Part shown: one piece after another, positions 1-64,000 of the stretch | Numbering within the stretch: position 1 is the first letter of the stretch | How the letters are laid out: each line of letters opens with the position of its first letter | Source: an uncultured Hyphomicrobiales bacterium | GTDB taxonomy: Bacteria > Pseudomonadota > Alphaproteobacteria > Rhizobiales > Beijerinckiaceae | Reading direction: 5' to 3' | NCBI GenBank assembly: GCA_903931945.1 | Contig: CAIZEI010000061.1 | Location: 2,994 to 66,993 of the forward strand | Length of the DNA stretch: 64,000 nt | Notes under the pieces: generated by a model | What the model was told of the DNA's origin: nothing | What the model saw: the letters and a program-made list of their open reading frames with translations, nothing else | The model's database searches: none | Translations under genes and position numbers: made by a program

Positions 1-1134
1 AAGGCGATCCGGATTTCCAATGATGGAAATACCGGCATTGGCGATGTCAAAGCGACCGAGGCGTATTTGTTTTGCCGAGAGTCGCAGATCGACGTCCGCG
101 CCCATTAACCGGTCAATGTTCAGTGGCGTGCGACTCCATTCCCCCTCAGGAGTAAATGTGGCGGGCGCGAGGCTCGCCAGTGCTGTCAGATCGATTTTTT
201 CTGCCGCCAGCGTTCCGTCAATCTGCGGGCGATCGTTGTGCATGAACGCAGTCAGCGAGCCGTCAAATCGCGACCCGCCCAGAGCCACCCGCGCGCGCGA
301 CAACGTCAATCCCCGCGCATTGAGTTTTACCGTGGAGTTCACGGACAACGCGCCGAAATCCTGCGGACCTGACAGATCGACGCCAAACATCGCAGCCAGG
401 CCATCGATGGCTGGCGCCGTCAGTCTGGCCGCGCCTTCAAATTCGGGCGGGGCGGCGGCGGCAATGGCGCCATCGACGGAGGCGTTCAGCAGCGCACAAT
501 CGAAACTTGCGAGGACTGGCGAGCGACCGTCCGAGGCAGGCTGGCCGATCCACAGAGCCGTCTGCACAGGCTGGCTCCGCCAGATAAAGCTTCCACGCGC
601 GGAAACAGGCGCTGCCCGCTCCGACATATCGATCGTCAGATCGATGCCCGTGATTTCAGATAGCCATTGACCATTGTTGCGTCGCAATGTTGCGTGACCG
701 TCAATCAGACCGATTGCGCCAAGCGTCCGCGCCAGGGCGTCGCCTGAACGGGGCCGGGCTGCCGCAGTCCGCAAGTTTTCGCCAGCTTTGTCCAGATCGA
801 TATCTATCCGGGGCTCGACCAAAGTGACGTTCGAGAGTTCGATGCGACCGGCAATCAGCGGCAAAAGCCGGAGATCGCCACGCAGGTAATCGGCTTCGAT
901 ATTCAGCGCCCCGCTGGCGTCATGCGCCCGGAACTCTGCGATCTTGATTCTCGGACGCGGCAGAAGCGCAAAAATCGCGTTCCCGCGGGCTTCGGCCTGG
1001 AGATCCGAAATATGGCTTGCCTGACGCGAGATCTCCTCCCGCAGCGCCGCGCCTGAAAATGGCCATGGCGCCAAGCAAAGGCCGACAGCGACAGCAAGCG
1101 CGGCGCCGGAAAACAACTTCTGCCTGCCGTTCAT
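1..1134 (-). CDS. AsmA-family protein, N-terminal part (runs off left edge)
   Basis: Manual minus-strand translation from ATG at 1134 (alternative ATG 1167): MNGRQKLFSGAALAVAVGLCLAPWPFSGAALREEISRQ...LLPRPRIKI...LRLLPLIAGRIELSNVTLVEPRIDIDLD, a typical AsmA N-terminus (anchor helix, then LxLLPLLxGxIE motif). Absent from the ORF track, consistent with no stop before the edge. Confidence 0.75.
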   Translation of the reverse strand, partial: MNGRQKLFSGAALAVAVGLCLAPWPFSGAALREEISRQASHISDLQAEARGNAIFALLPRPRIKIAEFRAHDASGALNIEADYLRGDLRLLPLIAGRIELSNVTLVEPRIDIDLDKAGENLRTAAARPRSGDALARTLGAIGLIDGHATLRRNNGQWLSEITGIDLTIDMSERAAPVSARGSFIWRSQPVQTALWIGQPASDGRSPVLASFDCALLNASVDGAIAAAAPPEFEGAARLTAPAIDGLAAMFGVDLSGPQDFGALSVNSTVKLNARGLTLSRARVALGGSRFDGSLTAFMHNDRPQIDGTLAAEKIDLTALASLAPATFTPEGEWSRTPLNIDRLMGADVDLRLSAKQIRLGRFDIANAGISIIGNPDRL

Positions 1135-1506
1135 GTTCGATATACGACCCTGCTTCGCCAATTGCATATGTCCGGATCGTCCAGCAAGCGCGCTACCGGA
1201 GCGGCTCAATCGCAAAATCGGCGAATTCCGCCACGCCGCGAGACAGCCGCACTCTCAAGCCGGGACTGAGATATTCATTTATCCGGTAAACAACATTTGA
1301 GACCCAATTAGGGCAGGGCGCGGTCTTTGGCGGTGTCCGGAAGTGCGCTGAACAACTTGCCAAGGCGAGGCCGCTGCGCCTGCGTCGGGCGATTTTTGCG
1401 TTTGAATGGATGTGCGATTGACTGGTTCAATCGCTGCGGCGAAACAAACATACGAAAGCCTCGTGCGGAAACCGCAATGCGATCCGCGCGGCGCACTTGT
1501 CGTTGC

Positions 1507-4500
1507 CTATTCCGCAGCGTGACCCACCGGAACCGCCTCGGGCGCTTCCTGAAGCTCGCTGTCTTTCGAAGATCCCGAGATGTAGCTGTCGACAAAATCG
1601 AGATAGTAATAAATCACCGGGGTGATGTAGAGCGTCAGCAACTGCGACACGCAGAGTCCGCCGACGATCGCAATGCCGAGAGGTTGTCGCAATTCTGCGC
1701 CTGCGCCGGCGCCCAGGGCGATCGGCACGGCGCCAAGGCCCGCCGCCAGCGTGGTCATCGTAATGGGCCGGAACCTCACAATCGCGGCTTCGCGGATCGC
1801 GGGTAGCGCGCCGACGCCTTCGCGCCGTCGTTCCAGTGCGAAGTCGATCATCATGATCGCGTTTTTCTTGACGATCCCGATCAACAGCAGGATGCCGATG
1901 ATGGCGATCACCGAAAGGTCCATCCCGTACCATTGCAGCCAGAGCAAAGCGCCGACGCCGGCGGAGGGCAGGCCGGCAAGAATGGTCAGCGGATGAATAT
2001 AGCTCTCGTAGAGCACGCCGAGCACGATATAGATCGTCAACAGCGCGGCCAGAATGAGCGGCACCTGACCCTTCTGGGCGTCCTGGAACAATTTTGCCGA
2101 ACCGGTGAAACTGGTTGTCACAGATGCAGGCATGTTCAATTCACGTTCGAGTTTTTGAACTTGTTCGACCGCGTCGCCGATTGCCACGCCTGTCGCTGTG
2201 TTGAACGAAATCGTGACCGATGGCTGCTGCGACTGGCGGTTGATCCACAGCGGGCCAATACCGCGGCGGATGGTCGCGACCTGATCCAGCGGGACGATCG
2301 GCGCCGATGAAACGCCGCCCGAGGACGCGCCGCCGCCGGAGCCTGCGGAGCCCGCCGAAGCGCGAATATAGACGCGCCCAAGAGCCGAGGGGTCGTCCTG
2401 GAACCGGTGCGCGGTCTCAAGAATGACCTGATAATCATCCGCCTGTGTGAAGATCGTCGATATTTGCGAGGAACCATAGGCGTTGTAAAGCGCTGAGCGG
2501 ATCTGATCGGCGTTGAGACCGAATGCGCCGGCTTTTGCCCGGTCAACGTCAATGTCGAGCTCCGGATTGGAAATTTGCAAATCGGAGTTCGTGTCCTTCA
2601 ATTCCGGCAGCGCCACCATTCGTGCGAACATGCGCTGCGCGATGTCGTACAGGGCCGGAAGATCGGGCGACTGGATTGTGTATTGATAGATCGCGCGCGA
2701 TTGCCGGCCGCCGTTGAGATTCAAATTCTGCACGGGCGAAAAAATCGCGTTGATGCCGGGCACCGAGGTCGCAAGTCCACGCAGGCGAGCAATGACCTTC
2801 TGAATGTCGCCGCGCTCGGCTTTGGGCTTGAGCGCGATAAACACTGACCCTTGATTGGTTCCGCCTTGTCCGACCGACGACGTAATATAATCGACGGCGG
2901 GATCAGCCTTGATCAGCCGGGCGATCTGCTTTTGCCGGTCGGCCATGGCGGGATAGGCGATATCGGAGGCAGCTTGCGTCAGGCCCGTGATAAATCCGGT
3001 ATCCTCAAGCGGGAAGAAGCCCTTGGGGATGGTCATAAACATATAGACGCTGAGAGCGAAAGTTCCAGGCGTGATCACTAACGCTGTGAAAAGCTTGTAC
3101 GACAGCACGATATCGAGCGACCAGCGATAAAAATCCGTCAAACCGTTGATCGCGCCGTCGACGACATTCCAGAAGAGTCCCTGTTTGGCGTGATGGTCAA
3201 TCGGCTTCAGCAAACGCGCGCAGAGCATTGGCGTTAGCGTCAGCGACACGAAGCCGGACACCAGAATGGCGCACGATATCGTTACAGCGAACTCGCGGAA
3301 CACGCGCCCGACGATGCCAGCCATCAGCAACACCGGAATAAACACGGCGACCAGCGAAAGCGTAATCGACAGAATGGTGAAACCGATTTCTTTGGACCCT
3401 CTGACCGCAGCATCGAACGGGCGCTCGCCCTCTTCGATGTGACGGACGATATTTTCAAGCATAACGATGGCGTCATCGACGACGAAGCCCACCGCCAGCG
3501 TCACCGCGAGCAAAGAAATATTATCAATCGAATAGCCGAAAAGATACATAAAGGCGCAGGTGCCGATCAACGAAACGGGCAGCGCCAGAGACGGAATCAG
3601 GGTTGCGGCGATCGATTTCAGGAAGAGATAAATCACCATAATGACGAGCGCGACGGCGATCGCAAGAGTCACTTTGACGTCCTCGATCGACTCACGGATC
3701 GACTTCGAACGGTCGTTCAAAACCGCCGCATTGACCGAAGGCGGCAATTGCGCCTGATACTGCGGCAGATGCGCGCGGACCTGATCGACGACTTCGACGG
3801 TATTGGCGTCGGATTGCCGGAAAATCGCCAGGGCGATGCCGCGATTTTCGTTATGCCAGGCCGCGATCTGGTCGTTGGCGACCGAATCGATCACGGTGGC
3901 GACTTCTTTCAGATGAATGGGCGCGCCATTGCGCCAGGCCACAACAATATCGTTGAAATCCTCAGCCTTCGACATCTGGCCGGTGGCTTTCAGCTGCACA
4001 TTCTTGTCGATGCCGCGCAAGCCGCCCACAGGGGCTGTGGAATTGGCTGAAATGACCGCGCTTTTGATGTCGTTCAGGGTCAGTCCGCGCGCGAAGGCGA
4101 GGTCGGGGTCGGCGTCGATGCGCACCGCGTATTTTTGTTGACCGAGCACCAGCACCTGCGCAACGCCCGGCAATTGCGAAATGGCCGAGGAGAAAATTTC
4201 CTCCGCATAATCATCAACCGTGGCGAGGGGCAACGTTGCCGAACTCAACACAAGAATAAGCACCGGCGCATCGGCCGGATTGACCTTTCTGAAGCTCGGC
4301 GGGGCCGGCAACTGCGGCGGCAGGCGTCGCAGCGTGGCGGTAATATAGGATTGCACGTCGAGTGCGGCGCCATCGATATTGCGATCGAGATCGAATTGCA
4401 TCGTGATGTTCGAACCGCCATTGTTCGAACGCGACGTCATCAGGTCGATGCCGGGAATTTGCGCAAAAGCGCGCTCAAGCGGCGCGACGACCGATGTCGA

Positions 4501-4680
4501 CATGGTTTCAGGATTTGCGCCGGGCAAGCCGGTGAAGACCGAAATCGTCGGGAAATCCACGCGCGGCAGAGCCGACAGCGGCAGTTTCATATAGCCAAAA
4601 ATGCCGAACACGATGAACGACATCATCAACAATGTCGTCATCACCGGGCGGCGTATGCAGAGTTCGGGAAGCGACATCAA
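1507..4680 (-). CDS. RND efflux permease, AcrB/MdtB-C family
   Basis: 1057 aa; proton-relay motifs GFVVDDAIVMLENI, KKNAIMMIDF and RFRPITMTT; N-terminal IRRPV. Confidence 0.95.
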   Translation of the reverse strand: MMSLPELCIRRPVMTTLLMMSFIVFGIFGYMKLPLSALPRVDFPTISVFTGLPGANPETMSTSVVAPLERAFAQIPGIDLMTSRSNNGGSNITMQFDLDRNIDGAALDVQSYITATLRRLPPQLPAPPSFRKVNPADAPVLILVLSSATLPLATVDDYAEEIFSSAISQLPGVAQVLVLGQQKYAVRIDADPDLAFARGLTLNDIKSAVISANSTAPVGGLRGIDKNVQLKATGQMSKAEDFNDIVVAWRNGAPIHLKEVATVIDSVANDQIAAWHNENRGIALAIFRQSDANTVEVVDQVRAHLPQYQAQLPPSVNAAVLNDRSKSIRESIEDVKVTLAIAVALVIMVIYLFLKSIAATLIPSLALPVSLIGTCAFMYLFGYSIDNISLLAVTLAVGFVVDDAIVMLENIVRHIEEGERPFDAAVRGSKEIGFTILSITLSLVAVFIPVLLMAGIVGRVFREFAVTISCAILVSGFVSLTLTPMLCARLLKPIDHHAKQGLFWNVVDGAINGLTDFYRWSLDIVLSYKLFTALVITPGTFALSVYMFMTIPKGFFPLEDTGFITGLTQAASDIAYPAMADRQKQIARLIKADPAVDYITSSVGQGGTNQGSVFIALKPKAERGDIQKVIARLRGLATSVPGINAIFSPVQNLNLNGGRQSRAIYQYTIQSPDLPALYDIAQRMFARMVALPELKDTNSDLQISNPELDIDVDRAKAGAFGLNADQIRSALYNAYGSSQISTIFTQADDYQVILETAHRFQDDPSALGRVYIRASAGSAGSGGGASSGGVSSAPIVPLDQVATIRRGIGPLWINRQSQQPSVTISFNTATGVAIGDAVEQVQKLERELNMPASVTTSFTGSAKLFQDAQKGQVPLILAALLTIYIVLGVLYESYIHPLTILAGLPSAGVGALLWLQWYGMDLSVIAIIGILLLIGIVKKNAIMMIDFALERRREGVGALPAIREAAIVRFRPITMTTLAAGLGAVPIALGAGAGAELRQPLGIAIVGGLCVSQLLTLYITPVIYYYLDFVDSYISGSSKDSELQEAPEAVPVGHAAE

Positions 4681-5948
4681 AAGCCCTCTTTCCTGGCTTG
4701 GCCCTTGTCATCCTGAGGCACAACCCGAGAACCGTCCGCAAGCAGCAGAGCGCCATCGGTGACGACCGTTTCGTCGCCTTTCAGCCCGTCAAGGATAATA
4801 TCGCGACCGTCCTGGGAACGACCGACCTTCACCTTTTGAAGGTGCGCAACGTTATTTTCAACGGTGTAAACGTAGTTGCCAACCTGACCGGCCTGCGTCG
4901 CCGATCGTGGAATTGTTATGACGTCTGGATCGGTTTTCAATGTCACGCGCACCGTGCACAATTGTCCCGGCCATAGGATATCTCCGGGGTTATCAAAAAT
5001 GGCGCGGATGGTAATCGTGCCCGTGGAGGGATCGATTGCGTTGTCGAGCACGGCAATTTTCCCGGTGGCGGTTTTATTGCCGCCCTGCGGGGTTGCGACA
5101 ACCTGGCCTTCGCCTCGCTCCACAGCCTCGCGCAGAGGCGCCAGCGCCACTTGCGGAACGGAGAAGGCGACATAGATGGGCGACGTCTGGGCAATGGTCG
5201 CCAGAATGCCCGTCGCCGTATTGTCCGCCGTGCGGATAATATTGCCGGCTTTGGCGCTGAATGTGCCAACATGCCCGTTGATGGGCGACTTCAGGGTGTA
5301 CCAGGTCAACTGGACCTTGAGATTGTCGAGCGCCGCGTGATCCGCCGCCAATTGCGCTTTGGCGGCCATATTGGCGGTTTTTGCGTTGTCGAGGTTCAAT
5401 TGAGGGCCTGCGCCCTTGTTGAACAGATCCTGCGTCCGCCCGATATCGCGATCTGTTTGCTCGATGACTGTCGAATCCTTGGCGATGGCCGCCTCGGTTT
5501 GACGAATCTGCGCCTCGATTTGCCGCGTATCGAGCTTGACGAGCGGATCGCCGACTTTCACTGTGGCGCCATCGGCGACGAAAATCTGGTCGATCTGGGC
5601 ATCGACGCGCGATCTGACATTGACCACGGAAACGGGCTGAACCTGACCGACAGCGTCAACGCGCAGCGGAAACGGGCCGCGTTGCACCTTTTCCACTGTC
5701 ACGGGCGCAGGTGGCCGCTGGACGACTGGCGATTGTCCCTGCCGGAGCGGGGCGTTAGCGACCGTTGTCGCTGGCAGGTTAGCCTTGGCGCCAGGAAGCA
5801 TCGCGCGAATGGAGGCGGTTTTCTCGATCCAGCCGGGAAAGCGTTCCTCAATAGGCGCAGGCCAATAGACGCCCGCAGCAAGGGCGCCGCCTGCGATTGC
5901 TAGCAACGTCAGACTTTTGGTTCCCAATCGATCCCCCTGCGGCGCCAA
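4677..5948 (-). CDS. RND periplasmic adaptor (MFP), MdtA-like
   Basis: N-terminal anchor, lipoyl-like VRSRVDAQI...VKVGDPL, coiled coil, IDPSTGTITIRA; 4-bp overlap with the RND gene. Exact start uncertain. Confidence 0.93.
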   Translation of the reverse strand: MAPQGDRLGTKSLTLLAIAGGALAAGVYWPAPIEERFPGWIEKTASIRAMLPGAKANLPATTVANAPLRQGQSPVVQRPPAPVTVEKVQRGPFPLRVDAVGQVQPVSVVNVRSRVDAQIDQIFVADGATVKVGDPLVKLDTRQIEAQIRQTEAAIAKDSTVIEQTDRDIGRTQDLFNKGAGPQLNLDNAKTANMAAKAQLAADHAALDNLKVQLTWYTLKSPINGHVGTFSAKAGNIIRTADNTATGILATIAQTSPIYVAFSVPQVALAPLREAVERGEGQVVATPQGGNKTATGKIAVLDNAIDPSTGTITIRAIFDNPGDILWPGQLCTVRVTLKTDPDVITIPRSATQAGQVGNYVYTVENNVAHLQKVKVGRSQDGRDIILDGLKGDETVVTDGALLLADGSRVVPQDDKGQARKEGF

Positions 5949-6098
5949 CTATTGGCCACATTGCCTCCCGGCTAGCCATGTTTGCCGCATTTGCCAGCAA
6001 ACCAAATTTTAAGCCTGCCATTTACACCGGTTCCAGAACCCGGGCAATGGCCGATTCGGGTCCTGTTCTGCACATTACGGAGAATTAACTTTGAGAAT

Positions 6099-6467
6099 TC
6101 AGGTTGGTTCGGAGGCGATGCGGGCAAAAGCGCCGGCGGCGGCGAGCCCCAGCCAGCCGACAATCATGATAACGCCGCCCGTGGGGGCCGCCATAGCCCA
6201 AGGTTTGATATTGAGCGTCGATCGCAACGCCAGATCGCCGGAAAACAGGATCGCGCCTGACGCCAGAGCGCTGGCGGCGGCCAGAATGGCGCGTTGCCGG
6301 CTGGCCAGACCAAGGGCGGCGACCGTCGATGCGTGCAACAGGAGGAACAGCGCTGCAGTCATCAAAAGATCGCCGCCGGCGCGGTGCGCCGACCAGGCGG
6401 CCAGCCCGACTCCAGTTGCGCCCATCGCGCCGGCTACGGAAATCAACGTTCTTCGCAAGCCCGTCAT
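6099..6467 (-). CDS. DUF423 small membrane protein
   Basis: From ATG 6467: GAMGATGVGLAAWSAH...LLHA...GAILFSGDL...APTGGVIMIVGW, the DUF423 pattern. Confidence 0.85.
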   Translation of the reverse strand: MTGLRRTLISVAGAMGATGVGLAAWSAHRAGGDLLMTAALFLLLHASTVAALGLASRQRAILAAASALASGAILFSGDLALRSTLNIKPWAMAAPTGGVIMIVGWLGLAAAGAFARIASEPT

Positions 6468-6617
6468 GTCGCCTCCCGATGTTCGCCGCCATTCACCAGA
6501 GCAGAAATTTGCGGCATGAATCAATGGCGCGCAATTTCTGCGCTGCGCAATCATTCGTAAATGAAATCCCGTCGATATGTAACAACTGGCGATGCGATCG
6601 TTTTGAAGGCGAACTCC

Positions 6618-7829
6618 ATGCGGGTCATCATCGTTTCCGACTATGCCTATATCAATGGCGGTCAAGCGAAAGTGTCAATCGAAAGCGCGTTGGGCTTGGC
6701 CGGGCGCGGCCACGAAGTCGTCTATTTTGCTGCGGTGGGGCCTGCCGATCCACGGCTTGCCGCCTCCGGCGTGAAAGTCGAATGTCTCGATCAAGGCGAT
6801 ATCGACACCACCGGGAAGGTCGCTTTTCTCATCCAAACCCTCTGGAATGCGCCGGCCCGGCGCCGTCTGGCGGACATTATAGCCGCCGGCGATCGGGCCG
6901 ATACCGTTGTTCATGTGCACGCCTGGGCGAAAGCGTTTTCGCCATCGATCGGGGCAGCAGTGCGCGAGGCGCGTTGTGGCCGGGTCTATACGATGCATGA
7001 GTTTTTCCTGGTCTGCCCGACCGGCGGGTTTTACGACTATCCCCATGCCCAGGTTTGCCACCGCGTTCCGATGTCGATGTCCTGCGTGACGACAAACTGC
7101 GACGGACAGTCTTACCCGCGCAAGGTTGCGCGCTTGGCGCGGCATCAGTTGCTGCAACTTGCCGGCATGCCGCGGGCGTTTTCACATATCGTCGCGATCA
7201 GCCAGCTGCAGTATGACGCGGCGCATGAATATCTACCGACGCAAGTGCAATGGCGGCGCGTGGACAATCCCGTTGACGCGGAGAATGTCGGGCCGAAAGC
7301 AGCGCTTGGGCAGGACTTCCTCTTTGTCGGGCGGCTTTCGCCGGAAAAAGGGATCGCTCATTTTTGCGAAGCGGCGCGCCTGGCTGGCGTCACGCCAACT
7401 ATTGCCGGCGACGGGCCCCTGCGGGACGAGTTGCGAACGAAATATCCCGAGGCTCGATTTCTGGGCTGGAAATCGGCATCGGAGTTGAAACAGATCATGC
7501 GCGCGGCGCGGGTTCTGGTGTTTCCATCGGTCTGGTACGAGGGCCAGCCGCTGACGGTGTATGAGTCAGTGGCGCTTGGCACGCCGGTCATTGTGAGCGA
7601 TGCCTGCGCCGGTCGCGAAGCGATCGTTCACGATGAAAACGGCCTCTGGTTCAAGTCCGCGGACGCGCGAGACCTGGCGCAGCGATTGCGCGCATTCGGC
7701 GACGACCCGTTGGCGTCGCGACTCAGCATTGGCGCGTGGACCCGCTACTGGAGCGCCCCATTGACGATGGAGCGACATCTTGCCGCAATCGAGACAGTCT
7801 ATCGCGAAGCCATAGCTGCGGCGTCGTAG
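6618..7829 (+). CDS. Glycosyltransferase family 4
   Basis: MRVIIVSDYAYINGGQAKV start (ORF track extends to 6561); FVGRLSPEKG; PSVWYEGQPLTVYESVALGTPVI (E-x7-E motif). Confidence 0.92.
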   Translation: MRVIIVSDYAYINGGQAKVSIESALGLAGRGHEVVYFAAVGPADPRLAASGVKVECLDQGDIDTTGKVAFLIQTLWNAPARRRLADIIAAGDRADTVVHVHAWAKAFSPSIGAAVREARCGRVYTMHEFFLVCPTGGFYDYPHAQVCHRVPMSMSCVTTNCDGQSYPRKVARLARHQLLQLAGMPRAFSHIVAISQLQYDAAHEYLPTQVQWRRVDNPVDAENVGPKAALGQDFLFVGRLSPEKGIAHFCEAARLAGVTPTIAGDGPLRDELRTKYPEARFLGWKSASELKQIMRAARVLVFPSVWYEGQPLTVYESVALGTPVIVSDACAGREAIVHDENGLWFKSADARDLAQRLRAFGDDPLASRLSIGAWTRYWSAPLTMERHLAAIETVYREAIAAAS

Positions 7830-9076
7830 GGTTCATCCCCGTTGTGTTGCTGCGCGAGCCAGCGATGCCGGGCGGCCTCAATTCCCCAGATGGCCCCCAG
7901 ATGCAGATAGACATGCCGCCAATGATCGATATCGATCTGGAAACCCTGCAGGAAAAACCCGAACAGCGCAGGAAAGAACACTTGCGCCATCGTGCGATAG
8001 GGCGAGCGGACAAAGCAAAGGCGGAAGCCGATAAAACAGGTAAATCCAACCAGCAGGATGAACGTGCAGCCGCCGAGCCAGCCGTAGGATGCGAAGGCGT
8101 TGACGAACGACGAATGCGGTTCAAGGCTGAAGTAATTCCGGAATCTGAGCGGACCGAACCCCAGCGGCGCCTCCAGCAACATTGGCAACGAGCGCATCTG
8201 GTTCCAGAAACGGGGATCGTCATATTCCTCGCCGACGCCCTGCGAGCGTTGCGTCGCCAGTGCGCGCACAGAGTCGATGGAAAGCAGGCCGGCAACCAGA
8301 ATGGCGGCCAACACGGTTGCGATGACCAGACCCGTAATGATCCGTTTGCGGACGCGCGCGTCTGGCGTAGCGACAATCGACATGCCGGTCATCAGCGCGC
8401 TCATCATGATCAACATGCCCCAGGAGCCGCGCGAGAACGAAAAGAAAATACCCGCGAGTATCGTGACAAGAACGACTGATGTGAACAACATATGTCTGGT
8501 TCGCCGCAACATGATCAATTGCATCGCGTAAAGCGCGCCCAAGATCTCGAACGAGCCAAACACATTGGGGTCTTTAAAGGTGCCGGCGGCGCGACCGTAG
8601 GCCGCGAATATTTCCCCGGTTCCCGCGACATTGAAATAGCCGCAGATGCCTGCGAGCGCGCCAATGAGGCAGGCCGCCGTAAAGGCTTTCAGGCAGAGCT
8701 CGCCTCGCTCCAGCGTTCGTTCGGCAAAAAACAATCCGAAAAAAAGCGCTGTAATATACAGATAGAATGACTGAAGTTCGAATACGACGGAATCGTGTTC
8801 ATTCCAGTATGGCGTCAATGAAATGAAACCCGCCAGCAGATAGATCGTCATCAGCATGAAATAGGGCACAAACATGCGGTGGATTTTGAAACCGCAGATG
8901 AACCAGACAGGTATCGCGACAAGCGAGACGAAATCATAGGGCGAGGGCTCCACGATTGCGACAGAACCGGTGACGACAAGAATATAAAAAAGGCCGTTGA
9001 CGAGCTTTTGCGAATTGAATCGCAAGCCGACTTTCGGTGCGACGCCGGACGTCGGCGCACAGGCGATTTCGCTCAC
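7799..9076 (-). CDS. O-antigen ligase / Wzy-like polymerase (UppF-like)
   Basis: Multi-TM protein with RAAGTFKDPNVFG, SFSRGSWG and HSSFVNAFASYGWLG. Likely GTG start at 9076 with GGAG upstream, overlapping the upstream gene's TGA. Confidence 0.88.
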   Translation of the reverse strand: MSEIACAPTSGVAPKVGLRFNSQKLVNGLFYILVVTGSVAIVEPSPYDFVSLVAIPVWFICGFKIHRMFVPYFMLMTIYLLAGFISLTPYWNEHDSVVFELQSFYLYITALFFGLFFAERTLERGELCLKAFTAACLIGALAGICGYFNVAGTGEIFAAYGRAAGTFKDPNVFGSFEILGALYAMQLIMLRRTRHMLFTSVVLVTILAGIFFSFSRGSWGMLIMMSALMTGMSIVATPDARVRKRIITGLVIATVLAAILVAGLLSIDSVRALATQRSQGVGEEYDDPRFWNQMRSLPMLLEAPLGFGPLRFRNYFSLEPHSSFVNAFASYGWLGGCTFILLVGFTCFIGFRLCFVRSPYRTMAQVFFPALFGFFLQGFQIDIDHWRHVYLHLGAIWGIEAARHRWLAQQHNGDEPYDAAAMASR

Positions 9077-10251
9077 TGCCGTCGCTCCATACCGTCGCCG
9101 GATATTTTGAGCCGGGTGCGAACGAGGTTTCTGGCGCCAGTGTCGCAGCCGTTCATTGCGATCTGGACGTAGTAAAGCCAGGGAGAATCGCCGGCATCCT
9201 CGAAGTTTCTGGATTTTGCATCTTCGTCCAATAATGAGGGATAGGCGATCAGCGATCCACCGCACGCGGATTCGTGAATGGTCTTGCCGGTCATCAGCAG
9301 TTTCGGGCGCGACCAGTCCAGCAAATTGGACGATGTTGCGTAATAAAAACCTGGAACCGGAATGTCTGCGTCATTGGCTTTGGCCATCCACACCGCGATC
9401 CATTTGCCGGTTGCGACGTGACGCACGATGGAGCCCACCGGCAAACCGAAAGGCTCTATGATTTTGCACGCGCGCGGGGCAGCGACCTTGCCGGCGTAGG
9501 GATCGGCATAGTGGATGGAGTAGCTGGCGCCATCGAAGGCGCGCCAGCTCGCGCTGTCCAGCGGATTGGGCGAACGAAACAGGCAGACGCCATTGTCCTG
9601 ACCCTGCCAGCCCGTGGTCGAGGCCATGAAATACGCATTGCCGCCATTGGAGACGATGTTCGACGGATTGAAAAAGCCGCGGTGCCGGCCTTGCCCGGAA
9701 TCCTGCGTAAATGGCGCAGAGGCTACAACCGCAGGCGTGTCGAGCGCGAAGGAATGGCCGCCATCGCTTGATGAAAACGACAGCACGGAATTGAACCAGC
9801 ACTCGATTGTTGCCTTGAACGCACATTTTTTGTGGTCTTCGGCATGATATTCGTGATGCACGATGCCGGTGACATGGCGACCGTCATCCGTCCATGTCGC
9901 AGTCATATAACGGCGATCATTATATTGCGCTGGATTGGCGGCGAGCCCGGACTCAAGCGCCGCCCTGCAATCGATTTTCAGATGCTGGAGGTCGGGCCCC
10001 CGCAAGGCCCGATTGATGTAATGCAGTGTGAACATCACTATATCGCCGGAATCGTCGCGGTAGGCGCGTGGGTCTATGTCCGGCGTGTCGATCGGAGCGC
10101 AGCCGTCGGTTTGCGAATTGTACATGATGGCGGTGGCGCCGCCAGCCAACGAGACAGAAATGTCGTCGGCGGAGGCCGGCGGCGCCAGACCTGCGATCGA
10201 TACGGCTGCAATCAGGCAGTATCGAAGGCGCGATAGCGGTTCAATACGCAT
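9073..10251 (-). CDS. Secreted hypothetical protein, probable beta-propeller glycoside-hydrolase-like fold
   Basis: Signal peptide ending ...APPASA-DD; Asp-box-like SSSDGGHSF and TSSNLLDWS; HHEYH motif; 8 Cys in the mature part; overlaps both neighbouring genes. Confidence 0.7.
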   Translation of the reverse strand: MRIEPLSRLRYCLIAAVSIAGLAPPASADDISVSLAGGATAIMYNSQTDGCAPIDTPDIDPRAYRDDSGDIVMFTLHYINRALRGPDLQHLKIDCRAALESGLAANPAQYNDRRYMTATWTDDGRHVTGIVHHEYHAEDHKKCAFKATIECWFNSVLSFSSSDGGHSFALDTPAVVASAPFTQDSGQGRHRGFFNPSNIVSNGGNAYFMASTTGWQGQDNGVCLFRSPNPLDSASWRAFDGASYSIHYADPYAGKVAAPRACKIIEPFGLPVGSIVRHVATGKWIAVWMAKANDADIPVPGFYYATSSNLLDWSRPKLLMTGKTIHESACGGSLIAYPSLLDEDAKSRNFEDAGDSPWLYYVQIAMNGCDTGARNLVRTRLKISGDGMERRQ

Positions 10252-11782
10252 TCTCGGCCTTGAGGAGGGCGAAGGGCGTCATTGCGAGAATGTAGATATC
10301 GAACAGCAGCGACCAGTTCTCGATATAGTACAGGTCATGTTCGACACGATTTTGCAGTTTTTCATGCGTGTCGGTTTCCCCGCGCCATCCATTGACCTGC
10401 GCCCAACCGGTGATGCCGGGGCGGACTTTGTGGCGTGCGAAATAACCGTCCACCACCTCATCGTATGCGCTGTCAGCGGCTTTGGCGTGCAAAGCATGGG
10501 GGCGCGGTCCGACCAGCGAAAGATTGCCATACCAGGCCACGTTGAAAAGCTGCGGCAGTTCATCGAGCGATGTTCTGCGAATAAAGCGGCCCACACGCGT
10601 CACCCGGGGATCGCCCTTGCTCACCAGTTTTTCGGCGTTCTGGTCGAGATTGTCGGCATACATCGAGCGGAATTTAAGGACCTCGATCAGCTCATTATTG
10701 AAGCCATAGCGTTTCTGACGAAACAGGGCCGGGCCTCTGGAATCAAGTTTCACTGCGATGGCTACAGCCAGCAACAGCGGAAACAATAGGATCAGCAGCG
10801 CCGCGCTCACGATGCGGTCGAAGGCGTTTTTGAGTACAACGTCCCAATCGCCGATCGGCTTGTCGAAGACATCAAGGACAGGGACGGTGCCGACATAGGA
10901 ATAGGATCGTGGTAGCAGGCGCAGTTTATTGCTGTGCGCGGCCAGTCGGATATCGACCGGCAGAACCCACAATTTGCGCAGCATTTGCAGCAACCGTGTT
11001 TCTGCGGTGATCGGCATGGCGAAAATGACCAGATCGAGCCGTGCATGGCGGGCGAACACAACCAGGTCGTCGATCGTGCCGAGTTTCGGATAACCAGCGA
11101 CGACATCCTTGGCGCGTTCGCCGATCCGGTCATCGAACACGCCGTAAATTCGGAGGTCTGTTTCCTTCTGTGTCGCGAGATCCTTTAGCAGGCGTTCGCA
11201 ATCGGGACCGCCGCCAACGACAGCCACGCGTCTGTCGAGCCTGCCATAGCGCGTCAGTCGCCGCGTAACGGTCGAGACAACGCCGCGTTCAAAAAGCAGC
11301 GCAACGAGCGCGGCAAGAAACCAGCTTGACAGCCACACGCGGGAATACACGCCGTCGAGCTTGGCGAAAAAAACGAAGGCGAGGGCGCCGAGAAAAACCA
11401 TTCCGAGCCCACCGATCTGGCGCAGCCCCTGACTGATGGGAGAGCGGAACGCGGCAATGCGATTGATGCCGAGGGCCTGAAACATGACCAGCGCAGAAGC
11501 CGATATTGTCAGGATAGCGATAATATATTCGAGCGAAAATCCTGTCCGGTATGGAAGATAGATAATGTCGATCAGAAACCCTGTGCCGGTCAGGAGCAAG
11601 AAATCGAACAGGCGAACAAAGCCTGTCAGGACGATTGGCGAGTAGGCTCTTTCCGCCGACTGACTGGTCATGACTTCGGCAAGTCGCCGCATCCAGCGAC
11701 GTTCGGCCTCGGGGAGCGGAGCCGATGGCGCGCCCTGCTCGGCATCGAGACGTTTCATGTCGTCGGTATTGAAGGCGGCCAT
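10241..11782 (-). CDS. Undecaprenyl-phosphate glucose phosphotransferase, WcaJ/UppE-like
   Basis: N-terminal TMs, CoA-binding-like VAVVGGG domain, C-terminal KFRSM...[25 protein letters not shown]...VGPRP...[11 protein letters not shown]. Start set at MAAFNTDD (11782). Confidence 0.93.
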
Positions 11783-11783
11783 T

Positions 11784-12992
11784 TTAGTCCCCGGTATGAC
11801 TTGACGTCGGCAGTGGAGATGCGGCGAGTTTGATCGCTGGCCGGTGGGCCGCAAGAGCGTCCCGATATCCGGCAATCACAGAATCGACCATGTTGGAAAT
11901 CGTAAAATAGGACGCGACAAAGTCACGCACCTCGGCCGCGCGCTGCTTCAACTGCGCCGGGTCGCGATCGAGCTCGCTGGCCATGGCCGACGCCAGAACT
12001 TCCGCATTGTCGCACGCAATCAACCGGTCTGCGTAGGGCCCGAAGATTTCGGGTATACCGCCGACATTCGTCGCAATCATGGGCACCTGGCCGCCTGCAG
12101 CTTCAATGACAACGTAGGGCAATGATTCGGCTCTCGATGGGACGAGCAATATGCGCCCGCGCGGAAACGCCTGGCTCGCAGGCATGGCGCCGGGCATTTC
12201 GATGCAGTCTTCCAGACCAACGCGTCTGGCGTGCGCATGAAGCGCATCCTCGTCCGGCCCTGAGCCTACAAGAACGGCGCGCGGCCTGTGCCGGGTTCGC
12301 TCGGTGACGATCTTGAGCGCATCGATCAATGTATCAATGCCCTTGGCGGAGCGGAGCTCGCCAACATAGAGAAACTCGGCGGCGTCTGCGTTGGGGACAA
12401 CAGGGACGGTCTCCGTTTCTGCGATTCCATTCAGAACGATCCGCCGCATACTTTTTTTGTAACCGACGCGTTCGTCGAACCTGCGGCCGATAAAGGCGCT
12501 TTCGAACAGGAACATATCGGTCGCGCGGGCCAATGCAGCTTCGGCCATCATATAAACGCCGTTGATGAACGTGCCAGGCTTGTAGTTAAAACTGCCGCCA
12601 TGCGGGGTGTAGGCGCGCACGCAATCGGCTGCGCCAGGCAGCAAGCCGGGCGCACGTGCGAAAAAGCCGCCTTTCGATCCATGTCCGTGCACAACGTCAG
12701 GCCGGCATTGACGAATCCGCCGCATGACATGGCCCAGCACCAGAAAATCTGTGGGGTAGGGATTGCGATGCATCGCGATGCGCGTGATCCCGAGCTGCAT
12801 CGTCGGCTGCATTTCCGCGAGAGTTTGCGTCGCACGGTCTCCGCCGGTGAGCTGGTCGGCGACAAGGCCAACTGCATGACCTCTCGCCGCCTGCTCGCGC
12901 GCAAGGTCGACGACATGGCGAAAAAGCCCACCAAGCGGAGCGCGCAAAACGTGAAGAATGCGCAACTTCTGTGCGGGAGTTCCGACGGCCAT
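11784..12992 (-). CDS. Glycosyltransferase family 4 (UppD-like)
   Basis: LRILHVLRAPLGGLFRHV; YVGELRSAKG; PSRAESLPYVVIEA. Confidence 0.92.
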   Translation of the reverse strand: MAVGTPAQKLRILHVLRAPLGGLFRHVVDLAREQAARGHAVGLVADQLTGGDRATQTLAEMQPTMQLGITRIAMHRNPYPTDFLVLGHVMRRIRQCRPDVVHGHGSKGGFFARAPGLLPGAADCVRAYTPHGGSFNYKPGTFINGVYMMAEAALARATDMFLFESAFIGRRFDERVGYKKSMRRIVLNGIAETETVPVVPNADAAEFLYVGELRSAKGIDTLIDALKIVTERTRHRPRAVLVGSGPDEDALHAHARRVGLEDCIEMPGAMPASQAFPRGRILLVPSRAESLPYVVIEAAGGQVPMIATNVGGIPEIFGPYADRLIACDNAEVLASAMASELDRDPAQLKQRAAEVRDFVASYFTISNMVDSVIAGYRDALAAHRPAIKLAASPLPTSSHTGD

Positions 12993-13009
12993 TTGCGCAT
13001 TCCTGTTGG

Positions 13010-13570
13010 TCAGAAGAATCGCTCTCGTACGGTGATCGTGTCGCCGGGGTGAACCAGATGCGCAGGCACGACCGAATAGGTGACGGGATAGCCATCAATG
13101 ACGCGCGTGAGATCGACATGATCCCTGGCTGCACGCGGCGAGAAGCCGCCAGCAATCGCGACCGCTGTCTGGACGGTCATGCCGCTGACGAAAGGATATT
13201 GTCCAGCTGTCGTAACCTCGCCAAGAACGAAGAATGGACGGAATGCTTCGACCTCTACAGAAACCTTGGGTTCGCGCAGAAAGCCTGAGCGCAGCCTGGC
13301 TTCAATCTCGCGCTCAAGATCATGCGTCGAACGCCCCTGCGCCGGCACAAGACCGATCAGAGGCATGGAAAGATGCCCCGATCCGTCCACAGCGTAGGAG
13401 TTCGACAATGCGTCTTGCCCGAATACGATCACGCGAAGTCGATCCCCGCTGGCCAGAGTATAGGGTTGCGTCGGATCCTCGGGAAAGTATCCCTGCTGAT
13501 ATCGAGGCCCTCCGCACGCGGCCAGCGTGGAGAGCGCGACGATACAGAAAAGTTGAATCAAACGTCGCAT
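13010..13570 (-). CDS. Polysaccharide export lipoprotein, Wza/OPX (UppC-like)
   Basis: Lipobox LAAC; YTLASGDRLRVIVFGQ...GHLSMPLIG (Poly_export domain); SLBB-like FFVLGEVTTAGQYP. Confidence 0.92.
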   Translation of the reverse strand: MRRLIQLFCIVALSTLAACGGPRYQQGYFPEDPTQPYTLASGDRLRVIVFGQDALSNSYAVDGSGHLSMPLIGLVPAQGRSTHDLEREIEARLRSGFLREPKVSVEVEAFRPFFVLGEVTTAGQYPFVSGMTVQTAVAIAGGFSPRAARDHVDLTRVIDGYPVTYSVVPAHLVHPGDTITVRERFF

Positions 13571-13736
13571 AAAATGATCCGCTACCATAAGTCGTGGGCC
13601 GAATGAGCCCCATGGTTTCATTTCTATTCGCACTTGGTTAAGAATTGCTGACTTGCGGTTATTTGGTAACCTTTTCTATTAACCCAGCTTTCATTTTGAT
13701 CAGTGACAATCGCGGTGTTCGGTCTATGGGTTACCC

Positions 13737-15830
13737 ATGCGTAATGAGTCGATCACTACATCCGTCCCTGCGGCAGGCGCCGATGGCGAACTCGATGTTT
13801 CAACCATCGGACGCGCAATCGCGCAAAAAAAAGCGTGGGTTATCGTTCCGACGGTCGCATGTTTGGTCGGATCTGCGGCCTTTGTGACATTGGCGACGCC
13901 AAAATATACGGCGACAGCCGACGTTTTGATCGAAAATCAGGAAAATTACTTCACCAGACCGACCGCAGCGCCAGGGTCTGCGGACGCGCAGACGCTGGCC
14001 ATCGATCCTGAAGCTGTTGCGAGCCAGGTGCAGATCGTGATGTCGCGCGAGCTTGGCAAGCGGGCAATCGCGGAACTCGGTCTGAAAGGAAATCCTGAAT
14101 TCGATCCGACGGCAAAGGGCCCGGGACTGCTTTCGATGCTTTTTGGCGGGGGCCGGAAATCGGCCACGCAGGAAGACAGCATTCTGGAAGCCTATTTTGA
14201 GCAGTTGAATGTTTTCGCGGTCGTGAAAACGCGCGTGCTCCAGATTGAGTTTACATCGAGCGATCCTGAATTTGCGGCGCGTGCAGCGAACAAGGTCGCA
14301 GACCTCTATTTAAACATTCAGTCTGACGCCAAGCGCGATGCCGCGCGGGCTTCTGCAACCTCGATCGCCGATCTTGTTTCCGATCTGCGGAGCAAGGCGT
14401 CGACGGCCGAAGGCGCAGCCGAAGCCTGGCGCGCAGAGCATGGGCTGACGATTGGCGCCAATAATATCACAATGACCGGACAACAATTGTCTGATCTCAG
14501 CACCCAAGTGGGGCTCGCCAAGGCCGCACAGGCCGAATCGCAGGCCAAAGCGCGCATGTTGCGTGACATGGTCAAGCAGGGCCGGCTCGGCGATGTCACG
14601 GATGTCGCCAACAATGAGCTCATTCGCAAGATGGCGGGAGACAGGTCGACGTTGCGCGCGCAAATTGCGTCGGAATCGCGGACCTTGTTGCCCGGACATC
14701 CCCGGATCAAGGAATTGAATGCGCAGCTTGAAGAACTTGACAGCCAGATCCGTCTGGCGGTTGAGCGCACGGCGCGCGCACTCGAGAACGATGCTTCGGT
14801 GGCCGGCGCGCGGTTGGAAAATCTGGCGACAGCCCTTGCCCAGCAAAAGAAGGAAGTCGGCGGCTCCAGCGCTGACGAGGCGCACGCGCGCGAGCTTGAT
14901 CGTGTGGCCAAGCAGTTCCGCGATCAGCTTGAAGCCAATATGGCGAAATATCAGGAAGCCACTGCGCGTGAGAATTCGCAATCCACGCCTGGCGACGCCC
15001 GTGTCGTATCGCGCGCGATCGCCCCGCTGTTGCCTTCCTTTCCCAAAAAAATCCCGATCGTCGCTTTTGGAACCTTCGCAGGATTGGTTCTCTCGACCGG
15101 CTATCTGGTTTCGTCCGAGTTAATGTCCGGGCGCGCCTATGCCAGCGCGTCGCAGGGACCAGAGTTTGCCGCAGATGCCGGAAAGCCGGCGGCGCCGATC
15201 CGGACGCCGGCGACGCCCGATGCTCCCATCGGCGTCGATGCGCGTCGCCAGCGCCGCCGGGGCCCCGGCGAGCAGCCCGTTTCCAATGCTTTGACAGGGC
15301 TGGCTGCGCGGTTGTTGGCCGCGCCCGCAGGTGAATTTGCACAGCGCGTGCTCGTTGTCAGCGAGGCGGACGAAGCATCCGCGCGCGATGTGGCCGCATC
15401 GCTCGGTAAACTCCTTGCCCGCGACCATCGCGCGATTCTCGTTGAAGTCGATGATGAACTGGGCGGCGGCGACAGTGTCGGGCTCGGCGATATTCTCGCC
15501 GGAACCGCCGACTTCGAGGCCTCGATTCAACGCGAACCGGGTTCGCGGTTGCATCTGCTTTGCGCTGGCGATGCTTCGTTCGAGTATGACAAGCATTGCG
15601 AAGTCGTGCTCGACGCGTTGTCGCGAACCTACGATTTTGTGATTGTCGTGGCGCCCCCCTTGAGCACGCATGACACGGCCGTGGCTATTGCGCCGGACGT
15701 CGAATGCGCGGTGCTTGCGTGCGCGGGAGAACCCGATGCGCTTGCGATGCAGGAATTGACTCACGCAGGCGCCGGGCAGGTGGTCGCTATCGATCAGGCG
15801 GCACGCCGGTCTGGCCGTTCAGCGGCCTGA
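13737..15830 (+). CDS. Polysaccharide co-polymerase, GumC/ExoP/Wzc-like (UppA-like)
   Basis: Wzz-type N-terminal TM plus PKYTATADVLIE, long coiled coil, second TM after PSFPKK, and a C-terminal P-loop-like domain with degenerate Walker A. Confidence 0.88.
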   Translation: MRNESITTSVPAAGADGELDVSTIGRAIAQKKAWVIVPTVACLVGSAAFVTLATPKYTATADVLIENQENYFTRPTAAPGSADAQTLAIDPEAVASQVQIVMSRELGKRAIAELGLKGNPEFDPTAKGPGLLSMLFGGGRKSATQEDSILEAYFEQLNVFAVVKTRVLQIEFTSSDPEFAARAANKVADLYLNIQSDAKRDAARASATSIADLVSDLRSKASTAEGAAEAWRAEHGLTIGANNITMTGQQLSDLSTQVGLAKAAQAESQAKARMLRDMVKQGRLGDVTDVANNELIRKMAGDRSTLRAQIASESRTLLPGHPRIKELNAQLEELDSQIRLAVERTARALENDASVAGARLENLATALAQQKKEVGGSSADEAHARELDRVAKQFRDQLEANMAKYQEATARENSQSTPGDARVVSRAIAPLLPSFPKKIPIVAFGTFAGLVLSTGYLVSSELMSGRAYASASQGPEFAADAGKPAAPIRTPATPDAPIGVDARRQRRRGPGEQPVSNALTGLAARLLAAPAGEFAQRVLVVSEADEASARDVAASLGKLLARDHRAILVEVDDELGGGDSVGLGDILAGTADFEASIQREPGSRLHLLCAGDASFEYDKHCEVVLDALSRTYDFVIVVAPPLSTHDTAVAIAPDVECAVLACAGEPDALAMQELTHAGAGQVVAIDQAARRSGRSAA

Positions 15831-15926
15831 TGCATCGCATCCCATAGTTCTTGACCTGCGCTGGCGCGTTGCCTTAACGTTCGCGCTATCGGGCGCCGTG
15901 TTGCCGGCGCATGGAGGAGACGGGAC

Positions 15927-16718
15927 GTGGCCGGCGTGACGCGTCCAGCTTTTGAACTTGTGGTTGAGGGCGTATCGCACGCCTATGGCGCAACAACCGC
16001 GCTCGAGAATATTTCGTTCAGAGTTGCTGCGGGCGAGATTGTCGCTGTCATCGGTCCGTCGGGATGCGGCAAATCAACCTTGCTCGGAATCATTGGCGGT
16101 TTGATCGCCCCGACAGCGGGTTCAGTGGGCGTGCGCGGCCCCTTGCCGGAAGATTCGCTCAATCCCTTCACCTTCGTCTTTCAGGATTTTGCCTTGCTGC
16201 CCTGGCGCGACACGCGCGCCAATGTGATGCTGCCGCTGGAGCACCACAAGCTCGATGCAGAGGAAAAGCAGGCGCGCGTCGATGACGCGTTGGCGCGCAC
16301 CGGTCTGACGGAATTTGCAGGCGCGTTGCCCAAACAATTGTCAGGCGGCATGAAACAGCGCGTTGGCATAGCGCGCGCTCTGGTCGTCAAACCTGCGGTT
16401 CTGCTGATGGATGAGCCGCTTTCGGCTCTGGACGGGCAGACGCGCGAACTACTGATGGACGATTTTGAAGCGATCTGGGCGCGTGAAAACACCACCGGCG
16501 TCTATGTGACCCATAATCTCGACGAGGCCCTGCGCATGGCGGACCGGGTGTTGGCGCTGTGTCGCCGTCCTGGCCGCGTGCGGGAGATTGTCGCCATCGA
16601 TATTCCGCGCGGCGAACGCATAAAGCCTGCGGCCCTCGTGGAACTGGCGGCCTTGCGCGAAAAGCTCTGGGGCCACATTCGCGAGGAAGCGCGGATGGCC
16701 GACCGGGAGGTTGTTTGA
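15927..16718 (+). CDS. ABC transporter ATP-binding protein, NitT/TauB/SsuB type
   Basis: GPSGCGKST, FQDFALLPWR, LSGGMKQR, LLMDEPLSALD, VTHNLDEA; no TOBE tail. Confidence 0.93.
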   Translation: MAGVTRPAFELVVEGVSHAYGATTALENISFRVAAGEIVAVIGPSGCGKSTLLGIIGGLIAPTAGSVGVRGPLPEDSLNPFTFVFQDFALLPWRDTRANVMLPLEHHKLDAEEKQARVDDALARTGLTEFAGALPKQLSGGMKQRVGIARALVVKPAVLLMDEPLSALDGQTRELLMDDFEAIWARENTTGVYVTHNLDEALRMADRVLALCRRPGRVREIVAIDIPRGERIKPAALVELAALREKLWGHIREEARMADREVV

Positions 16719-16766
16719 AAGCGGGGGACGTTCGCGCTAGGCTTTCGAAAAGGGGAGGAAGCCGCG

Positions 16767-18050
16767 ATGCCATCCGTGTTGCATACATCCAAACAAAATC
16801 CGATGGACGGCAGACCCTCTCCTGGAGGGAGAAGGTGGTCGCGGAGCAACCCGGTGTGGGGTTTCGATCTCTCCGATCGTCAAGATAATTGCCGCGAAAA
16901 GTCGCTGCACGCCCGCGTTGGAAATCCCTCGCCCCGCCGCCATGGCCCGCCTGAGGGACAGGTGTCCTCCAGACGGTTTGGGGCGGCGACCTTTTCCCTT
17001 TGTGGAAAGGTTTACGCGCTGACCTATCTGTTTTTTCTTCCGCTGCTAAATTTATCCACTTCCCTCCCCGCATTCGCGCAAGACTCCGTCGCGCAATTCT
17101 ATCGCGGCAAGACGCTGACAATTCTCGTGACCAACGGTATTGGCGGCGGGTTTGACACCTACGCGCGTTTTATCGGTCGCTATCTCGGCGCGCATATTCC
17201 CGGCAATCCGAATGTCGTTGTCCAGAATATGCAGGGCGCGGGCGGGGTTGTGGGAACAAACTGGATCGCCACCATCGGCGCCAAAGACGGGACGGTGCTG
17301 GGCGCTGTGCATCCCGCCGCATTGCTGGAGCCGCTGCTCGGCGACAAAGCCAAGGTTAAATACGACCCCTCAAAATTTCAGTATATCGGCAACGCCAACA
17401 GCGATGTGTTCGTATGCGTAACGCGCGCGGATGCGCCCGCCAAAACCTTCGCGGAAGCCTTGCAAAAGGAAACAATTGTCGGCGCAGCAGGGGACGCGGC
17501 CTCGCTGCGCGACATGCCGACGCTGCTGAACTCCGTGCTGGGTGCGAAATTCAAAATCGTCATGGGTTATGACGGCAGCCGGGCGATCCAGATCGCCCTT
17601 GAGCGCGGCGAAATCAATGGCCAGTGCGGCGTCGCATGGTCGGCGATTTCGTCCGTTCATCCCGAATGGTTTTCGAGCGGCCTCATCAAGCCATTGGTGC
17701 AGGAAGCGGTCGTCAGCTATCCCGCTCTTGACGCTATGGGCGTTCCGCGCAGCGTCGATTTTGCCAAAACGGACCTGCAAAGCGGTGTATTGGCGCTGGG
17801 TTATGCGCAGGAAACCATCGGTCGTCCCTATCTGATGGCGGCGGAAACGCCGCCCGAGCGTGTCGAAGCCCTGCGCAAGGCGTTTGCCGAAACGCTGGCT
17901 GCGCCTGATGTGCAGGCCGAGGCGCGCCGCATCGGGCTCGATATCCAGTCGATGGGCGGCGCTGATGTTCAGCGCTTTCTGGCGAAGGTTTATCAAACGC
18001 CACCGGATATTGTCGCCGCCACGCGCAAGGCGCTCAGGCCTGAGGGTTGA
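16767..18050 (+). CDS. Bug/TctC-family periplasmic solute-binding protein (start uncertain; N-terminus includes repeat copy A)
   Basis: AQDSVAQFYRGKTLTILV...GGGFDTYAR...HIPGNPNVVVQNMQGAGG...KDGT. ATG 16767 has GGAGG upstream. Confidence 0.88.
   Translation: MPSVLHTSKQNPMDGRPSPGGRRWSRSNPVWGFDLSDRQDNCREKSLHARVGNPSPRRHGPPEGQVSSRRFGAATFSLCGKVYALTYLFFLPLLNLSTSLPAFAQDSVAQFYRGKTLTILVTNGIGGGFDTYARFIGRYLGAHIPGNPNVVVQNMQGAGGVVGTNWIATIGAKDGTVLGAVHPAALLEPLLGDKAKVKYDPSKFQYIGNANSDVFVCVTRADAPAKTFAEALQKETIVGAAGDAASLRDMPTLLNSVLGAKFKIVMGYDGSRAIQIALERGEINGQCGVAWSAISSVHPEWFSSGLIKPLVQEAVVSYPALDAMGVPRSVDFAKTDLQSGVLALGYAQETIGRPYLMAAETPPERVEALRKAFAETLAAPDVQAEARRIGLDIQSMGGADVQRFLAKVYQTPPDIVAATRKALRPEG
16815..17010. 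repeat. Bipartite inverted-repeat element, copy A
   Basis: Left arm CCCTCTCCTGGAGGGAGAAGGTGGTCGCGGAGCAACCCGGTGTGGGG closely matches copy E; right arm CCCTCGCCCCGCCGCC...GGCGGCGACCTTTTCCCTTTGTGGAAAGG carries an internal insert. Confidence 0.8.
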
Positions 18051-18053
18051 GCT

Positions 18054-19085
18054 ATGCGCAAAGTGATTGCGATCGGCGTTTTGGCGACCTGGGTTGTGTA
18101 TGCGCCGCCACTTTATGCGCAAAACGCTGTCGAGCAATTCTACAAGGGTAAATCGATCTCCATCCTGATCGGCTCGAATGCAGGCGGCGGCTACGATGCC
18201 TATGCGCGTCTGACCGGGCGATATCTCTCCAGATATATTCCCGGTCATCCCGCTGTGATTTTTTCGAATATGAGCGGGGCCGGCGGAGCCACGGTCATTA
18301 ATTACGTCTCGACCGTCGCGCCGCGCGATGGAACGGTCATGGCGGCGACATCGGGCCCTGCGCTGCTTGAACCTCTGCTCGGCGCGACGAAAACGGTGCG
18401 CTATGACCCCTTGAAATTCAACTATATCGGCAGCGCCAACGCTGAGGTTTCAACCTGCGTCATTCGCAAGGACGCCGCAGTCCAGAAATTCGAGGATGTT
18501 TTCACGACCGAAGCCATCATCGGGTCGAGCGGCGGCACGACGCATGATTTGCCTGCCGCAATGATCGCGACGCTTGGCGCCAAATTGCGGTTGGTTGGCG
18601 GCTATCCCGGATCGCGCGAGGTTTTGCTTGCAATGGACAAGGGAGAAGTGCAGGGGATCTGTGGAATGGGCTTTACCAGCGTGGCTTCGCAACGGCCCGA
18701 TTGGCTGAAACCGGATTCGCCGGTGCGCTTTCTGGCGCAGGAAACATTGGACCACGAGGCGACGCTTGATGCTCTGAAAGTGCCGCGCGCGATCGACTAC
18801 GCCAGAACGCCCGAGGCGCGAGCGGTGCTTGAAGTGGTTTATGCGCAGCTCACTTTCACCAGGCCATTCATGATGGCGGAGGGCGCCCCCAAAGACCGTG
18901 TGGAGGCCATTCGCGCGGCGTTCCTGCAGGCGCTTGCGGACCCCGAATTGCTTTCCGAGGCCGACAGGCTTGGCCTCGTCGTGACAGCCATGTCCGGCGC
19001 TGTGCTCGATGGGCGCATTCACGCGGTCTACGCAACGCCGAAGTCTGTTATCGACAAGGTGAAAGCGGCCATCGCCGAACCCTGA
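18054..19085 (+). CDS. Bug/TctC-family periplasmic solute-binding protein
   Basis: Signal peptide; FYKGKSISILIGSNAGGGYDAYAR...NMSGAGG...PRDGT; paralog of the upstream gene. Confidence 0.92.
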   Translation: MRKVIAIGVLATWVVYAPPLYAQNAVEQFYKGKSISILIGSNAGGGYDAYARLTGRYLSRYIPGHPAVIFSNMSGAGGATVINYVSTVAPRDGTVMAATSGPALLEPLLGATKTVRYDPLKFNYIGSANAEVSTCVIRKDAAVQKFEDVFTTEAIIGSSGGTTHDLPAAMIATLGAKLRLVGGYPGSREVLLAMDKGEVQGICGMGFTSVASQRPDWLKPDSPVRFLAQETLDHEATLDALKVPRAIDYARTPEARAVLEVVYAQLTFTRPFMMAEGAPKDRVEAIRAAFLQALADPELLSEADRLGLVVTAMSGAVLDGRIHAVYATPKSVIDKVKAAIAEP

Positions 19086-19202
19086 TATCGGCAAAAAGTC
19101 CAACGCCGCATTGACCGCGACCGCCGGGTCTGTGTATCACAGGCGCAATGCCTGATGCTGGCGGCGTACGCGGCGGGGCGTCCAATCCCCTGGGAGGATT
19201 TT

Positions 19203-20033
19203 ATGAGCGACGACGTGATCAAACTGGAAAATGTGAAAATCGAGCGCGAAGGCGGGATTACATTCGTTGTTCTCAACCGGCCGGAAAAGCGCAACGCCAT
19301 GTCGCCCCAATTGCACATGGATATGTGCGATGCGCTCGACTGGGCCGAGATGGACGACCAGACCAAGGTCGTCGTGATTACCGGCGCTGGCGGCCATTTT
19401 TGCGCCGGGCAGGATTTGAAGCTGTATTTCCGCGGCACCGAGGACGATCCCAAACTGCGTGTCAAAGCGCGGCGCGCGGCGCATTCATGGCGCTGGGACA
19501 AACTGTCGCGGTTCCCCAAGGCGACCATCGCCATGGTGCATGGCTATTGCTTTGGCGGCGGTTTCACGCCGGTGATCGCTTGCGATTTTGCAATCGCGGC
19601 TGACGACGCCACCTTCGGCCTGTCCGAAGTCAACTGGGGCATCATTCCGGGCGGGCTTGTCGCCTGGGCGGTGACGCAAGTGATGAATTATCGCGACGCC
19701 ATCTATTATTCGGTGACCGGCGAGCGCTTCAGCGGCAAGGAAGCCGCTGCGATGAAATTCGTCAATAAATCCTACCCTGTTGCGGACCTGCGCGCCAAGA
19801 CGATTGAATTTGCCAAAATGCTGGAGGCCAAAAGCCCCGCAGCGGTCAAATACACCAAGGAAGCCGTGCGTTCGGTGCGTGGCATGTCGCAGGATCAGGC
19901 CATGGATTACCTGAACTGCAAGAGCGACGCGCTGAAATTCGCCGACCCCGAAAAGGGGCGCGAAAAGGCGATGAAAATGTTCCTCGACGAGAAGGTGTTC
20001 AAGCCCGGCCTCGGCGAATTCAAGCGCGGCTGA
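19203..20033 (+). CDS. p-hydroxycinnamoyl/feruloyl-CoA hydratase-lyase (HCHL/Ech/CouA type, crotonase family)
   Basis: LNRPEKRNAMSP, AGQDLKLYFR, GYCFGGGFTP, FGLSEVNWG, C-terminal FLDEKVFKPGL; matches the Pseudomonas HCHL pattern as I recall it (DLKEYFR, LSEINWG, FLDDKSIKPGL). Confidence 0.88.
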   Translation: MSDDVIKLENVKIEREGGITFVVLNRPEKRNAMSPQLHMDMCDALDWAEMDDQTKVVVITGAGGHFCAGQDLKLYFRGTEDDPKLRVKARRAAHSWRWDKLSRFPKATIAMVHGYCFGGGFTPVIACDFAIAADDATFGLSEVNWGIIPGGLVAWAVTQVMNYRDAIYYSVTGERFSGKEAAAMKFVNKSYPVADLRAKTIEFAKMLEAKSPAAVKYTKEAVRSVRGMSQDQAMDYLNCKSDALKFADPEKGREKAMKMFLDEKVFKPGLGEFKRG

Positions 20034-20059
20034 GCGATATCCAAAACAGATGCGATGCG

Positions 20060-20204
20060 CCCCCGTGTTTACGGGCAGAGGGCTGGGGTGAGGGGCTACA
20101 CAATGTTCGAGTTTTTTCGAACATCTGAATCCACCATCAAAGTTGGGCGCAGCCCCACATCCGGCCTTTCAGGCCACCTTCTCCCCGTTAGGTCGGGGAA
20201 AAGG
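20060..20204. repeat. Bipartite inverted-repeat element, copy B
   Basis: Left arm CCCCCGTGTTTACGGGCAGAGGGCTGGGGTGAGGGG; right arm GCCCCACATCCGGCCTTTCAGGCCACCTTCTCCCCGTTAGGTCGGGGAAAAGG; spacer contains the hairpin ATGTTCGA...TCGAACAT. Confidence 0.8.
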
Positions 20205-21224
20205 ATTCTTGCGCGCGCCGGCCTCCTGGCAATCGCGTGTCTGTTCGCGAACGCCTCACGCGCCGCTGATGCTGCGCTGATCGCGGCGGCGCAAAAAGAA
20301 GGCCATGTGGTCTGGTACACGACGCAGATTCTCAATCAGTTTGCGCGGCCGGCGGCGGACGCCTTCCAGAAAACCTACGGGATTTCTGTCGATGTCGTGC
20401 GCGCCGACGCGAGCGAGGTCGCCCTGCGCATTCTCAATGAGGCGCGGGCCGGCAAGGTTCTCGCCGATGTGTTCGACGGCACAACGGCGGTTGTTGCGCT
20501 GAAAAAGGCCGGTCTGGTTCTCAAATGGAGTCCCGACAGCGCGCAGCGCCTGCCCAGTGAAGATCGCGATGGCGAAGGCTACTGGACCGGCACAAACCTT
20601 TACGTCATCACACCGGGGTTCAACACCGATCTGATACCCAAAGGGAGCGAGCCGCGCGCTTACGCCGATCTTCTCGATCCCCGGTGGAAAGGCCGCATGG
20701 TGTGGAATTCCTCGCCGGCGATTTCAGCCTCGGCCGGTTTCATCGGCGTTGTCCTTGCCGAAATGGGCGAGGACAAGGGCATGGAGTATCTCCGCGCCTT
20801 GTCGAGGCAGAATATTGCGGGCTTGCAGGTCGCCGCCCGGCAAGTGCTCGATCAGGTCATCGCCGGCGAATTTGCTATTGCGCTTGGCATTTTCAACAAT
20901 CACGCTGTCATCAGCGCGGCGCAGGGCGCGCCGGTGGCCTGGATTGCGATGAATCCGGCGATGTCGGTTCTGTCCGTGGTGTCAGTCATCAAGGAGCCGC
21001 CGCATCCCAATGCCGGCAAGTTGCTGGTCGACTTTCTGGTGTCCGAGGCGGGCCAGAAGATTTATCGCGACGCCGATTACATGCCGATTGACGCCGCTAC
21101 GCCAGCGCGCGATGAAAGCTTGCGGCCCGACGGCGTTAAATTCCGCGCGATCTCGTTTACGCCCGAGCGCATCGTCGCCAACATGCCCAAATGGTCGGGC
21201 GTGTTCCAACAATTATTCCGGTGA
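20103..21224 (+). CDS. ABC substrate-binding protein, Fe3+/FbpA-like fold (start uncertain: 20055 or 20103)
   Basis: AAQKEGHVVWYT...YADLLDPRWKGR...GEFAIAL...PPHPNAGKLLVDFLVSEAGQ. Confidence 0.88.
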   Translation: MFEFFRTSESTIKVGRSPTSGLSGHLLPVRSGKRILARAGLLAIACLFANASRAADAALIAAAQKEGHVVWYTTQILNQFARPAADAFQKTYGISVDVVRADASEVALRILNEARAGKVLADVFDGTTAVVALKKAGLVLKWSPDSAQRLPSEDRDGEGYWTGTNLYVITPGFNTDLIPKGSEPRAYADLLDPRWKGRMVWNSSPAISASAGFIGVVLAEMGEDKGMEYLRALSRQNIAGLQVAARQVLDQVIAGEFAIALGIFNNHAVISAAQGAPVAWIAMNPAMSVLSVVSVIKEPPHPNAGKLLVDFLVSEAGQKIYRDADYMPIDAATPARDESLRPDGVKFRAISFTPERIVANMPKWSGVFQQLFR

Positions 21225-21233
21225 GGAGACGCC

Positions 21234-22988
21234 ATGCCGGCGGATGTGGCCATCAAGGGTGAACCTGTCCTCGCCCGCGCCGGTCGGGGCATGAGGTTCT
21301 TGGATGGCAAACGACTGCCTGCGCTGATCGTTGGCCTTGCGCTTTGCGTGCTTGTTCTGCCGCCGTTGTGGTTTCTGATTGAGGGCGCGGTCACCGTCGA
21401 TCAACCCGATGGAACGACGCGCTGGACGCTGGAGCGCTTCAGCCAGATCGTAAATCAACGCGGCTTTGCTGCAAGCGCGATGAATTCCGCCATTTTTTCC
21501 ATTGGCAGCGCGTTGCTGGCGCTGGTCATGGGCGGCATTACGGCCTGGCTTGTCGAGCGCACCAACACGCCCTGGAAGCCGCTCGCCTATTTCACCACGA
21601 TCATTTCGATGGGCACGCCCTATGTGCTCTACGTCAGCGCGTGGTTGCTGCTGCTGGCAAAGTCCGGCCCGATCAATACGTGGTGGCGCCAATATACCGG
21701 ATCGACAGATGTTTTGATCAATGTGTATGGCCAGTTTGGCATGATCCTGATCGAGGGGCTGCTCTGGTCGCCGCTGGTGTTCCTGCTGCTCGGCGCGACG
21801 TTGCGCAACTTCAATCCCGAGCTTGAAGAAGCCGCGCGCATGAGCGGCGCAGGCGCACGTTCGACCATCGGTCGCATCACCTTGCGCTTGTCGGCGCCAT
21901 CCATTCTTGCGCTTGCAATGCTGGTCTTCATCCGTGCGCTGGAAGCCTTCGAGGTGCCGGCGCTGGTGGGGTTGCCGGGACGCGTGCATGTGCTGACGAC
22001 AGATATTTACGACACCATGCATCTCACCATGCCGCCCGACCTGGGCGCGGCCAGTTCATTGTCGGTGCTCTTGCTCGCAGTCGTGGCGATCCTGCTGTAT
22101 TTCTATGGCAAATTGACGCGCAACGCCGAGCGTTTTGCGACAATCACGGGCAAGAACTTTCGCCCGAACCAGATGAATCTCGGCGTCTGGCGCTATCTTG
22201 GCGGCGCCTTTCTGGCGCTGAATTTCATTCTGCTGCTTGTGCTGCCGCTCATCATTCTGATCTGGGCCTCGCTGTTGCCTTTCTATACGACGTTCAGCTG
22301 GGCGGCCTATGCGCGCATCACGCCGGACAATTATAAACACGTCTTCCAGTCCTCGCGCTATATTTCGTTGATGGGCAATACGTTCATCATTGCTCTTGTC
22401 ACAGCGACTGCGGTCATGCTGCTGTCGGCGCTGACCGGCTGGCTCAGCGTGCGCAAGGCGCCAGGAGCTGGCGTTCTCGACAAGCTTGCGACGGCGCCGC
22501 TGGTGTTTCCGGGCATCGTGCTCGGCGTTGGCGTGATGCAATTGTTCCTCAATCTGCCGATCGGCGTTTACGGAACCGTCTGGATCATCGCATGGGCGTT
22601 TATCATCAATTATCTGCCCTATGGCGTGCGCTATTCGTTTGCGGGCATGTTGCAAATCCATCGCGAACTTGAAGAGGCGGCCGCCGTTTCGGGCGCGACA
22701 TCGGCCTATAGTTTTCGACGCATCGTGTTGCCGCTGCTGTCGCCGTCGCTGATCGCCGGATGGTTGTTCATCTTTCTGGTTTCGACGCGCGTGCTCTCGT
22801 TGCCGGTGCTTTTATCGGGACCGAGTTCGCAAACGATGGCGGTCGCGATGTTCGATCTGTGGGGCAACGGGCAGGGGCCGGAACTGGCCGCGCTCGGCCT
22901 GTTGTGGTCACTCGCAATGACCTGCATTGCGTTGACATTTTATTTTTTCGCGCGCCGCTCGGGCGCAGGCGTTCATGCTCAAGGGTAG
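21234..22988 (+). CDS. ABC permease, FbpB-type (two fused TM domains)
   Basis: Two EAA loops (PELEEAARMSGA and RELEEAAAVSGA); about 12 TMs. Confidence 0.92.
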   Translation: MPADVAIKGEPVLARAGRGMRFLDGKRLPALIVGLALCVLVLPPLWFLIEGAVTVDQPDGTTRWTLERFSQIVNQRGFAASAMNSAIFSIGSALLALVMGGITAWLVERTNTPWKPLAYFTTIISMGTPYVLYVSAWLLLLAKSGPINTWWRQYTGSTDVLINVYGQFGMILIEGLLWSPLVFLLLGATLRNFNPELEEAARMSGAGARSTIGRITLRLSAPSILALAMLVFIRALEAFEVPALVGLPGRVHVLTTDIYDTMHLTMPPDLGAASSLSVLLLAVVAILLYFYGKLTRNAERFATITGKNFRPNQMNLGVWRYLGGAFLALNFILLLVLPLIILIWASLLPFYTTFSWAAYARITPDNYKHVFQSSRYISLMGNTFIIALVTATAVMLLSALTGWLSVRKAPGAGVLDKLATAPLVFPGIVLGVGVMQLFLNLPIGVYGTVWIIAWAFIINYLPYGVRYSFAGMLQIHRELEEAAAVSGATSAYSFRRIVLPLLSPSLIAGWLFIFLVSTRVLSLPVLLSGPSSQTMAVAMFDLWGNGQGPELAALGLLWSLAMTCIALTFYFFARRSGAGVHAQG

Positions 22989-22992
22989 GATT

Positions 22993-25137
22993 ATGTCAGA
23001 AAAGACGACGGACCGCGTTGCAATGGTCCATGCGCTGCTGAACCCCAGGAACATCGCTATTGTTGGCGCCAGCGACAAGCCCGGCGCATGGCCCGAGCGC
23101 GCCTATCGCAATCTCCGGCGTTATGGCTATGAAGGCAAGATATTTCCCATCAATCCCTCGCGCGATGAAATCTGGGGCATTCCCTGTTATCGCCGGTTTG
23201 CGGATATTCCCGAGCCTGTCGATCATCTGTTGATTGTCTCGCCCGCGCGCACTGTGCCGGGCGCGATCCGCGAGGGCGCAGCCGTTGGCGGGCGCAGCGC
23301 CACCATCATGTCGTCCGGATTTGAAGAGTCGACGGACGCCGGCGGCAAGGAGCTTGGCGCTGATCTGCGGACAGCGATCGCGGAAACCGGCGTCGCGGTT
23401 TCCGGGCCCAATTGCATGGGCAATTTTCATTTTGACTCCAGCTTTTACACAATGACCGACGACCGCCCGCATCATTTTGTCGATGGACCCGTAGCCGTAT
23501 TCGGCCAGTCGGGCGGCATCGTCATGGCGATGAAACGTGGGCTCGACGAGCGCGGCATCGTCTGCAATTCGCTGATCACCAGCGGCAACGAGGCGGGCCT
23601 GAGCAGCGCCGATTACATCTCCTATTTTGCAGATCATGCGGCGACCAAGGTCATCGTCTGCTATCTTGAATCCATCCGCGATCCCAAAGCGTTTCTGGCC
23701 GCCTGCCGCAAGGCGCGCGCGGCGGGCAAGCCTGTTGTTGTCGCCAAACTGGGCCTCTCGGACGAAGGACAGAAAGCCGCCGCCGCCCACACAGGGGCAA
23801 TGGCGGGCTCCATGGCGGCGTTCGATGCGGTGGCGTGGGAGGCGGGCGTCGTGCGCGCCCGCAATCTTGACGATGTTGTTGAGGTCACCGAACTTTTGGC
23901 CCATTGCAAACTCCCCAAAGGCGGGCGCCCCGGCTCGATCACATTCTCCGGAGGCATGCGCGGGCTGCTGCTCGATATGGCGCTCGCCAATGGCATGGAC
24001 TATCCGCCGTTGTCGCCTTTCACGCGCGAAAAGCTTGAAAAGATTCTGGGCGTCGGCACGATTGTCGGCAACCCCCTGGATTCAGGGTTTACAGGCCTTT
24101 CAAGCCATTCGGCCTATATTGAATGCGTGCATGCGCTGCTGGACGATCCTAACATCGATATTCTGTTGTTGCAGGAGGAGTTGTCGCGCGGGCCGGGCAA
24201 TGACCGCAAGGAGAAGAACATGCGCGCGGTCAACGCCATTGCCGCGACAGCTGCAAAGCCCATCGCCTTCGTCAGCATGGTGTCCTACGCCCTGACCGAC
24301 TACAGCCGCGCGCTGCGCGATGAAATGCGCAACGTCGCCTTCCTGCAGGAATGCGACAAGGCTTTGCGGGCCATCGGCTCGGTCGGCCGTTATGTCGAGG
24401 CGCTTGGCGCAACGCCGGTGGCTGCGCCCGCGCCGAATGTGGCTGGCCTTGCTGTTCTGAAAGAGGTACTGGCGCAACAGGGCCCTGCAACGCTCGATGA
24501 GGTCACCTCCAAGAAACTGCTGGCGGCCTATGGCATTGCGGGGCCGCGCGAGGAGAGCGTTGGGGATGAAGACAGCGCGGTCGCCGCCGCAGCGCGGATT
24601 GGCTATCCCGTCGCGATGAAAGCGATCAGCGCCGCGCTTCCGCATAAATCGGACGCGGGCGCGGTGGCGCTGGGCGTGAAAAATGAGGCGGAGGCGCGCG
24701 CTGCTTATCGAAAAATTGCGGCGGCGCTTGCCGCGCATCCCGCAACGCCGGCGCTGGAGGGCATGCTGGTCGCGCAAATGATTTCGGGCGGGCTTGAACT
24801 TGTGCTGGGCGTCAAGCGCGATCCGGAAATGGGAGCGGTGGTGCTCTTCGGTTCGGGCGGCGTCGATTTGGAATTGCATAGGGATGTCGCGTTGGCGTCT
24901 GCGCCGCTCGATGAGGCTCGCGCCAATACGCTCATCGACCGCACCAGGGTTGCAACGCTGATCAACGGCTATCGCGGGAAGCCGGCGCTCGACCGTAAGG
25001 CTCTTGTCAAGGCGCTCATTGGCCTGTCGCATCTGGCCGTCGATGCGGCGGGCTCCATTGTGGAAATTGACGTCAATCCGTTTGTGCTGATGCAACAGGG
25101 CGGACTGGCGCTCGACGGGCTCGTGGCGCGGAGCTGA
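22993..25137 (+). CDS. ADP-forming acyl-CoA synthetase (acetate-CoA ligase family), probable hydroxycinnamoyl-CoA ligase
   Basis: LLNPRNIAIVGAS CoA-binding domain, GPNCMG, GQSGG, phospho-His AAAAHTGAMAG, ATP-grasp HKSDAGAV...EIDVNP. Substrate inferred from HCHL context. Confidence 0.88.
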   Translation: MSEKTTDRVAMVHALLNPRNIAIVGASDKPGAWPERAYRNLRRYGYEGKIFPINPSRDEIWGIPCYRRFADIPEPVDHLLIVSPARTVPGAIREGAAVGGRSATIMSSGFEESTDAGGKELGADLRTAIAETGVAVSGPNCMGNFHFDSSFYTMTDDRPHHFVDGPVAVFGQSGGIVMAMKRGLDERGIVCNSLITSGNEAGLSSADYISYFADHAATKVIVCYLESIRDPKAFLAACRKARAAGKPVVVAKLGLSDEGQKAAAAHTGAMAGSMAAFDAVAWEAGVVRARNLDDVVEVTELLAHCKLPKGGRPGSITFSGGMRGLLLDMALANGMDYPPLSPFTREKLEKILGVGTIVGNPLDSGFTGLSSHSAYIECVHALLDDPNIDILLLQEELSRGPGNDRKEKNMRAVNAIAATAAKPIAFVSMVSYALTDYSRALRDEMRNVAFLQECDKALRAIGSVGRYVEALGATPVAAPAPNVAGLAVLKEVLAQQGPATLDEVTSKKLLAAYGIAGPREESVGDEDSAVAAAARIGYPVAMKAISAALPHKSDAGAVALGVKNEAEARAAYRKIAAALAAHPATPALEGMLVAQMISGGLELVLGVKRDPEMGAVVLFGSGGVDLELHRDVALASAPLDEARANTLIDRTRVATLINGYRGKPALDRKALVKALIGLSHLAVDAAGSIVEIDVNPFVLMQQGGLALDGLVARS

Positions 25138-25265
25138 CTCGTTTCCGGGGAGGTCGTTGCGGGTTTTGCGATGTCCGCTTTCGCCTGGGGTGCGGACGGG
25201 AGAGGCGGGGGAGCGAACGGCGGATGTGCGCCAAGGGCCGAGATAGGTAGATCGGAATTAACTCG

Positions 25266-25832
25266 CTAAAGAATTCCGAGGCACATGAGAAGAGATTTGA
25301 GCTCCGGCTCAACCGCCGCCGCGCGCCGCACGGCCGCCAGGTCAAGCCGCCGGGCCAAGTCAGCGCGATTCATCGGTTTCTCATATTCCGGCCAATCCCG
25401 AATGAGAGCCTGCCCAGCCCGCGGAGTATCGGGAGGTCGATGCCCGGCGCGACCCTGCAGGTGGCGCAGCAGCACCGCCTCAAAACAGGGGCGTTGCCAC
25501 ACGATGACGATATTGTCGTCAGCCGCCGTGCGCCGCGCTTGGTCGGCGCGTTGCGGATCGCGTTCGGCCTGGTCGAAATCGAGGAGTACGAAACGCTCTG
25601 CGGGCGCGGTGCGAGTCCGCCGCAAATGTTCAAGCCGGCTCACCGCCATTTCGACCCGCGCCAGCGGATCGCCGGCGCCTGGTCCCAGCTCCTCCACAAC
25701 GAGGTGGACCGGTAGCCCGACCTCCCTGAGCAAGTCCTGCAGAAAGCCTGCATAGCTGACCTCTGAAGCGCCTTCACAGCCGATATAGACTGGCCGTCGT
25801 TGCAGGATGTATGGCGGGCGGCGACGGGTCAT
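25266..25832 (-). CDS. rloB: RloB-like (TOPRIM-type) protein
   Basis: YIGCEGASEVSY, FVLLDFD, RPCFEAVLLRH motifs; 4-bp overlap with the upstream ATPase. Confidence 0.8.
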   Translation of the reverse strand: MTRRRPPYILQRRPVYIGCEGASEVSYAGFLQDLLREVGLPVHLVVEELGPGAGDPLARVEMAVSRLEHLRRTRTAPAERFVLLDFDQAERDPQRADQARRTAADDNIVIVWQRPCFEAVLLRHLQGRAGHRPPDTPRAGQALIRDWPEYEKPMNRADLARRLDLAAVRRAAAVEPELKSLLMCLGIL

Positions 25833-27058
25833 CCGAGGAGTGGAACCCCGCCGTAAGCGCCGCTCAGATATTTGCGGTAATGGTTTTCATCGCGGCGGAC
25901 CTTCACATCCATGAGGCTGTAGACGCGTGTGCGGCCCTGGCGGTCCTTCTCGCAGATCACGATTTCCTCCTTGTGGAGATCGTCGAGAAGCGAGGCCGAA
26001 TGGCATGTCAGCCAAAGTTGCGCGTCGAATTTGTTCCGGTTTTCCTTGTCGTAGAACCATCGCACCAGCTGGGGCAGCACGACCGGGTGGATGGCCGCGT
26101 CCATCTCGTCGATTGCGACAAGACCGCCTCTGTCGAGCGTCCGAACGAGGAAGGGAAACATCTTGATAAAGGCCCGGGTGCCGTGGCTTTCAAGACCCCA
26201 GGGCATCTCGATCTGCAGGCCAGAATGTTTGAATTGCAGGAACGGGCCGTTCGGGCTTTCCTGAAAACGGAGACCTTCCACACCCACATCGATGCGGCTC
26301 AATTCGGCATTCAAGCGCGATAGCACATCGGGCTGACCCTTGAGGTAATCGATAACGTGCTTGTCCTCGACCGCATGAACGGGTTCGATCACGAAGGCCG
26401 CCTTGCGCGACACCTCGACAAAGAGTTGCGCGGTCGGGTGCTGAAACTTCGCAAAGGACGACAGCACCGTGTGATTGCCGGCCAGCGTTTTCACGAGATG
26501 CTGAAAACCCGAGAGGCTGAAGGCTTTGGAATCCTTGATACGGCCTTCGGCATCGCGCTCGAAAAGACGTTGCCATTTTCCTTGAGCATTCGGTTTCTGG
26601 CGCAGGGCTTCCGCGATGATGCGACGGGCGACTCCCTCCTTGACCTCGATTTCCAATTCGTAGCGATAAACGCCTCGCTCAACAGTCTCGCCCGCTTGGG
26701 CGCGCTTCATGTTTTCCGGCGTCAGATTCATCACGCCGCCTAGCTCAATAGCAAGACGGATTGGACGTTCGCACGACTCCTTGTCGTTAAAGCGCTCGCA
26801 GCCAATGAAGACGTTTCCGGCGTGTTGGATACTGTCGCGGATCATTGACACGAGGAACTGGAGGGCGCGTAGAACCGTCGTCTTACCCGAAGCGTTCGCG
26901 CCATAGAGCGCGATGACCTTTGGGACGCGCACGTCCGCGCCGTCGAAGATCGGCGCAAAGCGTCCTTCGGGATCAGGGACTTTGCCATCCACCGACAGGT
27001 CAAGCACCTGGCGGTCGCGGATAGAGAAGAAATTCTCGACCTCTAGCTTGTAGAGCAT
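25829..27058 (-). CDS. rloA: RloA-like ABC-type ATPase (AAA_21)
   Basis: MLYKLEVENFFSI; Walker A GANASGKT; signature-like ESHGT; Walker B IDEMDAAIHP; LTCHS; C-terminal YLSGAYGGVP. Confidence 0.85.
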   Translation of the reverse strand: MLYKLEVENFFSIRDRQVLDLSVDGKVPDPEGRFAPIFDGADVRVPKVIALYGANASGKTTVLRALQFLVSMIRDSIQHAGNVFIGCERFNDKESCERPIRLAIELGGVMNLTPENMKRAQAGETVERGVYRYELEIEVKEGVARRIIAEALRQKPNAQGKWQRLFERDAEGRIKDSKAFSLSGFQHLVKTLAGNHTVLSSFAKFQHPTAQLFVEVSRKAAFVIEPVHAVEDKHVIDYLKGQPDVLSRLNAELSRIDVGVEGLRFQESPNGPFLQFKHSGLQIEMPWGLESHGTRAFIKMFPFLVRTLDRGGLVAIDEMDAAIHPVVLPQLVRWFYDKENRNKFDAQLWLTCHSASLLDDLHKEEIVICEKDRQGRTRVYSLMDVKVRRDENHYRKYLSGAYGGVPLLG

Positions 27059-27078
27059 GGGACACCTCGATTAGGTCT

Positions 27079-27108
27079 ATAATAGCATCTTTAACAAAAA
27101 TTCGTCAA
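27079..27108 (-). promoter_or_regulatory. Near-consensus sigma70 promoter for rloA
   Basis: Minus strand TTGACG-N18-TATTAT with TG extended -10, in an AT-rich patch; GAGG RBS just before ATG 27058. Confidence 0.6.
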
Positions 27109-27434
27109 TATGTAGACTATAGCCATATAAATGCATATTCATAGCGCGCAGAGCCGGTGTGGCAGGCGGCATTGCAAAATCATTCCAAAAAATGCACGAA
27201 AAGGCCTGTCCTCAAGCCGGCTGAAGGACGATGCGCTAACCGCGATCCGCCAATTTTGGGGCCCTTGTCGATTATAGAATTTTTCAACGGCACACTTAAA
27301 TTGCGCAAAATTTTACTGGCGGCTTGTAGGCTCGAGGACGGTCATAACCCGCCAATCCAGCTCTATCCGACCCGTTCCGCAGTCCACCCTGAAGCCGGCA
27401 TTCGCACGCAGCCGGGTCTCGACCGACAAAGGTG

Positions 27435-28823
27435 TCAATCGTTCAGAGCCAGGCTCTCGCCGGCGTTCAGGAAGCGCATGGGATCGACCGGCTCCCCGTC
27501 AACGCGCACTTCGTAATGCAGATGCGAGCCGGTGGAGCGGCCCGTTGAACCGACGCGGCCGATGGTGTCGCGGGCGCTGATCATCTGGCCAGGCGTGACA
27601 TCGATTTCCGACATGTGGCCATAGCGTGTGCTGAGACCATTGCCATGATCGATTTCGACCATATTGCCGTAGCCGCCTGTCCAGCTGGCGATTGTCACCT
27701 TGCCGGCGGCTGTCGCGTGGATCTGCGCGCCGGTGTTTTCCCTGAGATCGACGCCGGTATGCGTCGCCAGGCGCCCGAAGAACGGATCGACGCGGGCGCC
27801 AAAGGGCGAGGTCACCGTCAATGGGCCGCCGAGCGGTTTACGCAAGGGCGCCTGGAGCGCCGCGCGGGTCAGCACCGCTGCCTCTGCAAAATCGTTCTGC
27901 ATTGCGAAGACCTCGCGTTCGAACAGCGATCCCTTCGGATCGACTTTCAGTGGAACGAAGGGCCCCCCGACGTCGTGCGCCGAACTCACGCTGGACGCCA
28001 TCATTTTTTCAACCGGCAAACCAGCGACGCGCATCGCCTCGCGCAATCGCGCAGCCGAGCGGTGGGCGCGTGACCCGACCGCTTCCACAGCGGCGATCTG
28101 ATTGACTTCGATCTGCTGTAATTCAACGGAAATCGCGCCCAGTCTTTTTTCGACGGGCTGGCTTGCATCGGTCAGCGTCGCCAGCATTCTGTCAGGCGCG
28201 CCGCCCAGCGCGCCCTGCTGTTCAGGCGCTTCCGGTCGCGGTTTGTCCGAATCCGAAGACGAAGGCTGGCGGTCGAGCGGCGCATAGGCGGGCGCATTCA
28301 GGGCGCCCACTGGCGCTGGCGGTCCGAGACGCAGCGCAGCGCCGGGCGCGGCGAAGACCCGGTTTAACGCGCCTTTTGCATCGGCGGGTTTGGCTTCAGG
28401 CGGGGCAGGCAAAGGGTTGGCGCCGGTTTGCTGCGCGAGCTGCTGGATGATCTGAGCGCGACTTTCGATCTGCGCCTGTCGCGACAACAATTCGTGGACC
28501 CGTCCTTCGATCGTGTTCTGGTCCAGCAACTGGCGGCCTGTGACGGAATCGAGCTGCGTGCGCATGGCGGCGATGCGGTCTTCATAGGCGTATTGCATCT
28601 CGTTCTGGCGCGCCATCAAACTGGCGAGCAGATCGTCGCGATAGATCAGGTAGAATGTCGCGCCGATGTAGGCGCAGAGGACGAAAGGCGCGGCGCAGAG
28701 CAGCCCGAACAGCGTCCAGGGCGAAATTGCAAAGCAGCGGAGCTTTTCGCCGCGCGCAAATGTGACGAAGTAATGCGATCTTGAGGCTTGCGGCCGCGGC
28801 ATGGTCTTGCGCAGGGACATCAT
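27435..28823 (-). CDS. M23 family peptidoglycan metallo-endopeptidase
   Basis: N-terminal TM plus coiled coil; HTGVDL, GGYGNMVEIDHG...YGHMS, STGSHLHYEV. Start 28802-28868 uncertain. Confidence 0.92.
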   Translation of the reverse strand: MMSLRKTMPRPQASRSHYFVTFARGEKLRCFAISPWTLFGLLCAAPFVLCAYIGATFYLIYRDDLLASLMARQNEMQYAYEDRIAAMRTQLDSVTGRQLLDQNTIEGRVHELLSRQAQIESRAQIIQQLAQQTGANPLPAPPEAKPADAKGALNRVFAAPGAALRLGPPAPVGALNAPAYAPLDRQPSSSDSDKPRPEAPEQQGALGGAPDRMLATLTDASQPVEKRLGAISVELQQIEVNQIAAVEAVGSRAHRSAARLREAMRVAGLPVEKMMASSVSSAHDVGGPFVPLKVDPKGSLFEREVFAMQNDFAEAAVLTRAALQAPLRKPLGGPLTVTSPFGARVDPFFGRLATHTGVDLRENTGAQIHATAAGKVTIASWTGGYGNMVEIDHGNGLSTRYGHMSEIDVTPGQMISARDTIGRVGSTGRSTGSHLHYEVRVDGEPVDPMRFLNAGESLALND

Positions 28824-28929
28824 CCGGTCTCCGGCCACCGCCTGTCCGGCCCAGCCTTTGACTGTCATGTGACATCGACATGGTTAATTTTCGGGAAACC
28901 GCGCCAGAACCGTTTCGTTGCGAACCGTT

Positions 28930-29403
28930 TCAGGCCTTTCTTGCCGCCTCCAGCACCTCTGCCGCATGACCCGGAACCTTCACCTTGTTCCATATCCGGG
29001 CGATGCGGCCGTCGCCGCCGATCAGGAAGGTCGTGCGTTCGACACCCATATATTTGCGGCCGTACATGCTTTTTTCGACCCAAACGCCATAGGCTTCCAG
29101 CAGCGTTCTGGCTTCATCGGATATCAGGGGAAAATCGAGCCCGTGCTTGGCCTTGAATTTGTCATGGCTTTTGACTGCGTCCGGCGAAACGCCGACCACA
29201 ACCGCGCCAGCCTTTTCAAATTCGCCTTTCAGACCCTGGAAATCAATGGCTTCACGCGTGCAACCGCTGGTATCGTCCTTGGGGTAAAAATAGAGCGCGA
29301 CCTTGCGTCCGCGCAGGGATTCAAGCGAAATCCGGCCCGCGCCGTCGCGTGGCAGGTCGAATTCCGGCGCCAGATCGCCGATTGCGGGCCGGGCAGCGCT
29401 CAT
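28930..29403 (-). CDS. bcp: Peroxiredoxin BCP
   Basis: YFYPKDDTSGCTREA; GVERTTFLI. Confidence 0.93.
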   Translation of the reverse strand: MSAARPAIGDLAPEFDLPRDGAGRISLESLRGRKVALYFYPKDDTSGCTREAIDFQGLKGEFEKAGAVVVGVSPDAVKSHDKFKAKHGLDFPLISDEARTLLEAYGVWVEKSMYGRKYMGVERTTFLIGGDGRIARIWNKVKVPGHAAEVLEAARKA

Positions 29404-29657
29404 ATGTCGGTTCCTTCCATCCGAGGTGTTTTCAAACGATGCAGACGCGTATTCATGTTGAGAAAAAACGTAAAATCAAGAGACGACGATCGTTTCACAT
29501 TTCCCGGAAACACTGAATCGCTGTAATTGCAGCAAACGCGGGCGCGCCCGCCATGGTCATGGCGGCGCCGCTTTGACGCCACTTTGGCGCGCAATGGTGC
29601 CCGATCTGGTAAGACAGTCGAATCGCGCTCGGAGAACAGCGCAGGGGGCCGGACTTT

Positions 29658-32600
29658 TTGGTTGATTCAGGCAAAACGCAGCCGGACAGGCCGGTGGGCG
29701 AGGTTCGACCCTCAAGGTCCCGGGCCGGGCGTCTGTGCGGCCACGCGCTGGGCGTCGTGTTTGTCCTGTTGACGGTCGCGATGGTGTCTATGGGCGCTCT
29801 GCTGACAAGGCTCAGCCAGGGGCCATTGTCCATTGCAGGATTGACCGAACGGATTGCAAGCGAACTCGGCGCGCGGCTGGGGCCGGATTATCGCATCGCC
29901 ATTGGTTCGTCATCAATTGAAAGGGTCGAAACATCTCTACGCCTGTCCCTCGCCGGGTTGTCGGTGCGCGACAGCGCCGGCAAGGCGATATTCAATGCGC
30001 CGCGGGCAAGCGTTTCTGTCGCCATCGCTCCATTGCTGACGGGCTCCATCCGGCCCACCCGTCTCGATATCTACGGCGTTGAAATGGGGCTGACAGTGCT
30101 CGAAAATGGCGATCTGGCGGTTTCGGCGGGCGCTGAACCGATCGTTCTTGGCGGCGGCGCCAGCCCGGCCGTCGGCGATGGCGAGGCGCCCGTCTCGGTC
30201 GCGCCCGTCGAACCCCGGGCTGCCGCCAGAGCCGCCCTGCGGTCGATGTCCAAAGCGATAAGCAATGTTTTCGGGCTGCTGTCGCGTTCGGATTCGCCGA
30301 TCCAGCGCATGGAAAACGTCGGGATTTCGGCGGGGCGATTGAGTTTCGAGGATCGTCTCAATGGACGTTCGACGGTTTTCAGCAATGTGGAGCTGGGATT
30401 TGAACGGCGGGGGGAAAGTGCGGATATCGCATTTGCCGCCGATGGCGCCAACGGGCGCCTGCAAGCGCGGGCAAGCGCTGCGCCCGACCGTCCGGCGCCA
30501 GCGATCGAGGTTGAAATTCGCGACCTCGGGTTCGATGAAATCGCTCTTTTGGGCGGGATACGCTCGCCACAGGCCTTTTTCGACATGCCATTATCCGCCA
30601 AAGGATTGATTGGCCTCGATCGCGCGGGCGCCATAGCCGACATGAACCTCCGGTTCAATGCGGGGGCGGGTTTTATTTATGTGCGCGACAGCGATTTCGA
30701 ACCCATGTTCGTCGATGAAGTCACCGGTGGACTGAGCTGGAGCGCATCCAGCCGCTCTGTCGTCCTCGAGCCGACACAATGGGCTTCCGGCGATACGCAA
30801 TTGACGGTATCGGGCAAGTTGAGCCCGCCTTCCGACGCAGGCGGACCCTGGACATTCGCCGGGCAGGCCGCGCCGGGGTCGGTGCTTGGAATTGAACGCC
30901 AGGGCGATGTTCCTGTTCAAATGGACAACGCAGGACTGGCGGTCAGCATTTTTCCAGCAGAACACAGATTGACGCTGGACAGGCTGACGCTTGCAACCCC
31001 TGCCGTCAATGTGACGCTGAGCGGCGATTTTGACTGGGGCGAGGAAACCCGCCGCGCGCGGCTCAATATCAATGCCGGCCCGACCGCTGCGCGCGCCGCT
31101 CTGCGGATATGGCCGGCGTTCGTTGCGCCCCCTGTGCATACCTGGCTGCTCGATCATCTGGTTGCAGGAACGGTCCAACAGGGGACGATGAACCTCGATT
31201 TCGATGGCCCAGCCATCGATAACGCACTCAAAAAGGGCCCTCCGGACGATGATCGCATGCATCTCGACGTCTCGATATCAGGCGCTGCGCTGCGGTTTCT
31301 GAACGGTGCGCCGCCGCTCTCCGGCGTTGACGCGGCCGCGCATGTCACAGGGCATACAGCTTCGTTCGCCATCAAACGCGGCATGATCGACGGCGCGCCC
31401 GGACACCGCGTCACGATGAGCGAAGGATCGTTTACGGTCGCCGACACAACGCTCAAACCCGCGCCGGCTCTGGTCAACGCCCACCTTGCGGGATCGCTGG
31501 ACGCATTTGTCGATGTGCTCTCGCATGAGGGGTTTCGTCCCTTTGTTGGCGCGATGGGCGATACCTCCAGCGTCAAGGGCCAGATGGACGGCCACCTCGC
31601 AGTGGATCTCGCGCTCGATACCAAACCGCGGCCTGAAGAGACGCAGGTGCGCGCCAATGCGGTCGTCAGTGATTTCACTGTCGATAGACTGATCGGCAAG
31701 GAACGGTTTGAGCAAGGCCAGCTGACGCTGGTGATCGACAAAGCGGGTATGCACGCCAGCGGCGCCGGGCGCATGTTTGGAAGCCCCTCCCAGATTGAGT
31801 TCAAAAAGCAGGGTCCGGCGGCGATTGACGCCAATATTGCGTTTGCGATCGATGACGCGGCCCGCGCGCGCGTGGCGCCGGCCTTTGCCACCGGCATGTC
31901 CGGCCCGATTCTGGCGCATGTTTCCAGTAGCATTGCCGGCAAGGATGCGCAGCCGCCGCCTGCGCATGTTGAACTCGATTTCACCAAAACCAGTTTTGAC
32001 AATCCGCTGCCAGGCATTGTCAAAGCCGCGGGGCGTCCCGCCAAAGCGACTTTTCGCGCGCAACCTGGCGCCGATGGCGTGCATCTCGATCAAATCGTCT
32101 TCGATTCGAGCTCGGGCGCTTCGATGCGCGGCGCGATCGATTTTGACGCAACCGGAACCATGCGCGTCGCGCATTTCTCGCAGATGCGCCTCTCGCCGGG
32201 CGACGATCTCAAGGTCGACGCCGAATTTGGCCGCGACGGGCTGAAACTCACCGCGAGCGGGGCGAGCGTTGACGCGCGTCCCTTCCTGAGCGGCCTGTTT
32301 GGCGGCAGCGGCAACGGCAACGAAAAGGCTGCCGGCGGCGTGGGCAAAGACCTCGAACTCGACCTCAAGACGACGCTGGCGACGGGGTACAACAGGCAGG
32401 CGCTCGCCAATCTCGACCTGAAAATGGTCCGCCGCGGCGGCTACGTCCGATCAGTCCGTTTGCAGGGCCTGTTGGGCAAGTCTCCGGTTTCCATAACAAC
32501 GGTGCTGGACAAGACTGGCGCGTCGGTGCTCAACGTTACGTCCGGCGATGGCGGCGCGCTGATCGCCTTCGTTGATCTTTACAGGCGGATGGAAGGCGGA

Positions 32601-33164
32601 CGCCTGCGGGCGGACCTGCAAATGAACGCCAGGGGCGTTACGGGAACTGCCTTTTTCAGCGATTTCATACTGCGCGATGAGCCGGCGCTCCGCCGCTTGG
32701 TCAGTCAGGGCGCGCCGACAGCGGAGAATGACGTTGTCCGCAAGATTGACACAAGCGCGGCGCCATTCATCCGCCTCTCGGGGGCTTTCTCCCGGCAGAA
32801 TGGCGTTCTTCATGTAACGGACGGGCTTCTCTATGGCGCGCAGATCGGCATCAAGGTCGATGGCCTGCTGGATTATACGCAGGATCGCGTCGATATGGCC
32901 GGGACCTTCGTGCCCGCCTATGTGCTGAACAACCTTTTTACGCAAATTCCGATTTTCGGACCGATCCTGAGCGGCGGCAGCCACGAAGGTTTGTTCGCTG
33001 TGAATTTCAGGATCTCGGGGCCTGCGACCTCGCCCTCCCTGATCGTCAATCCCCTGTCGGCGATTGCGCCAGGTTTTCTGCGCAAGATTTTTGGCGCAGG
33101 CGCGCCCGCAGACCCCGGCCCGCAGCCGGCGACCGATGCGCCTGCGACCATCCCGAAGCCATGA
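29658..33164 (+). CDS. DUF3971 / AsmA-like C-terminal domain protein (YhdP-like)
   Basis: 1168 aa, N-terminal anchor RLSQGPLSI, beta-rich body, C-terminal GTFVPAYVLNNLFTQIPIFG...GLFAVNFRISG...VNPLSAIAPGFLRKIF. Confidence 0.85.
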   Translation: MVDSGKTQPDRPVGEVRPSRSRAGRLCGHALGVVFVLLTVAMVSMGALLTRLSQGPLSIAGLTERIASELGARLGPDYRIAIGSSSIERVETSLRLSLAGLSVRDSAGKAIFNAPRASVSVAIAPLLTGSIRPTRLDIYGVEMGLTVLENGDLAVSAGAEPIVLGGGASPAVGDGEAPVSVAPVEPRAAARAALRSMSKAISNVFGLLSRSDSPIQRMENVGISAGRLSFEDRLNGRSTVFSNVELGFERRGESADIAFAADGANGRLQARASAAPDRPAPAIEVEIRDLGFDEIALLGGIRSPQAFFDMPLSAKGLIGLDRAGAIADMNLRFNAGAGFIYVRDSDFEPMFVDEVTGGLSWSASSRSVVLEPTQWASGDTQLTVSGKLSPPSDAGGPWTFAGQAAPGSVLGIERQGDVPVQMDNAGLAVSIFPAEHRLTLDRLTLATPAVNVTLSGDFDWGEETRRARLNINAGPTAARAALRIWPAFVAPPVHTWLLDHLVAGTVQQGTMNLDFDGPAIDNALKKGPPDDDRMHLDVSISGAALRFLNGAPPLSGVDAAAHVTGHTASFAIKRGMIDGAPGHRVTMSEGSFTVADTTLKPAPALVNAHLAGSLDAFVDVLSHEGFRPFVGAMGDTSSVKGQMDGHLAVDLALDTKPRPEETQVRANAVVSDFTVDRLIGKERFEQGQLTLVIDKAGMHASGAGRMFGSPSQIEFKKQGPAAIDANIAFAIDDAARARVAPAFATGMSGPILAHVSSSIAGKDAQPPPAHVELDFTKTSFDNPLPGIVKAAGRPAKATFRAQPGADGVHLDQIVFDSSSGASMRGAIDFDATGTMRVAHFSQMRLSPGDDLKVDAEFGRDGLKLTASGASVDARPFLSGLFGGSGNGNEKAAGGVGKDLELDLKTTLATGYNRQALANLDLKMVRRGGYVRSVRLQGLLGKSPVSITTVLDKTGASVLNVTSGDGGALIAFVDLYRRMEGGRLRADLQMNARGVTGTAFFSDFILRDEPALRRLVSQGAPTAENDVVRKIDTSAAPFIRLSGAFSRQNGVLHVTDGLLYGAQIGIKVDGLLDYTQDRVDMAGTFVPAYVLNNLFTQIPIFGPILSGGSHEGLFAVNFRISGPATSPSLIVNPLSAIAPGFLRKIFGAGAPADPGPQPATDAPATIPKP

Positions 33165-33175
33165 GGCAAAGGGCC

Positions 33176-34435
33176 TCAGACGGGACGCAACAGCACATGC
33201 TTCTTTCGTCCGAGCGAAAGTTTCACAGCCCCGCTCCTGAGATCGCGGGCGGAGATCGATGCGCGCTCATCAGTTACGGCTGTGTCGTTGACCCTCAGGC
33301 CTCCGCCCTTCACCTGACGGCGCGCTTCCCCTGTTGAGGCGACCAGTCCCGCGCGGACGAATGCTGTCAGGACGCCAACGCCCTCGGCAAATTCAGACTG
33401 TGGAATGTCCACGCCCGGAAGATCGGTCGACGCGCCGCCCTCTTCAAATGTTGTGCGCGCTGTCGCCATGGCCTGATCGGCTGCGGCGCGGCCATGCGCC
33501 ATGGCGGTCGCCTCATTCGCAAGAACCTTTTTCGCCTCGTTGATCTCAGCGCCTTGCAGCGCTTCGAGGCGGCGGATTTCATCCATTGGCAACTCAGTGA
33601 AAAGTTTAAGGAACTTGCCGGTGTCGGCGTCCTCGGTGTTGCGCCAGTATTGCCAGTAATCCCACGGGCTCAGCATATCCGCGTTGAGCCAGACTGCGCC
33701 GGAGGCGGTTTTCCCCATCTTGGCGCCGGACGCCGTCGTCAGCAGCGGCGAGGTCAGCGCGTAAAGCTGGCCTGTTCCCATGCGGCGGCCAAGATCGATG
33801 CCGGTGACGATATTGCCCCACTGGTCAGAGCCGCCCATTTGCAGCATACAGCCGTAACGCCGGTACAGTTCGACGAAATCGTAGGCTTGCAGACACATGT
33901 AATTGAATTCGATGAACGACAATTCCTGATCGCGTTCGAGCCGCATTTTGACCGAATCCATCGACAACATACGATTGACGGAAAAATGCCTGCCAACGTC
34001 GCGCAGGAACTCGATGTAATTGAGCGCCGTCAGCCATTCGGCATTGTCGGGCATGATTGCGTCGGTCTTGCCGTCGCCGAACGTCAGGAAGTTTGAAAAC
34101 ACGCCCCTGATCGAGGCCTTGTTGGCGTCAATGTCCGCAATGGTGAGAATTTTGCGGCTCTCATCCTTGCCCGAGGGATCGCCGACGCGCGTTGTGCCTC
34201 CGCCCATCAGCGGCAACGGCTTGCCGCCGCCGGTTTTTTGCAGCCAGCGCAGCATCATCGTTGGCAGGAGATGCCCGACGTGAAGCGAAGGGCCAGTGCA
34301 GTCATAGCCGATGTAAGCGATCAGATCGCCCGCCGCCGCTTTTTCATCAACGCCGGACAGGTCCGAGCATTGATGGATATATCCGCGCTCGGCGAGCACG
34401 CGCAGGAAATCGGACTTTGGAGCAAATTCGGACAT
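33176..34435 (-). CDS. tyrS: Tyrosine-tRNA ligase
   Basis: [15 protein letters not shown] (HIGH), [17 protein letters not shown]-terminal S4 domain. Confidence 0.97.
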
Positions 34436-34549
34436 GACACCCTCGGTAAACCTGAGTGTTTTTAGGGGTTGGGGCTTGTGTGCGCAACCTTCGCCGGGCT
34501 AGCCTGCCGGCGGCCCTGGCGGTTTCGGGGACTTTGAGGAGTATTTTTC

Positions 34550-35299
34550 ATGGCTGATAGTCTTATCGATCTCGTGTCCAATTATTTCGATCCCGATGTC
34601 ACAACCAAACTTGCGTCGTCTCTCGGCGTCAGTCTTGACCAGGTGCAATCGGTCATTGACGCAGCCATTCCCGCAACGCTCGCGAGCGTCGCCGGCGTCG
34701 CATCTACGGCGAGCGGCGCGCAGAAAATTGCCGACGCCATCGGCAACGCCGATCAGGCCATGTTGGCCAATCTCGCCAGCACTGTGGGCGACAAGGACAT
34801 GGCGACGGGCGGCCTGTCGTTTCTGAATTCGCTGGTCGGCGCTGACAAGGTCAGCGCAATCACATCGGCTGTCTCCTCGGCGACGGGAGCGCCAGCCGCT
34901 GCAACGCAATCGATTGTCGGCGTGCTGGGGCCGGCGACGTTCGGCGCGCTGGGCCAGCTTGATCCCTCGGCCTGGTCGAGCGGCGACGCTGTCGCCAAAA
35001 CGTTTGCCGACCAGAAAGCCGCTATCCTGTCGCAGCTTCCGGCGGGGCTGGGGACCATCCTGGCGGGGACGGGCGGCCTTGCGGGCGCGGCTGGCGCGCT
35101 GAAGGGCCTGGCGGGCAGCGCTGCAGGTTCGGCGACCGGCGCCGCCGCGAACCTTGGCAATTCAGTCACTGGGAGCGCGACAGGGTCCGCACAGGGGTCC
35201 CAGGGCTCCGGGGGCGTCCCCAGCTGGGTCTGGATCGCGCTGGCGATCATCGTCATCGCTGGCGTCGCCTATTGGTTCTTCAAAATGCGCGGCGCATAA
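34550..35299 (+). CDS. DUF937-like protein with Gly/Ser linker and C-terminal TM anchor
   Basis: SLIDLVSNYF...KLASSLG...AAIPATLASV pattern; ends WVWIALAIIVIAGVAYWFFKMRGA. Confidence 0.7.
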   Translation: MADSLIDLVSNYFDPDVTTKLASSLGVSLDQVQSVIDAAIPATLASVAGVASTASGAQKIADAIGNADQAMLANLASTVGDKDMATGGLSFLNSLVGADKVSAITSAVSSATGAPAAATQSIVGVLGPATFGALGQLDPSAWSSGDAVAKTFADQKAAILSQLPAGLGTILAGTGGLAGAAGALKGLAGSAAGSATGAAANLGNSVTGSATGSAQGSQGSGGVPSWVWIALAIIVIAGVAYWFFKMRGA

Positions 35300-35386
35300 T
35301 TGCACCGTTGGAATCGCAGGTTTCCGCCCTTCCTATCTCGAATGTTCAGGAAGCCGAACAACGCCATCGTTCGGCTGGAACCGACC

Positions 35387-36490
35387 ATGACCCTGATGCG
35401 CGCGCTTGGCCTGATGTCCGGCACATCAATGGATGGGGTCGATGTCGCCCTCATTGAAACGGATGGCGACCGCGACATCCGCCTCGGCCCCCAGTCATTC
35501 CTGCCCTATGGCGACGAGGACCGCGCCCTTTTGCGCGCAGCGCTTGCCGATGCGGTCGCGCTGACGGATCGGGATGCGCGTCCCGGCGTTCTGGCGGCGG
35601 CGGAAAAGCTGGTGACGGATCGCCATGCCGAAGCAGTCGAGAGCTTTTTGCGCGAGTATGATTTATCTCCATCCGATATCGATGTTGTCGGCTTTCATGG
35701 CCAGACGGTTCTGCATCGGCCGCAGCAAAAGCTGACAGTGCAGATTGGCGATGGCGCCCTGCTGGCCCGGCGCCTTGGCGTTCCGGTCATTCATGATTTC
35801 CGCGCCCGCGATGTGCAGGCGGGCGGGCAGGGGGCGCCGCTCGTGCCGGTGTTTCATCGCGCGCTGGCGCAGGCTTCGGGCATCGAGCACTCCGTGGCGA
35901 TCGTCAATATCGGCGGCGTCGCGAATGTGACCTGTCTGATTGCTGGCAGGGACCCCGTCGCTTTCGACTGCGGACCCGGCAATGCGCTGATCGACGACCT
36001 GATGCTGACGCGCACCGGCGCGCCAATGGATCGCGATGGCGCCACGGCGCGGGCGGGCCGGGCTGACGAAGCTGCGTTGCGTGAATTGCTCGATCATCCC
36101 TTCTTTTCCGTCCCGCCGCCAAAATCGCTGGATCGCAACGCGTTTTCCCGCGCGCCGGTGGAACGCCTTTCAACGCTCGACGCCGCCGCGACTTTGGTGG
36201 AATTCACCGCCGAGGCCATCGCGGCGTCCCTGCGGCTCGCGCAGGCCAGCCCCGGCCTGCTGATCGTCTGTGGCGGCGGCGCGCGCAATCCGGCCATTCT
36301 TGCGGCTCTGGCGCGGCGCACGAATGCGCGCGTCGAGACGGCCGCGCATTTCGGCTGGTCGCCCGATGCCATGGAAGCGCAGGCTTTTGCCTATCTCGCG
36401 GTGCGTTCGCTGCAGGGCCTGCCGCTGACATTTCCCGGCACAACGGGCGCCCCGGCGCCAATGTGTGGCGGCGTGCTGGAAATGCCTTGA
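35387..36490 (+). CDS. anmK: Anhydro-N-acetylmuramic acid kinase
   Basis: GLMSGTSMDGVD, GFHGQTVLH, GGQGAPL, NIGGVAN, DCGPGN. Confidence 0.95.
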   Translation: MTLMRALGLMSGTSMDGVDVALIETDGDRDIRLGPQSFLPYGDEDRALLRAALADAVALTDRDARPGVLAAAEKLVTDRHAEAVESFLREYDLSPSDIDVVGFHGQTVLHRPQQKLTVQIGDGALLARRLGVPVIHDFRARDVQAGGQGAPLVPVFHRALAQASGIEHSVAIVNIGGVANVTCLIAGRDPVAFDCGPGNALIDDLMLTRTGAPMDRDGATARAGRADEAALRELLDHPFFSVPPPKSLDRNAFSRAPVERLSTLDAAATLVEFTAEAIAASLRLAQASPGLLIVCGGGARNPAILAALARRTNARVETAAHFGWSPDAMEAQAFAYLAVRSLQGLPLTFPGTTGAPAPMCGGVLEMP

Positions 36491-36543
36491 ACGGTTGTTC
36501 CGGCGACATACGTTGAACGATGTTATTCCAGCTGGAGGCGCCC

Positions 36544-37404
36544 ATGATTGAAGATGTCATCGAACAACGCCGACGTGACCTTGGCGGTTTTGAGGTGGGG
36601 CGCGTGTTGCCGGCGGCGCGGCGGCGCATGGTCGGGCCATTTGTCTTTTTCGACCACATGGGTCCGGCGGATTTCCCGAAGGGTCTGCCGAAGTCATTCG
36701 ACGTGCGCCCGCATCCCCATATCGGCCTTTCGACAGTGACCTATCTTTTTGAGGGAGAAATTACCCACCGCGACAGTGTGGGGTCGTTTCAGGCGATCCG
36801 CGCTGGCGAGGTGAACTGGATGACCGCCGGGCGCGGCATCTCCCACTCCGAGCGGTTTGAACGCGCGCGCCTGCAGGGCGACCGGCTGCATGGCATCCAG
36901 TCCTGGGTGGCCCTGCCCGAAGCTGATGAGGAGATGGCGCCGGGATTCGAGCATCGCGCGATGGAAGACCTGCCGCTCTTTGAGGAAAGGGGCGTGGAGG
37001 CGCGGCTGGTTGCGGGCTCCGCGTTTGGCGCGACAGCGCCAGTCGCGACGCGCTCACCGATGTTTTATGTGCACTGGACATTGCGCGCGGGCGCAGTCGC
37101 CGAAGTCCCGAACGACTATTCCGAACGCGCCGCCTATGTCGCTGTTGGCGAGGTCGAGGTCGATGGCCGCGTGTTTGGCGTCGGCAATATGATCCTGTTC
37201 GCCCCCGGGGCGCCAGCTCATCTCCGCGCGAACCGGGATTCGATTGTCATGCTGCTTGGCGGGGAACCTCTGGGTCCGCGTTTCATCGACTGGAATTTCG
37301 TTTCCTCGTCGCGCGAGCGGATCGAGCAGGCCAAGGCCGACTGGCGGGCCGGGCGCTTTCAATTGCCGCAAGACGATAACAAGGAGTTCATTCCGCTGCC
37401 ATGA
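36544..37404 (+). CDS. Pirin family protein
   Basis: GPFVFFDHMG, PHPHIGLSTVTYLFEG, HRDS, WMTAGRGISHSE. Confidence 0.93.
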   Translation: MIEDVIEQRRRDLGGFEVGRVLPAARRRMVGPFVFFDHMGPADFPKGLPKSFDVRPHPHIGLSTVTYLFEGEITHRDSVGSFQAIRAGEVNWMTAGRGISHSERFERARLQGDRLHGIQSWVALPEADEEMAPGFEHRAMEDLPLFEERGVEARLVAGSAFGATAPVATRSPMFYVHWTLRAGAVAEVPNDYSERAAYVAVGEVEVDGRVFGVGNMILFAPGAPAHLRANRDSIVMLLGGEPLGPRFIDWNFVSSSRERIEQAKADWRAGRFQLPQDDNKEFIPLP

Positions 37405-37419
37405 GCGGAATTTGGCGGT

Positions 37420-38640
37420 CTACAGCCTGATGATCCGGCACGCATCGCCCTTGCCTGCGGGAGCTGCGTGCGGCGCTCTGACAACAAGGCATTCCGATTG
37501 CGCGAGAACGCGCAGCAACGATGAATCCTGACGCCCGAAAGGCGTCGCGACAGGCAGGCCTTCGCCGCCCGGCGCCAGGGACGCGCGCAGATAATCCTGC
37601 CTGCTATCGTTGGCCGCCAGATCGGCGCCGAGCACTGCTGCTTCGCTCGGGTCGCCTCCGGCGTTCGCATCGCCGCACAGCGCGCGAATGAGCGGCGTCA
37701 GAAACAGCACGCCGCAGACGATTGCTGAAACCGGATTGCCGGGAAGGCCGAGAATCCGCATGTCGCCGATCCGCCCATGCATCAGCGGCTTGCCGGGACG
37801 CATTGCGATTTTCCAGAAACCAAGCTCCATACCTTCCCGCGCGAGCGCGCTTTGCACGAGATCGTGGTCGCCGACGCTGGCGCCGCCCAGCGTCACCAGA
37901 ATATCCGCCTGCTCGGCGCGGGCGCGCTGGATACGCTCTTCCAGCGCGGCGAAATTGTCGCCGGCAATCCCCAGATCGATCACATCGGCGCCCGCGGCCG
38001 CCGCATAGGCCCAGACGGCATAGGTGTTGGACGCGACAATCTGGTCGGCGCCGGGATTCTGGCCCGGGACGACGAGTTCATCGCCGGTCGCCAGCAAGGC
38101 GACGCGAGGTTTTCGCGCGACCGGGAGCGTCCCGTGATTCATCGCGGCTGCGAGCGCGAGTTCGCAAGGCCCGAGCCGCCTGCCTTTCGTCAGCAGGATG
38201 TCGCCCTCGGCAAAATCGAGACCTGCCTTGCGGATATGGCGGCCCACGGGCTCCGCTTGCAGGCATTTGACCTTGCCATCGGAGGCCTCTGTGTCTTCCT
38301 GAATGATGACAGCGTCAGCGCCTGCGGGAACCGGCGCGCCGGTGAAAATCCGCACTGCCTGACCCGCGCCGAGGCTGCCTGAAAATCCATGGCCCGCCGC
38401 GCTGGTTCCGATCGTGTCGAGCGTTACCGGCGCGTTGCGAATGTCGGCGCTGCGCACCGCATAACCATCCATGGCGGACGCAGGGAAGGGCGGTTGTGTG
38501 CGTCTGGCGGCGAGATCGCGCGCCAGCGTGCGACCGGCGCAATCCGCGAGCGGAATGGTTTCGACGCCGAGAATCGACGGGGCGCTTTCCAGCACTTTGG
38601 CGAGGGCGGCGGCGACGGGGAGGAAGGGGGAAGAAGCCAT
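37420..38640 (-). CDS. moeA: Molybdopterin molybdotransferase
   Basis: PPFPASAMDGYA, RIFTGAPVP, ATGDEL, GGASVGDHD, LPGNPVS. Confidence 0.95.
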   Translation of the reverse strand: MASSPFLPVAAALAKVLESAPSILGVETIPLADCAGRTLARDLAARRTQPPFPASAMDGYAVRSADIRNAPVTLDTIGTSAAGHGFSGSLGAGQAVRIFTGAPVPAGADAVIIQEDTEASDGKVKCLQAEPVGRHIRKAGLDFAEGDILLTKGRRLGPCELALAAAMNHGTLPVARKPRVALLATGDELVVPGQNPGADQIVASNTYAVWAYAAAAGADVIDLGIAGDNFAALEERIQRARAEQADILVTLGGASVGDHDLVQSALAREGMELGFWKIAMRPGKPLMHGRIGDMRILGLPGNPVSAIVCGVLFLTPLIRALCGDANAGGDPSEAAVLGADLAANDSRQDYLRASLAPGGEGLPVATPFGRQDSSLLRVLAQSECLVVRAPHAAPAGKGDACRIIRL

Positions 38641-38741
38641 AACGCTCACTATGCCATGAAAGCGCGAATTGTGGAACACGGCGAAAATCTATACATCATA
38701 AGGGTTTCTGGCGGTTTCAGGCTGTTCGCTTGCGGGCGAGT

Positions 38742-38892
38742 CCCTTGTCCCGCTCACTGCGGGAGAAGGTCCCGCGAAGCGGGGGATGAGGGCGGCGCGG
38801 CCCGCAATACCCCTGATTTTGCAGGCGTTTCATCGCCCTCACCCGTCGTTTTCGGACGCAAACGCCACCCTCTCCCGCGCTGCGGGAGAGGG
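38742..38892. repeat. Bipartite inverted-repeat element, copy D
   Basis: CCCTTGTCCCGCTCACTGCGGGAGAAGGTCCCGCGAAGCGGGGGATGAGGG ... CCCTCACCCGTCG...GCCACCCTCTCCCGCGCTGCGGGAGAGGG. Confidence 0.85.
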
Positions 38893-38942
38893 ATTCTCGC
38901 GCGTTCCGATAGCTCCGCAAGCTCTGGCCGAAATAGGCCGGT

Positions 38943-39749
38943 CTAGATCACCTCGTCGGTCCACACTTTAAAGCTGACCAGCGTATTTGGACCGAACGTG
39001 TGGGTGATCGGCACGTCGGCGGCGTCTCGCCCTTGCGCGATCAGGACCCGGCCTATTCTTGGCGTGTTGTTGCGGGCGTCAAACGTGTACCAGCGTCCGC
39101 CAAGATAGGCCTCGAACCATCCCGCGAAATCCATCGGCCCATAGGGCGGCGGCATGCCGATATCCCCGAGGTAGCCGGTGCAATAGCGCGCGGGAATATT
39201 CATGCAGCGGCAAAACGCAATGGCAAGGTGCGCATAGTCTCGACACACGCCCTTGCCCTCATTGAAGGCTTCCCATGCGGTCTTCGTCGCGCGCGCATGT
39301 TCATAGCCAAAGCTGATATGGCGATGGACAAAATCGCAGATCGCCTGCACACGCGCCCAACCCGTCGGCGACATTTCGAAAAGCCGCCAGGCCACCTCGG
39401 ACAGGCGATCTGTTTCACAGTAACGGCTGCCAAGGAGGTAAACGAGTGTGTCGGCGGGCAATTCCTCAACCGGGTGTTGCGGCGCGGAGGGAGCGACAAC
39501 GTCGGGCGCGCCGGAATCCCGAACAAGCCCGTCCGCCGAAAAACGCACGCGTCCGGCGGGCGCGACAAGCCGGCTGCACCAGTTGCCAAAACTGTCTCGG
39601 TAGGGATTGATCGGCACTCCGGGGCTCGTCGTCAGATTATCGGCAATGATGACGTCGGACGCGCGGGTGAAATGCGTGCCGAGGACCGTGATCACGGGCG
39701 TTGGATTGGGAAAGTCGTAGATCAGTTCGTAACCGACTCGAATCTTCAT
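38943..39749 (-). CDS. Transglutaminase-like family protein
   Basis: YLLGSRYCETD; GVCRDYAHLAIAFCR; DFAGWFEAYLGGRWYTFDAR. Confidence 0.92.
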   Translation of the reverse strand: MKIRVGYELIYDFPNPTPVITVLGTHFTRASDVIIADNLTTSPGVPINPYRDSFGNWCSRLVAPAGRVRFSADGLVRDSGAPDVVAPSAPQHPVEELPADTLVYLLGSRYCETDRLSEVAWRLFEMSPTGWARVQAICDFVHRHISFGYEHARATKTAWEAFNEGKGVCRDYAHLAIAFCRCMNIPARYCTGYLGDIGMPPPYGPMDFAGWFEAYLGGRWYTFDARNNTPRIGRVLIAQGRDAADVPITHTFGPNTLVSFKVWTDEVI

Positions 39750-39987
39750 GCGTCATTCCTTCGCTATGGCTCGCAATCACCATCCAGAAGTCGGCGTCCT
39801 CCCCCCATTCCGAAAGTACCACCCGGGGTTCAATATGATAGGCCTGTCGGGGGTATTTTATTTATATATTCGATCATCCAAGACCGCGCGTTCGCGCGGC
39901 TGCCTGCTTTGGCGCCGGCTTCCCTCCGGAAATCGCGCAACGCGCAACCTCCGGCCTGTGTCGGTGTCAAGACCACGCGCCGTATTC

Positions 39988-40070
39988 AAAGAAAGGAGGC
40001 CGCTCGTTTGCACAAGCGGCCCCAAGTCAAGGGAGGAAACGCCCAAGAAGGGCATATGCAACACGTTGCA
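39988..40070 (-). ncRNA. suhB/MmgR (alpha-r8)-like small RNA
   Basis: Minus strand GCCCUUCUUGGGCGUUUCCUCCCUUGACUUGGGGCCGCUUGUGCAAACGAGCGGCCUCCUUUCUUU: conserved UUUCCUCCCU core, GC terminator hairpin and U-rich tail. 5' end approximate. Confidence 0.75.
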
Positions 40071-40077
40071 CGATCTC

Positions 40078-40107
40078 TACGTGGCTACGCGGCGCACAAA
40101 CGTCAAG
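40078..40107 (-). promoter_or_regulatory. Possible sigma70 promoter of the sRNA
   Basis: CTTGAC -35 at 40107-40102; weak -10 (CCACGT) at N17 spacing. Confidence 0.4.
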
Positions 40108-40300
40108 TGGCGATTTCAGGTTTTGGCGGATGCGCTGTCAGCGCCCGATCCTGCAGCGTGTCGCCAGCGGCGATTGACCGAACCCCGGCGACGGCATCGC
40201 CGCCTATAGATCGATCGCGATCTTGGCGTGCGGCGCGGAATGGCCCGACCCGGATATGGGCAAACGTGTGAACGACCCTGGAAACAGCATCAGTGCAGCG

Positions 40301-40864
40301 TCAGGCGGCGGCGCGCCCGGCGATCCGCGCATAGGCAGAACGCAAGGCCGCAGAAATGGACTTGCGGCGAATAATAGCAACGCCAAGTCCTAACACGAGC
40401 CACGACAGGGTCCCTGCGCCGGGGACGGGTGCGGGGGCCATCGTCGCGGTCCCATTAATCGTCTGGGTCACCACGCCCGCGGATGTCAGGTATTCGACTG
40501 TCGAGGTGTTCATGGCGTTGTTGGTGGGGTCGATGAACAACTGAATAGCCGGATACCCCGACTGCTGAAACAGCAGGGACGTGGCGGTCACCTGGTTTGA
40601 CGTTCCAGATATCGACGACCATGTTGTAGATCCTGACAGCACCGATAGAGGCGCTGTAGCGAACCCGGAAGCGTAGAACGACACATCATGTACGGAGCCA
40701 CCGATGACATTCGCTATCCCGTTGGTGATTGCGCAGCCGCCGCACCCGTTACCGGTGAAGGTGAAACTATACGACTGGGCCATAGACACGCTTCCGCCTG
40801 CTCCGAGCTGGAGCAAGAGCGCGAAACCGATGGACGAGATAATACGAACCCAACGCGCTGCCAT
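40301..40864 (-). CDS. Secreted Ser/Thr/Gly-rich protein with PEP-CTERM-like C-terminal sorting signal
   Basis: GGAGG RBS; signal peptide ...VSMA-QS; C-terminal APAPVPGAG + TM (TLSWLVLGLGVAII) + RRK. Confidence 0.7.
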   Translation of the reverse strand: MAARWVRIISSIGFALLLQLGAGGSVSMAQSYSFTFTGNGCGGCAITNGIANVIGGSVHDVSFYASGFATAPLSVLSGSTTWSSISGTSNQVTATSLLFQQSGYPAIQLFIDPTNNAMNTSTVEYLTSAGVVTQTINGTATMAPAPVPGAGTLSWLVLGLGVAIIRRKSISAALRSAYARIAGRAAA

Positions 40865-41264
40865 TATGACCTCCGAGTAACGCGCTCCATTGGCGGCATT
40901 GATAAAATATTATACTTTATATGCATTCGCTGGATCACTTTCCGACCAAACCGTAACCGCTCTTGAATGTCAAGATGCGCCCTCACCGTGTGGACATTGG
41001 AGCTGTGGATCGCGGTTTTTCGGGGATTGAGGACTTGTCGCCGTTTTGGCGTTTCGCGAACACGGAGCGGTCGCTCGGAAATCTGCCCGTGAAGTTTGCT
41101 TTCTGACATGTGATGTCGATTCGCAAAAAAATCGCAACTACTGGCAAACCCGAACGCTGCCGCGCCAGCAGTTCGGCAAAACGCCGACAGCACGCCCTGC
41201 CGTTCTCGTCTTCCCCGGAACTTCGCACCTGCGACGAAGCGCCCGCACGGCCCAGCTCAGGGCC

Positions 41265-41351
41265 ATCGGGTGAAGGACAATACTTCTCGTCCTCAACCTT
41301 CGAGACGGCTGCTTTGCAGCCACCTCAGGATGAGGAAATCCTTCACCCGAT
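41265..41351. repeat. Long palindromic (REP-like) element
   Basis: Perfect 13-bp IR ATCGGGTGAAGGA/TCCTTCACCCGAT enclosing CCTCAACCTTCGAGACGGCTGCTTTGCAGCCACCTCAGGATGAGG. Confidence 0.7.
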
Positions 41352-41413
41352 TGCCGGCGCGGCCCAGCTTCAAAACGCTTCTATCCCCGGCGGCGGCGTG
41401 GTAATTGACCGTC

Positions 41414-42109
41414 ATGACACATCGTATTTCAGGATTCGCTTGCGGGCTTGCGCTCTTCGCCGCGCTTGGCGCCAGCGCCGCGCGCGCGGACAAGATCGCC
41501 AATCCCACCGCGATTTTCGCCGGTCTCGACAAGATCACCGGACGCATCATCAATTTTGATGTGGCGACCGACGAAACGGTTCAGTTCGGGTCGCTGCAAA
41601 TCACGCCTCGCGTCTGTTATACGCGGCCCGCCACCGAGGCGGCGCAGACCGATGGTTTTATCGAGGTCGACGAAGTCCAGACCGACAATAAATTCAAACG
41701 GATATTTTCGGGCTGGATGTATACGGCAAGCCCCGGTCTGCATGGCGTGGAGCATCCCGTCTACGATGTCTGGCTGACAGGTTGCAAAGGCGGATCGCAG
41801 GTCATTCCGGATATCGCCGCGCTGCCGGACGACCAGCCTGCGCAATCCCAGGCGACGACCCTGGGCGCGCCCGCGGGCAAGCCTGCAAATGTCAACAAGA
41901 CGCGAAAGCCTGCGAGCCCGGCCGCCCCCGGCCAGACCGATCCACTGATTGCCGCAAGCCCCCTCGACCCGCCGCCGCGTTTGCGCCCGAACGCCGGCGC
42001 CCAGCAGGCCGGCGCGCCGCCTGCGCAGCGCCGTTCGCCGGTGCAATCCTTTTTCCCGACAGCCGCCAATCCCGGCGATTCCCAGCGCGAACGGGACCTG
42101 CAACGCTGA
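41414..42109 (+). CDS. DUF2155 domain protein
   Basis: Signal peptide; AIFAGLDKITGR...FGSLQI...CYTRP...IFSGWMYTASPGLHGVEHPVYDVWLTGC; Pro/Ala-rich tail. Confidence 0.9.
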   Translation: MTHRISGFACGLALFAALGASAARADKIANPTAIFAGLDKITGRIINFDVATDETVQFGSLQITPRVCYTRPATEAAQTDGFIEVDEVQTDNKFKRIFSGWMYTASPGLHGVEHPVYDVWLTGCKGGSQVIPDIAALPDDQPAQSQATTLGAPAGKPANVNKTRKPASPAAPGQTDPLIAASPLDPPPRLRPNAGAQQAGAPPAQRRSPVQSFFPTAANPGDSQRERDLQR

Positions 42110-42119
42110 CAGGGCCTGT

Positions 42120-42797
42120 TCAGTCACCGCTTTTGAGCGCCGCCAGCGCGCGCGCGCCGCTGATCGATCCATCTGCGGGCCAGACGAGAAAATTCGCGTT
42201 TTCACCGATCGCGGCGTCAAGCTGGGGGTGATACGCCTCCCGGCTGATCTCCTGTGCGCCAAGACTTGCCAGATGCGGCGTGACAAATTGCGTATCGAGG
42301 AGGCGGAAACCGCCAGCGCGCAATCGCGCCACGAGATGAACCAGCGCAACTTTTGAGGCGTCGCGGGCGGTGTGAAACATGCTTTCGCCGAAAAACGCCG
42401 CGCCTATCGCCACGCCGTAAAGCCCCCCGACACGTTGTCCGTCCCGATCGAAGGCTTCGACAGTATGCACGAAGCCGCGTTCGTACAGGGCGCCATAAAG
42501 CGTGCGGATGCGCTGGTTGATCCAGGTTTTCGGGCGGTCTGCGCCGCCGCCTGAACAGCCGTCGATGACAGCGCTGAAATCCTGATCGATCCGGATGCGA
42601 TAGCGGTCGGAGCGCACGAGTTTGGCAAGACTGCGCGAGACCTCAAGACCATCGAGCGGAAAGACGCCGCGCAATTCCGGATCGACCCAGAAGATTGTGG
42701 GATCGTCCGCATCCTCGGCCATCGGAAACATGCCGATCGAATAGGCGCGCAGAAGAATCTGCGGGGTAATCGCGCTGTGATCAATGGCGCCTGACAT
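42120..42797 (-). CDS. aat: Leucyl/phenylalanyl-tRNA-protein transferase
   Basis: [53 protein letters not shown]. Confidence 0.95.
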
Positions 42798-42891
42798 TAC
42801 GCCAAGGTGGCGGCGCCGGCGGCTGACGTCAAGGGGCGAGTTGCCGCCTGGAGCCATCTGTTGCAAGGTGGGCGCGTTGAGGGAGGAAGCG

Positions 42892-43680
42892 ATGGATCGC
42901 ATTTTGACACCGGGCGCCATGACCGTTCCGACGGGCGCTGCGGGCGCCAGTTTGGCCCAGGCGCAAACGGCTGACATCGCCCCGACCGGCGCATTGCGCG
43001 TCGCTATCGCCATCAGCCCTGCGCCGGGGCCATTCTGGGCCGGGCGCGACAAACAAACAGGCGAGCCGAAGGGCGTTTCCATCGACCTCGGGCGCGCGCT
43101 TGCCGCGCGGCTGAAGATCCCGCTCGGACTTGCGATTTATGAAAATTCGGGCGCCATTACAGAGGCTGGCCCCTCGGGGGCATGGGATGTCACATTCGTG
43201 CCGATGGACGCCGAACGCGCCCGAAAAATCGATTTCGGCCCGGTCTACAATATTGGCGAATCCACATTCCTGGTGCGCGCCGGCGCGCCGTTGAGGGCGC
43301 TCGCCGATGTCGACAAGGCCGGCGTGAAAGTTGTGGGCGTTTCCGACACCACGACCATCCGCGCCATCGGCGGCTGGCTCAGAAATACACGCGTGACCGG
43401 CGTCGGCACGGTCGAATCGATCATGGAGCAGTTGAAAAGCGGGCAGGCCGATGCATTTGGCATGAGCCGCGAGGCGCTCGTGGAGCTCTCGCATTCGCTG
43501 CCAGGCTCGCATGTCCTGCCAGGATATTTCTTCCAGGCGAAAACAGCTGCGGCAGTGCCAAAAGGCCGCGCTGCGGCGCTTGCCTGTGTTACCACCTTCA
43601 TGGAAGAGGCGAAGACATCGGGCGAAATCCGCAGGATTTTCGACGCCAATGGATTGCAGGATCAGGCGGTGGCGCCCTGA
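42892..43680 (+). CDS. ABC substrate-binding protein, amino-acid/SBP_bac_3 family (orphan)
   Basis: GGGAGG RBS; [10 protein letters not shown]...[11 protein letters not shown]...WDVTF...IDFGP. Confidence 0.8.
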
Positions 43681-43708
43681 CGCAGCCGCCTGACCGGGAA
43701 GTGGCGGC

Positions 43709-44272
43709 TCAAAAATAGGCTTTGGCTGTTGTCAGAACGCCAACCGCGCCCAGCGCCATGGCGAGATACCACGGCCAGCGCGCGCCCTTGGTGATGATCG
43801 AGACCGTGGCGATGGCGATCGAGACATGCAGGAAGGTGACTGCGAGCGTCAGCACATGATGCCGCGCTTCGTGGCCGTCGGCCTCCAGGCCTTTCTCCTC
43901 AACCTTCTTTTCGAGTTCCTCGGCTTTCTTCTGAATTTCCTTCGAGTCATCATCGTTGTGCTTTGCGCCTTCGGCGAGCTTGGCGGCCAGGTCCGGATTC
44001 GTCAGTCCGGCGATTTCATACATGTTCTTTTTGATGCTCTTGGCCTGGAAGAACGCCCATTGATCGCTGGCCTTGTTCTGGAACAGGACCGAATCGTTCT
44101 TGCTGGTGATCGTGGCTGCGGTTTCAACCGATTCGAGGCTGCCGACGGTGGCGGCGATGACGGCAAGGATGGCGATGGTCATGGCGACGGTCAGCAGGAA
44201 GGGATCTCCCTCGTGCGCGACGTGTTCTGCATGTTCCATATGTTCAAAATGTTCTGTCGGGGATTCGGACAC
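43709..44272 (-). CDS. DUF4337 membrane protein
   Basis: GTG start, His/Glu-rich N-terminus, VAMTIAILAV, KASDQWAFFQAKSIK, AIAIATVSII. Confidence 0.8.
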   Translation of the reverse strand: MSESPTEHFEHMEHAEHVAHEGDPFLLTVAMTIAILAVIAATVGSLESVETAATITSKNDSVLFQNKASDQWAFFQAKSIKKNMYEIAGLTNPDLAAKLAEGAKHNDDDSKEIQKKAEELEKKVEEKGLEADGHEARHHVLTLAVTFLHVSIAIATVSIITKGARWPWYLAMALGAVGVLTTAKAYF

Positions 44273-44619
44273 GGAATATTCCTTCGTCAGTGCGGAGTGA
44301 AAATGCCTGCGAACGCGCGCCCAAATGACAGGCAGGACTATTTGCGCCGAATTTGCGAAACACAGCAAGTCTGTTGCGGGCATTTGGAAAAAAGGCGTGG
44401 GATAAGTCTGTGACCGGCGACCCCGCGCCGGGGTCCGGGACGCGCGCCCTGGCGTTATCGCTGTCTATCGCCCGGGACGAAGGCGCTGCGCTGACCGGGA
44501 CGATCACAAATGTGCGGGCAGGCGAGCGGACGCCCATTGCAGGGTCGCGCGTTGAGTTGGCGGCTGAGGTCTTTTGGATCGGACGCGCCCGCAGACCCCG
44601 GGAGGTCAGCGGATTCCTT

Positions 44620-45387
44620 TCAACCGCAAGCGGTCTTGCCGCATTTTTTGACGCTGTCGATTTCGGATTTGAGCTCGTCATAGCCAACCGCGCCAATCAC
44701 GACGTCATTGCCGAGCACAAAACTCGGGGTGCCCGTCAATTGCAAACCGTCGGCGATTTTCATCACCTCCTGAATCGACGATTTGGTCTCCGGCGCCGCC
44801 AAATCCCTGTTGAGCTGGTCGAGATTCGCGCCCATGTCTTTGGCGACCGAGATTGCCTGCGCCCGACCGACTTGCCCCTTCATGCCGAGCAGTTTGTAGT
44901 GATACTGCCAGTATTTATCGCCAGAGAACTGCTTGCGAAGGGCCGTCGCGACCTCGGCGGCTTCAATTGAACCCGGTCCGAGAACGGGAAAATCCTTGAT
45001 CACCAGCCGCAGATCCGAATCCTCTTTCACGAGGCGGGCGATATCGTCGAGCGATTTTTTGCAGTAGCCGCAATTATAATCGAAAAATTCAACAAGCGTG
45101 ACCTTGCCATTGGGATTGCCGAGCACAGCCTGATTGGGCGAATTGAAAATCTGCGGCGCAGCGTCGCTGACCGCCTTTTGCCGGGCCGAAGCGTCAGCCT
45201 CTTTCTGTCGCCGCTCCATCTCTGCGAGCGCGTCGCGCAGGACATCGGGATTGTTGATCAGATAATCCCTGATGATGCCCTGAACTTCGGTTTTTTGCGC
45301 GTCCGACATGCCGGCGCGTGCGGGCGCTACGGCGCAAAGCGCTGAAATCGCCAGGCCAGCGATGGCAAAAAAACGGGGCAGGGACAT
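44620..45387 (-). CDS. DsbA-family thioredoxin-fold protein (ScsC/Com1-like)
   Basis: Signal peptide; IRDYLINNPDVL; VEFFDYNCGYCKK; GTPSFV. Confidence 0.92.
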   Translation of the reverse strand: MSLPRFFAIAGLAISALCAVAPARAGMSDAQKTEVQGIIRDYLINNPDVLRDALAEMERRQKEADASARQKAVSDAAPQIFNSPNQAVLGNPNGKVTLVEFFDYNCGYCKKSLDDIARLVKEDSDLRLVIKDFPVLGPGSIEAAEVATALRKQFSGDKYWQYHYKLLGMKGQVGRAQAISVAKDMGANLDQLNRDLAAPETKSSIQEVMKIADGLQLTGTPSFVLGNDVVIGAVGYDELKSEIDSVKKCGKTACG

Positions 45388-45722
45388 CGACGGCTCCGGT
45401 GCGAAAAATGATCGTGCGGCGTAGCTATACGCGAATCCAGGCGAAAAGGCGACCGGAATGCCGAAACGGCTCGCGCCAAAACCGGACGTATCGTGTGTTG
45501 CCGACACCTCAAATTCGGCGAATTGAAATCGATGCTGGATTCGCCTGTATTGTTTCAAGGGAACCGGGGGAAACCTTCGATCCCCCCGGCCCCTTCGGCT
45601 TACAGGGTAAAGGAAATTGTGACTTTCCGTTGACCCCACCAAAGTTCGATTTTGAGCGTTGTGCCAATTCTCGGACTCCGTTTCGCTGAACAAGATTGCC
45701 CGGCGACAACTATCACAGACAG

Positions 45723-45758
45723 AATCCCCGTTTCCGCGAGTTGGCGGAGCCGGGGATT
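45723..45758 (-). terminator. Hairpin downstream of the M48 gene
   Basis: AATCCCCG.TTCCGC-loop-GCGGA..CGGGGATT, 19 bp past the stop at 45777. Confidence 0.55.
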
Positions 45759-45776
45759 TTGTGTTCGCAAGGACAC

Positions 45777-47198
45777 TCAATCGAATTTCGGCGGGCGGTA
45801 GTTCATAATGTCGTCGGCTTTCAGCCAACCCGGCGTCCCCCGTTTGAATTGTTCCTGAGCGCGATTGGCCTGCGTGCGGGCCTCGACATATTTGCCTGCC
45901 AGAAAAAACCCTTGCGCCGCCGCCAGTTGCGCCTGCGGCATATTGCCTTTGGCGTCATAGGCCATCGATAGCCAGGACCAGGCTTCCGGATCGTCGTTAT
46001 CGCGCTGCACGACCTGATTGAGCAGCTTGATGGCCTCATCGGGCTGCCCCGCGGCGATCAGAGCGTGGCCGAGCAGGTCCTTGATCGGCAGGCCCTCCGG
46101 CGCCAGCGACGCGGCTTTGCGCAACGGCGGGAGGGCTTCGTTCCCGCGTCCCGATTCAAGCAAGACCTGACCTTTCAGCTCATGAAAATAGGCGTTGCCT
46201 GGCTGCGTCGAAATCAGGCTGTCAATTTGTGGCAGGGCTGCAGACAGCCGTCCGAACCGGTAGTCGGAAATCGCCCGCGCGTAGCGCCCTGCGAGGGAGA
46301 CATCCGTGGCCGGATAGCGCCGCGCGATTTCGCTGGCGTCGCTCATGAAGGCGACAATTTTCGCGCGCATGAGGTCGTGCCGGGCCTGCAAAGCCGACGA
46401 ATCCGTAACGTCGAAGGTCGGGCTCGCCCTTGCCGCCGTTTCGAGATTTGACAGACGTTCGCGCGGCAGCGGATGCGTTTGCAGATAGGGGTCGATGGCG
46501 CTCGACTGAAACAGCATGTCATTCTGGAAGCGCTGTAAAGTTGTGAGCAGACCCCTGGACGATTGTCCGGTCGCGGTCAGATATTTGACGGCGGCGCGAT
46601 CGGCAGCCTCTTCCTGCCCACGGATATAGGAGAGCAGCGAACGCTTCACCAGTTCCTGCGGCCCGAGAATGAGACCCATCTGGCCGACGGTGTCGCTCCC
46701 GACATTGCCGGGCTTGTTCGGATTGGACTGCGAGCGGGCGGTCGCGGCCACTCCAGCCGCGCCAGCCAGCAGCCCGACCACCGAGAAAATCTGGGCGTTG
46801 GCGACTTCCTGGTGCAACGCCGCCAGATGCCCGCCCGCAATATGCCCGGTTTCATGGGCGAGGACGCCAATGATCTCGTTTGGCGTTTTGGCGTCCATCA
46901 ACGCCCCGGCAAAAACAAAAATCTTGCGCCCATCGGCGACAAAAGCGTTGAAGGCGCGATCGCCGATCAAAACCACGCGCGTCGCCCCTGTATTCACCCC
47001 GGCGGCGCGCAGCACAGGAGTCACATATTCGCGCAGCAACTGCTCGGTTTCGGCGTCGCGGATGACGCCGGGAATGGAGTTGATCGATTGCGCGCGCGCC
47101 GCCGGGGCAGGCAGCGCGAACGCCATCGCCGCAATCATGGCCCTGGCGCGACGGACTGGCTGGCTTCGCCAGCTTCTGCTAGATGCGGTTGGCTGCAT
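45777..47198 (-). CDS. M48 metalloprotease with TPRs (BepA/YfgC-like)
   Basis: FNAFV, GVLAHETGHI (HExxH), EEAAD, YLQTHPLPRER, C-terminal TPR helices. Start uncertain. Confidence 0.92.
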   Translation of the reverse strand: MQPTASSRSWRSQPVRRARAMIAAMAFALPAPAARAQSINSIPGVIRDAETEQLLREYVTPVLRAAGVNTGATRVVLIGDRAFNAFVADGRKIFVFAGALMDAKTPNEIIGVLAHETGHIAGGHLAALHQEVANAQIFSVVGLLAGAAGVAATARSQSNPNKPGNVGSDTVGQMGLILGPQELVKRSLLSYIRGQEEAADRAAVKYLTATGQSSRGLLTTLQRFQNDMLFQSSAIDPYLQTHPLPRERLSNLETAARASPTFDVTDSSALQARHDLMRAKIVAFMSDASEIARRYPATDVSLAGRYARAISDYRFGRLSAALPQIDSLISTQPGNAYFHELKGQVLLESGRGNEALPPLRKAASLAPEGLPIKDLLGHALIAAGQPDEAIKLLNQVVQRDNDDPEAWSWLSMAYDAKGNMPQAQLAAAQGFFLAGKYVEARTQANRAQEQFKRGTPGWLKADDIMNYRPPKFD

Positions 47199-47316
47199 CG
47201 GTATCCCTGTTCCAATGGTTCCCGCGTCGCTAACGGCGCAGCCTCCGCCACCGTTCTGGCGAAATGTGGCTGCGATACGGCAACACGCCCTTCTACCCGT
47301 TTGAGCTGAACATCGC

Positions 47317-48495
47317 ATGTCTGATTTTGAACGCCCCGCCTTCCGCGCATCGTCCGTGCGCGCTCGTGTGAAACCCTTTCTGGCGATGGACGTCCTGAAT
47401 GCGGCCGTCGCGCGCGAAAACGCCGGCGCGCCGGTCATCCATCTTGAGATTGGCGAGCCTGCTGCGCCACCGCCGCGGCTTGTGCGCGAGGCCGCCATAA
47501 AAGCTTTGGGCGGAACGCGCATATCCTACACGCAAGCGCTGGGCCGACCTTCGCTGCGCGAACGCATCGCGCGCTATTATCGCGACAGGCACGCCTTGAC
47601 GGTCGCGGCGGAACGGGTTGTGGTCACAACCGGATCGTCGGGTGGGTTTGTTCTTGCGTTTCTGGCGTTGTTTGATGTCGGCGCGCGCGTGCTGATCGCC
47701 AATCCCGGCTACCCCGCCTATCGCAATATCATGCAGGCGTTGGGCGTGGAAGCCGTGGGCGCGGCCACGAGCGCCGCCACCGGACATATCGTGACGGCGG
47801 GCATGATCGAGGCGGCGCATCGGGTTCAATCGCTCGATGGCGTTTTGCTGATGAGCCCGGCCAATCCCACCGGCGTCATGACGCCGGCGCCGGAACTTGC
47901 TGCGATCTGCCGGACCTGCGACCGGCTCGGAATCGCCTTCATTTCCGATGAGATCTACCATGGACTGACATATGGCGCGCCGGAGGCGAGCGCGCTTGCG
48001 ACCACAGAACGCGCGGTAGTCATCAATTCCTTTTCCAAATATTATTGCATGACGGGCTGGCGTGTGGGCTGGATGGTGGTTCCCGAAAGTCTTGTTCGTC
48101 CGATCGAACGCCTGCAACAGAATCTCTCCATTTCTGTGCCCACTTTAAGCCAGATCGCGGCCGAAGCGGCCTTTGATTGCGTGGACGAACTGGAAGCGGT
48201 GAAAGCCGGTTACGCCGCCAATCGCGCTGTCCTGATGGACGAATTGCCGCGTATCGGTTTCGGGCGCATCCAGCCGATGGACGGCGCCTTTTACGCCTAT
48301 GTCGATGTCGGCGAATTCACCAATGATTCCGTCGCGTTTTGTGGAAAAATGCTGGCTGAAGCGGGAGTGGCGACGACGCCCGGCCTCGATTTTGATCCCG
48401 ACAATGGTCGCCGCGCCCTGCGCATATCCTATGCCGGCTCAGCCGATGATATTCGGGGCGCTGTTGCGGCGCTGAAAGGCTGGTTGCGGGCATAG
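47317..48495 (+). CDS. PLP-dependent aminotransferase class I/II
   Basis: HLEIGEP, NPGYPAY, SPANPTG, ISDEIYHG, NSFSKYYCMTGWRVGW. Confidence 0.95.
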   Translation: MSDFERPAFRASSVRARVKPFLAMDVLNAAVARENAGAPVIHLEIGEPAAPPPRLVREAAIKALGGTRISYTQALGRPSLRERIARYYRDRHALTVAAERVVVTTGSSGGFVLAFLALFDVGARVLIANPGYPAYRNIMQALGVEAVGAATSAATGHIVTAGMIEAAHRVQSLDGVLLMSPANPTGVMTPAPELAAICRTCDRLGIAFISDEIYHGLTYGAPEASALATTERAVVINSFSKYYCMTGWRVGWMVVPESLVRPIERLQQNLSISVPTLSQIAAEAAFDCVDELEAVKAGYAANRAVLMDELPRIGFGRIQPMDGAFYAYVDVGEFTNDSVAFCGKMLAEAGVATTPGLDFDPDNGRRALRISYAGSADDIRGAVAALKGWLRA

Positions 48496-48517
48496 AAAGG
48501 CTGGTTGCGGGCATAGA
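48474..48517 (+). repeat. Perfect 21-bp tandem duplication of the aminotransferase 3' end
   Basis: AAAGGCTGGTTGCGGGCATAG occurs at 48475-48495 and again at 48496-48516. Confidence 0.95.
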
Positions 48518-48826
48518 CCGGAAATACCAGTCCGCTTTCCTCTCGCCCACGCAGGATATCGAGCCGTAAAATGGAGCGTTTCCGGTGGCGCCGTTCGGCA
48601 AAACGTCGGGGGTTCAGGTTGTCAGACAATGGGTTCCGCCCTATGGCAGCATTGCGGACAAACTTTGCAGAAACTCCGCTGAGACCATTCGCCAGGAGCG
48701 AGGGCTTAGGCGTCGAATCAGGGCGGTCATGATGATGCTTTTGGACTGGTTTAATCGCGAGTCCGCCGGAGCGGCGGGCGCCGTTGCCATTGCCAGGGTC
48801 GAAGGGTTTTGAAAATTAGCGTCGCC

Positions 48827-50239
48827 ATGATGGCTCGCGTCCGGCTCTGGGCCGGGCGGATGTCGCTGGCGTCCATTGCGCCGTTGTCCGAATTGTTCAG
48901 CCGTTTTTTGCGCACCCTTATTTTGTCGCGGCTGCTGGCGCCGGATGAATTTGGAACCGCCATAGCGATCACCGTCGTCAACATGGTTGCGGAATTATCG
49001 ACCGATTTCGGGCTCGAACAATTTGTGATCACACGCACGGGCGAGGCGGCGGGTCGCGCAATGGCTGCGGCGCACGCATTGCAGTTGCTGAGAGGGTTTT
49101 TTCTCGGCGCGGCGATCGCGCTGGCCTCGCCGTTCGTCGCCAGCTTTTTTGGCGTGCCGGAGCGGGCGCCCGCCTTTGCGCTCGCCGGCATGTTTCCTTT
49201 GTTCCGTTCGTTCAGTCATCTCGGCGTCAAGCAAAAGCTGCAACAGTTTGCTTATGGCGCCGATGCCGCAGTCACATTGAGCGCGGGGTTGTCGGGGCTC
49301 CTTGCGACACTCGTCTCGGCCTGGATGTTGCGCGATCATCGCGCTGTGTTGTTCGGTTACGGGACGGAAACCCTGATATCCGCCGTTGTTTCGCATGCGC
49401 TTGCGCGAACGCGCTATGCATTCTGGCCAGACCGCCAGACTTTTATGGAAGCGCTGCGCTGGGGAGCGCCACTCACGTTGAATGGCGTCGGTCTGGCGAT
49501 CATCGGTCAGGCCGACCGGTTTGTCATGGGGCGCATGTTTGGCGTCGAGGCGCTGGGGACCTATGCGGTCATCTACAATCTTGTGGTGGTTCCGATGGTC
49601 GCGCTGATCCGGATTTCGGCCGGTCTGGCGATGCCTCTGCTTGTGAAAAACAAAGACGATTCAGACCGTTTCCAGAGCACATGCGTCTGGCTGAACTGGA
49701 TCTTCGCATTGACTGGTTTTTTCTTCGCTGTGGGATGCGGCGCGCTGCTTGACACGCTTGCGCCGTTCATTTTTGGCGATCGTTACATTGTCTCGCTTTA
49801 TATGCGGATGTTTGCGTCACTGGTGATTTTTGCACGGCTGTTCAGGATTTCCTCGACGATTCGGTTGCTGGCGTCAGGGCAGACCGGCGTTATGACGATG
49901 GCCAATATGGTCAGCGGCGCAGGCGTGGTCTTCGAGTTGCTATTCGCGACATGGATTCCAGACCCGGCCAGCGTCATGGCCGGCGCTTTTGCGGGCGAAC
50001 TGGCGTTGCTGATCACTTTCCTGGCGATCGATTTTAATGCTCTTGCGCACTATCGCACCTCGCTGTTGCGTTGCGCGTCCGCCAGTCTGATAGCGGCGGC
50101 GACTCTCGCCGGATCGATTTATCTGCTTTCCGCGCGCGATTTTGGCGCACGGTTTTTACTGTGTCTTATTTGCACAGCCCCGGCGATCTTGCTCGCCGCC
50201 GGCGTGTGGCGGCGCTGGCGTCGGCGCGAGGCGCTCTAG
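48827..50239 (+). CDS. Wzx-type polysaccharide flippase (orphan)
   Basis: LILSRLLAPDEFG...TDFGL; about 12 TMs; GQADRFVMGRMFGVEALGTYAV. Confidence 0.85.
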   Translation: MMARVRLWAGRMSLASIAPLSELFSRFLRTLILSRLLAPDEFGTAIAITVVNMVAELSTDFGLEQFVITRTGEAAGRAMAAAHALQLLRGFFLGAAIALASPFVASFFGVPERAPAFALAGMFPLFRSFSHLGVKQKLQQFAYGADAAVTLSAGLSGLLATLVSAWMLRDHRAVLFGYGTETLISAVVSHALARTRYAFWPDRQTFMEALRWGAPLTLNGVGLAIIGQADRFVMGRMFGVEALGTYAVIYNLVVVPMVALIRISAGLAMPLLVKNKDDSDRFQSTCVWLNWIFALTGFFFAVGCGALLDTLAPFIFGDRYIVSLYMRMFASLVIFARLFRISSTIRLLASGQTGVMTMANMVSGAGVVFELLFATWIPDPASVMAGAFAGELALLITFLAIDFNALAHYRTSLLRCASASLIAAATLAGSIYLLSARDFGARFLLCLICTAPAILLAAGVWRRWRRREAL

Positions 50240-50280
50240 ACTGCGCTCGCAAGGAAAATCGGTCATCGACCGGGACGCAT

Positions 50281-52407
50281 TCACGCGACCGTTTGATCCG
50301 CCTGCGCCGCGACAAAGCCCCCGGCGGACGCCGCGCTCAGCGTAATCTTGCGCTGATGGAACGCGTTCAGCGTCGAGCGGTGTCCGATCGAGATAATGGT
50401 GGCCTCAGGCAGTTTTTCGGCAAACGAGCGATAGAGCGCCGCTTCGCTGTCTTCATCGAGCGCGGCTGTCGCCTCGTCAAGGAATAGCCAATCGGGCTTC
50501 GCGAGCAGGGCTCGCGCGACGGCAAGCCGCTGCTGTTCGCCGCCTGACAATCGCATCGACCAATTGTCTTCTTCGTCAAGGCGCGTTGTGAAGGCGCCGA
50601 GCAGGGCCGCTTCAAGCGCCGCGCGGATCGTGGCATCGTCATAGGCTGCGGCATCTGCGGGATAGGCGACCGCCGCGCGCAGCGAGCCAATGGGAATGTA
50701 GGGCTTTTGCGGCAGCAGCATGACTCGCGCCCCGGCGGGGATGCTCACAGATCCTTTGCCATTCGGCCAGAGGCCCGCAATGGCGCGGAACAAAGTTGAT
50801 TTGCCGGAGCCCGAGGGGCCTGAAACCAGGGTGGCCTGATGCACAGGAATTTCAAACGAGGAATCGGCGATGATCGCGCGCCCGTCCGCAAGGCCCAGCG
50901 CGAGATGAGAGACAGAAACGCCGCCATTTGTCGATGGGAGAAGCGCGATGGGCGGCGACGCCTCCAGCGCGTGGGCTTTGTCAATTTGTTCGTCAAAGCC
51001 GGTGAGACGGTCGAGCACGGCTTTGAAGTCCGCAATCGAGCCATAATAATTCACGAAAAACTTGAGCGCGCTTTCAACCGTCGAAAAGGCCTGCGCGGTC
51101 TGGTTGAGGACGCCGAACTGGATTTTGCCGATGAAGTAGAACGGAGCAGCGACAATGTAGGGGATATAGCCGCTGAGCTGCCCGTACAGGATTACGAAGG
51201 CGTTGATTTTCTTGCGCACTTGCGTGATGGCGAGAAAGTTGTCGAAAATTCGGGTGAAACGCCCCATGGCGTTTTTGGTTTCCGTTGTCTCGCCTTTCAG
51301 CAGGGCGACCTGCTCGGAATATTCGCGCACACGGGCCAATGAAAAGCGGAAATCCGCTTCATATTTCTGGTGGGTGAATTGCAAGCCCGCCAGAGATCGG
51401 CCAATGGCGTGCGTGATGAACGTTCCCAACGTTGCATAGACCAGCGCTACCCAGAACAGCAGTCCCGGTACGGCAATTTCAAGTCGCGGGATGGTGAATT
51501 CCGCCGACAGGCTCCACAAGATGATGGAATAGGACACCAGCGAGGACAGCGTTGAAATCAGCAGATTGGAAAACGAATAGACGCCATAGCCGCTCTGGTT
51601 GCCGCCGCCAAAACCGCCGCCATCGATGAAGCGGTTCACGTCTTCAGAAATACGTTGATCCGGGTTATCGCTGCCGCCAGCCTGCAGGCTCATTCTGTAA
51701 TGCGTCGCGCCATTGAGCCAGCGCTTGAGGTAATAGCCTGTGAGGCAGCGGCGCCAGCGGATCGTCAGCATGGCCTGAACGACAATCTCGATCAGCGCCA
51801 GCACGATAAAGACAAAAATCCAGAGCGGCAGAACCGTGAGCAAAATGCGCCAGAACGTTGAGGCGTCCTTGGATTGCAGCGCGGTGAAAAAATCACGTCC
51901 CACAAACGAAAGGCGTACGTCAATGGCGACCTGCGCCTGATTGATCAGCACGAGAAATACAACCATCGAGGCGCCAAGCGTATTCTCTGCGCATTGGAAC
52001 CGGGGCAGGGGCCAAATTCGGGCCGAGGTTCGCGCCGCCGATTGAAAGAAATGATCCGAAATGCCGGATATCGAGCGAACAACCCTGATGTGCGAGACTG
52101 CGAAAGTCGCGGTCGAGAACATCGCCACAGTTAACGCGAGCGTGGTCGGAAGTTGATACTCTTGCAGCGAGTCCGGCCAGTAGCCCGCATCGCCGAGCAA
52201 TGAAAGTCCGCCGAAGATGACCGTCTCGGTTGAAAATATCGCCACAAAAATTTTCAGGAATGTCGAAATGCCCGCCGACCGGAATGTCGAATAGGCGCAG
52301 ACTAGCGCGAAGCCCGCCAGCAACGCGGCCGACGATTCGCCCGATTTGACGTAGACGAGCAGGGAGACGCCGGCGAGTGCGGCGACTGCGAGGCTGAGAG
52401 CTTTCAT
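50281..52407 (-). CDS. Fused ABC permease/ATPase, YddA/BclA (SbmA-BacA-like TMD) type
   Basis: DNPDQRISED, EADFRFSLARVREYSEQVA, GPSGSGKS, LSGGEQQR, LFLDEAT, ISIGHR. Confidence 0.9.
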   Translation of the reverse strand: MKALSLAVAALAGVSLLVYVKSGESSAALLAGFALVCAYSTFRSAGISTFLKIFVAIFSTETVIFGGLSLLGDAGYWPDSLQEYQLPTTLALTVAMFSTATFAVSHIRVVRSISGISDHFFQSAARTSARIWPLPRFQCAENTLGASMVVFLVLINQAQVAIDVRLSFVGRDFFTALQSKDASTFWRILLTVLPLWIFVFIVLALIEIVVQAMLTIRWRRCLTGYYLKRWLNGATHYRMSLQAGGSDNPDQRISEDVNRFIDGGGFGGGNQSGYGVYSFSNLLISTLSSLVSYSIILWSLSAEFTIPRLEIAVPGLLFWVALVYATLGTFITHAIGRSLAGLQFTHQKYEADFRFSLARVREYSEQVALLKGETTETKNAMGRFTRIFDNFLAITQVRKKINAFVILYGQLSGYIPYIVAAPFYFIGKIQFGVLNQTAQAFSTVESALKFFVNYYGSIADFKAVLDRLTGFDEQIDKAHALEASPPIALLPSTNGGVSVSHLALGLADGRAIIADSSFEIPVHQATLVSGPSGSGKSTLFRAIAGLWPNGKGSVSIPAGARVMLLPQKPYIPIGSLRAAVAYPADAAAYDDATIRAALEAALLGAFTTRLDEEDNWSMRLSGGEQQRLAVARALLAKPDWLFLDEATAALDEDSEAALYRSFAEKLPEATIISIGHRSTLNAFHQRKITLSAASAGGFVAAQADQTVA

Positions 52408-52513
52408 GGGGCGTCCTGAAGGCAGAATATCCGATTCCCCGGATGTTTAGCACAGCCCGCCCGGCAAGCCATTCCCGTCTGGCGCCTTCAGCCCTGAAAT
52501 CTAAATGGACCGA

Positions 52514-52855
52514 TCAAACAGAAAAACTAGTCCCGCAACCGCAAGACGCTGTTGCATTCGGGTTTTCGATCTTGAAGGATTGACCGATCAAACCATCCAC
52601 AAAGTCGATCTTCGCCCCTTGCAGGAATTCCAGCGACACCGGATCCACAAGGACAATCGCGCCATCGCGCGCGATCACGAGGTCGTCCTCCGTTTTGGCC
52701 GTCTCGATGTCGAAGGCGTATTGAAAGCCCGAACAGCCCCCGCCATTCACGGCGACGCGCAACATCGATCCCTCCGGCTCCCGGCTCAGCACCTGCGCGA
52801 TGCGTTTTGCGGCGCGATCTGTGACGCTGAAGGTATGCTCTGCCGAAGTGCCCAT
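52514..52855 (-). CDS. erpA: A-type Fe-S carrier, ErpA/IscA
   Basis: LRVAVNGGGCSGFQY; NPNATASCGCGTSF. Confidence 0.9.
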   Translation of the reverse strand: MGTSAEHTFSVTDRAAKRIAQVLSREPEGSMLRVAVNGGGCSGFQYAFDIETAKTEDDLVIARDGAIVLVDPVSLEFLQGAKIDFVDGLIGQSFKIENPNATASCGCGTSFSV

Positions 52856-52930
52856 CTCTTGCCTCGCTGACGCCTGCAGATATAAGTCTGCCGCCGCCGT
52901 CTTACAACCGGCGAGGCGGCGGAGACCGTC

Positions 52931-54172
52931 ATGCCGCCGCACGCGCCCAGAAATCCCGCAGCCTACGTGAACCGCGCCGTATACGCTGCGGACCCCGACG
53001 TCTCGCGGGGCCGCGTTGTGGCGGAGCCGGGTTCGCCGACGCGAACCGAGTTTCAGCGCGACCGTGACCGGATCATTCATTCCACCGCCTTCCGACGGCT
53101 CGCCCACAAAACGCAGGTCTTTGTGCCGCATGAGGGCGATCACTATCGCACCCGCCTGACCCATACGATCGAGGTTGGTCAGATTGCACGCGCCCTTTCA
53201 CGCGCTCTCGGGCTCGATGAAGACCTTGCGGAGGCGCTCGCGCTCGCGCACGACCTGGGCCATACGCCGTTCGGCCATACGGGCGAGGATGCGCTGGACG
53301 CGGCCATGACGGGATGGGGCGGATTTGACCACAATGCGCAGGCTTTGCGGATCGTCACACGGCTGGAGCGGCGTTACGCCGGCTTTGACGGGCTCAATCT
53401 GGTTTGGGAAACGCTGGAGGGCCTCGTCAAACACAACGGGCCCCTCCTGTCGCGCGGAGGCGAACCGCTGGAACGCTACGCCAAAAAGGGCATCCCCCTG
53501 GCGATCCAGGACTATGACGCCGTGCAATGTCTCGAACTCCGGACTTTCGCCAGCGCCGAGGCGCAATCGGCGGCGGTCGCGGACGACATTGCCTATAACG
53601 CCCATGATATTGACGACGGTCTGCGCAATGGATTGTTCGAGTTTGCCGATCTGCGCGAAGTTGATTTTTTGCGTGCGCTGCTCGATGAGATTGAAAACCG
53701 TCATCCCGGCCTCGACAAGGCCCGCCACATCAATGAACTCGTGCGGCGGATCATTACGCGCTTTGTTGAAGACGTGATCTCCGAAAGCCGGCGGCGCCTG
53801 CTGGAGGCGGCGCCCGAAAACAGCGCTGCGGTGCGCGCGCAAACGCATGCGCTGGTCGAATTTTCGCCCGGCATGGCGGCAGTTGACAAGGCTCTGAAGG
53901 GTTTCCTCTATCCGCGCATGTATCGCCACGAGCGCGTGATGAAAGTCCGCCACGAGGCGTCCGGCGTTGTGACGCGACTATTCGAACGCTTTATTGTAGC
54001 GCCGGACCAAATGCCGCTGGAATGGTCGGTTCAGGCCGAGGCCGCCGCCCGCAGCGCAGGAGGCGAGGCGCGCTTTTGCCGGATTGTCTGCGATTATATC
54101 GCCGGAATGACCGACCGCTATGCACTCGCTGAACACCGGCGGCTGTTTGGCCAGGCGCCGGAATTGCGATAG
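52931..54172 (+). CDS. dgt: dGTP triphosphohydrolase
   Basis: [37 protein letters not shown] (HD), [13 protein letters not shown]. Confidence 0.95.
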
Positions 54173-54287
54173 ACGCGCTTTTTCGTCACAGCGTCGCCCG
54201 CTTTCGAAACTACCTCGTCCTGCGAACCAGCCTCGGCCCGCGCATGGAAATGACGCAATTCCGCAGCCGCAGCATCGGCCGCGTCGC

Positions 54288-54313
54288 TTCAGCCTTTTGA
54301 CCTGAAGGCTGAA
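54288..54313. other. Perfect 9-bp hairpin between dgt and argS
   Basis: TTCAGCCTT-N8-AAGGCTGAA. Confidence 0.5.
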
Positions 54314-54350
54314 TGGCGGTATCCCGCGCGCACACAACGGATGGATAGAA

Positions 54351-56123
54351 ATGAATATATTCGCGGATTTTCAGGCGCGGATTGGCGCGATTGTGCAAGG
54401 ACTCATGGATAGCGGGCGCCTGCCTGCCGATCTTGATCTGGCTCGATTTACGGTCGAGCCGCCGCGCGAGGCGAGCCATGGCGATCTGGCGACCAATGTG
54501 GCGATGGTCTACGCCAGGGACGCAAAGCCGCATTTTTCAAATCCGCGCCAGATGGCGTCTGAAATCTGTTTTGCGTTGGCGGCGGATCCCGATGTGGCGC
54601 AAGCGGAAACCGCCGGTCCTGGCTTCATCAACATCCGTCTCGCCCCGAAGGTCTTTGTCGATGTGCTGCGCGCATCCATCGAGGCTGGCGGCGAATATGG
54701 ACGCGGCGCCCGCACTGCAACGAAAATGAACGTCGAATATGTCTCGGCCAACCCCACAGGGCCGATGCATGTCGGCCATGGTCGCGGCGCTGTTTTTGGC
54801 GATGCGCTCGCCAATCTGCTTGATTTTGCCGGCGCCGATGTCACGCGCGAATATTACATCAATGACGCCGGCGCGCAGGTCGATGTTCTCGCGCGCTCGG
54901 CCTTTCTGCGGTATCGCGAGGCGCTCGGCGAACATATCGGCGCCATTCCCGAAGGGCTCTATCCCGGCGATTATCTCAAACCGGCGGGCGCGGCGCTGGC
55001 CAGGGAAGTCGGCGCTTCGCTGCTCGGCAAGCCAGAGGGCGAATGGCTGGAAACCGTTCGCACGCAGGCCATTGCCGCCATGATGGCGATGATCCGGGAG
55101 GATCTTGCGGCGCTCAAGGTCGAGCATCAGGTGTTTTTTTCCGAGCGCAGCCTTCATAAGCGTGTCCATGGCGTGTCGGATATAGACCGGCAGGTCGCCG
55201 ATTTGCGTGCGCGCGGTTTGGTCTATGAAGGACGGTTGCCGCCGCCCAAAGGGCAGTTGCCGGACGACTGGGAAGACCGCGAGCAGACGTTGTTCCGCTC
55301 CAGCGAATATGGCGACGATGTGGACCGCCCGCTGATGAAAAGCGATGGCGCCTATACCTATTTCGCCAGCGACATCGCCTACCACAAATCCAAGATCGAT
55401 CGGGGCTTTCTGGAGATGATCGATGTCTGGGGCGCCGATCACGGCGGCTATGTCAAACGCATGACAGCCGCCGTGAAAGCCATTTCGGACGGGAAAGCGA
55501 ACCTCGACGTGCGGCTGTGTCAGCTTGTGCGCCTCGTTCGCGACGGCGTTGAAGTCAAAATGTCCAAGCGCGGCGGGACCTTTGTAACCTTGCGCGAAGT
55601 CGTCGACGAAGTCGGCGCCGACGCAGTGCGCTTCATGATGCTGTTCCGCAAAAATGACGCCATGCTGGACTTCGATCTGGCGAAAGTCATCGAACAATCG
55701 AAAGACAATCCGGTTTTCTACGTCCAATACGCCCATGCCCGGGCAAAATCGATTTTTCGTCAGGCGGCAAGCACATTTGCCGGGATCGATCTTTCGGGCG
55801 CGGCGCTGGCGCAGGCCGACCTTGCGGTTTTGCGGGACGAAGGCGAGCTTGAGCTCATCAAGATGATCGCCCAGTATCCGCGCCAGATTGAAGCTGCGGC
55901 GCAGGCGCGCGAGCCGCACAGGATTGCATTTTTCCTGCATGAACTGGCCAGCGCGTTTCACTCACACTGGAATCGCGGCAAAGATTCTCCACAATTACGG
56001 TTCGTTAATGAAGAAAGAGGAGATTTATCGAAGGCGCGGCTGGCGTTGGTGTTTTCGTTAACGTCGGTCATCGCGTCCGGTTTGTCGATTCTAGGTGTTG
56101 CGGCGCCGGATGAAATGCGCTGA
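54351..56123 (+). CDS. argS: Arginine-tRNA ligase
   Basis: [36 protein letters not shown]. Confidence 0.97.
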
Positions 56124-56226
56124 GTTTGCTGCGGAATTTGAAGGCGGCGGGCTCAGCTTCTGATTTTTCTGGCGGTCTCGGGGCGAATCCGGGCCGGGCT
56201 GGATCGATCGTAATGCGAGGCAAGTC

Positions 56227-57762
56227 ATGAGTGAGTCCCCCAACAAGTTCCGTCCGCCCATTGATATTGAAGAGTTCGAGCGGCGTATTCACGCTCCCGG
56301 CGATCATGACGACAGCGCTGTCGATCCCCTGGAGGAACTCGCGCGCCTCGTTGACGCCGGCTCTCCGCCGCCCCGTTTGTCTCCCGCTCCGGCGCCGGCG
56401 CGCGCGTCCGAACCTGCAGCTGTGGCCGCCAGCCCGTTCCGTCGTCCGCTGGCGCCCGTCGCCGCGCCCAAGCCTCCGGCGACGGAGAGCTGGGACACCG
56501 AGCTTGAGGATTGGGAAGAACAACTGCGGGGGCTCTCGGCGCCCGTAGCGCCTGCGCCAGTGGAAACCAGGCGGCCTGCGCAGGCGTGGACGCCTGTCGC
56601 CGCTCCTCCGACGCCCGCGCCTGCCACGACCGATTTTAATGATTTCGATGATTTCACCGATGAGGCGTCCAGCCCGTTTCAACCTGTCCACCAAGCCGGC
56701 CATGCGAGCGAAGTCCGGCAGGGCGCCGACGAAAAGTCGCGTGAATCCTATCATGCCGGGACAGAGGCTGGCGAAGCTGATCCCTATCCGCGCCCGTGGC
56801 GGCGAGAGGCCGATGCCGAGGCGGCGCAGGATTACCAGAGCAGCGACGCCGCTCCGAACCGGCGCAAGCCGCTTTTGTTTGCAGGCGTCGGGGTCATCGG
56901 GTTTCTGGCTCTGGCGGGCGGTGGATGGGCGTTGATGAGCGCGGCTGGCGTCAGGAAAACGCCGCCGACAATCCTCGCCAGCGGCGATCCCGCCAAGGTT
57001 CAGCCGGCCACGGCTGTCGCCGATCAGGGCGGCGCGCCGGCTGGCGGCATATTCGATCGGAGAGGCGACGCAATTGCCTCAAGCAAGGTTGTGAACAATC
57101 AGGAACAGCCCGTCGATCTCCGCGCGCCAATTGCGCCTCCCTCTTCTGACGTTTCCGGCTCGGGGACGGCCCAGCCTTCCACGTCGCCAGGAGGCGGCTA
57201 TTTCCCGACGCCCAAGCGCGTCAAGACTGTTCCTGTGCGTCCTGACGGTTCGCTGATCGAGCCCGATGCGCCTCCACCACGCGTGGCGGCCCCGTCCACC
57301 CCGACGCATGTCGAGTCTCCCGTCGCTCAGTCGACTGCGACGCCCAAGGTCGCCGCGCCTAAGACAACGACCCGTGTCGCGGTCGCCGCAAAAAATGACA
57401 ACGCCCGAACCGACACCGAGGTCGCTCCGGCGACTCCGCACGCCAAACCTGCGCCGGTCGCGCCGCCCGTCGCCAAACCGGCCAGGGTCGCGACGAGCGA
57501 ACCGGTTGGATCGATTGGCGGCGGGTTCGCTGTTCAATTCGCTGCCGCTGGCAGCGATGCGGAAGCGCGGGACAGGGTCAATAAGGTGCAGTCGCAATTT
57601 GGTTCAGCGCTTGGCGGTCGCAAGGCCGGCGTGGTGCGCGGCGAGGCGAATGGCAATACCGTTTACCGCGTCCGCGTCAGCGGTCTTTCAAAGGACAGCG
57701 CGGTTGCTCTTTGCGGGAAGGTCAAGGAAAATGGCGGGACATGTTTTGTCGCCGGCAATTGA
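56227..57762 (+). CDS. SPOR-domain cell division protein (FtsN-like)
   Basis: DPLEELARLV N-terminus, disordered acidic region, single TM, Pro-rich linker, C-terminal FAVQFAA...YRVRV...LCGKVKENGGTCFV. Confidence 0.88.
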   Translation: MSESPNKFRPPIDIEEFERRIHAPGDHDDSAVDPLEELARLVDAGSPPPRLSPAPAPARASEPAAVAASPFRRPLAPVAAPKPPATESWDTELEDWEEQLRGLSAPVAPAPVETRRPAQAWTPVAAPPTPAPATTDFNDFDDFTDEASSPFQPVHQAGHASEVRQGADEKSRESYHAGTEAGEADPYPRPWRREADAEAAQDYQSSDAAPNRRKPLLFAGVGVIGFLALAGGGWALMSAAGVRKTPPTILASGDPAKVQPATAVADQGGAPAGGIFDRRGDAIASSKVVNNQEQPVDLRAPIAPPSSDVSGSGTAQPSTSPGGGYFPTPKRVKTVPVRPDGSLIEPDAPPPRVAAPSTPTHVESPVAQSTATPKVAAPKTTTRVAVAAKNDNARTDTEVAPATPHAKPAPVAPPVAKPARVATSEPVGSIGGGFAVQFAAAGSDAEARDRVNKVQSQFGSALGGRKAGVVRGEANGNTVYRVRVSGLSKDSAVALCGKVKENGGTCFVAGN

Positions 57763-57794
57763 CAGCTTTTGTGGTCACTTGTGCGATGTTCTGA

Positions 57795-58808
57795 ATGACT
57801 GACGCCAAAGCCTTCATCTGCGGATGCGCCGGAACGTCGCTTTCTGCAGGTGAAATCGATTTCATTCGATTGCACCGGCCCTGGGGGCTGATCCTGTTCC
57901 GGCGGAATATTTCCACGCCTGAAGCGCTCGCCGCGCTGACGGCGTCGTTCCGCGAAATTTCGCACCGCGGGAATGCGCCTGTTCTGATCGATCAGGAAGG
58001 CGGGCGTGTGCAGCGCATGGGACCGCCTTTCTGGCCCAAATACCCCCCCGCAGCGGTCTTTGAGCGGCGCCAGGGGGGCGATGGCGCTGCGGTCGCGGCC
58101 CTTGCCGCGCGACTCATGGCCACCGACCTCCGGGTTGCGGGGATCAATGTGAATTGCCTGCCAGTGCTAGATGTCCCGGCGCCCGATGGCGATCGAATCA
58201 TCGGCGATCGCGCCTATGGCGCAACGCCGCAGACCGTCGCCCGGTACGGGCGAGCGGTCGCCGAGGCCATGCTCGCAGGCGGCGTTCTGCCGGTCATCAA
58301 ACATATGCCAGGCCACGGTCGGGCAAGGTGCGACAGCCATCTTGCATTGCCGGTCGTCACGGCGAGCCGTTCGGAACTTGAAGCCACGGATTTTGCGCCG
58401 TTTCGCGCCATGGCGGATATGCCGCTCGGGATGACCGCGCATGTTGTCTACACCGCGCTCGACGCGACCGCCCCAGCCACAGTCTCGCCGATTGTCGTTG
58501 GCGACATTATCCGGGGCTCTATCGGGTTTGACGGCTTGTTGATGAGCGACGACCTCTCGATGAAGGCGCTCGGCGGCGGATTTGGCGAACGCGCCGGCGC
58601 AGCCTTCGCCGCAGGACTCGACATGGTTTTGCATTGCAATGGCGATCCGGACGAAGCCCAGGCTGTCGCCGAAGCTTCGCCCATTTTGGGCGGAAAGGCT
58701 CTGGAACGGGCGGAAAAGGCGTTGAAACGGCTTTCCGGACCGCTGGAGGCCTTCGATCCTGTGGATGCCCGCGCAAAACTCGACTTGGCGCTTGCTGCGC
58801 TGGCCTAG
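57795..58808 (+). CDS. nagZ: Beta-N-acetylhexosaminidase (GH3)
   Basis: IDQEGGRVQR, KHMPGHGRARCDSH, MTAHV, LMSDDL. Confidence 0.95.
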   Translation: MTDAKAFICGCAGTSLSAGEIDFIRLHRPWGLILFRRNISTPEALAALTASFREISHRGNAPVLIDQEGGRVQRMGPPFWPKYPPAAVFERRQGGDGAAVAALAARLMATDLRVAGINVNCLPVLDVPAPDGDRIIGDRAYGATPQTVARYGRAVAEAMLAGGVLPVIKHMPGHGRARCDSHLALPVVTASRSELEATDFAPFRAMADMPLGMTAHVVYTALDATAPATVSPIVVGDIIRGSIGFDGLLMSDDLSMKALGGGFGERAGAAFAAGLDMVLHCNGDPDEAQAVAEASPILGGKALERAEKALKRLSGPLEAFDPVDARAKLDLALAALA

Positions 58809-58861
58809 AGAGTTCATTCCTTCCCACCCTGTCAGGATATCTGGCGCGTGGAGAGCGATTC

Positions 58862-59674
58862 GTGACGCAGGAGCTTGCCTTCGAGGACTCAGAAGGGGTG
58901 GACCGGGGCCTTTCCGAACCGTCGTTCCTGGTCGATATCGATGGTTTTGAAGGCCCGCTCGATCTGCTTCTTGAGCTTGCGCGGCGCCAGAAAGTCGATC
59001 TCCACAAAATTTCGATTCTGGCGCTTGCCGATCAATATTTGCTGTTCATTGAGGAAGCGCGGAAGGTTCGCCTCGAACTTGCCGCCGATTACCTCGTCAT
59101 GGCGGCCTGGCTCGCCTATCTGAAATCCCGCCTCCTGCTGCCGGACCCGCCAAAAGGCGCCGAGCCTGTCGCCGCCGATCTCGCAGCCGCGCTGGCCAAC
59201 CGCCTGCGGCGGCTCGAGGCGATTCGTATCGCCGCTGAAAAGCTGATTAACCGGCCGCGTCTGGGGCGAGATATTTTTCCGAATGGCGCGCCTGAAGGGG
59301 TGGAAGTGCTGCGCCGCCCGCTGTTCAAGGTCTCGTTGCATGATTTATTGACGGCTTACGCCAGGCAGCGTCAGAACACGGCTTTGGCGCGCGTGACCCT
59401 GCCCAAACGCAATGTCTGGTCAATTCCCGAGGCGCGCGATGCGCTCCAGCGATTGGCGGGCATGGTCATGGACTGGACGCAGCTCGACGACTATCTGCTG
59501 CAATATTGCGTTGCGCCGGGAATGCGTCGCACTGTTCGGGCCTCCTCTTTCTCGGCCTCGCTGGAACTTGTGCGTGAGGGGAAAATCGAAATCCGGCAAG
59601 ACCGCGCCTTTTCCCCGATCTGGGTGCGGGGCACAGGAGGGGTGCGGCCCGGTCCTGCGGAGCAGGCGGCCTGA
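58862..59674 (+). CDS. scpA: Segregation/condensation protein A
   Basis: FEGPLDLLLEL, AADYLVMAAWLAYLKSRLLLP. Confidence 0.95.
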   Translation: MTQELAFEDSEGVDRGLSEPSFLVDIDGFEGPLDLLLELARRQKVDLHKISILALADQYLLFIEEARKVRLELAADYLVMAAWLAYLKSRLLLPDPPKGAEPVAADLAAALANRLRRLEAIRIAAEKLINRPRLGRDIFPNGAPEGVEVLRRPLFKVSLHDLLTAYARQRQNTALARVTLPKRNVWSIPEARDALQRLAGMVMDWTQLDDYLLQYCVAPGMRRTVRASSFSASLELVREGKIEIRQDRAFSPIWVRGTGGVRPGPAEQAA

Positions 59675-59713
59675 TCTGTGCGTTGTAATCTGCGTTTGAA
59701 GGCATTTTGAGGA

Positions 59714-60475
59714 GTGGACGTGGCTGATAATGTTGCGCGATTGTTTCCCGCCGAGCTCGATCCTGCCGCACATGCGCGCGAGCAGGCGTTGCGGGAGGCC
59801 GTGCGGATCGCCGAAGCGCTGATCTTCGCCTCCGCCGAGCCGGTCGAAGAGAGTGAAATCGCCAAAAGACTGCCCGATGGCGCGGATTTGCGCGAGGCGA
59901 TGGAGGCGCTGCGGGGCGATTATGCCGATCGCGGCGTCAATCTGGCGCGGGTCAATCACAAATGGATGTTCCGCACCGCCCCCGATCTGGCTTGGTTGCT
60001 GTCGCGCGAGCGGACCGAGCCGCGCAAACTGTCCCGCGCCGCAGTGGAGACGTTGGCGATCATCGCCTATCACCAGCCTGTCACACGCGCTGAAATCGAG
60101 GACATCAGGGGCGTCGCCATTTCCAAAGGCACGCTCGATGTTCTGATCGAGACTGGCTGGGTTCGGTTGCGCGGTCGTCGCAAGGCGCCTGGACGCCCTG
60201 TGACCTATGGCACGAGCGAACCCTTCCTGCTGCATTTCGGTCTTGAGCAAATCACCGATCTGCCGGGACTCGATGAGCTGAAAGGAGCGGGCCTGTTCGA
60301 TGGACAACTGCCGAAGGGATTTGGCGTGCCTCGCCCGCGCGATGACGCAAGCCTGTCCGAAGATGAGGAACCGCTGGAGGAGGGCGCCGCCGACCTTTTC
60401 GACAATTCGGCTATCATTGTTGTCGATGAAGTGGATTGCGACCCCGGTATTCCGGAGGGGCTGGCCGAGGAATAA
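59714..60475 (+). CDS. scpB: Segregation/condensation protein B
   Basis: AEALIFAS, LSRAAVETLAIIAYHQPVTRAEIEDIRGV, GRPVTYGT. Confidence 0.95.
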   Translation: MDVADNVARLFPAELDPAAHAREQALREAVRIAEALIFASAEPVEESEIAKRLPDGADLREAMEALRGDYADRGVNLARVNHKWMFRTAPDLAWLLSRERTEPRKLSRAAVETLAIIAYHQPVTRAEIEDIRGVAISKGTLDVLIETGWVRLRGRRKAPGRPVTYGTSEPFLLHFGLEQITDLPGLDELKGAGLFDGQLPKGFGVPRPRDDASLSEDEEPLEEGAADLFDNSAIIVVDEVDCDPGIPEGLAEE

Positions 60476-60608
60476 CCGCTCCGTGGCGTCAACCGCCGCG
60501 GCAGATCGCGCACGTCCCAACGCACCGCTTGTTTTTATGACCGCTAGCGAATAGGTTCGCCGGATATGGCGCTTTCGGGCGCGGTTCCCCCTAGGGGAGG
60601 ATGGCATT

Positions 60609-60860
60609 ATGGGTAGCTTTTCAATCTGGCATTGGCTCATTGTTGGCGCGATCGTCCTTGTCGTGTTTGGCGGCAAAGGCAAAATCTCGGACATCATGGG
60701 CGATTTTGCCAAAGGCATCAAAGCCTTCAAGAAGGGCCTTGCTGACGAAACGGATACTGCCTCCAAGCCGGCCGCCGATGACGCGGGCAAAACGCTCGAC
60801 CACAGCGCCTCTGCGCCGATGGCCGAAACCAAGGCAGCCGAAACCCGGAAAGCGGGCTGA
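60609..60860 (+). CDS. tatA: Tat translocase TatA
   Basis: [12 protein letters not shown]...FG...[14 protein letters not shown]. Confidence 0.95.
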
Positions 60861-60931
60861 TCGCCCCGTGATGCGGGACGCCGGCGTGTTCGCGCGCCTG
60901 GCGTTGACGCCTGGAGACCCGCGGACCCCTT

Positions 60932-61360
60932 ATGTTTGATTTTGACGGCGCAAAGCTCATCATCATCGGCATTGTGATGTTGATCGTGATCAAGCCCAAG
61001 GATTTGCCCGGCGTGATGCGTCAGGTGGGGCAGGCTGTCGCGCAATTGCGCCGGATGGCCGCCGAGTTTCAGGGCCAGTTCCACGAAGCCATGCGGGAAT
61101 CCGAAATGCACGACCTGAAAAAGGACGTGGAAAAGATGACCAGGCTCGATATCGACGGGCTCAATCCACTCGATTCCGTGCGTGGCGACCTGGCGACAGT
61201 GAAGGCGGATATCGACCACCATCTGAATACGCCGGCCTCGCCGTCTGTCGATGCGGAAATTGACGCTGCGGAGGCCGCCCTTAAATCCAGCCCGGCTGCG
61301 CATATCGAGCCTGCGGTCCAGCCAGAGGCCGCGCCAGTGCATGGAACCTCCACGCCATGA
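60932..61360 (+). CDS. tatB: Tat translocase TatB
   Basis: MFDF...LIVIKPKDLP...LRRMAAEF. Confidence 0.93.
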   Translation: MFDFDGAKLIIIGIVMLIVIKPKDLPGVMRQVGQAVAQLRRMAAEFQGQFHEAMRESEMHDLKKDVEKMTRLDIDGLNPLDSVRGDLATVKADIDHHLNTPASPSVDAEIDAAEAALKSSPAAHIEPAVQPEAAPVHGTSTP

Positions 61361-62175
61361 GCGCTGTCGCGACCTTGCCGCCGCCCGATGACAATGGCGA
61401 AGCCGAGATTGAGGCGTCCAAGGCGCCGTTGATGGACCACCTGATCGAGCTGCGCTCGCGGCTGATCAAGGCGGTGATTGCCTTTCTCGTGGCGTTTTTC
61501 ATCTGCTTCTATTTCGCCAGGGATATCTACAACATCCTGACCGAGCCGTTCGTTCATGTGGTCGGGGCTGAGAACGCCAAGCTGATCGCCACGCATTTTC
61601 TGGAGCAGTTCTTCACCAACATCAGGTTGAGCATGTTCGGCGCGGTGCTGCTCGCCTTCCCGATTATCGCCAGCCAGCTCTATATGTTTGTCGCGCCGGG
61701 CCTCTACAAGCACGAAAAGCGCGCCTTTCTGCCCTATCTCATTGCAACGCCATTGTTTTTTACGCTTGGCGGGCTGCTGGTCTATTTCGTCGTGATGCCG
61801 CTGCTGATCCGGTTTTCGGTCAGCATGCAGCAGTTGAACGTGGCGGGCGAGGCGACCATTGAACTGCTGCCGCGCGTCAGTGAATATCTCAGTCTTATCA
61901 TGACGTTGATCCTGGCTTTTGGCGTCGCGTTCCAGCTTCCGGTCATTCTCACCCTGCTGGGCCATGTCGGAATCATCAATTCCGCCTTTCTGGTGGAAAA
62001 GCGCAGATACGCCGTTGTTGTGATTACGATTGTCGCCGCTGTCCTGACCCCGCCCGATATCATCAGCATGATGTCGCTCGTCGCCCCGATGCTCGCCCTT
62101 TATGAAGGCGCCGTGATCGCCGTGAAGCTGATTGAGAAGAAGAGAAAACTATCAGAAGATTCTGAAAAGAAATAA
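61357..62175 (+). CDS. tatC: Tat translocase TatC
   Basis: PLMDHLIELRSRL, FVAPGLYKHEK, RRYAVV, LTPPD. Confidence 0.95.
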   Translation: MSAVATLPPPDDNGEAEIEASKAPLMDHLIELRSRLIKAVIAFLVAFFICFYFARDIYNILTEPFVHVVGAENAKLIATHFLEQFFTNIRLSMFGAVLLAFPIIASQLYMFVAPGLYKHEKRAFLPYLIATPLFFTLGGLLVYFVVMPLLIRFSVSMQQLNVAGEATIELLPRVSEYLSLIMTLILAFGVAFQLPVILTLLGHVGIINSAFLVEKRRYAVVVITIVAAVLTPPDIISMMSLVAPMLALYEGAVIAVKLIEKKRKLSEDSEKK

Positions 62176-62220
62176 AAATATTGAAATATCTAAACTGATT
62201 TCTGAAGCGTGGCGAAGCCT

Positions 62221-63111
62221 ATGTCCCCCAGCGAAATCCTCCAGGCCATTCTGGTCGCAGTGGTCTGGGGACTGGGGTTCATCGCGATCAAGCTGGGCGT
62301 CGGCGATATGCCGCCTCTGTTGTTTTCGGCCAGCCGGTTCGCGATGGCGGCTTTCCCGGCGGTCCTGTTTCTGAAACCGCCCGCAGCGCCGGCGCGGATC
62401 GTCATCGCCTATGGACTGGCGATCGGCGTGGCCCAATTCAGCCTGTTGTTCATCGCCATCGGGGAGGGCATGCCCGCCGGTCTCTCCTCGCTCCTGATGC
62501 AGACGCAGGTCATCTTCACCATGCTTTTTGCCTGGGCCGCGATGGGCGAGCGTCCGAGCGGGGTTCAGGCCTGCGGGGTCGCCGTCGCCATGGCGGGACT
62601 TGCCGTCATCGCCAGCGAGAAACTGACTGGCGGCGTCGCCGGGCCGTTCCTGCTCGTCATTGCCGCCGCAGCGTCCTGGGCGGCGGGCAATATCATCGGA
62701 AAATCTGCCGGCAGGGTCGATATGCTCGCCTTCACAACCTGGTCGAGCCTGGCTGCGCCCTTGCCCCTGCTGGCGCTGTCGTTCTGGTTCGAGGGCGAGG
62801 CGGCGCGCTCGGCGATTGTCCATCCGGGTTGGCGGGCGCTGCTGTCGGCAGCCTTTCTGGGCTATGGCGCGACCCTGTTCGGCTATTCGCTTTGGGCGCA
62901 TCTGCTCAGCCGCCGACCGGCGGCAATCGTTGCGCCGTTTTCCCTGCTCGTTCCGGTCGTCGGGTTTCTGGCGGGCTGGATCGTGTTTGGCGAGCAAACC
63001 AGTATTGTTGAATTTCTGGGCGCCGGGCTCATCCTGCTGGGCATTGGCTGGAATGTGCTGGGCGGCCGGGCGATGGCGAAGTGGCGGCGGGGCGCCAACC
63101 CTCTTCCATAG
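62221..63111 (+). CDS. EamA/DMT-family exporter (O-acetylserine/cysteine exporter-like)
   Basis: [11 protein letters not shown]...[10 protein letters not shown]...[14 protein letters not shown]; duplicated EamA halves; [11 protein letters not shown]. Confidence 0.9.
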
Positions 63112-63267
63112 GGAGAGGGTGGTTGCGGAGCAACCGGGTGAGGGGTTACACACGCCGCAATTGAATTGCGTCGTCAGGGTCAATGGCTTGGTCCTGGTGC
63201 TGCAATTGTTGAGTTTCCAACCCCTCACCCGGCCCCTTCGGGGCCACCCTCTCCCTATGGGAGAGGG
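63099..63267. repeat. Bipartite inverted-repeat element, copy E (best preserved)
   Basis: CCCTCTTCCATAGGGAGAGGGTGGTTGCGGAGCAACCGGGTGAGGGG ... CCCCTCACCCGGCCCCTTCGGGGCCACCCTCTCCCTATGGGAGAGGG. Confidence 0.9.
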
Positions 63268-63289
63268 TTCGTTCGCGGACCCCCTCAAC

Positions 63290-64000
63290 ATGCTCGACAT
63301 CAAATGGATACGCGATAACGCCGAGACCCTTCGCGAGGCGCTGAAATCTCGCAATGTCGAGGGCATCGCCGCGCAAGAGACCGTCGCAAAACTCTTTGCG
63401 CTTGACGATCGCCGCCGCGAGATCATCGGCCTGACCCAGCGCGGGCAGGAGGAGCGCAACCGCCTGTCGAAGGAAATCGGTCAGGCGATGGGCAAGAAGG
63501 ACCTTGCCCTTGCCGAGGCGCTGAAGGCGCGTGTCGCGCAATTGAAGGACGATATGGAAGGCGCGGCGGGCGCCGAGAAGGAGGCGATCAAGGCGCTCGA
63601 CGAGGCTTTGGCCTGGATTCCCAACATTCCGCTGGCCGATGTGCCGGTGGGCGCCGACGAGCACGCCAATGTGGTGGCGCGGGTGGTCGGCGACGCGCCT
63701 GTCTTTGCCGAAGGTTTCCAACCCAAGGAACATTTCGACATCGGCGAGAAATTGGGGCTGATGGATTTTGACGCCGCCGCCAAAATGTCCGGCGCGCGGT
63801 TTGTTGTGCTGAAGGGCGCGCTGGCGCGGCTGGAGCGCGCGCTCGGGCAATTCATGCTCGATCTGCATACGGACAGCCATGGCTATACCGAGGTCAATCC
63901 ACCCTTGCTGGTGAAGGACGAGGCCATGTTCGGCACGGCGCAATTGCCGAAGTTTCGCGAGGATCAGTTTGCTGCCCTCAAAAAAATTGAAATTGATGAA
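63290..64000 (+). CDS. serS: Serine-tRNA ligase, N-terminal part (runs off right edge)
   Basis: Manual translation: [10 protein letters not shown]...RNRLSKEIG...IPNIP...GARFVVLKG...GTAQLPKF. Confidence 0.95.

Follow-up and report, generated by a model that had tools for sequence, protein, structure and literature searches.

A candidate anti-phage gene pair of the AbiL type, with a conserved promoter element, in an uncultured Hyphomicrobiales bacterium

A pair of genes for an ABC-type ATPase and a small acidic-motif protein lies on the minus strand of a 64,000-nucleotide stretch of DNA (the window; contig CAIZEI010000061.1, assembly GCA_903931945.1) from an uncultured Hyphomicrobiales bacterium, and raises the question of which known family the pair belongs to and what it would do on its own. 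An earlier reading of the letters alone (the sequence-only reading) had proposed two coupled genes of RloA/RloB type, carrying ATPase and TOPRIM-like acidic motifs and preceded by a promoter. The gene pair was borne out by the ORF listing, in which a 409-aa ORF (27058..25829) is followed by a 188-aa ORF (25832..25266) with a 4-nt ATGA overlap, and by the motif positions given below. The cassette is a compact 1.87-kb unit, and its features, with one neighbouring hairpin, are as follows.

25829..27058, minus strand: abiLi, 409-aa Rad50/SMC-like ABC ATPase (AAA_21)
25266..25832, minus strand: abiLii, 188-aa RloB-family protein, TOPRIM-like putative metal-dependent nuclease
25829..25832, minus strand: ATGA stop/start overlap, predicted translational coupling; also seen in 19 of the 19 homologous cassettes whose two genes were readable by script
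27063..27068, minus strand: putative Shine-Dalgarno sequence GAGGTG, 4 nt 5' of the abiLi ATG, read from the sequence; AGGT is kept in the cassette alignment
27079..27108, minus strand: predicted sigma-70-type promoter, -35 TTGACG (27108-27103), 18-nt spacer, TG-extended -10 TATTAT (27084-27079)
27091..27108, minus strand: conserved element over the -35 box and spacer, family consensus TTGACGA-N4-TCGTTAA, a 7-4-7 near-palindrome
27203..27218, minus strand: terminator-like hairpin 3' of the M23 gene from a consensus scan; context, outside the system

The cassette is flanked on one side by a catabolic/transport operon (ABC transporter, enoyl-CoA hydratase, solute-binding protein, permease and ADP-forming acyl-CoA synthetase) and on the other by genes for an M23 peptidase, Bcp and a YhdP-like protein. 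No restriction-modification (R-M), defence or mobility genes were found among the ten scanned neighbours (15.9-33.2 kb of the window), which confirms the proposed position between a catabolic operon and the M23 gene, away from R-M and other defence genes. The hairpin at 27203..27218 would insulate cassette transcription from the M23 neighbour, and is weak evidence for this because such sites are no commoner here than in shuffled sequence. An Rfam scan of 24900-27600 returned no RNA family, and no unusual fold was found in the 5' leader of the cassette.

In the ATPase (AbiLi), the Walker A motif GANASGKT was located at residues 53-60 (K59), the motif ESHGT at 290-294 with the signature at S291-T294, the Walker B motif VAIDEMD at 314-320 (D317/E318) and the H-loop at H353, and the catalytic residues K59, D317/E318 and H353 are all intact. 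The protein matched Pfam AAA_21 (E 3.1e-20) and the PADLOC AbiLi model (E 4.9e-69, 230.9 bits), with AriA as runner-up (91.8 bits, E 1.9e-26), and scored under the Pfam cut-off for AAA_15 (31.2 bits, cut-off 32.1). The AF2 model (pLDDT 84, pTM 0.86) was best matched in Foldseek by Rad50, SMC heads and PtuA at E about 1e-10, with TM-scores of just 0.4-0.5; its insert was modelled as short helices (182-256) and beta elements with no long coiled coil. By a conservation profile, the inserts at about 106-150 and 206-280 are variable, and the C-terminal tail at 381-406 (R-R-D-E-N...Y-L-x-G-x-Y-G-G-x-P), predicted to be disordered, is invariant. Judged from this profile, the invariant and putatively disordered tail is a new detail.

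The small protein (AbiLii) carries the motifs CEGASEVSY (19-27) and LDFD (84-87), and its acidic residues E20, E24, D85xD87 and E118 are all intact. Conserved family columns comprise E20, E24, G54, D85xD87, Q113, E118, H124, Y150 and K152, with E20 invariant, D85 conserved at 99% and D87 at 95%. The Pfam RloB match was barely above threshold (32.1 bits, cut-off 31.5), and RloB was matched by 118 of 119 AbiLii subfamily members; the PADLOC AbiLii model was matched in part (E 1.5e-9), and alignment to canonical RloB with hhalign gave a probability of 92% (E 5e-7) with every motif aligned. The AF2 model (pLDDT 96.7) has a beta-alpha-beta-alpha-beta-alpha-beta core (strands 13-19, 42-48, 79-85 and 109-113, with helices between) in which the invariant Glu falls right after strand 1 and the DxD at the end of strand 3, the canonical TOPRIM places. 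As modelled, AbiLii has a TOPRIM topology with a four-stranded beta-alpha core. Neither AbiLii by itself nor the family profile gave more than chance matches in a PDB sequence search. Foldseek of the model against PDB and BFVD returned no TOPRIM structure, its matches being Rossmann-like folds of a generic kind and a single RloB-like protein from a phage. When the family profile was compared by hhalign with 19 OLD TOPRIM domains gathered from genomes, the Glu motif was the one part that aligned, and not significantly. A search of the window's own genome for PF20469 (OLD-like TOPRIM) gave no match. DUF4435 (PF14491) gave no match to AbiLii at E <= 1 or E <= 0.01 and was absent from the 25 most-matched families of the 119 members, and the PADLOC AriB model did not match the cassette.

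The locus was assigned to AbiL and not to PARIS because the AbiLi and AbiLii models and RloB matched, AriA came a distant second and DUF4435 was unmatched. By these profile comparisons it is an intact, self-contained AbiL-type two-gene module and an ordinary addition to a family already known, with an AbiLi-type AAA_21 ATPase and an RloB-family partner encoded by adjacent same-strand genes in one operon, ATPase first. The RloA/RloB-type assignment of the sequence-only reading thus held (Pfam AAA_21 and RloB, PADLOC AbiLi and AbiLii). Its description as a candidate anti-phage system stood as to role and not as to novelty, PADLOC supplying the name AbiL (4.9e-69 and 1.5e-9); its label PARIS-like was right for the ABC ATPase plus TOPRIM-like architecture and wrong for any deeper kinship, DUF4435 being missing and AriA scoring far below AbiLi.

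AbiL of Lactococcus lactis plasmid pND861, on which PADLOC and DefenseFinder have models, likewise pairs a roughly 400-aa AAA_21/Rad50-like ATPase with a small RloB/TOPRIM-like protein encoded after it; the window cassette differs in belonging to a proteobacterial subfamily whose RloB is shorter (188 aa) and in having its own conserved promoter element. AbiL aborts phage infection in Lactococcus and was found through a phage-resistance phenotype (Deng et al. 1999, as cited in PMC13064643). AbiL, PARIS and MADS have been grouped as ABC ATPase plus TOPRIM systems (PMC11464382), and AbiL and RloAB have been described as structurally distinct from PARIS (Deep et al., PMC10802264). PARIS (AriA/AriB) shares the design of an ABC ATPase sensor with a separate TOPRIM-type nuclease effector, and a toxin-antitoxin-like logic is likely in both; in the window cassette, however, the effector is RloB and not DUF4435, and the ATPase is smaller, with short helices and beta elements modelled where the hexamer-forming AriA has a coiled-coil insertion. 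The RloA/RloB pair found in type I R-M loci of Campylobacter jejuni belongs to the same families (AAA ATPase and RloB), whereas the window cassette is free-standing, outside any hsd locus. The nearest solved folds to AbiLi are Septu PtuA, retron-associated PtuA and Rad50/SMC heads; the partner nuclease is HNH in Septu and RloB here. OLD-family nucleases and Gabija GajA likewise combine an ABC ATPase with a TOPRIM-type acidic site (E...DxD), but in one polypeptide, unlike the two separate ORFs of the window cassette, and comparisons by sequence and by Foldseek revealed no likeness between AbiLii and OLD TOPRIM domains.

The TTGACG-N18-TG-TATTAT promoter, also put forward by the sequence-only reading, matched the consensus at 10 of 12 positions in a consensus scan, and such matches numbered 2 in the region where shuffles gave 0.9 +/- 0.9, so that the bare match is within chance; its weight comes from its retention across 22 related cassettes despite saturated synonymous sites and from its being still recognisable in a sister subfamily at 43-46% identity. 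The near-palindrome reads TTGACGA-ATTT-TTGTTAA in the window, and the majority-base fraction of its core is 0.83, where third codon positions reach 0.64 and unrelated flank 0.41. In these alignments the promoter element is conserved as strongly as coding sequence, a new detail, and the near-palindrome at 27091..27108 is a possible operator. A whole-genome search for TTGACG-N6-CGTYAA, a strict pattern that does not include the window copy (TTGTTAA), found a single unrelated site and therefore no sign of a host regulon.

A search of 24 species genomes of the same genus gave no copy of the cassette pair, and AbiLii homologues occurred in 4 of 400 other same-order species genomes, all at <=50% identity; universal syntenic conservation in relatives, which the sequence-only reading had named as the pattern that would speak against it, was thus looked for in both sets and not seen. 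Copies with 67-90% DNA identity are scattered through Alpha- and Betaproteobacteria (Rhizobium, Agrobacterium, Ensifer, Methylocystis, Sphingobium, Paraburkholderia, Caballeronia), and copies are also carried by conjugative and small plasmids amid TA genes, IS elements and integrases. The rarity in the relatives searched together with these scattered copies, plasmids included, indicates that the cassette is an accessory, horizontally acquired module. Its close relatives number over a thousand. The genes next to most homologous copies are unrelated and not of R-M type; one copy adjoins a Dcm/Vsr pair together with a second AAA_21 pair, and the sister subfamily adjoins NACHT genes. Purifying selection acts on both genes (dN/dS 0.04-0.2; dS is saturated), and the two co-diverge, the pairwise protein distances of AbiLi and AbiLii being correlated (r = 0.89). 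GC3 of the cassette (0.69-0.71) matches the host and gives no compositional sign of recent transfer. A search for empty sites in same-genus genomes identified none; the M23 protein is <=61% identical there, and because these genomes are too diverged and synteny with them is limited to the M23-bcp-yhdP side, insertion boundaries cannot be defined. DNA homology ends sharply at about 27129 and 25264, which was rejected as evidence of a discrete mobile unit since saturated synonymous sites would leave neutral flanks unrecognisable anyway. A seeming fusion of AbiLi with AbiLii (P0239) was set aside as evidence, its ATPase tail being lost and its Arg-rich linker appearing frameshifted.

Taken as a whole, the locus is best explained, and quite probably so, as an AbiL-type defence module with its own promoter and a coupled operon, in which the ATPase would act as sensor/antitoxin and the nuclease as toxin. 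A single translationally coupled operon would be transcribed from the conserved promoter, and AbiLi would oligomerise and keep the RloB/TOPRIM-like nuclease AbiLii inactive. Infection would be sensed through the variable insert regions of AbiLi, and a phage-derived cue would bring about an ATP-dependent change by which AbiLii is freed or activated. The acidic site of AbiLii (E20, E24, D85, D87, E118) with a divalent metal would then cleave nucleic acid, possibly host RNA such as tRNA, or DNA, and growth would stop and the infection be aborted. Substrate and trigger are inferred, as are the roles of sensor/antitoxin and toxin, which are likely by analogy with PARIS and with published TA assays. 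In one of these, the NetFlax study, a Clostridium AAA ATPase neutralised its partner, an RloB-node toxin, in E. coli, an assay of toxicity neutralisation in which defence was not shown (PMC10440598). The sequence-only reading knew of no mechanistic characterisation, and PMC13064643 agrees that no mechanism has been published for AbiL, yet the neutralisation result exists.

Such neutralisation without defence would also suit an unlikely alternative, namely that the pair is primarily a TA addiction module stabilising plasmids or islands, with AbiLii as toxin and AbiLi as antitoxin, and defence absent or incidental in this host. Close plasmid copies sit amid VapBC and RelE/ParE modules, and a near-palindrome lies over the promoter, an arrangement shared with autoregulated TA operons; the window cassette, however, is chromosomal and amid housekeeping-type genes, without a mobile element to stabilise, the founding AbiL was isolated through phage resistance (PMC13064643, as above), and addiction and abortive infection can coexist. 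The chromosomal, stand-alone position without mobility genes and the host-like GC3 would in turn fit a remnant, domesticated or in decay, whose function is housekeeping or none, but the intact catalytic residues, the strong purifying selection and the failure to find the pair in nearly all searched relatives make this very improbable.

A true PARIS system, sensing anti-restriction proteins and cleaving tRNA, would have the same two-gene layout and is suggested by the AriA match at 1.9e-26; it is extremely improbable given 231 bits for AbiLi against 92 for AriA, a small protein lacking a DUF4435 or AriB match and of 188 aa against about 300 aa for the 35-kDa AriB, an AAA_15 score below the cut-off, an ATPase model without a long coiled coil and the structural distinction drawn by Deep et al. 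An accessory of type I R-M that works only with R-M, like Campylobacter RloA/RloB in hsd loci, has very little chance of being correct: the RloB family takes its name from hsd loci (PMC10440598, PMC10802264) and a Dcm methylase and Vsr occur close to one homologous copy, but the scanned neighbours at 15.9-33.2 kb of the window include no hsd or R-M genes, most other copies have non-R-M surroundings and the cassette has its own promoter.

Under the preferred reading as an AbiL-type defence module there is little that is conceptually new, as AbiL-type ATPase and RloB pairs are already catalogued and present defence-finder models recognise the window copy. Its value is modest, as a clean study object of a family without a published mechanism, in which the intact catalytic residues, the conserved promoter element and the sharply conserved ATPase tail offer concrete targets for mutagenesis in laboratory hosts among the Proteobacteria. 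A further and rather doubtful combination is that the AbiLi-AbiLii complex may bind the near-palindrome at -35, in TA-style autoregulation, and that the invariant AbiLi tail may tether RloB in an inactive state until a phage cue arrives. Autoregulation of this kind would involve a Rad50-like ATPase without a recognisable DNA-binding domain. If true, the autoregulation and the tail tether would provide the entire AbiL/RloAB class with a first logic of regulation and structure.

The cassette consists of two intact, coupled minus-strand genes placed as the sequence-only reading had described them, an ATPase gene (abiLi) and an RloB-family gene (abiLii) that overlap by the four bases ATGA; the motifs quoted for both proteins were all located.

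27108..27079, minus strand: promoter TTGACG-N18-(TG)-TATTAT, matching consensus at 10 of 12 positions
27091-27120, minus strand: promoter core and spacer motif TCGTTAAA, conserved in 22 cassettes (upstream regions of homologous loci L038-L066)
27058..25829, minus strand: abiLi open reading frame, 409 aa
25841-25916, minus strand: AbiLi tail, residues 381-406, the best-conserved part of the protein in 120 close homologues
25832..25266, minus strand: abiLii open reading frame, 188 aa
AbiLi residues 53-60: Walker A GANASGKT (K59)
AbiLi residues 290-294: signature-like ESHGT
AbiLi residues 314-320: Walker B VAIDEMD (D317/E318)
AbiLi residues 351-354: H-loop TCHS (H353)
AbiLii residues 19-27: CEGASEVSY
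AbiLii residues 84-87: LDFD

Pfam analysis of the neighbours agreed with the earlier placement between a catabolic operon and an M23 gene: one flank encodes an ABC transporter ATPase, a TctC-like protein, enoyl-CoA hydratase, a solute-binding protein, a permease and an ADP-forming acyl-CoA synthetase, and the other an M23 peptidase, Bcp and a YhdP-like protein. The reported absence of adjacent restriction-modification (R-M) or defence genes also held, as no R-M, defence or mobility gene was found among the ten neighbours scanned (15.9-33.2 kb of the window). No tRNA genes were found in the window and no Rfam family matched around the cassette. The 305 bp that separate the cassette from the M23 stop codon (27130-27434; GC about 0.49-0.52) are AT-richer than their surroundings and have no similarity to DNA downstream of M23 in relatives.

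AbiLi matched Pfam AAA_21 (3e-20) and AbiLii matched RloB marginally (32.1 bits, cut-off 31.5 bits). PADLOC models identified the large protein as AbiLi (E 4.9e-69, 231 bits) and the small protein as AbiLii (E 1.5e-9). The RloB assignment is sound despite its marginal Pfam score, because RloB was matched by 118 of 119 diverse members of the 188-aa subfamily and the subfamily profile aligned by hhalign (probability 92%, 143 columns) with a canonical RloB from a same-genus genome (Pfam E 7e-41), with CEG.SE..Y, DxD, PxxE..LL.H and Y.K in register. On these matches the cassette is an AbiL-type system, RloA/RloB-like as first proposed, and membership in the AbiL/RloAB family is very probable; the cassette is already recognised by current defence-finder models. 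In PMC11464382 and PMC13064643, AbiL is treated as an established abortive-infection system of Lactococcus, and it is grouped there with PARIS and MADS3-4 as ABC ATPase + TOPRIM systems. Its mechanism is still unsolved (PMC13064643, PMC10802264), consistent with the earlier remark that no mechanistic characterisation was known. The modest novelty lies in delimiting a compact proteobacterial subfamily with many members, in which RloB is short, the promoter and an operator-like element are deeply conserved, and the ATPase ends in an invariant disordered tail.

The pair is accessory. No orthologue was found in the 24 same-genus species genomes searched, and an AbiLii homologue was present in only 4 of 400 evenly sampled other species of the order (all at ≤50% identity), which disposes of universal syntenic conservation. 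Three of the 24 genomes hold other, distantly related pairs (33-39% identity), two of them confirmed as canonical AAA_21 + RloB, so different AbiL variants replace one another in the genus. Cassettes 67-90% identical in DNA were found in Hyphomicrobiales MAGs, Rhizobium, Agrobacterium, Ensifer, Methylocystis, Aquabacter, Sphingobium, Sphingomonas, Rhodobacterales, Rhodospirillales, Paraburkholderia and Caballeronia, and more than a thousand close proteins in metagenomes. Plasmid copies (Rhizobium megaplasmids, Burkholderia plasmids, a 28.8-kb Lichenicola plasmid) neighbour VapBC and RelE modules, IS elements and integrases. The interval between pgk and gap in Rhizobium sp. YS-1r holds the cassette, a small ORF and a Na+/H+ exchanger gene; on metagenomic contig L038 the cassette has a Dcm/Vsr pair and a further AAA_21 pair beside it. 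On two unrelated plasmids, the ATPase-RloB pair of a sister subfamily (43-46% identity) lies immediately downstream of a large gene with a NACHT domain, which could represent either a three-gene arrangement or a defence island.

L003 631-2550 and L004 800-2751 (genomes G001 and G022): other canonical AAA_21 + RloB pairs, RloB E 1e-38 to 1e-41
L089 1-1385 and L090 1-928 (Sphingobium and Agrobacterium plasmids): NACHT-adjacent sister pairs

Purifying selection acts on both genes (dN/dS 0.04-0.2), whose synonymous sites are saturated (dS 0.8 to >4), the pairwise distances of the two proteins are correlated (r = 0.89), and the ATGA overlap is kept in every related cassette that could be read. M23-bcp-yhdP synteny is kept in same-genus genomes and that of the other flank is not; these genomes were too diverged to yield an empty insertion site.

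The AbiLi AlphaFold model (mean pLDDT 84, pTM 0.86) resembled Rad50/SMC head domains and PtuA, the defence ATPase of Septu and retron systems (Foldseek E about 1e-10, TM-scores 0.4-0.5). The nucleotide-binding motifs hardly vary across 120 close homologues; variation clusters at residues about 106-150 and 206-280, in an insertion separating the two ATPase lobes, and this insertion is the natural candidate to carry a sensor surface. Conservation is highest in the C-terminal tail (pattern RRDENHYRKYLSGAYGGVP), which is disordered in the model (pLDDT < 50) and whose motif also ends the ATPases of the distant canonical AAA_21 + RloB pairs L003, L004, L089 and L090; this combination suggests a contact that forms only when a complex is assembled, and the tail may act as a peptide that docks the partner or mediates oligomerisation.

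The AbiLii model (pLDDT 96.7, pTM 0.91) alternates strands 13-19, 42-48, 79-85 and 109-113 with helices and has a helical C-terminal part. Invariant E20 directly follows strand 1 and D85xD87 ends strand 3, the layout given as defining TOPRIM in Aravind 1998, as cited in PMC12409363; C19, E24, G54, Q113, E118, H124, Y150 and K152 are each kept in at least 93% of 119 sequences. The model agrees with a TOPRIM fold in layout, but a tie to a solved TOPRIM structure was not obtained: the PDB hits from Foldseek were all generic Rossmann-like folds with no E-value at or below 1e-3, BFVD gave only a phage RloB-like protein (E 8e-5, TM 0.65), and in hhalign comparisons with 19 OLD TOPRIM domains the alignment was confined to the Glu motif.

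The near-consensus promoter noted earlier is, as a bare match, not beyond chance (2 sites versus 0.9 ± 0.9 in shuffles), but it is conserved across the 22 cassettes. Similarity between cassettes runs from about 27110-27129 down to the stop codon, limits that reflect selection rather than a mobile unit, because neutral sites are saturated. The upstream consensus is TAATcga.TTATTGACGAAaT.TCGTTAAAaATGCTATTaTA. The segment that starts at the -35 box and runs to TCGTTAAA has a majority-base fraction of 0.83, compared with 0.81/0.84 at codon positions 1/2, 0.64 at position 3 and 0.41 in unrelated flank; since the core is as conserved as codon positions 1/2 while synonymous sites are saturated, the promoter is real and constrained, its spacer carrying extra information. 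The -35 box forms the left half of a 7-4-7 near-palindrome, TTGACGA-N4-TCGTTAA, completed by the spacer motif; the right half is nearer perfect (TCGTCAA) in a few copies and more degenerate (TTGTTAA) in the window, and a similar element persists in the sister subfamily. The obvious hypothesis is that the near-palindrome may be an operator. No DNA-binding domain is recognisable in either protein, and the cassette brings no regulator gene with it.

In PARIS, AriA keeps AriB sequestered until it senses a phage protein and then lets it go (PMC11464382, PMC10802264), and in E. coli a toxin of the RloB node has been shown to be neutralised by the AAA ATPase that is its cognate partner (PMC10440598). 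By these analogies, a toxin-antitoxin-like sensor-effector pair is the best-supported model. The analysis shows the components, that they are intact and coupled, and that the pair is accessory, whereas roles, trigger and substrate are those that we infer: an AbiLi oligomer would keep AbiLii in an inactive state until the variable insert senses a phage cue, which would alter the ATPase cycle, and freed AbiLii would cut RNA or DNA via its metal site, causing growth arrest. An anti-phage role in this host is probable; sequestration and release specifically is a tentative proposal, somewhat short of even odds.

A cassette acting mainly as an addiction module would fit the plasmid contexts, where defence could operate alongside, and is improbable. 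Membership of PARIS proper fell: AriA was the second-ranked PADLOC model for the ATPase, at only 92 bits versus 231 for AbiLi, and the small protein matched no AriB, DUF4435 or other effector model, so that a true PARIS system is the most improbable reading. An accessory to R-M is scarcely more credible, with no hsd genes nearby, and a remnant is equally implausible given intact residues and purifying selection.

Protein P0239 (584 aa) looks like an AbiLi-AbiLii fusion; its Arg-rich junction and missing ATPase tail make it look like a frameshift or deletion product rather than a true fusion. The second pair on L038 (3655-5756) comprises a 426-aa AAA_21 ATPase and a 274-aa protein without a Pfam match, followed by the Dcm-type methylase and Vsr. 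Several short metagenome contigs, among them L063 and L064 (2.2 kb), carry an identical abiLi gene; such contigs start about 410-470 bp upstream of abiLi and end inside abiLii, 15 codons before the stop; one explanation could be that strains differ around the cassette.

Follow-up and report, generated by a model that had tools for sequence, protein, structure and literature searches.

What is the inverted element that separates an eamA-like gene from serS in this alphaproteobacterial genome, and does any enzyme act on it? The original prediction placed the element in a family of four bipartite inverted repeats within the 64,000-nucleotide (nt) stretch of DNA that was analysed (hereafter, the window), and all four copies are present where it put them. 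Each is gene-less and consists of two mirror-image arms; the copies at 38743–38892 and 63099–63267 are intact, and those at 16815–17010 and 20060–20204 are decayed. Neither nhmmer nor a structural scan found a fifth copy in the window. Folded as single-stranded DNA (ssDNA), positions 63092–63275 reach −62.3 kcal/mol, compared with −30.0 ± 3.2 kcal/mol for shuffled sequences (z = −10.3), and positions 38736–38898 give z = −3.8. These z-scores, together with the genome-wide arm counts presented below, place the four elements beyond chance.

Anatomy of the arm

An arm of about 50–60 nt is organized as hairpin 1 (CCYTCTCCC/GGGAGARGG), a single T, hairpin 2 and a G-box. Hairpin 1 is a homopyrimidine/homopurine stem of 9 bp with at most one mismatch; its loops can be 3 nt long, within the 3–6 nt typical of BoxC/PIT/TMECO, and loops of 7–10 nt are likewise common. 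Hairpin 2 has a variable stem with a conserved G.T pair at its base and, in most arms, a GNA loop. About 40% of arms additionally have a GC-alternating motif on the outer side of hairpin 1.

The G-box is a mirror image of the hairpin 1 purine strand: among the arms defined by the hidden Markov model (HMM), GGGAGAAGG is matched with GGATGAGGG and GGGAGAGGG with GGGTGAGGG, with one exception, and 51 arms fit a third strand at 8–9 of 9 triplets (antiparallel G.G:C, A.A:T and T.A:T). The G-box of A-type arms is the mirror of the purine strand and not a direct repeat of it. G-box type tracks the hairpin of its own arm, not that of the opposite arm, and about 12 of 24 doublets combine both arm types, leaving an A.C mismatch in the stem between the arms. 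This mirror relation, overlooked in the original prediction, places the arms in the class of the BoxC/PIT/TMECO repeats, and the G-box is predicted to serve as the third strand of a purine-motif triplex in the long-linker arm. Arm classes from other genomes also keep the rule (AGGAGAGGG/GGGTGAGGT and GGGGGAGGG/GGGAGGGGG), with one non-canonical triplet in the commonest Methylobacterium class. In this genome the rule involves two arm lineages only, so descent alone could produce it.

In the copy at 63099, the left arm (63099–63144, + strand) is composed of a pyrimidine strand (63099–63107), the loop ATA, a purine strand (63111–63119), the T with hairpin 2 (TTGC-GGA-GCAA, 63120–63135) and the mirror G-box GGGTGAGGG (63136–63144). 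The stop codon TAG of the eamA-like gene (63109–63111) falls within the loop of hairpin 1. The spacer (63145–63221) has 77 nt, exceeding the modal length of the family, and is without similarity to the family's other spacers; its ends, GTT and AAC, extend the G-box stem. The right arm (63222–63267, − strand) comprises the G-box complement CCCTCACCC (63222–63230), hairpin 2 (GGCCCC-TTC-GGGGCC, 63231–63246) and hairpin 1 (63247–63267). The ATG of serS at 63282 is 14 nt beyond the end of this arm, and gene callers run serS through the element, adding about 115 codons.

The other intact copy has arms of different type. Its left arm (38743–38792, + strand) is A-type, with hairpin 1 CCTTGTCCC/GGGAGAAGG, hairpin 2 CCCGC-GAA-GCGGG and G-box GGATGAGGG; after a 43-nt spacer of modal length (38793–38835), the right arm (38836–38892, − strand) is G-type, with a 23-nt linker of the CGTTTGCGTCCGAAAACGAC family that recurs at C41, C48, C169 and C180. 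In the decayed copy at 16815, the left arm (16815–16860, + strand) has one mismatch in each hairpin, a hairpin 2 of TCGC-GGA-GCAA and a G-box, CGGTGTGGG, that is the sole violation of the mirror rule among HMM-defined arms. Its right arm (16926–17010, − strand) retains the G-box complement CCCTCGCCC and hairpin 1 CCTTTTCCC/GTGGAAAGG, and its hairpin 2 has been enlarged through a roughly 45-nt insertion. The copy at 20060 joins a decayed left arm (20060–20094, + strand) with the 3-nt linker of canonical TMECO-like arms (..CCCGTGTTTACGGGCAGAGGG-CTG-GGGTGAGGG) to a long-linker, A-type right arm (20154–20204, − strand; GGATGTGGG, hairpin 2 GGCC-TGAAA-GGCC) that is mostly intact, with mismatches in hairpin 1. 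Apart from that short-linker left arm, the window arms have linkers of 12–23 nt with a hairpin of their own. Eleven canonical arms with N3–5 linkers occur elsewhere in the genome, where short-linker arms are also paired with long-linker arms.

Co-variation of the inner hairpin, as originally proposed, holds under quantitative analysis. In one length class (19 distinct arms), pairing holds in 96.7% of hairpin 2 cells, compared with 74.5% after shuffling, and changes on both sides are seen at 7 of 8 pairs; the covariation score of 0.579, versus 0.152 for shuffled alignments, was reached by none of 500 shuffles, and slid controls gave at most 0.125. A set of 266 arms contains 118 distinct hairpin 2 stems; the perfect stem averages 6.3, compared with 3.9 in shuffled linkers. 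Loops of GAA, GGA, GCA or GTA are found in 144 of the roughly 240 arms having a stem of at least 4 bp; GCGNAGC is an extraordinarily stable DNA mini-hairpin, and GNA triloops with C:G closure are an optimum for DNA hairpins (PMC13037366). Of the suggestion that selection acts on an ssDNA or RNA structure, the ssDNA part is the more likely one; purine-motif triplexes are not formed in RNA (PMC4666352).

Doublets across the genome

At the level of the whole genome, nhmmer recovers 50 arms, spread over 33 loci; a structural scan recovers about 70, with 23 doublets that face inward, which bears out the expectation of a multi-copy family. The commonest spacer length, 42–46 bp, occurs in 12 of the 23 doublets. 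Length is kept among spacers, but their sequences are unrelated apart from two duplicate loci, which eliminates the spacer as a conserved core of the element. None of 24 doublets has a hairpin 2 common to both arms, and the two arms are often of unlike type, so that local folds are kept and not a simple inverted repeat. An inverted repeat spanning the whole element is thereby rejected as the conserved structure, and the bipartite whole initially taken as the conserved unit gives way to the single arm. The arms also enclose open reading frames (ORFs) other than DUF559, at loci C35, L007 and L043; the 222-amino-acid (aa) ORF between the C35 arms has no match in Pfam or NCBIfam. The arms break assemblies.

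Relation to BoxC/PIT/TMECO repeats

The window family very probably belongs to a DUF559-associated class of BoxC/TMECO-like repeats. Like BoxC/PIT/TMECO, which are built from the blocks CCCTCNCCC, loop, GGGNGAGGG, loop, GGGNGAGGG, it has the same blocks in the same order with nearly the same letters, its third block mirrors its second, and it is intergenic and present in tens of copies. Inverted pairs are found at 5 of 18 sites in MG1655, each combining type A with type B, and types are likewise mixed here. The motif was reportedly also treated by Bachellier et al. in the 1990s and by Hoyne et al. in 2000. The second loop, however, has 3 nt in BoxC/PIT/TMECO and is replaced in the window family by a T and a co-varying hairpin of 12–23 nt; the alphaproteobacterial host and the GC-alternating motif outside hairpin 1 are further differences. 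Long-linker arms would escape the ITxF search, which uses loops of 1–6 nt. E. coli TMECO oligonucleotides form a triplex in vitro, as seen by circular dichroism and NMR, and the paper describing them reports no partner gene (PMC4666352), whereas here a DUF559 gene lies between arms.

A DUF559 gene between arms

A link between similar arms and DUF559 endonuclease genes, suggested in the original prediction, is verified in this genome and at 80 loci of other species. The sole complete DUF559 gene of this genome, which has an in-frame TGA, sits within an arm-bounded element whose outermost hairpin loops are exact reverse complements; a second copy is truncated by a contig end. The domain matches Pfam family PF04480 at 113–116 bits (cut-off, 20.6) and has the invariant catalytic-type residues D34, E45, D47, H51 and D60. 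Among the 80 loci of other species, gathered through core-domain peptides only, an upstream arm is present at 64, a downstream arm at 61 and both at 52. Near the DUF559 gene there are 1.72 arms per kb and in the flanks 0.080 per kb, a 21-fold difference; long-linker and short-linker arms number 170 and 0 near the gene, compared with 33 and 18 farther off. Loci missed by the strict scan nonetheless have inverted arms of 24–68 nt, those of Thermoanaerobaculia included. In E. coli K-12, TMECO no. 9 lies about 170 bp downstream of ycjD, with a rough chance probability of about 0.003. Our literature search found no paper connecting DUF559 with repeats.

The structural model of DUF559 has its closest fold match in 3HRL, followed by the homing endonuclease I-Bth0305I and then Vsr. 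Similarity to the catalytic domain of I-Bth0305I (PDB 3R3P; E = 2e-4, TM-scores 0.59/0.70) exceeds that to Vsr (1VSR; E = 0.02). Unlike I-Bth0305I and Vsr, the DUF559 protein here consists of a single domain (about 120 aa), and it does not lie within an intron or intein. The sole DUF559 protein studied in vivo, Caulobacter VsrA, has been read as a T:G mismatch repair nuclease with an activity tied to cytosine methylation (PMC12907096).

Genomic setting and evidence on movement

The proposal that the copies sit at accessory-gene junctions fails for the copy at 63099, which is set in a conserved tatABC-eamA-serS-surE row. Two assemblies of the species, the present one included, have 170 bp between eamA and serS, and in three relatives whose EamA is 67–78% identical the gap is 55–60 bp; the element is thus present or absent at one site among relatives. 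No target-site duplication or exact insertion junction is readable against these three relatives, whose empty sites are too diverged. The element ends show no direct repeats and are flanked by inverted GCGCG-type motifs. A metagenome scan for eamA orthologues gave one distant match only. At each of the four window copies the genes on the two sides run in the same direction, and transcription of the element is probable.

Two DUF559 units, 97% identical and far apart on one chromosome, are a recent duplication as judged from their sequences. In Bosea, Methylobacterium and Methylocystis/Methylosinus, DUF559 elements occupy orthologous sites in different species, which indicates that movement is rare at best. 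In many orthologous pairs the DUF559 gene is 77–88% identical and its flanks 90–97%. Replacement of DUF559 cassettes between fixed arms was not seen; the gene merely diverges 2–3 times faster than its surroundings.

Possible origin of the doublets

The reading that we favour, by a modest degree, is that the window elements are gene-less, REPIN-like doublets, non-autonomous or fossil, whose partner, a DUF559 nuclease, acts on folded arms. Full-length members have one small DUF559 gene, encoding a PD-(D/E)XK enzyme of Vsr-like or homing-endonuclease-like character, exactly between their arms. Unwinding of the duplex would let the 5′ arm of each strand fold, and the folded arm would be the substrate for the nuclease given in trans. 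A nick at the folded arm could then be followed by copying or gene conversion, by which doublets would spread or be maintained. Any such mobility mechanism is offered as a proposal; that DUF559 acts on the arms at all is plausible, although we lean slightly against it, and we know of no strand-transfer activity in a 120-aa PD-(D/E)XK nuclease. Still more tentatively, DUF559 and the hairpin-triplex arms may constitute a second REPIN-like replicator system of bacteria, with a PD-(D/E)XK enzyme and not an HUH transposase as its driver; this enzyme might recognize the folded arm by the triplex or by the conserved G.T pair of hairpin 2.

The analogy rests on the REPIN-RAYT system (Bertels and Rainey 2011, PMC3116915; PMC3337134), which shares with this family a short palindromic unit arranged in inverted doublets, a fixed spacing in which spacer length but not sequence is kept, predicted ssDNA hairpins with compensatory changes, and one or a few unit-flanked small genes against tens of gene-less doublets. 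By the measures used for REPIN doublets, the family has 23 inward-facing pairs, a modal spacer of 42–46 bp and, for the copy at 63099, a z of −10.3. It differs in its flanked gene, which encodes a PD-(D/E)XK nuclease where RAYTs are Y1/HUH transposases, in its units, which combine two hairpins with a predicted triplex strand, and in the frequent pairing of unlike unit types within a doublet. The BIMEs of enterobacteria, mosaics of REP types Y and Z with IHF, gyrase and Pol I as partners, similarly mix unit subtypes in alternating orientation with short linkers between them, but their units have another sequence and structure. MITEs resemble the elements in length (135–170 bp), inverted ends, lack of genes and presence of a gene-bearing relative; unlike in MITEs, no target duplication was seen, the internal sequence is not conserved, and DUF559 is no known transposase. 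Compared with the gene-bearing copy, gene-less spacers resemble its leader and trailer weakly at best, so the doublets are not plain deletion derivatives of it. The original description as MITE/REP-like agrees with the REPIN-like doublet design and has less support for a MITE in the strict sense, since neither a target-site duplication nor clear internal homology to the gene-bearing copy was seen.

Rather unlikely, in our assessment, is that the arms are host-level structural repeats of BIME or BoxC type, neutral or serving supercoiling, fork pausing or insulation and spread through replication slippage or recombination, and that DUF559 is an ordinary Vsr-like T:G repair nuclease whose gene was captured or retained between them, for instance if arms serve as landing pads for recombination or as insulators. 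The stability of DUF559 loci at orthologous sites across genera, the mismatch-type, 5mC-linked behaviour of VsrA and the other ORFs within arms would all fit this account, as would the report by Holder et al. (2015), who saw no mobile-element link and proposed instability as the effect of the repeats (PMC4666352). As a counterpoint to a partner nuclease, about 23 doublets persist here beside a DUF559 gene broken by its TGA. Against capture stand the placement of DUF559 exactly between inverted arms at 52–64 of 80 loci, the 21-fold local enrichment and the same arrangement in another phylum with different arm sequences, which together are the signature of a unit and not of chance capture; the faster divergence of the gene than of its flanks and a fold nearer a homing endonuclease than Vsr point the same way.

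Two further accounts are far less probable. A role in RNA, as terminators, mRNA stabilizers or small RNAs in operon gaps, would be compatible with the probable transcription of the window copies and with hairpins that could form in RNA too. We consider it improbable: at the gathering threshold, Rfam has no family on the elements (the only match is mmgR at 39983–40060), their hairpins are not followed by a T-run, the elements are symmetric between strands, the mirror G-box lacks a Watson–Crick partner within its own arm and would need a triplex that RNA does not form, C:G-closed GNA triloops favour a DNA hairpin, and PIT elements showed neither promoter nor terminator activity in E. coli (summarized in PMC4666352). 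Most improbable is that the doublets are REPINs proper, moved by a RAYT of the Y1/HUH type. Their doublet design, fixed spacing and variable spacer do fit the REPIN description (PMC3116915), and the genome has two Y1_Tnp genes; however, each is flanked by its own unrelated REP-like repeats (GGCCCCGGAGGGGCC... and CCCACGGGTT..., 4–5 copies), the contigs of both are without a triplex-type arm, and the gene between arms is DUF559 at 80 loci. A RAYT is thereby rejected as the partner, and the suggested search for an HUH/Y1 enzyme yielded none in this genome.

Implications

BoxC/PIT/TMECO repeats have been known since the 1990s; they mark unstable loci and are without a known origin, partner or function (PMC4666352). 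The long-linker variant analysed here escapes triplex finders that use short loops; its conserved folding unit is the arm, not the pair; and in many species such arms enclose a small nuclease gene, which in E. coli K-12 adjoins a TMECO. If the partnership with DUF559 is true, the origin of these repeats would be explained from E. coli to Alphaproteobacteria and beyond, and an old descriptive puzzle would be reduced to one 120-aa protein and one 50-nt oligonucleotide. A new enzyme class would then join the long-lived genomic replicators of the REPIN type.

Four doublets of a long-linker TMECO variant

The four elements of the original prediction are real repeat copies, all found in the sequence when their module coordinates were re-derived. 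Each is a doublet, two inward-facing arms of ~50–60 nt and a spacer. Copies 63099 (63099–63267) and 38743 (38743–38892) have both arms intact; in copy 16815 (16815–17010) the left arm is slightly decayed and right-arm hairpin 2 is larger by ~45 nt, and in copy 20060 (20060–20204) the right arm is good and the left, which has a short linker, is decayed. An arm profile search and a structural scan found no further family copies in the 64-kb window. Folded as single-stranded DNA, 63092–63275 reaches −62.3 kcal/mol versus −30.0 ± 3.2 for shuffles (z = −10.3), and 38736–38898 (z = −3.8 versus shuffles) is predicted to form local hairpins and a stem closing the spacer. A separate Rfam match at 39983–40060 on the minus strand (mmgR, RF00519, 66 bits) is an ordinary alphaproteobacterial sRNA, unconnected to the arms.

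In left-arm orientation, 5′ to 3′, an arm starts with a GCGCG-type motif (~40% of arms versus 14% background), followed by hairpin 1 (CCYTCTCCC, a 3–10-nt loop, GGGAGARGG), a single T, hairpin 2 (a 4–9-bp stem of free sequence) and a box, GGRTGAGGG, with 1–3 more conserved letters. The same three blocks make up TMECO, also called BoxC or PIT element and defined as CCCTCNCCC N3–6 GGGNGAGGG N3 GGGNGAGGG, but the N3 of TMECO is replaced here by a structured 12–23-nt linker. The intrastrand triplex of TMECO has been demonstrated by CD and NMR, and TMECO is present in 262 proteobacterial genomes; 5 of the 18 MG1655 sites are inverted pairs, each of type A plus type B (Table 1 of that study), and the search covered loops of 1–6 nt only (Holder et al., PMC4666352). 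In the same study TMECO shows no connection with transposons, phages or plasmids, and endonucleases are not mentioned (PMC4666352). This genome holds 11 canonical short-linker arms, and short-linker arms are paired with long-linker arms on contigs C56 and C86 and in copy 20060. Because the two kinds co-occur and pair, the long-linker arms represent a variant of the TMECO class and no separate invention; judged by sequence, the window elements are a long-linker variant of the BoxC/PIT/TMECO kind. Short-linker (N3–5) doublets lie at C25:79–185, C33:58260–58399, C151:107891–108042 and C203:11302–11437, and several of this kind carry a G.A mismatch in hairpin 1 (CCCTCGCCC/GGGAGAGGG), also a mark of most E. 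coli TMECOs.

Judging by its protein neighbours, the draft genome (5.03 Mb, 60% G+C, 203 contigs; window at C61:2994–66993) comes from an uncultured member of the Hyphomicrobiales close to Roseiarcus and Beijerinckiaceae. Across it, an iterated nhmmer arm profile gave 50 arms at 33 loci, and the structural scan 23 inward-facing doublets and ~70 arms, once 8 hits counted twice at palindromic hairpins had been taken out; the arm count is a lower bound because several arms lie at contig ends. Spacers measure 42–46 bp in 12 of the 23 doublets and 29–77 bp in the rest, without sequence kinship between doublets except at two duplicated loci. Two near-identical doublets 12 kb from each other, at C151:63209–63342 and C151:75373–75507, are oppositely oriented and resemble each other in their outer flanks; together with a third relative (C148:953–1091) they appear to be parts of a larger repeat. 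Other Alphaproteobacteria (Azospirillum, Methylosinus trichosporium OB3b and Shinella) carry matches of 81–88% identity on their megaplasmids or chromids, to single ~50-nt arms and not to whole elements.

Each arm conserves its own fold

The box has no complement inside its own arm and instead mirrors the purine strand of hairpin 1; the pairs in this genome are GGGAGAAGG then GGATGAGGG, and GGGAGAGGG then GGGTGAGGG. Laid antiparallel on the purine strand, it gives only G.G:C, A.A:T and T.A:T as predicted triplets. The letters of strand and box are coupled in all profile-defined arms but one, in decayed copy 16815, and the profile scores columns independently. A-type and G-type arms are mixed in about 12 of 24 doublets; there the box matches its own hairpin and the inter-arm stem carries an A.C mismatch. 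Within this genome the rule amounts to two arm lineages, for which shared descent could yield the same pattern, and the argument therefore rests on cross-genome classes and published biophysics. Extra arm classes in other genomes obey the rule (AGGAGAGGG/GGGTGAGGT and GGGGGAGGG/GGGAGGGGG), and the commonest Methylobacterium class has one non-canonical triplet.

The proposed co-variation of the inner hairpins was borne out in 19 distinct arms whose linker is 20 nt long, taken from this genome and from at least 14 loci in other species: the score was 0.579 versus 0.152 for shuffles, of which 0 of 500 reached 0.579, and slid controls scored at most 0.125. Pairing cells pair in 96.7% of cases versus 74.5% when shuffled, and both sides vary in 7 of 8 pairs. 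Among 266 arms there are 118 different hairpin 2 stems. No doublet of 24 has the same hairpin 2 in both arms, and only 2 of 24 share a hairpin-1 loop, which indicates that the conserved thing is the own fold of each arm, not the symmetry of the pair. The predicted co-varying bipartite plan thus survives for the hairpins of each arm, but not as a conserved pair symmetry.

GAA is the hairpin 2 loop of 114 arms, and 144 have a loop of GNA type; the DNA mini-hairpin GCGNAGC, which is extraordinarily stable, has C-GNA-G as its core (PMC13037366). These loops, together with purine-motif triplexes, which RNA does not form (PMC4666352), point to single-stranded DNA, not RNA, as the selected form. Were the elements to act as RNA, they would do so with DNA-specific motifs in their arms, without T-runs, with strand symmetry and without an Rfam match, all of which speak against that role.

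Arms flank DUF559 nuclease genes

A link to genes of the DUF559 nuclease family (PF04480), put forward in the original prediction, is found both in this genome, where such a gene lies inside an element, and at most of the best 80 loci of other species. The sole complete PF04480 match here (C62:102970–103269) has one in-frame TGA at a conserved Trp. It lies inside an element, preceded by one arm and followed by a second arm, a 66-nt spacer and a third arm; the loops of the outermost hairpins, GTGAAAC and GTTTCAC, are exact reverse complements. Since relatives keep a degenerate right arm directly 3′ of the gene, we read this locus as a gene-bearing element beside a gene-less doublet. A second DUF559 copy is truncated by the end of contig C94.

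Loci in other species were collected with two catalytic-core peptides and one genome per species, without arm bias. Among the best 80, a plus-strand arm lies within 300 bp upstream in 64, a minus-strand arm within 300 bp downstream in 61, and both in 52, with 1.72 arms per kb around the gene versus 0.080 per kb further off. Loci missed by the strict scan have inverted arms of 24–68 nt around the gene; in two Thermoanaerobaculia among them, the arms are 94–99% complementary. All 170 arms adjoining DUF559 genes are long-linker, and 18 short-linker arms occur only further away. In many annotated DUF559 proteins the C-terminal tail (PSSDP..., HLLP..GEG) is translated right arm. The DUF559 gene of E. 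coli K-12, ycjD, has a degenerate hairpin 1 at its end, followed by a duplicated ycjD 3′ end and, ~170 bp downstream, by TMECO no. 9, an adjacency with a rough chance of ~0.003 (18 TMECO sites in 4.6 Mb). At NC_000913.3 1351039–1351407 the intact TMECO is preceded by a G-box remnant and a partial second ycjD 3′ end, an arrangement suggestive of gene-bearing elements in decayed tandem.

Compared with known structures by sequence, DUF559 matches only the structural-genomics entry 3HRL. A predicted structure of an intact relative (pLDDT 83) also has 3HRL as its nearest match, with the catalytic domain of homing endonuclease I-Bth0305I second (E 2e-4) and Vsr third (E 0.02); the acidic and His residues are invariant. 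In arms from the 80 loci, which are not phylogenetically independent, a G.T pair occupies the second hairpin 2 position (TGG..GTC) in 48/64 arms downstream of DUF559, 26/66 upstream arms and 17/73 others, a skew implying that gene-bearing elements have differentiated left and right arms. In this genome 2 of 63 arms have it, one being the arm downstream of DUF559 (C62:103433–103486). The classic Vsr substrate is T:G, and we speculate that the hairpin 2 pair is linked to a substrate of this type.

The main rival reading is that the arms are host structural repeats and DUF559 an unrelated repair nuclease. In its favour are stable loci, doublets that persist beside a broken DUF559 gene and Caulobacter VsrA, the sole alphaproteobacterial DUF559 protein studied in vivo, which is a source of DNA damage in cells lacking a cytosine methylase and is interpreted by its authors as a T:G repair nuclease (PMC12907096). 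A RAYT as partner, in line with the HUH/Y1 enzyme first considered possible, is excluded by the REP-like flanks that both Y1_Tnp genes of the genome carry as their own. The DUF559 nuclease is the candidate partner of the arms, a partnership that we did not find in the literature that could be searched.

A recurrent slot outside the window (C62:102735–103700, C135:4037–5031 and C29:16417–17393) has three parts: a 71-nt block (AAGACTTTTGAGAAATTTCGTTGAGCC..GAAAGATATGTCTGAAAG), an insert and a 5′-truncated serine-recombinase ORF. The insert is in some cases the DUF559 element and in others a Y1_Tnp (RAYT-like) gene flanked by REP-like arms of its own; a related chromosome (L005, L006) has DUF559 twice in this slot type. 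At C35:4275–5170, two inward-facing arms surround a 222-aa ORF with no match in Pfam or NCBIfam, and comparable non-DUF559 cargo is enclosed by arms at L007:5472–6188 and L043:841–2043 in other species.

Slow gain or loss of elements

The left arm of copy 63099 provides the last codons and stop of an eamA-like gene. Between eamA and serS lie 170 bp, both here and in a second assembly whose EamA protein is identical, versus 58, 55 and 60 bp in relatives (EamA identity 78, 67 and 74%, respectively; the 60-bp value is from gene coordinates alone). The empty sites of these relatives are too diverged for the insertion junction to be read. Upstream of serS the frame is open across the whole element (62660–63281), and public serS gene calls run to 513–553 aa, the normal protein having ~433–438 aa. 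Target duplications did not emerge: the ends show inverted GCGCG-type motifs and no direct repeats.

Species of Bosea, Methylobacterium and Methylocystis/Methylosinus have DUF559 elements in orthologous positions, and in many orthologous pairs the gene diverges faster than its flanks (77–88% versus 90–97% identity). One complete chromosome has two DUF559 units that are 97% identical, 0.4 Mb apart and within a larger shared context. Together, the gap lengths, the orthologous sites and these units show that gain or loss of elements happens, but slowly, as has likewise been described for REPINs (PMC3116915). The elements resemble REPINs in their organization as well, with the DUF559 nuclease as a candidate partner.
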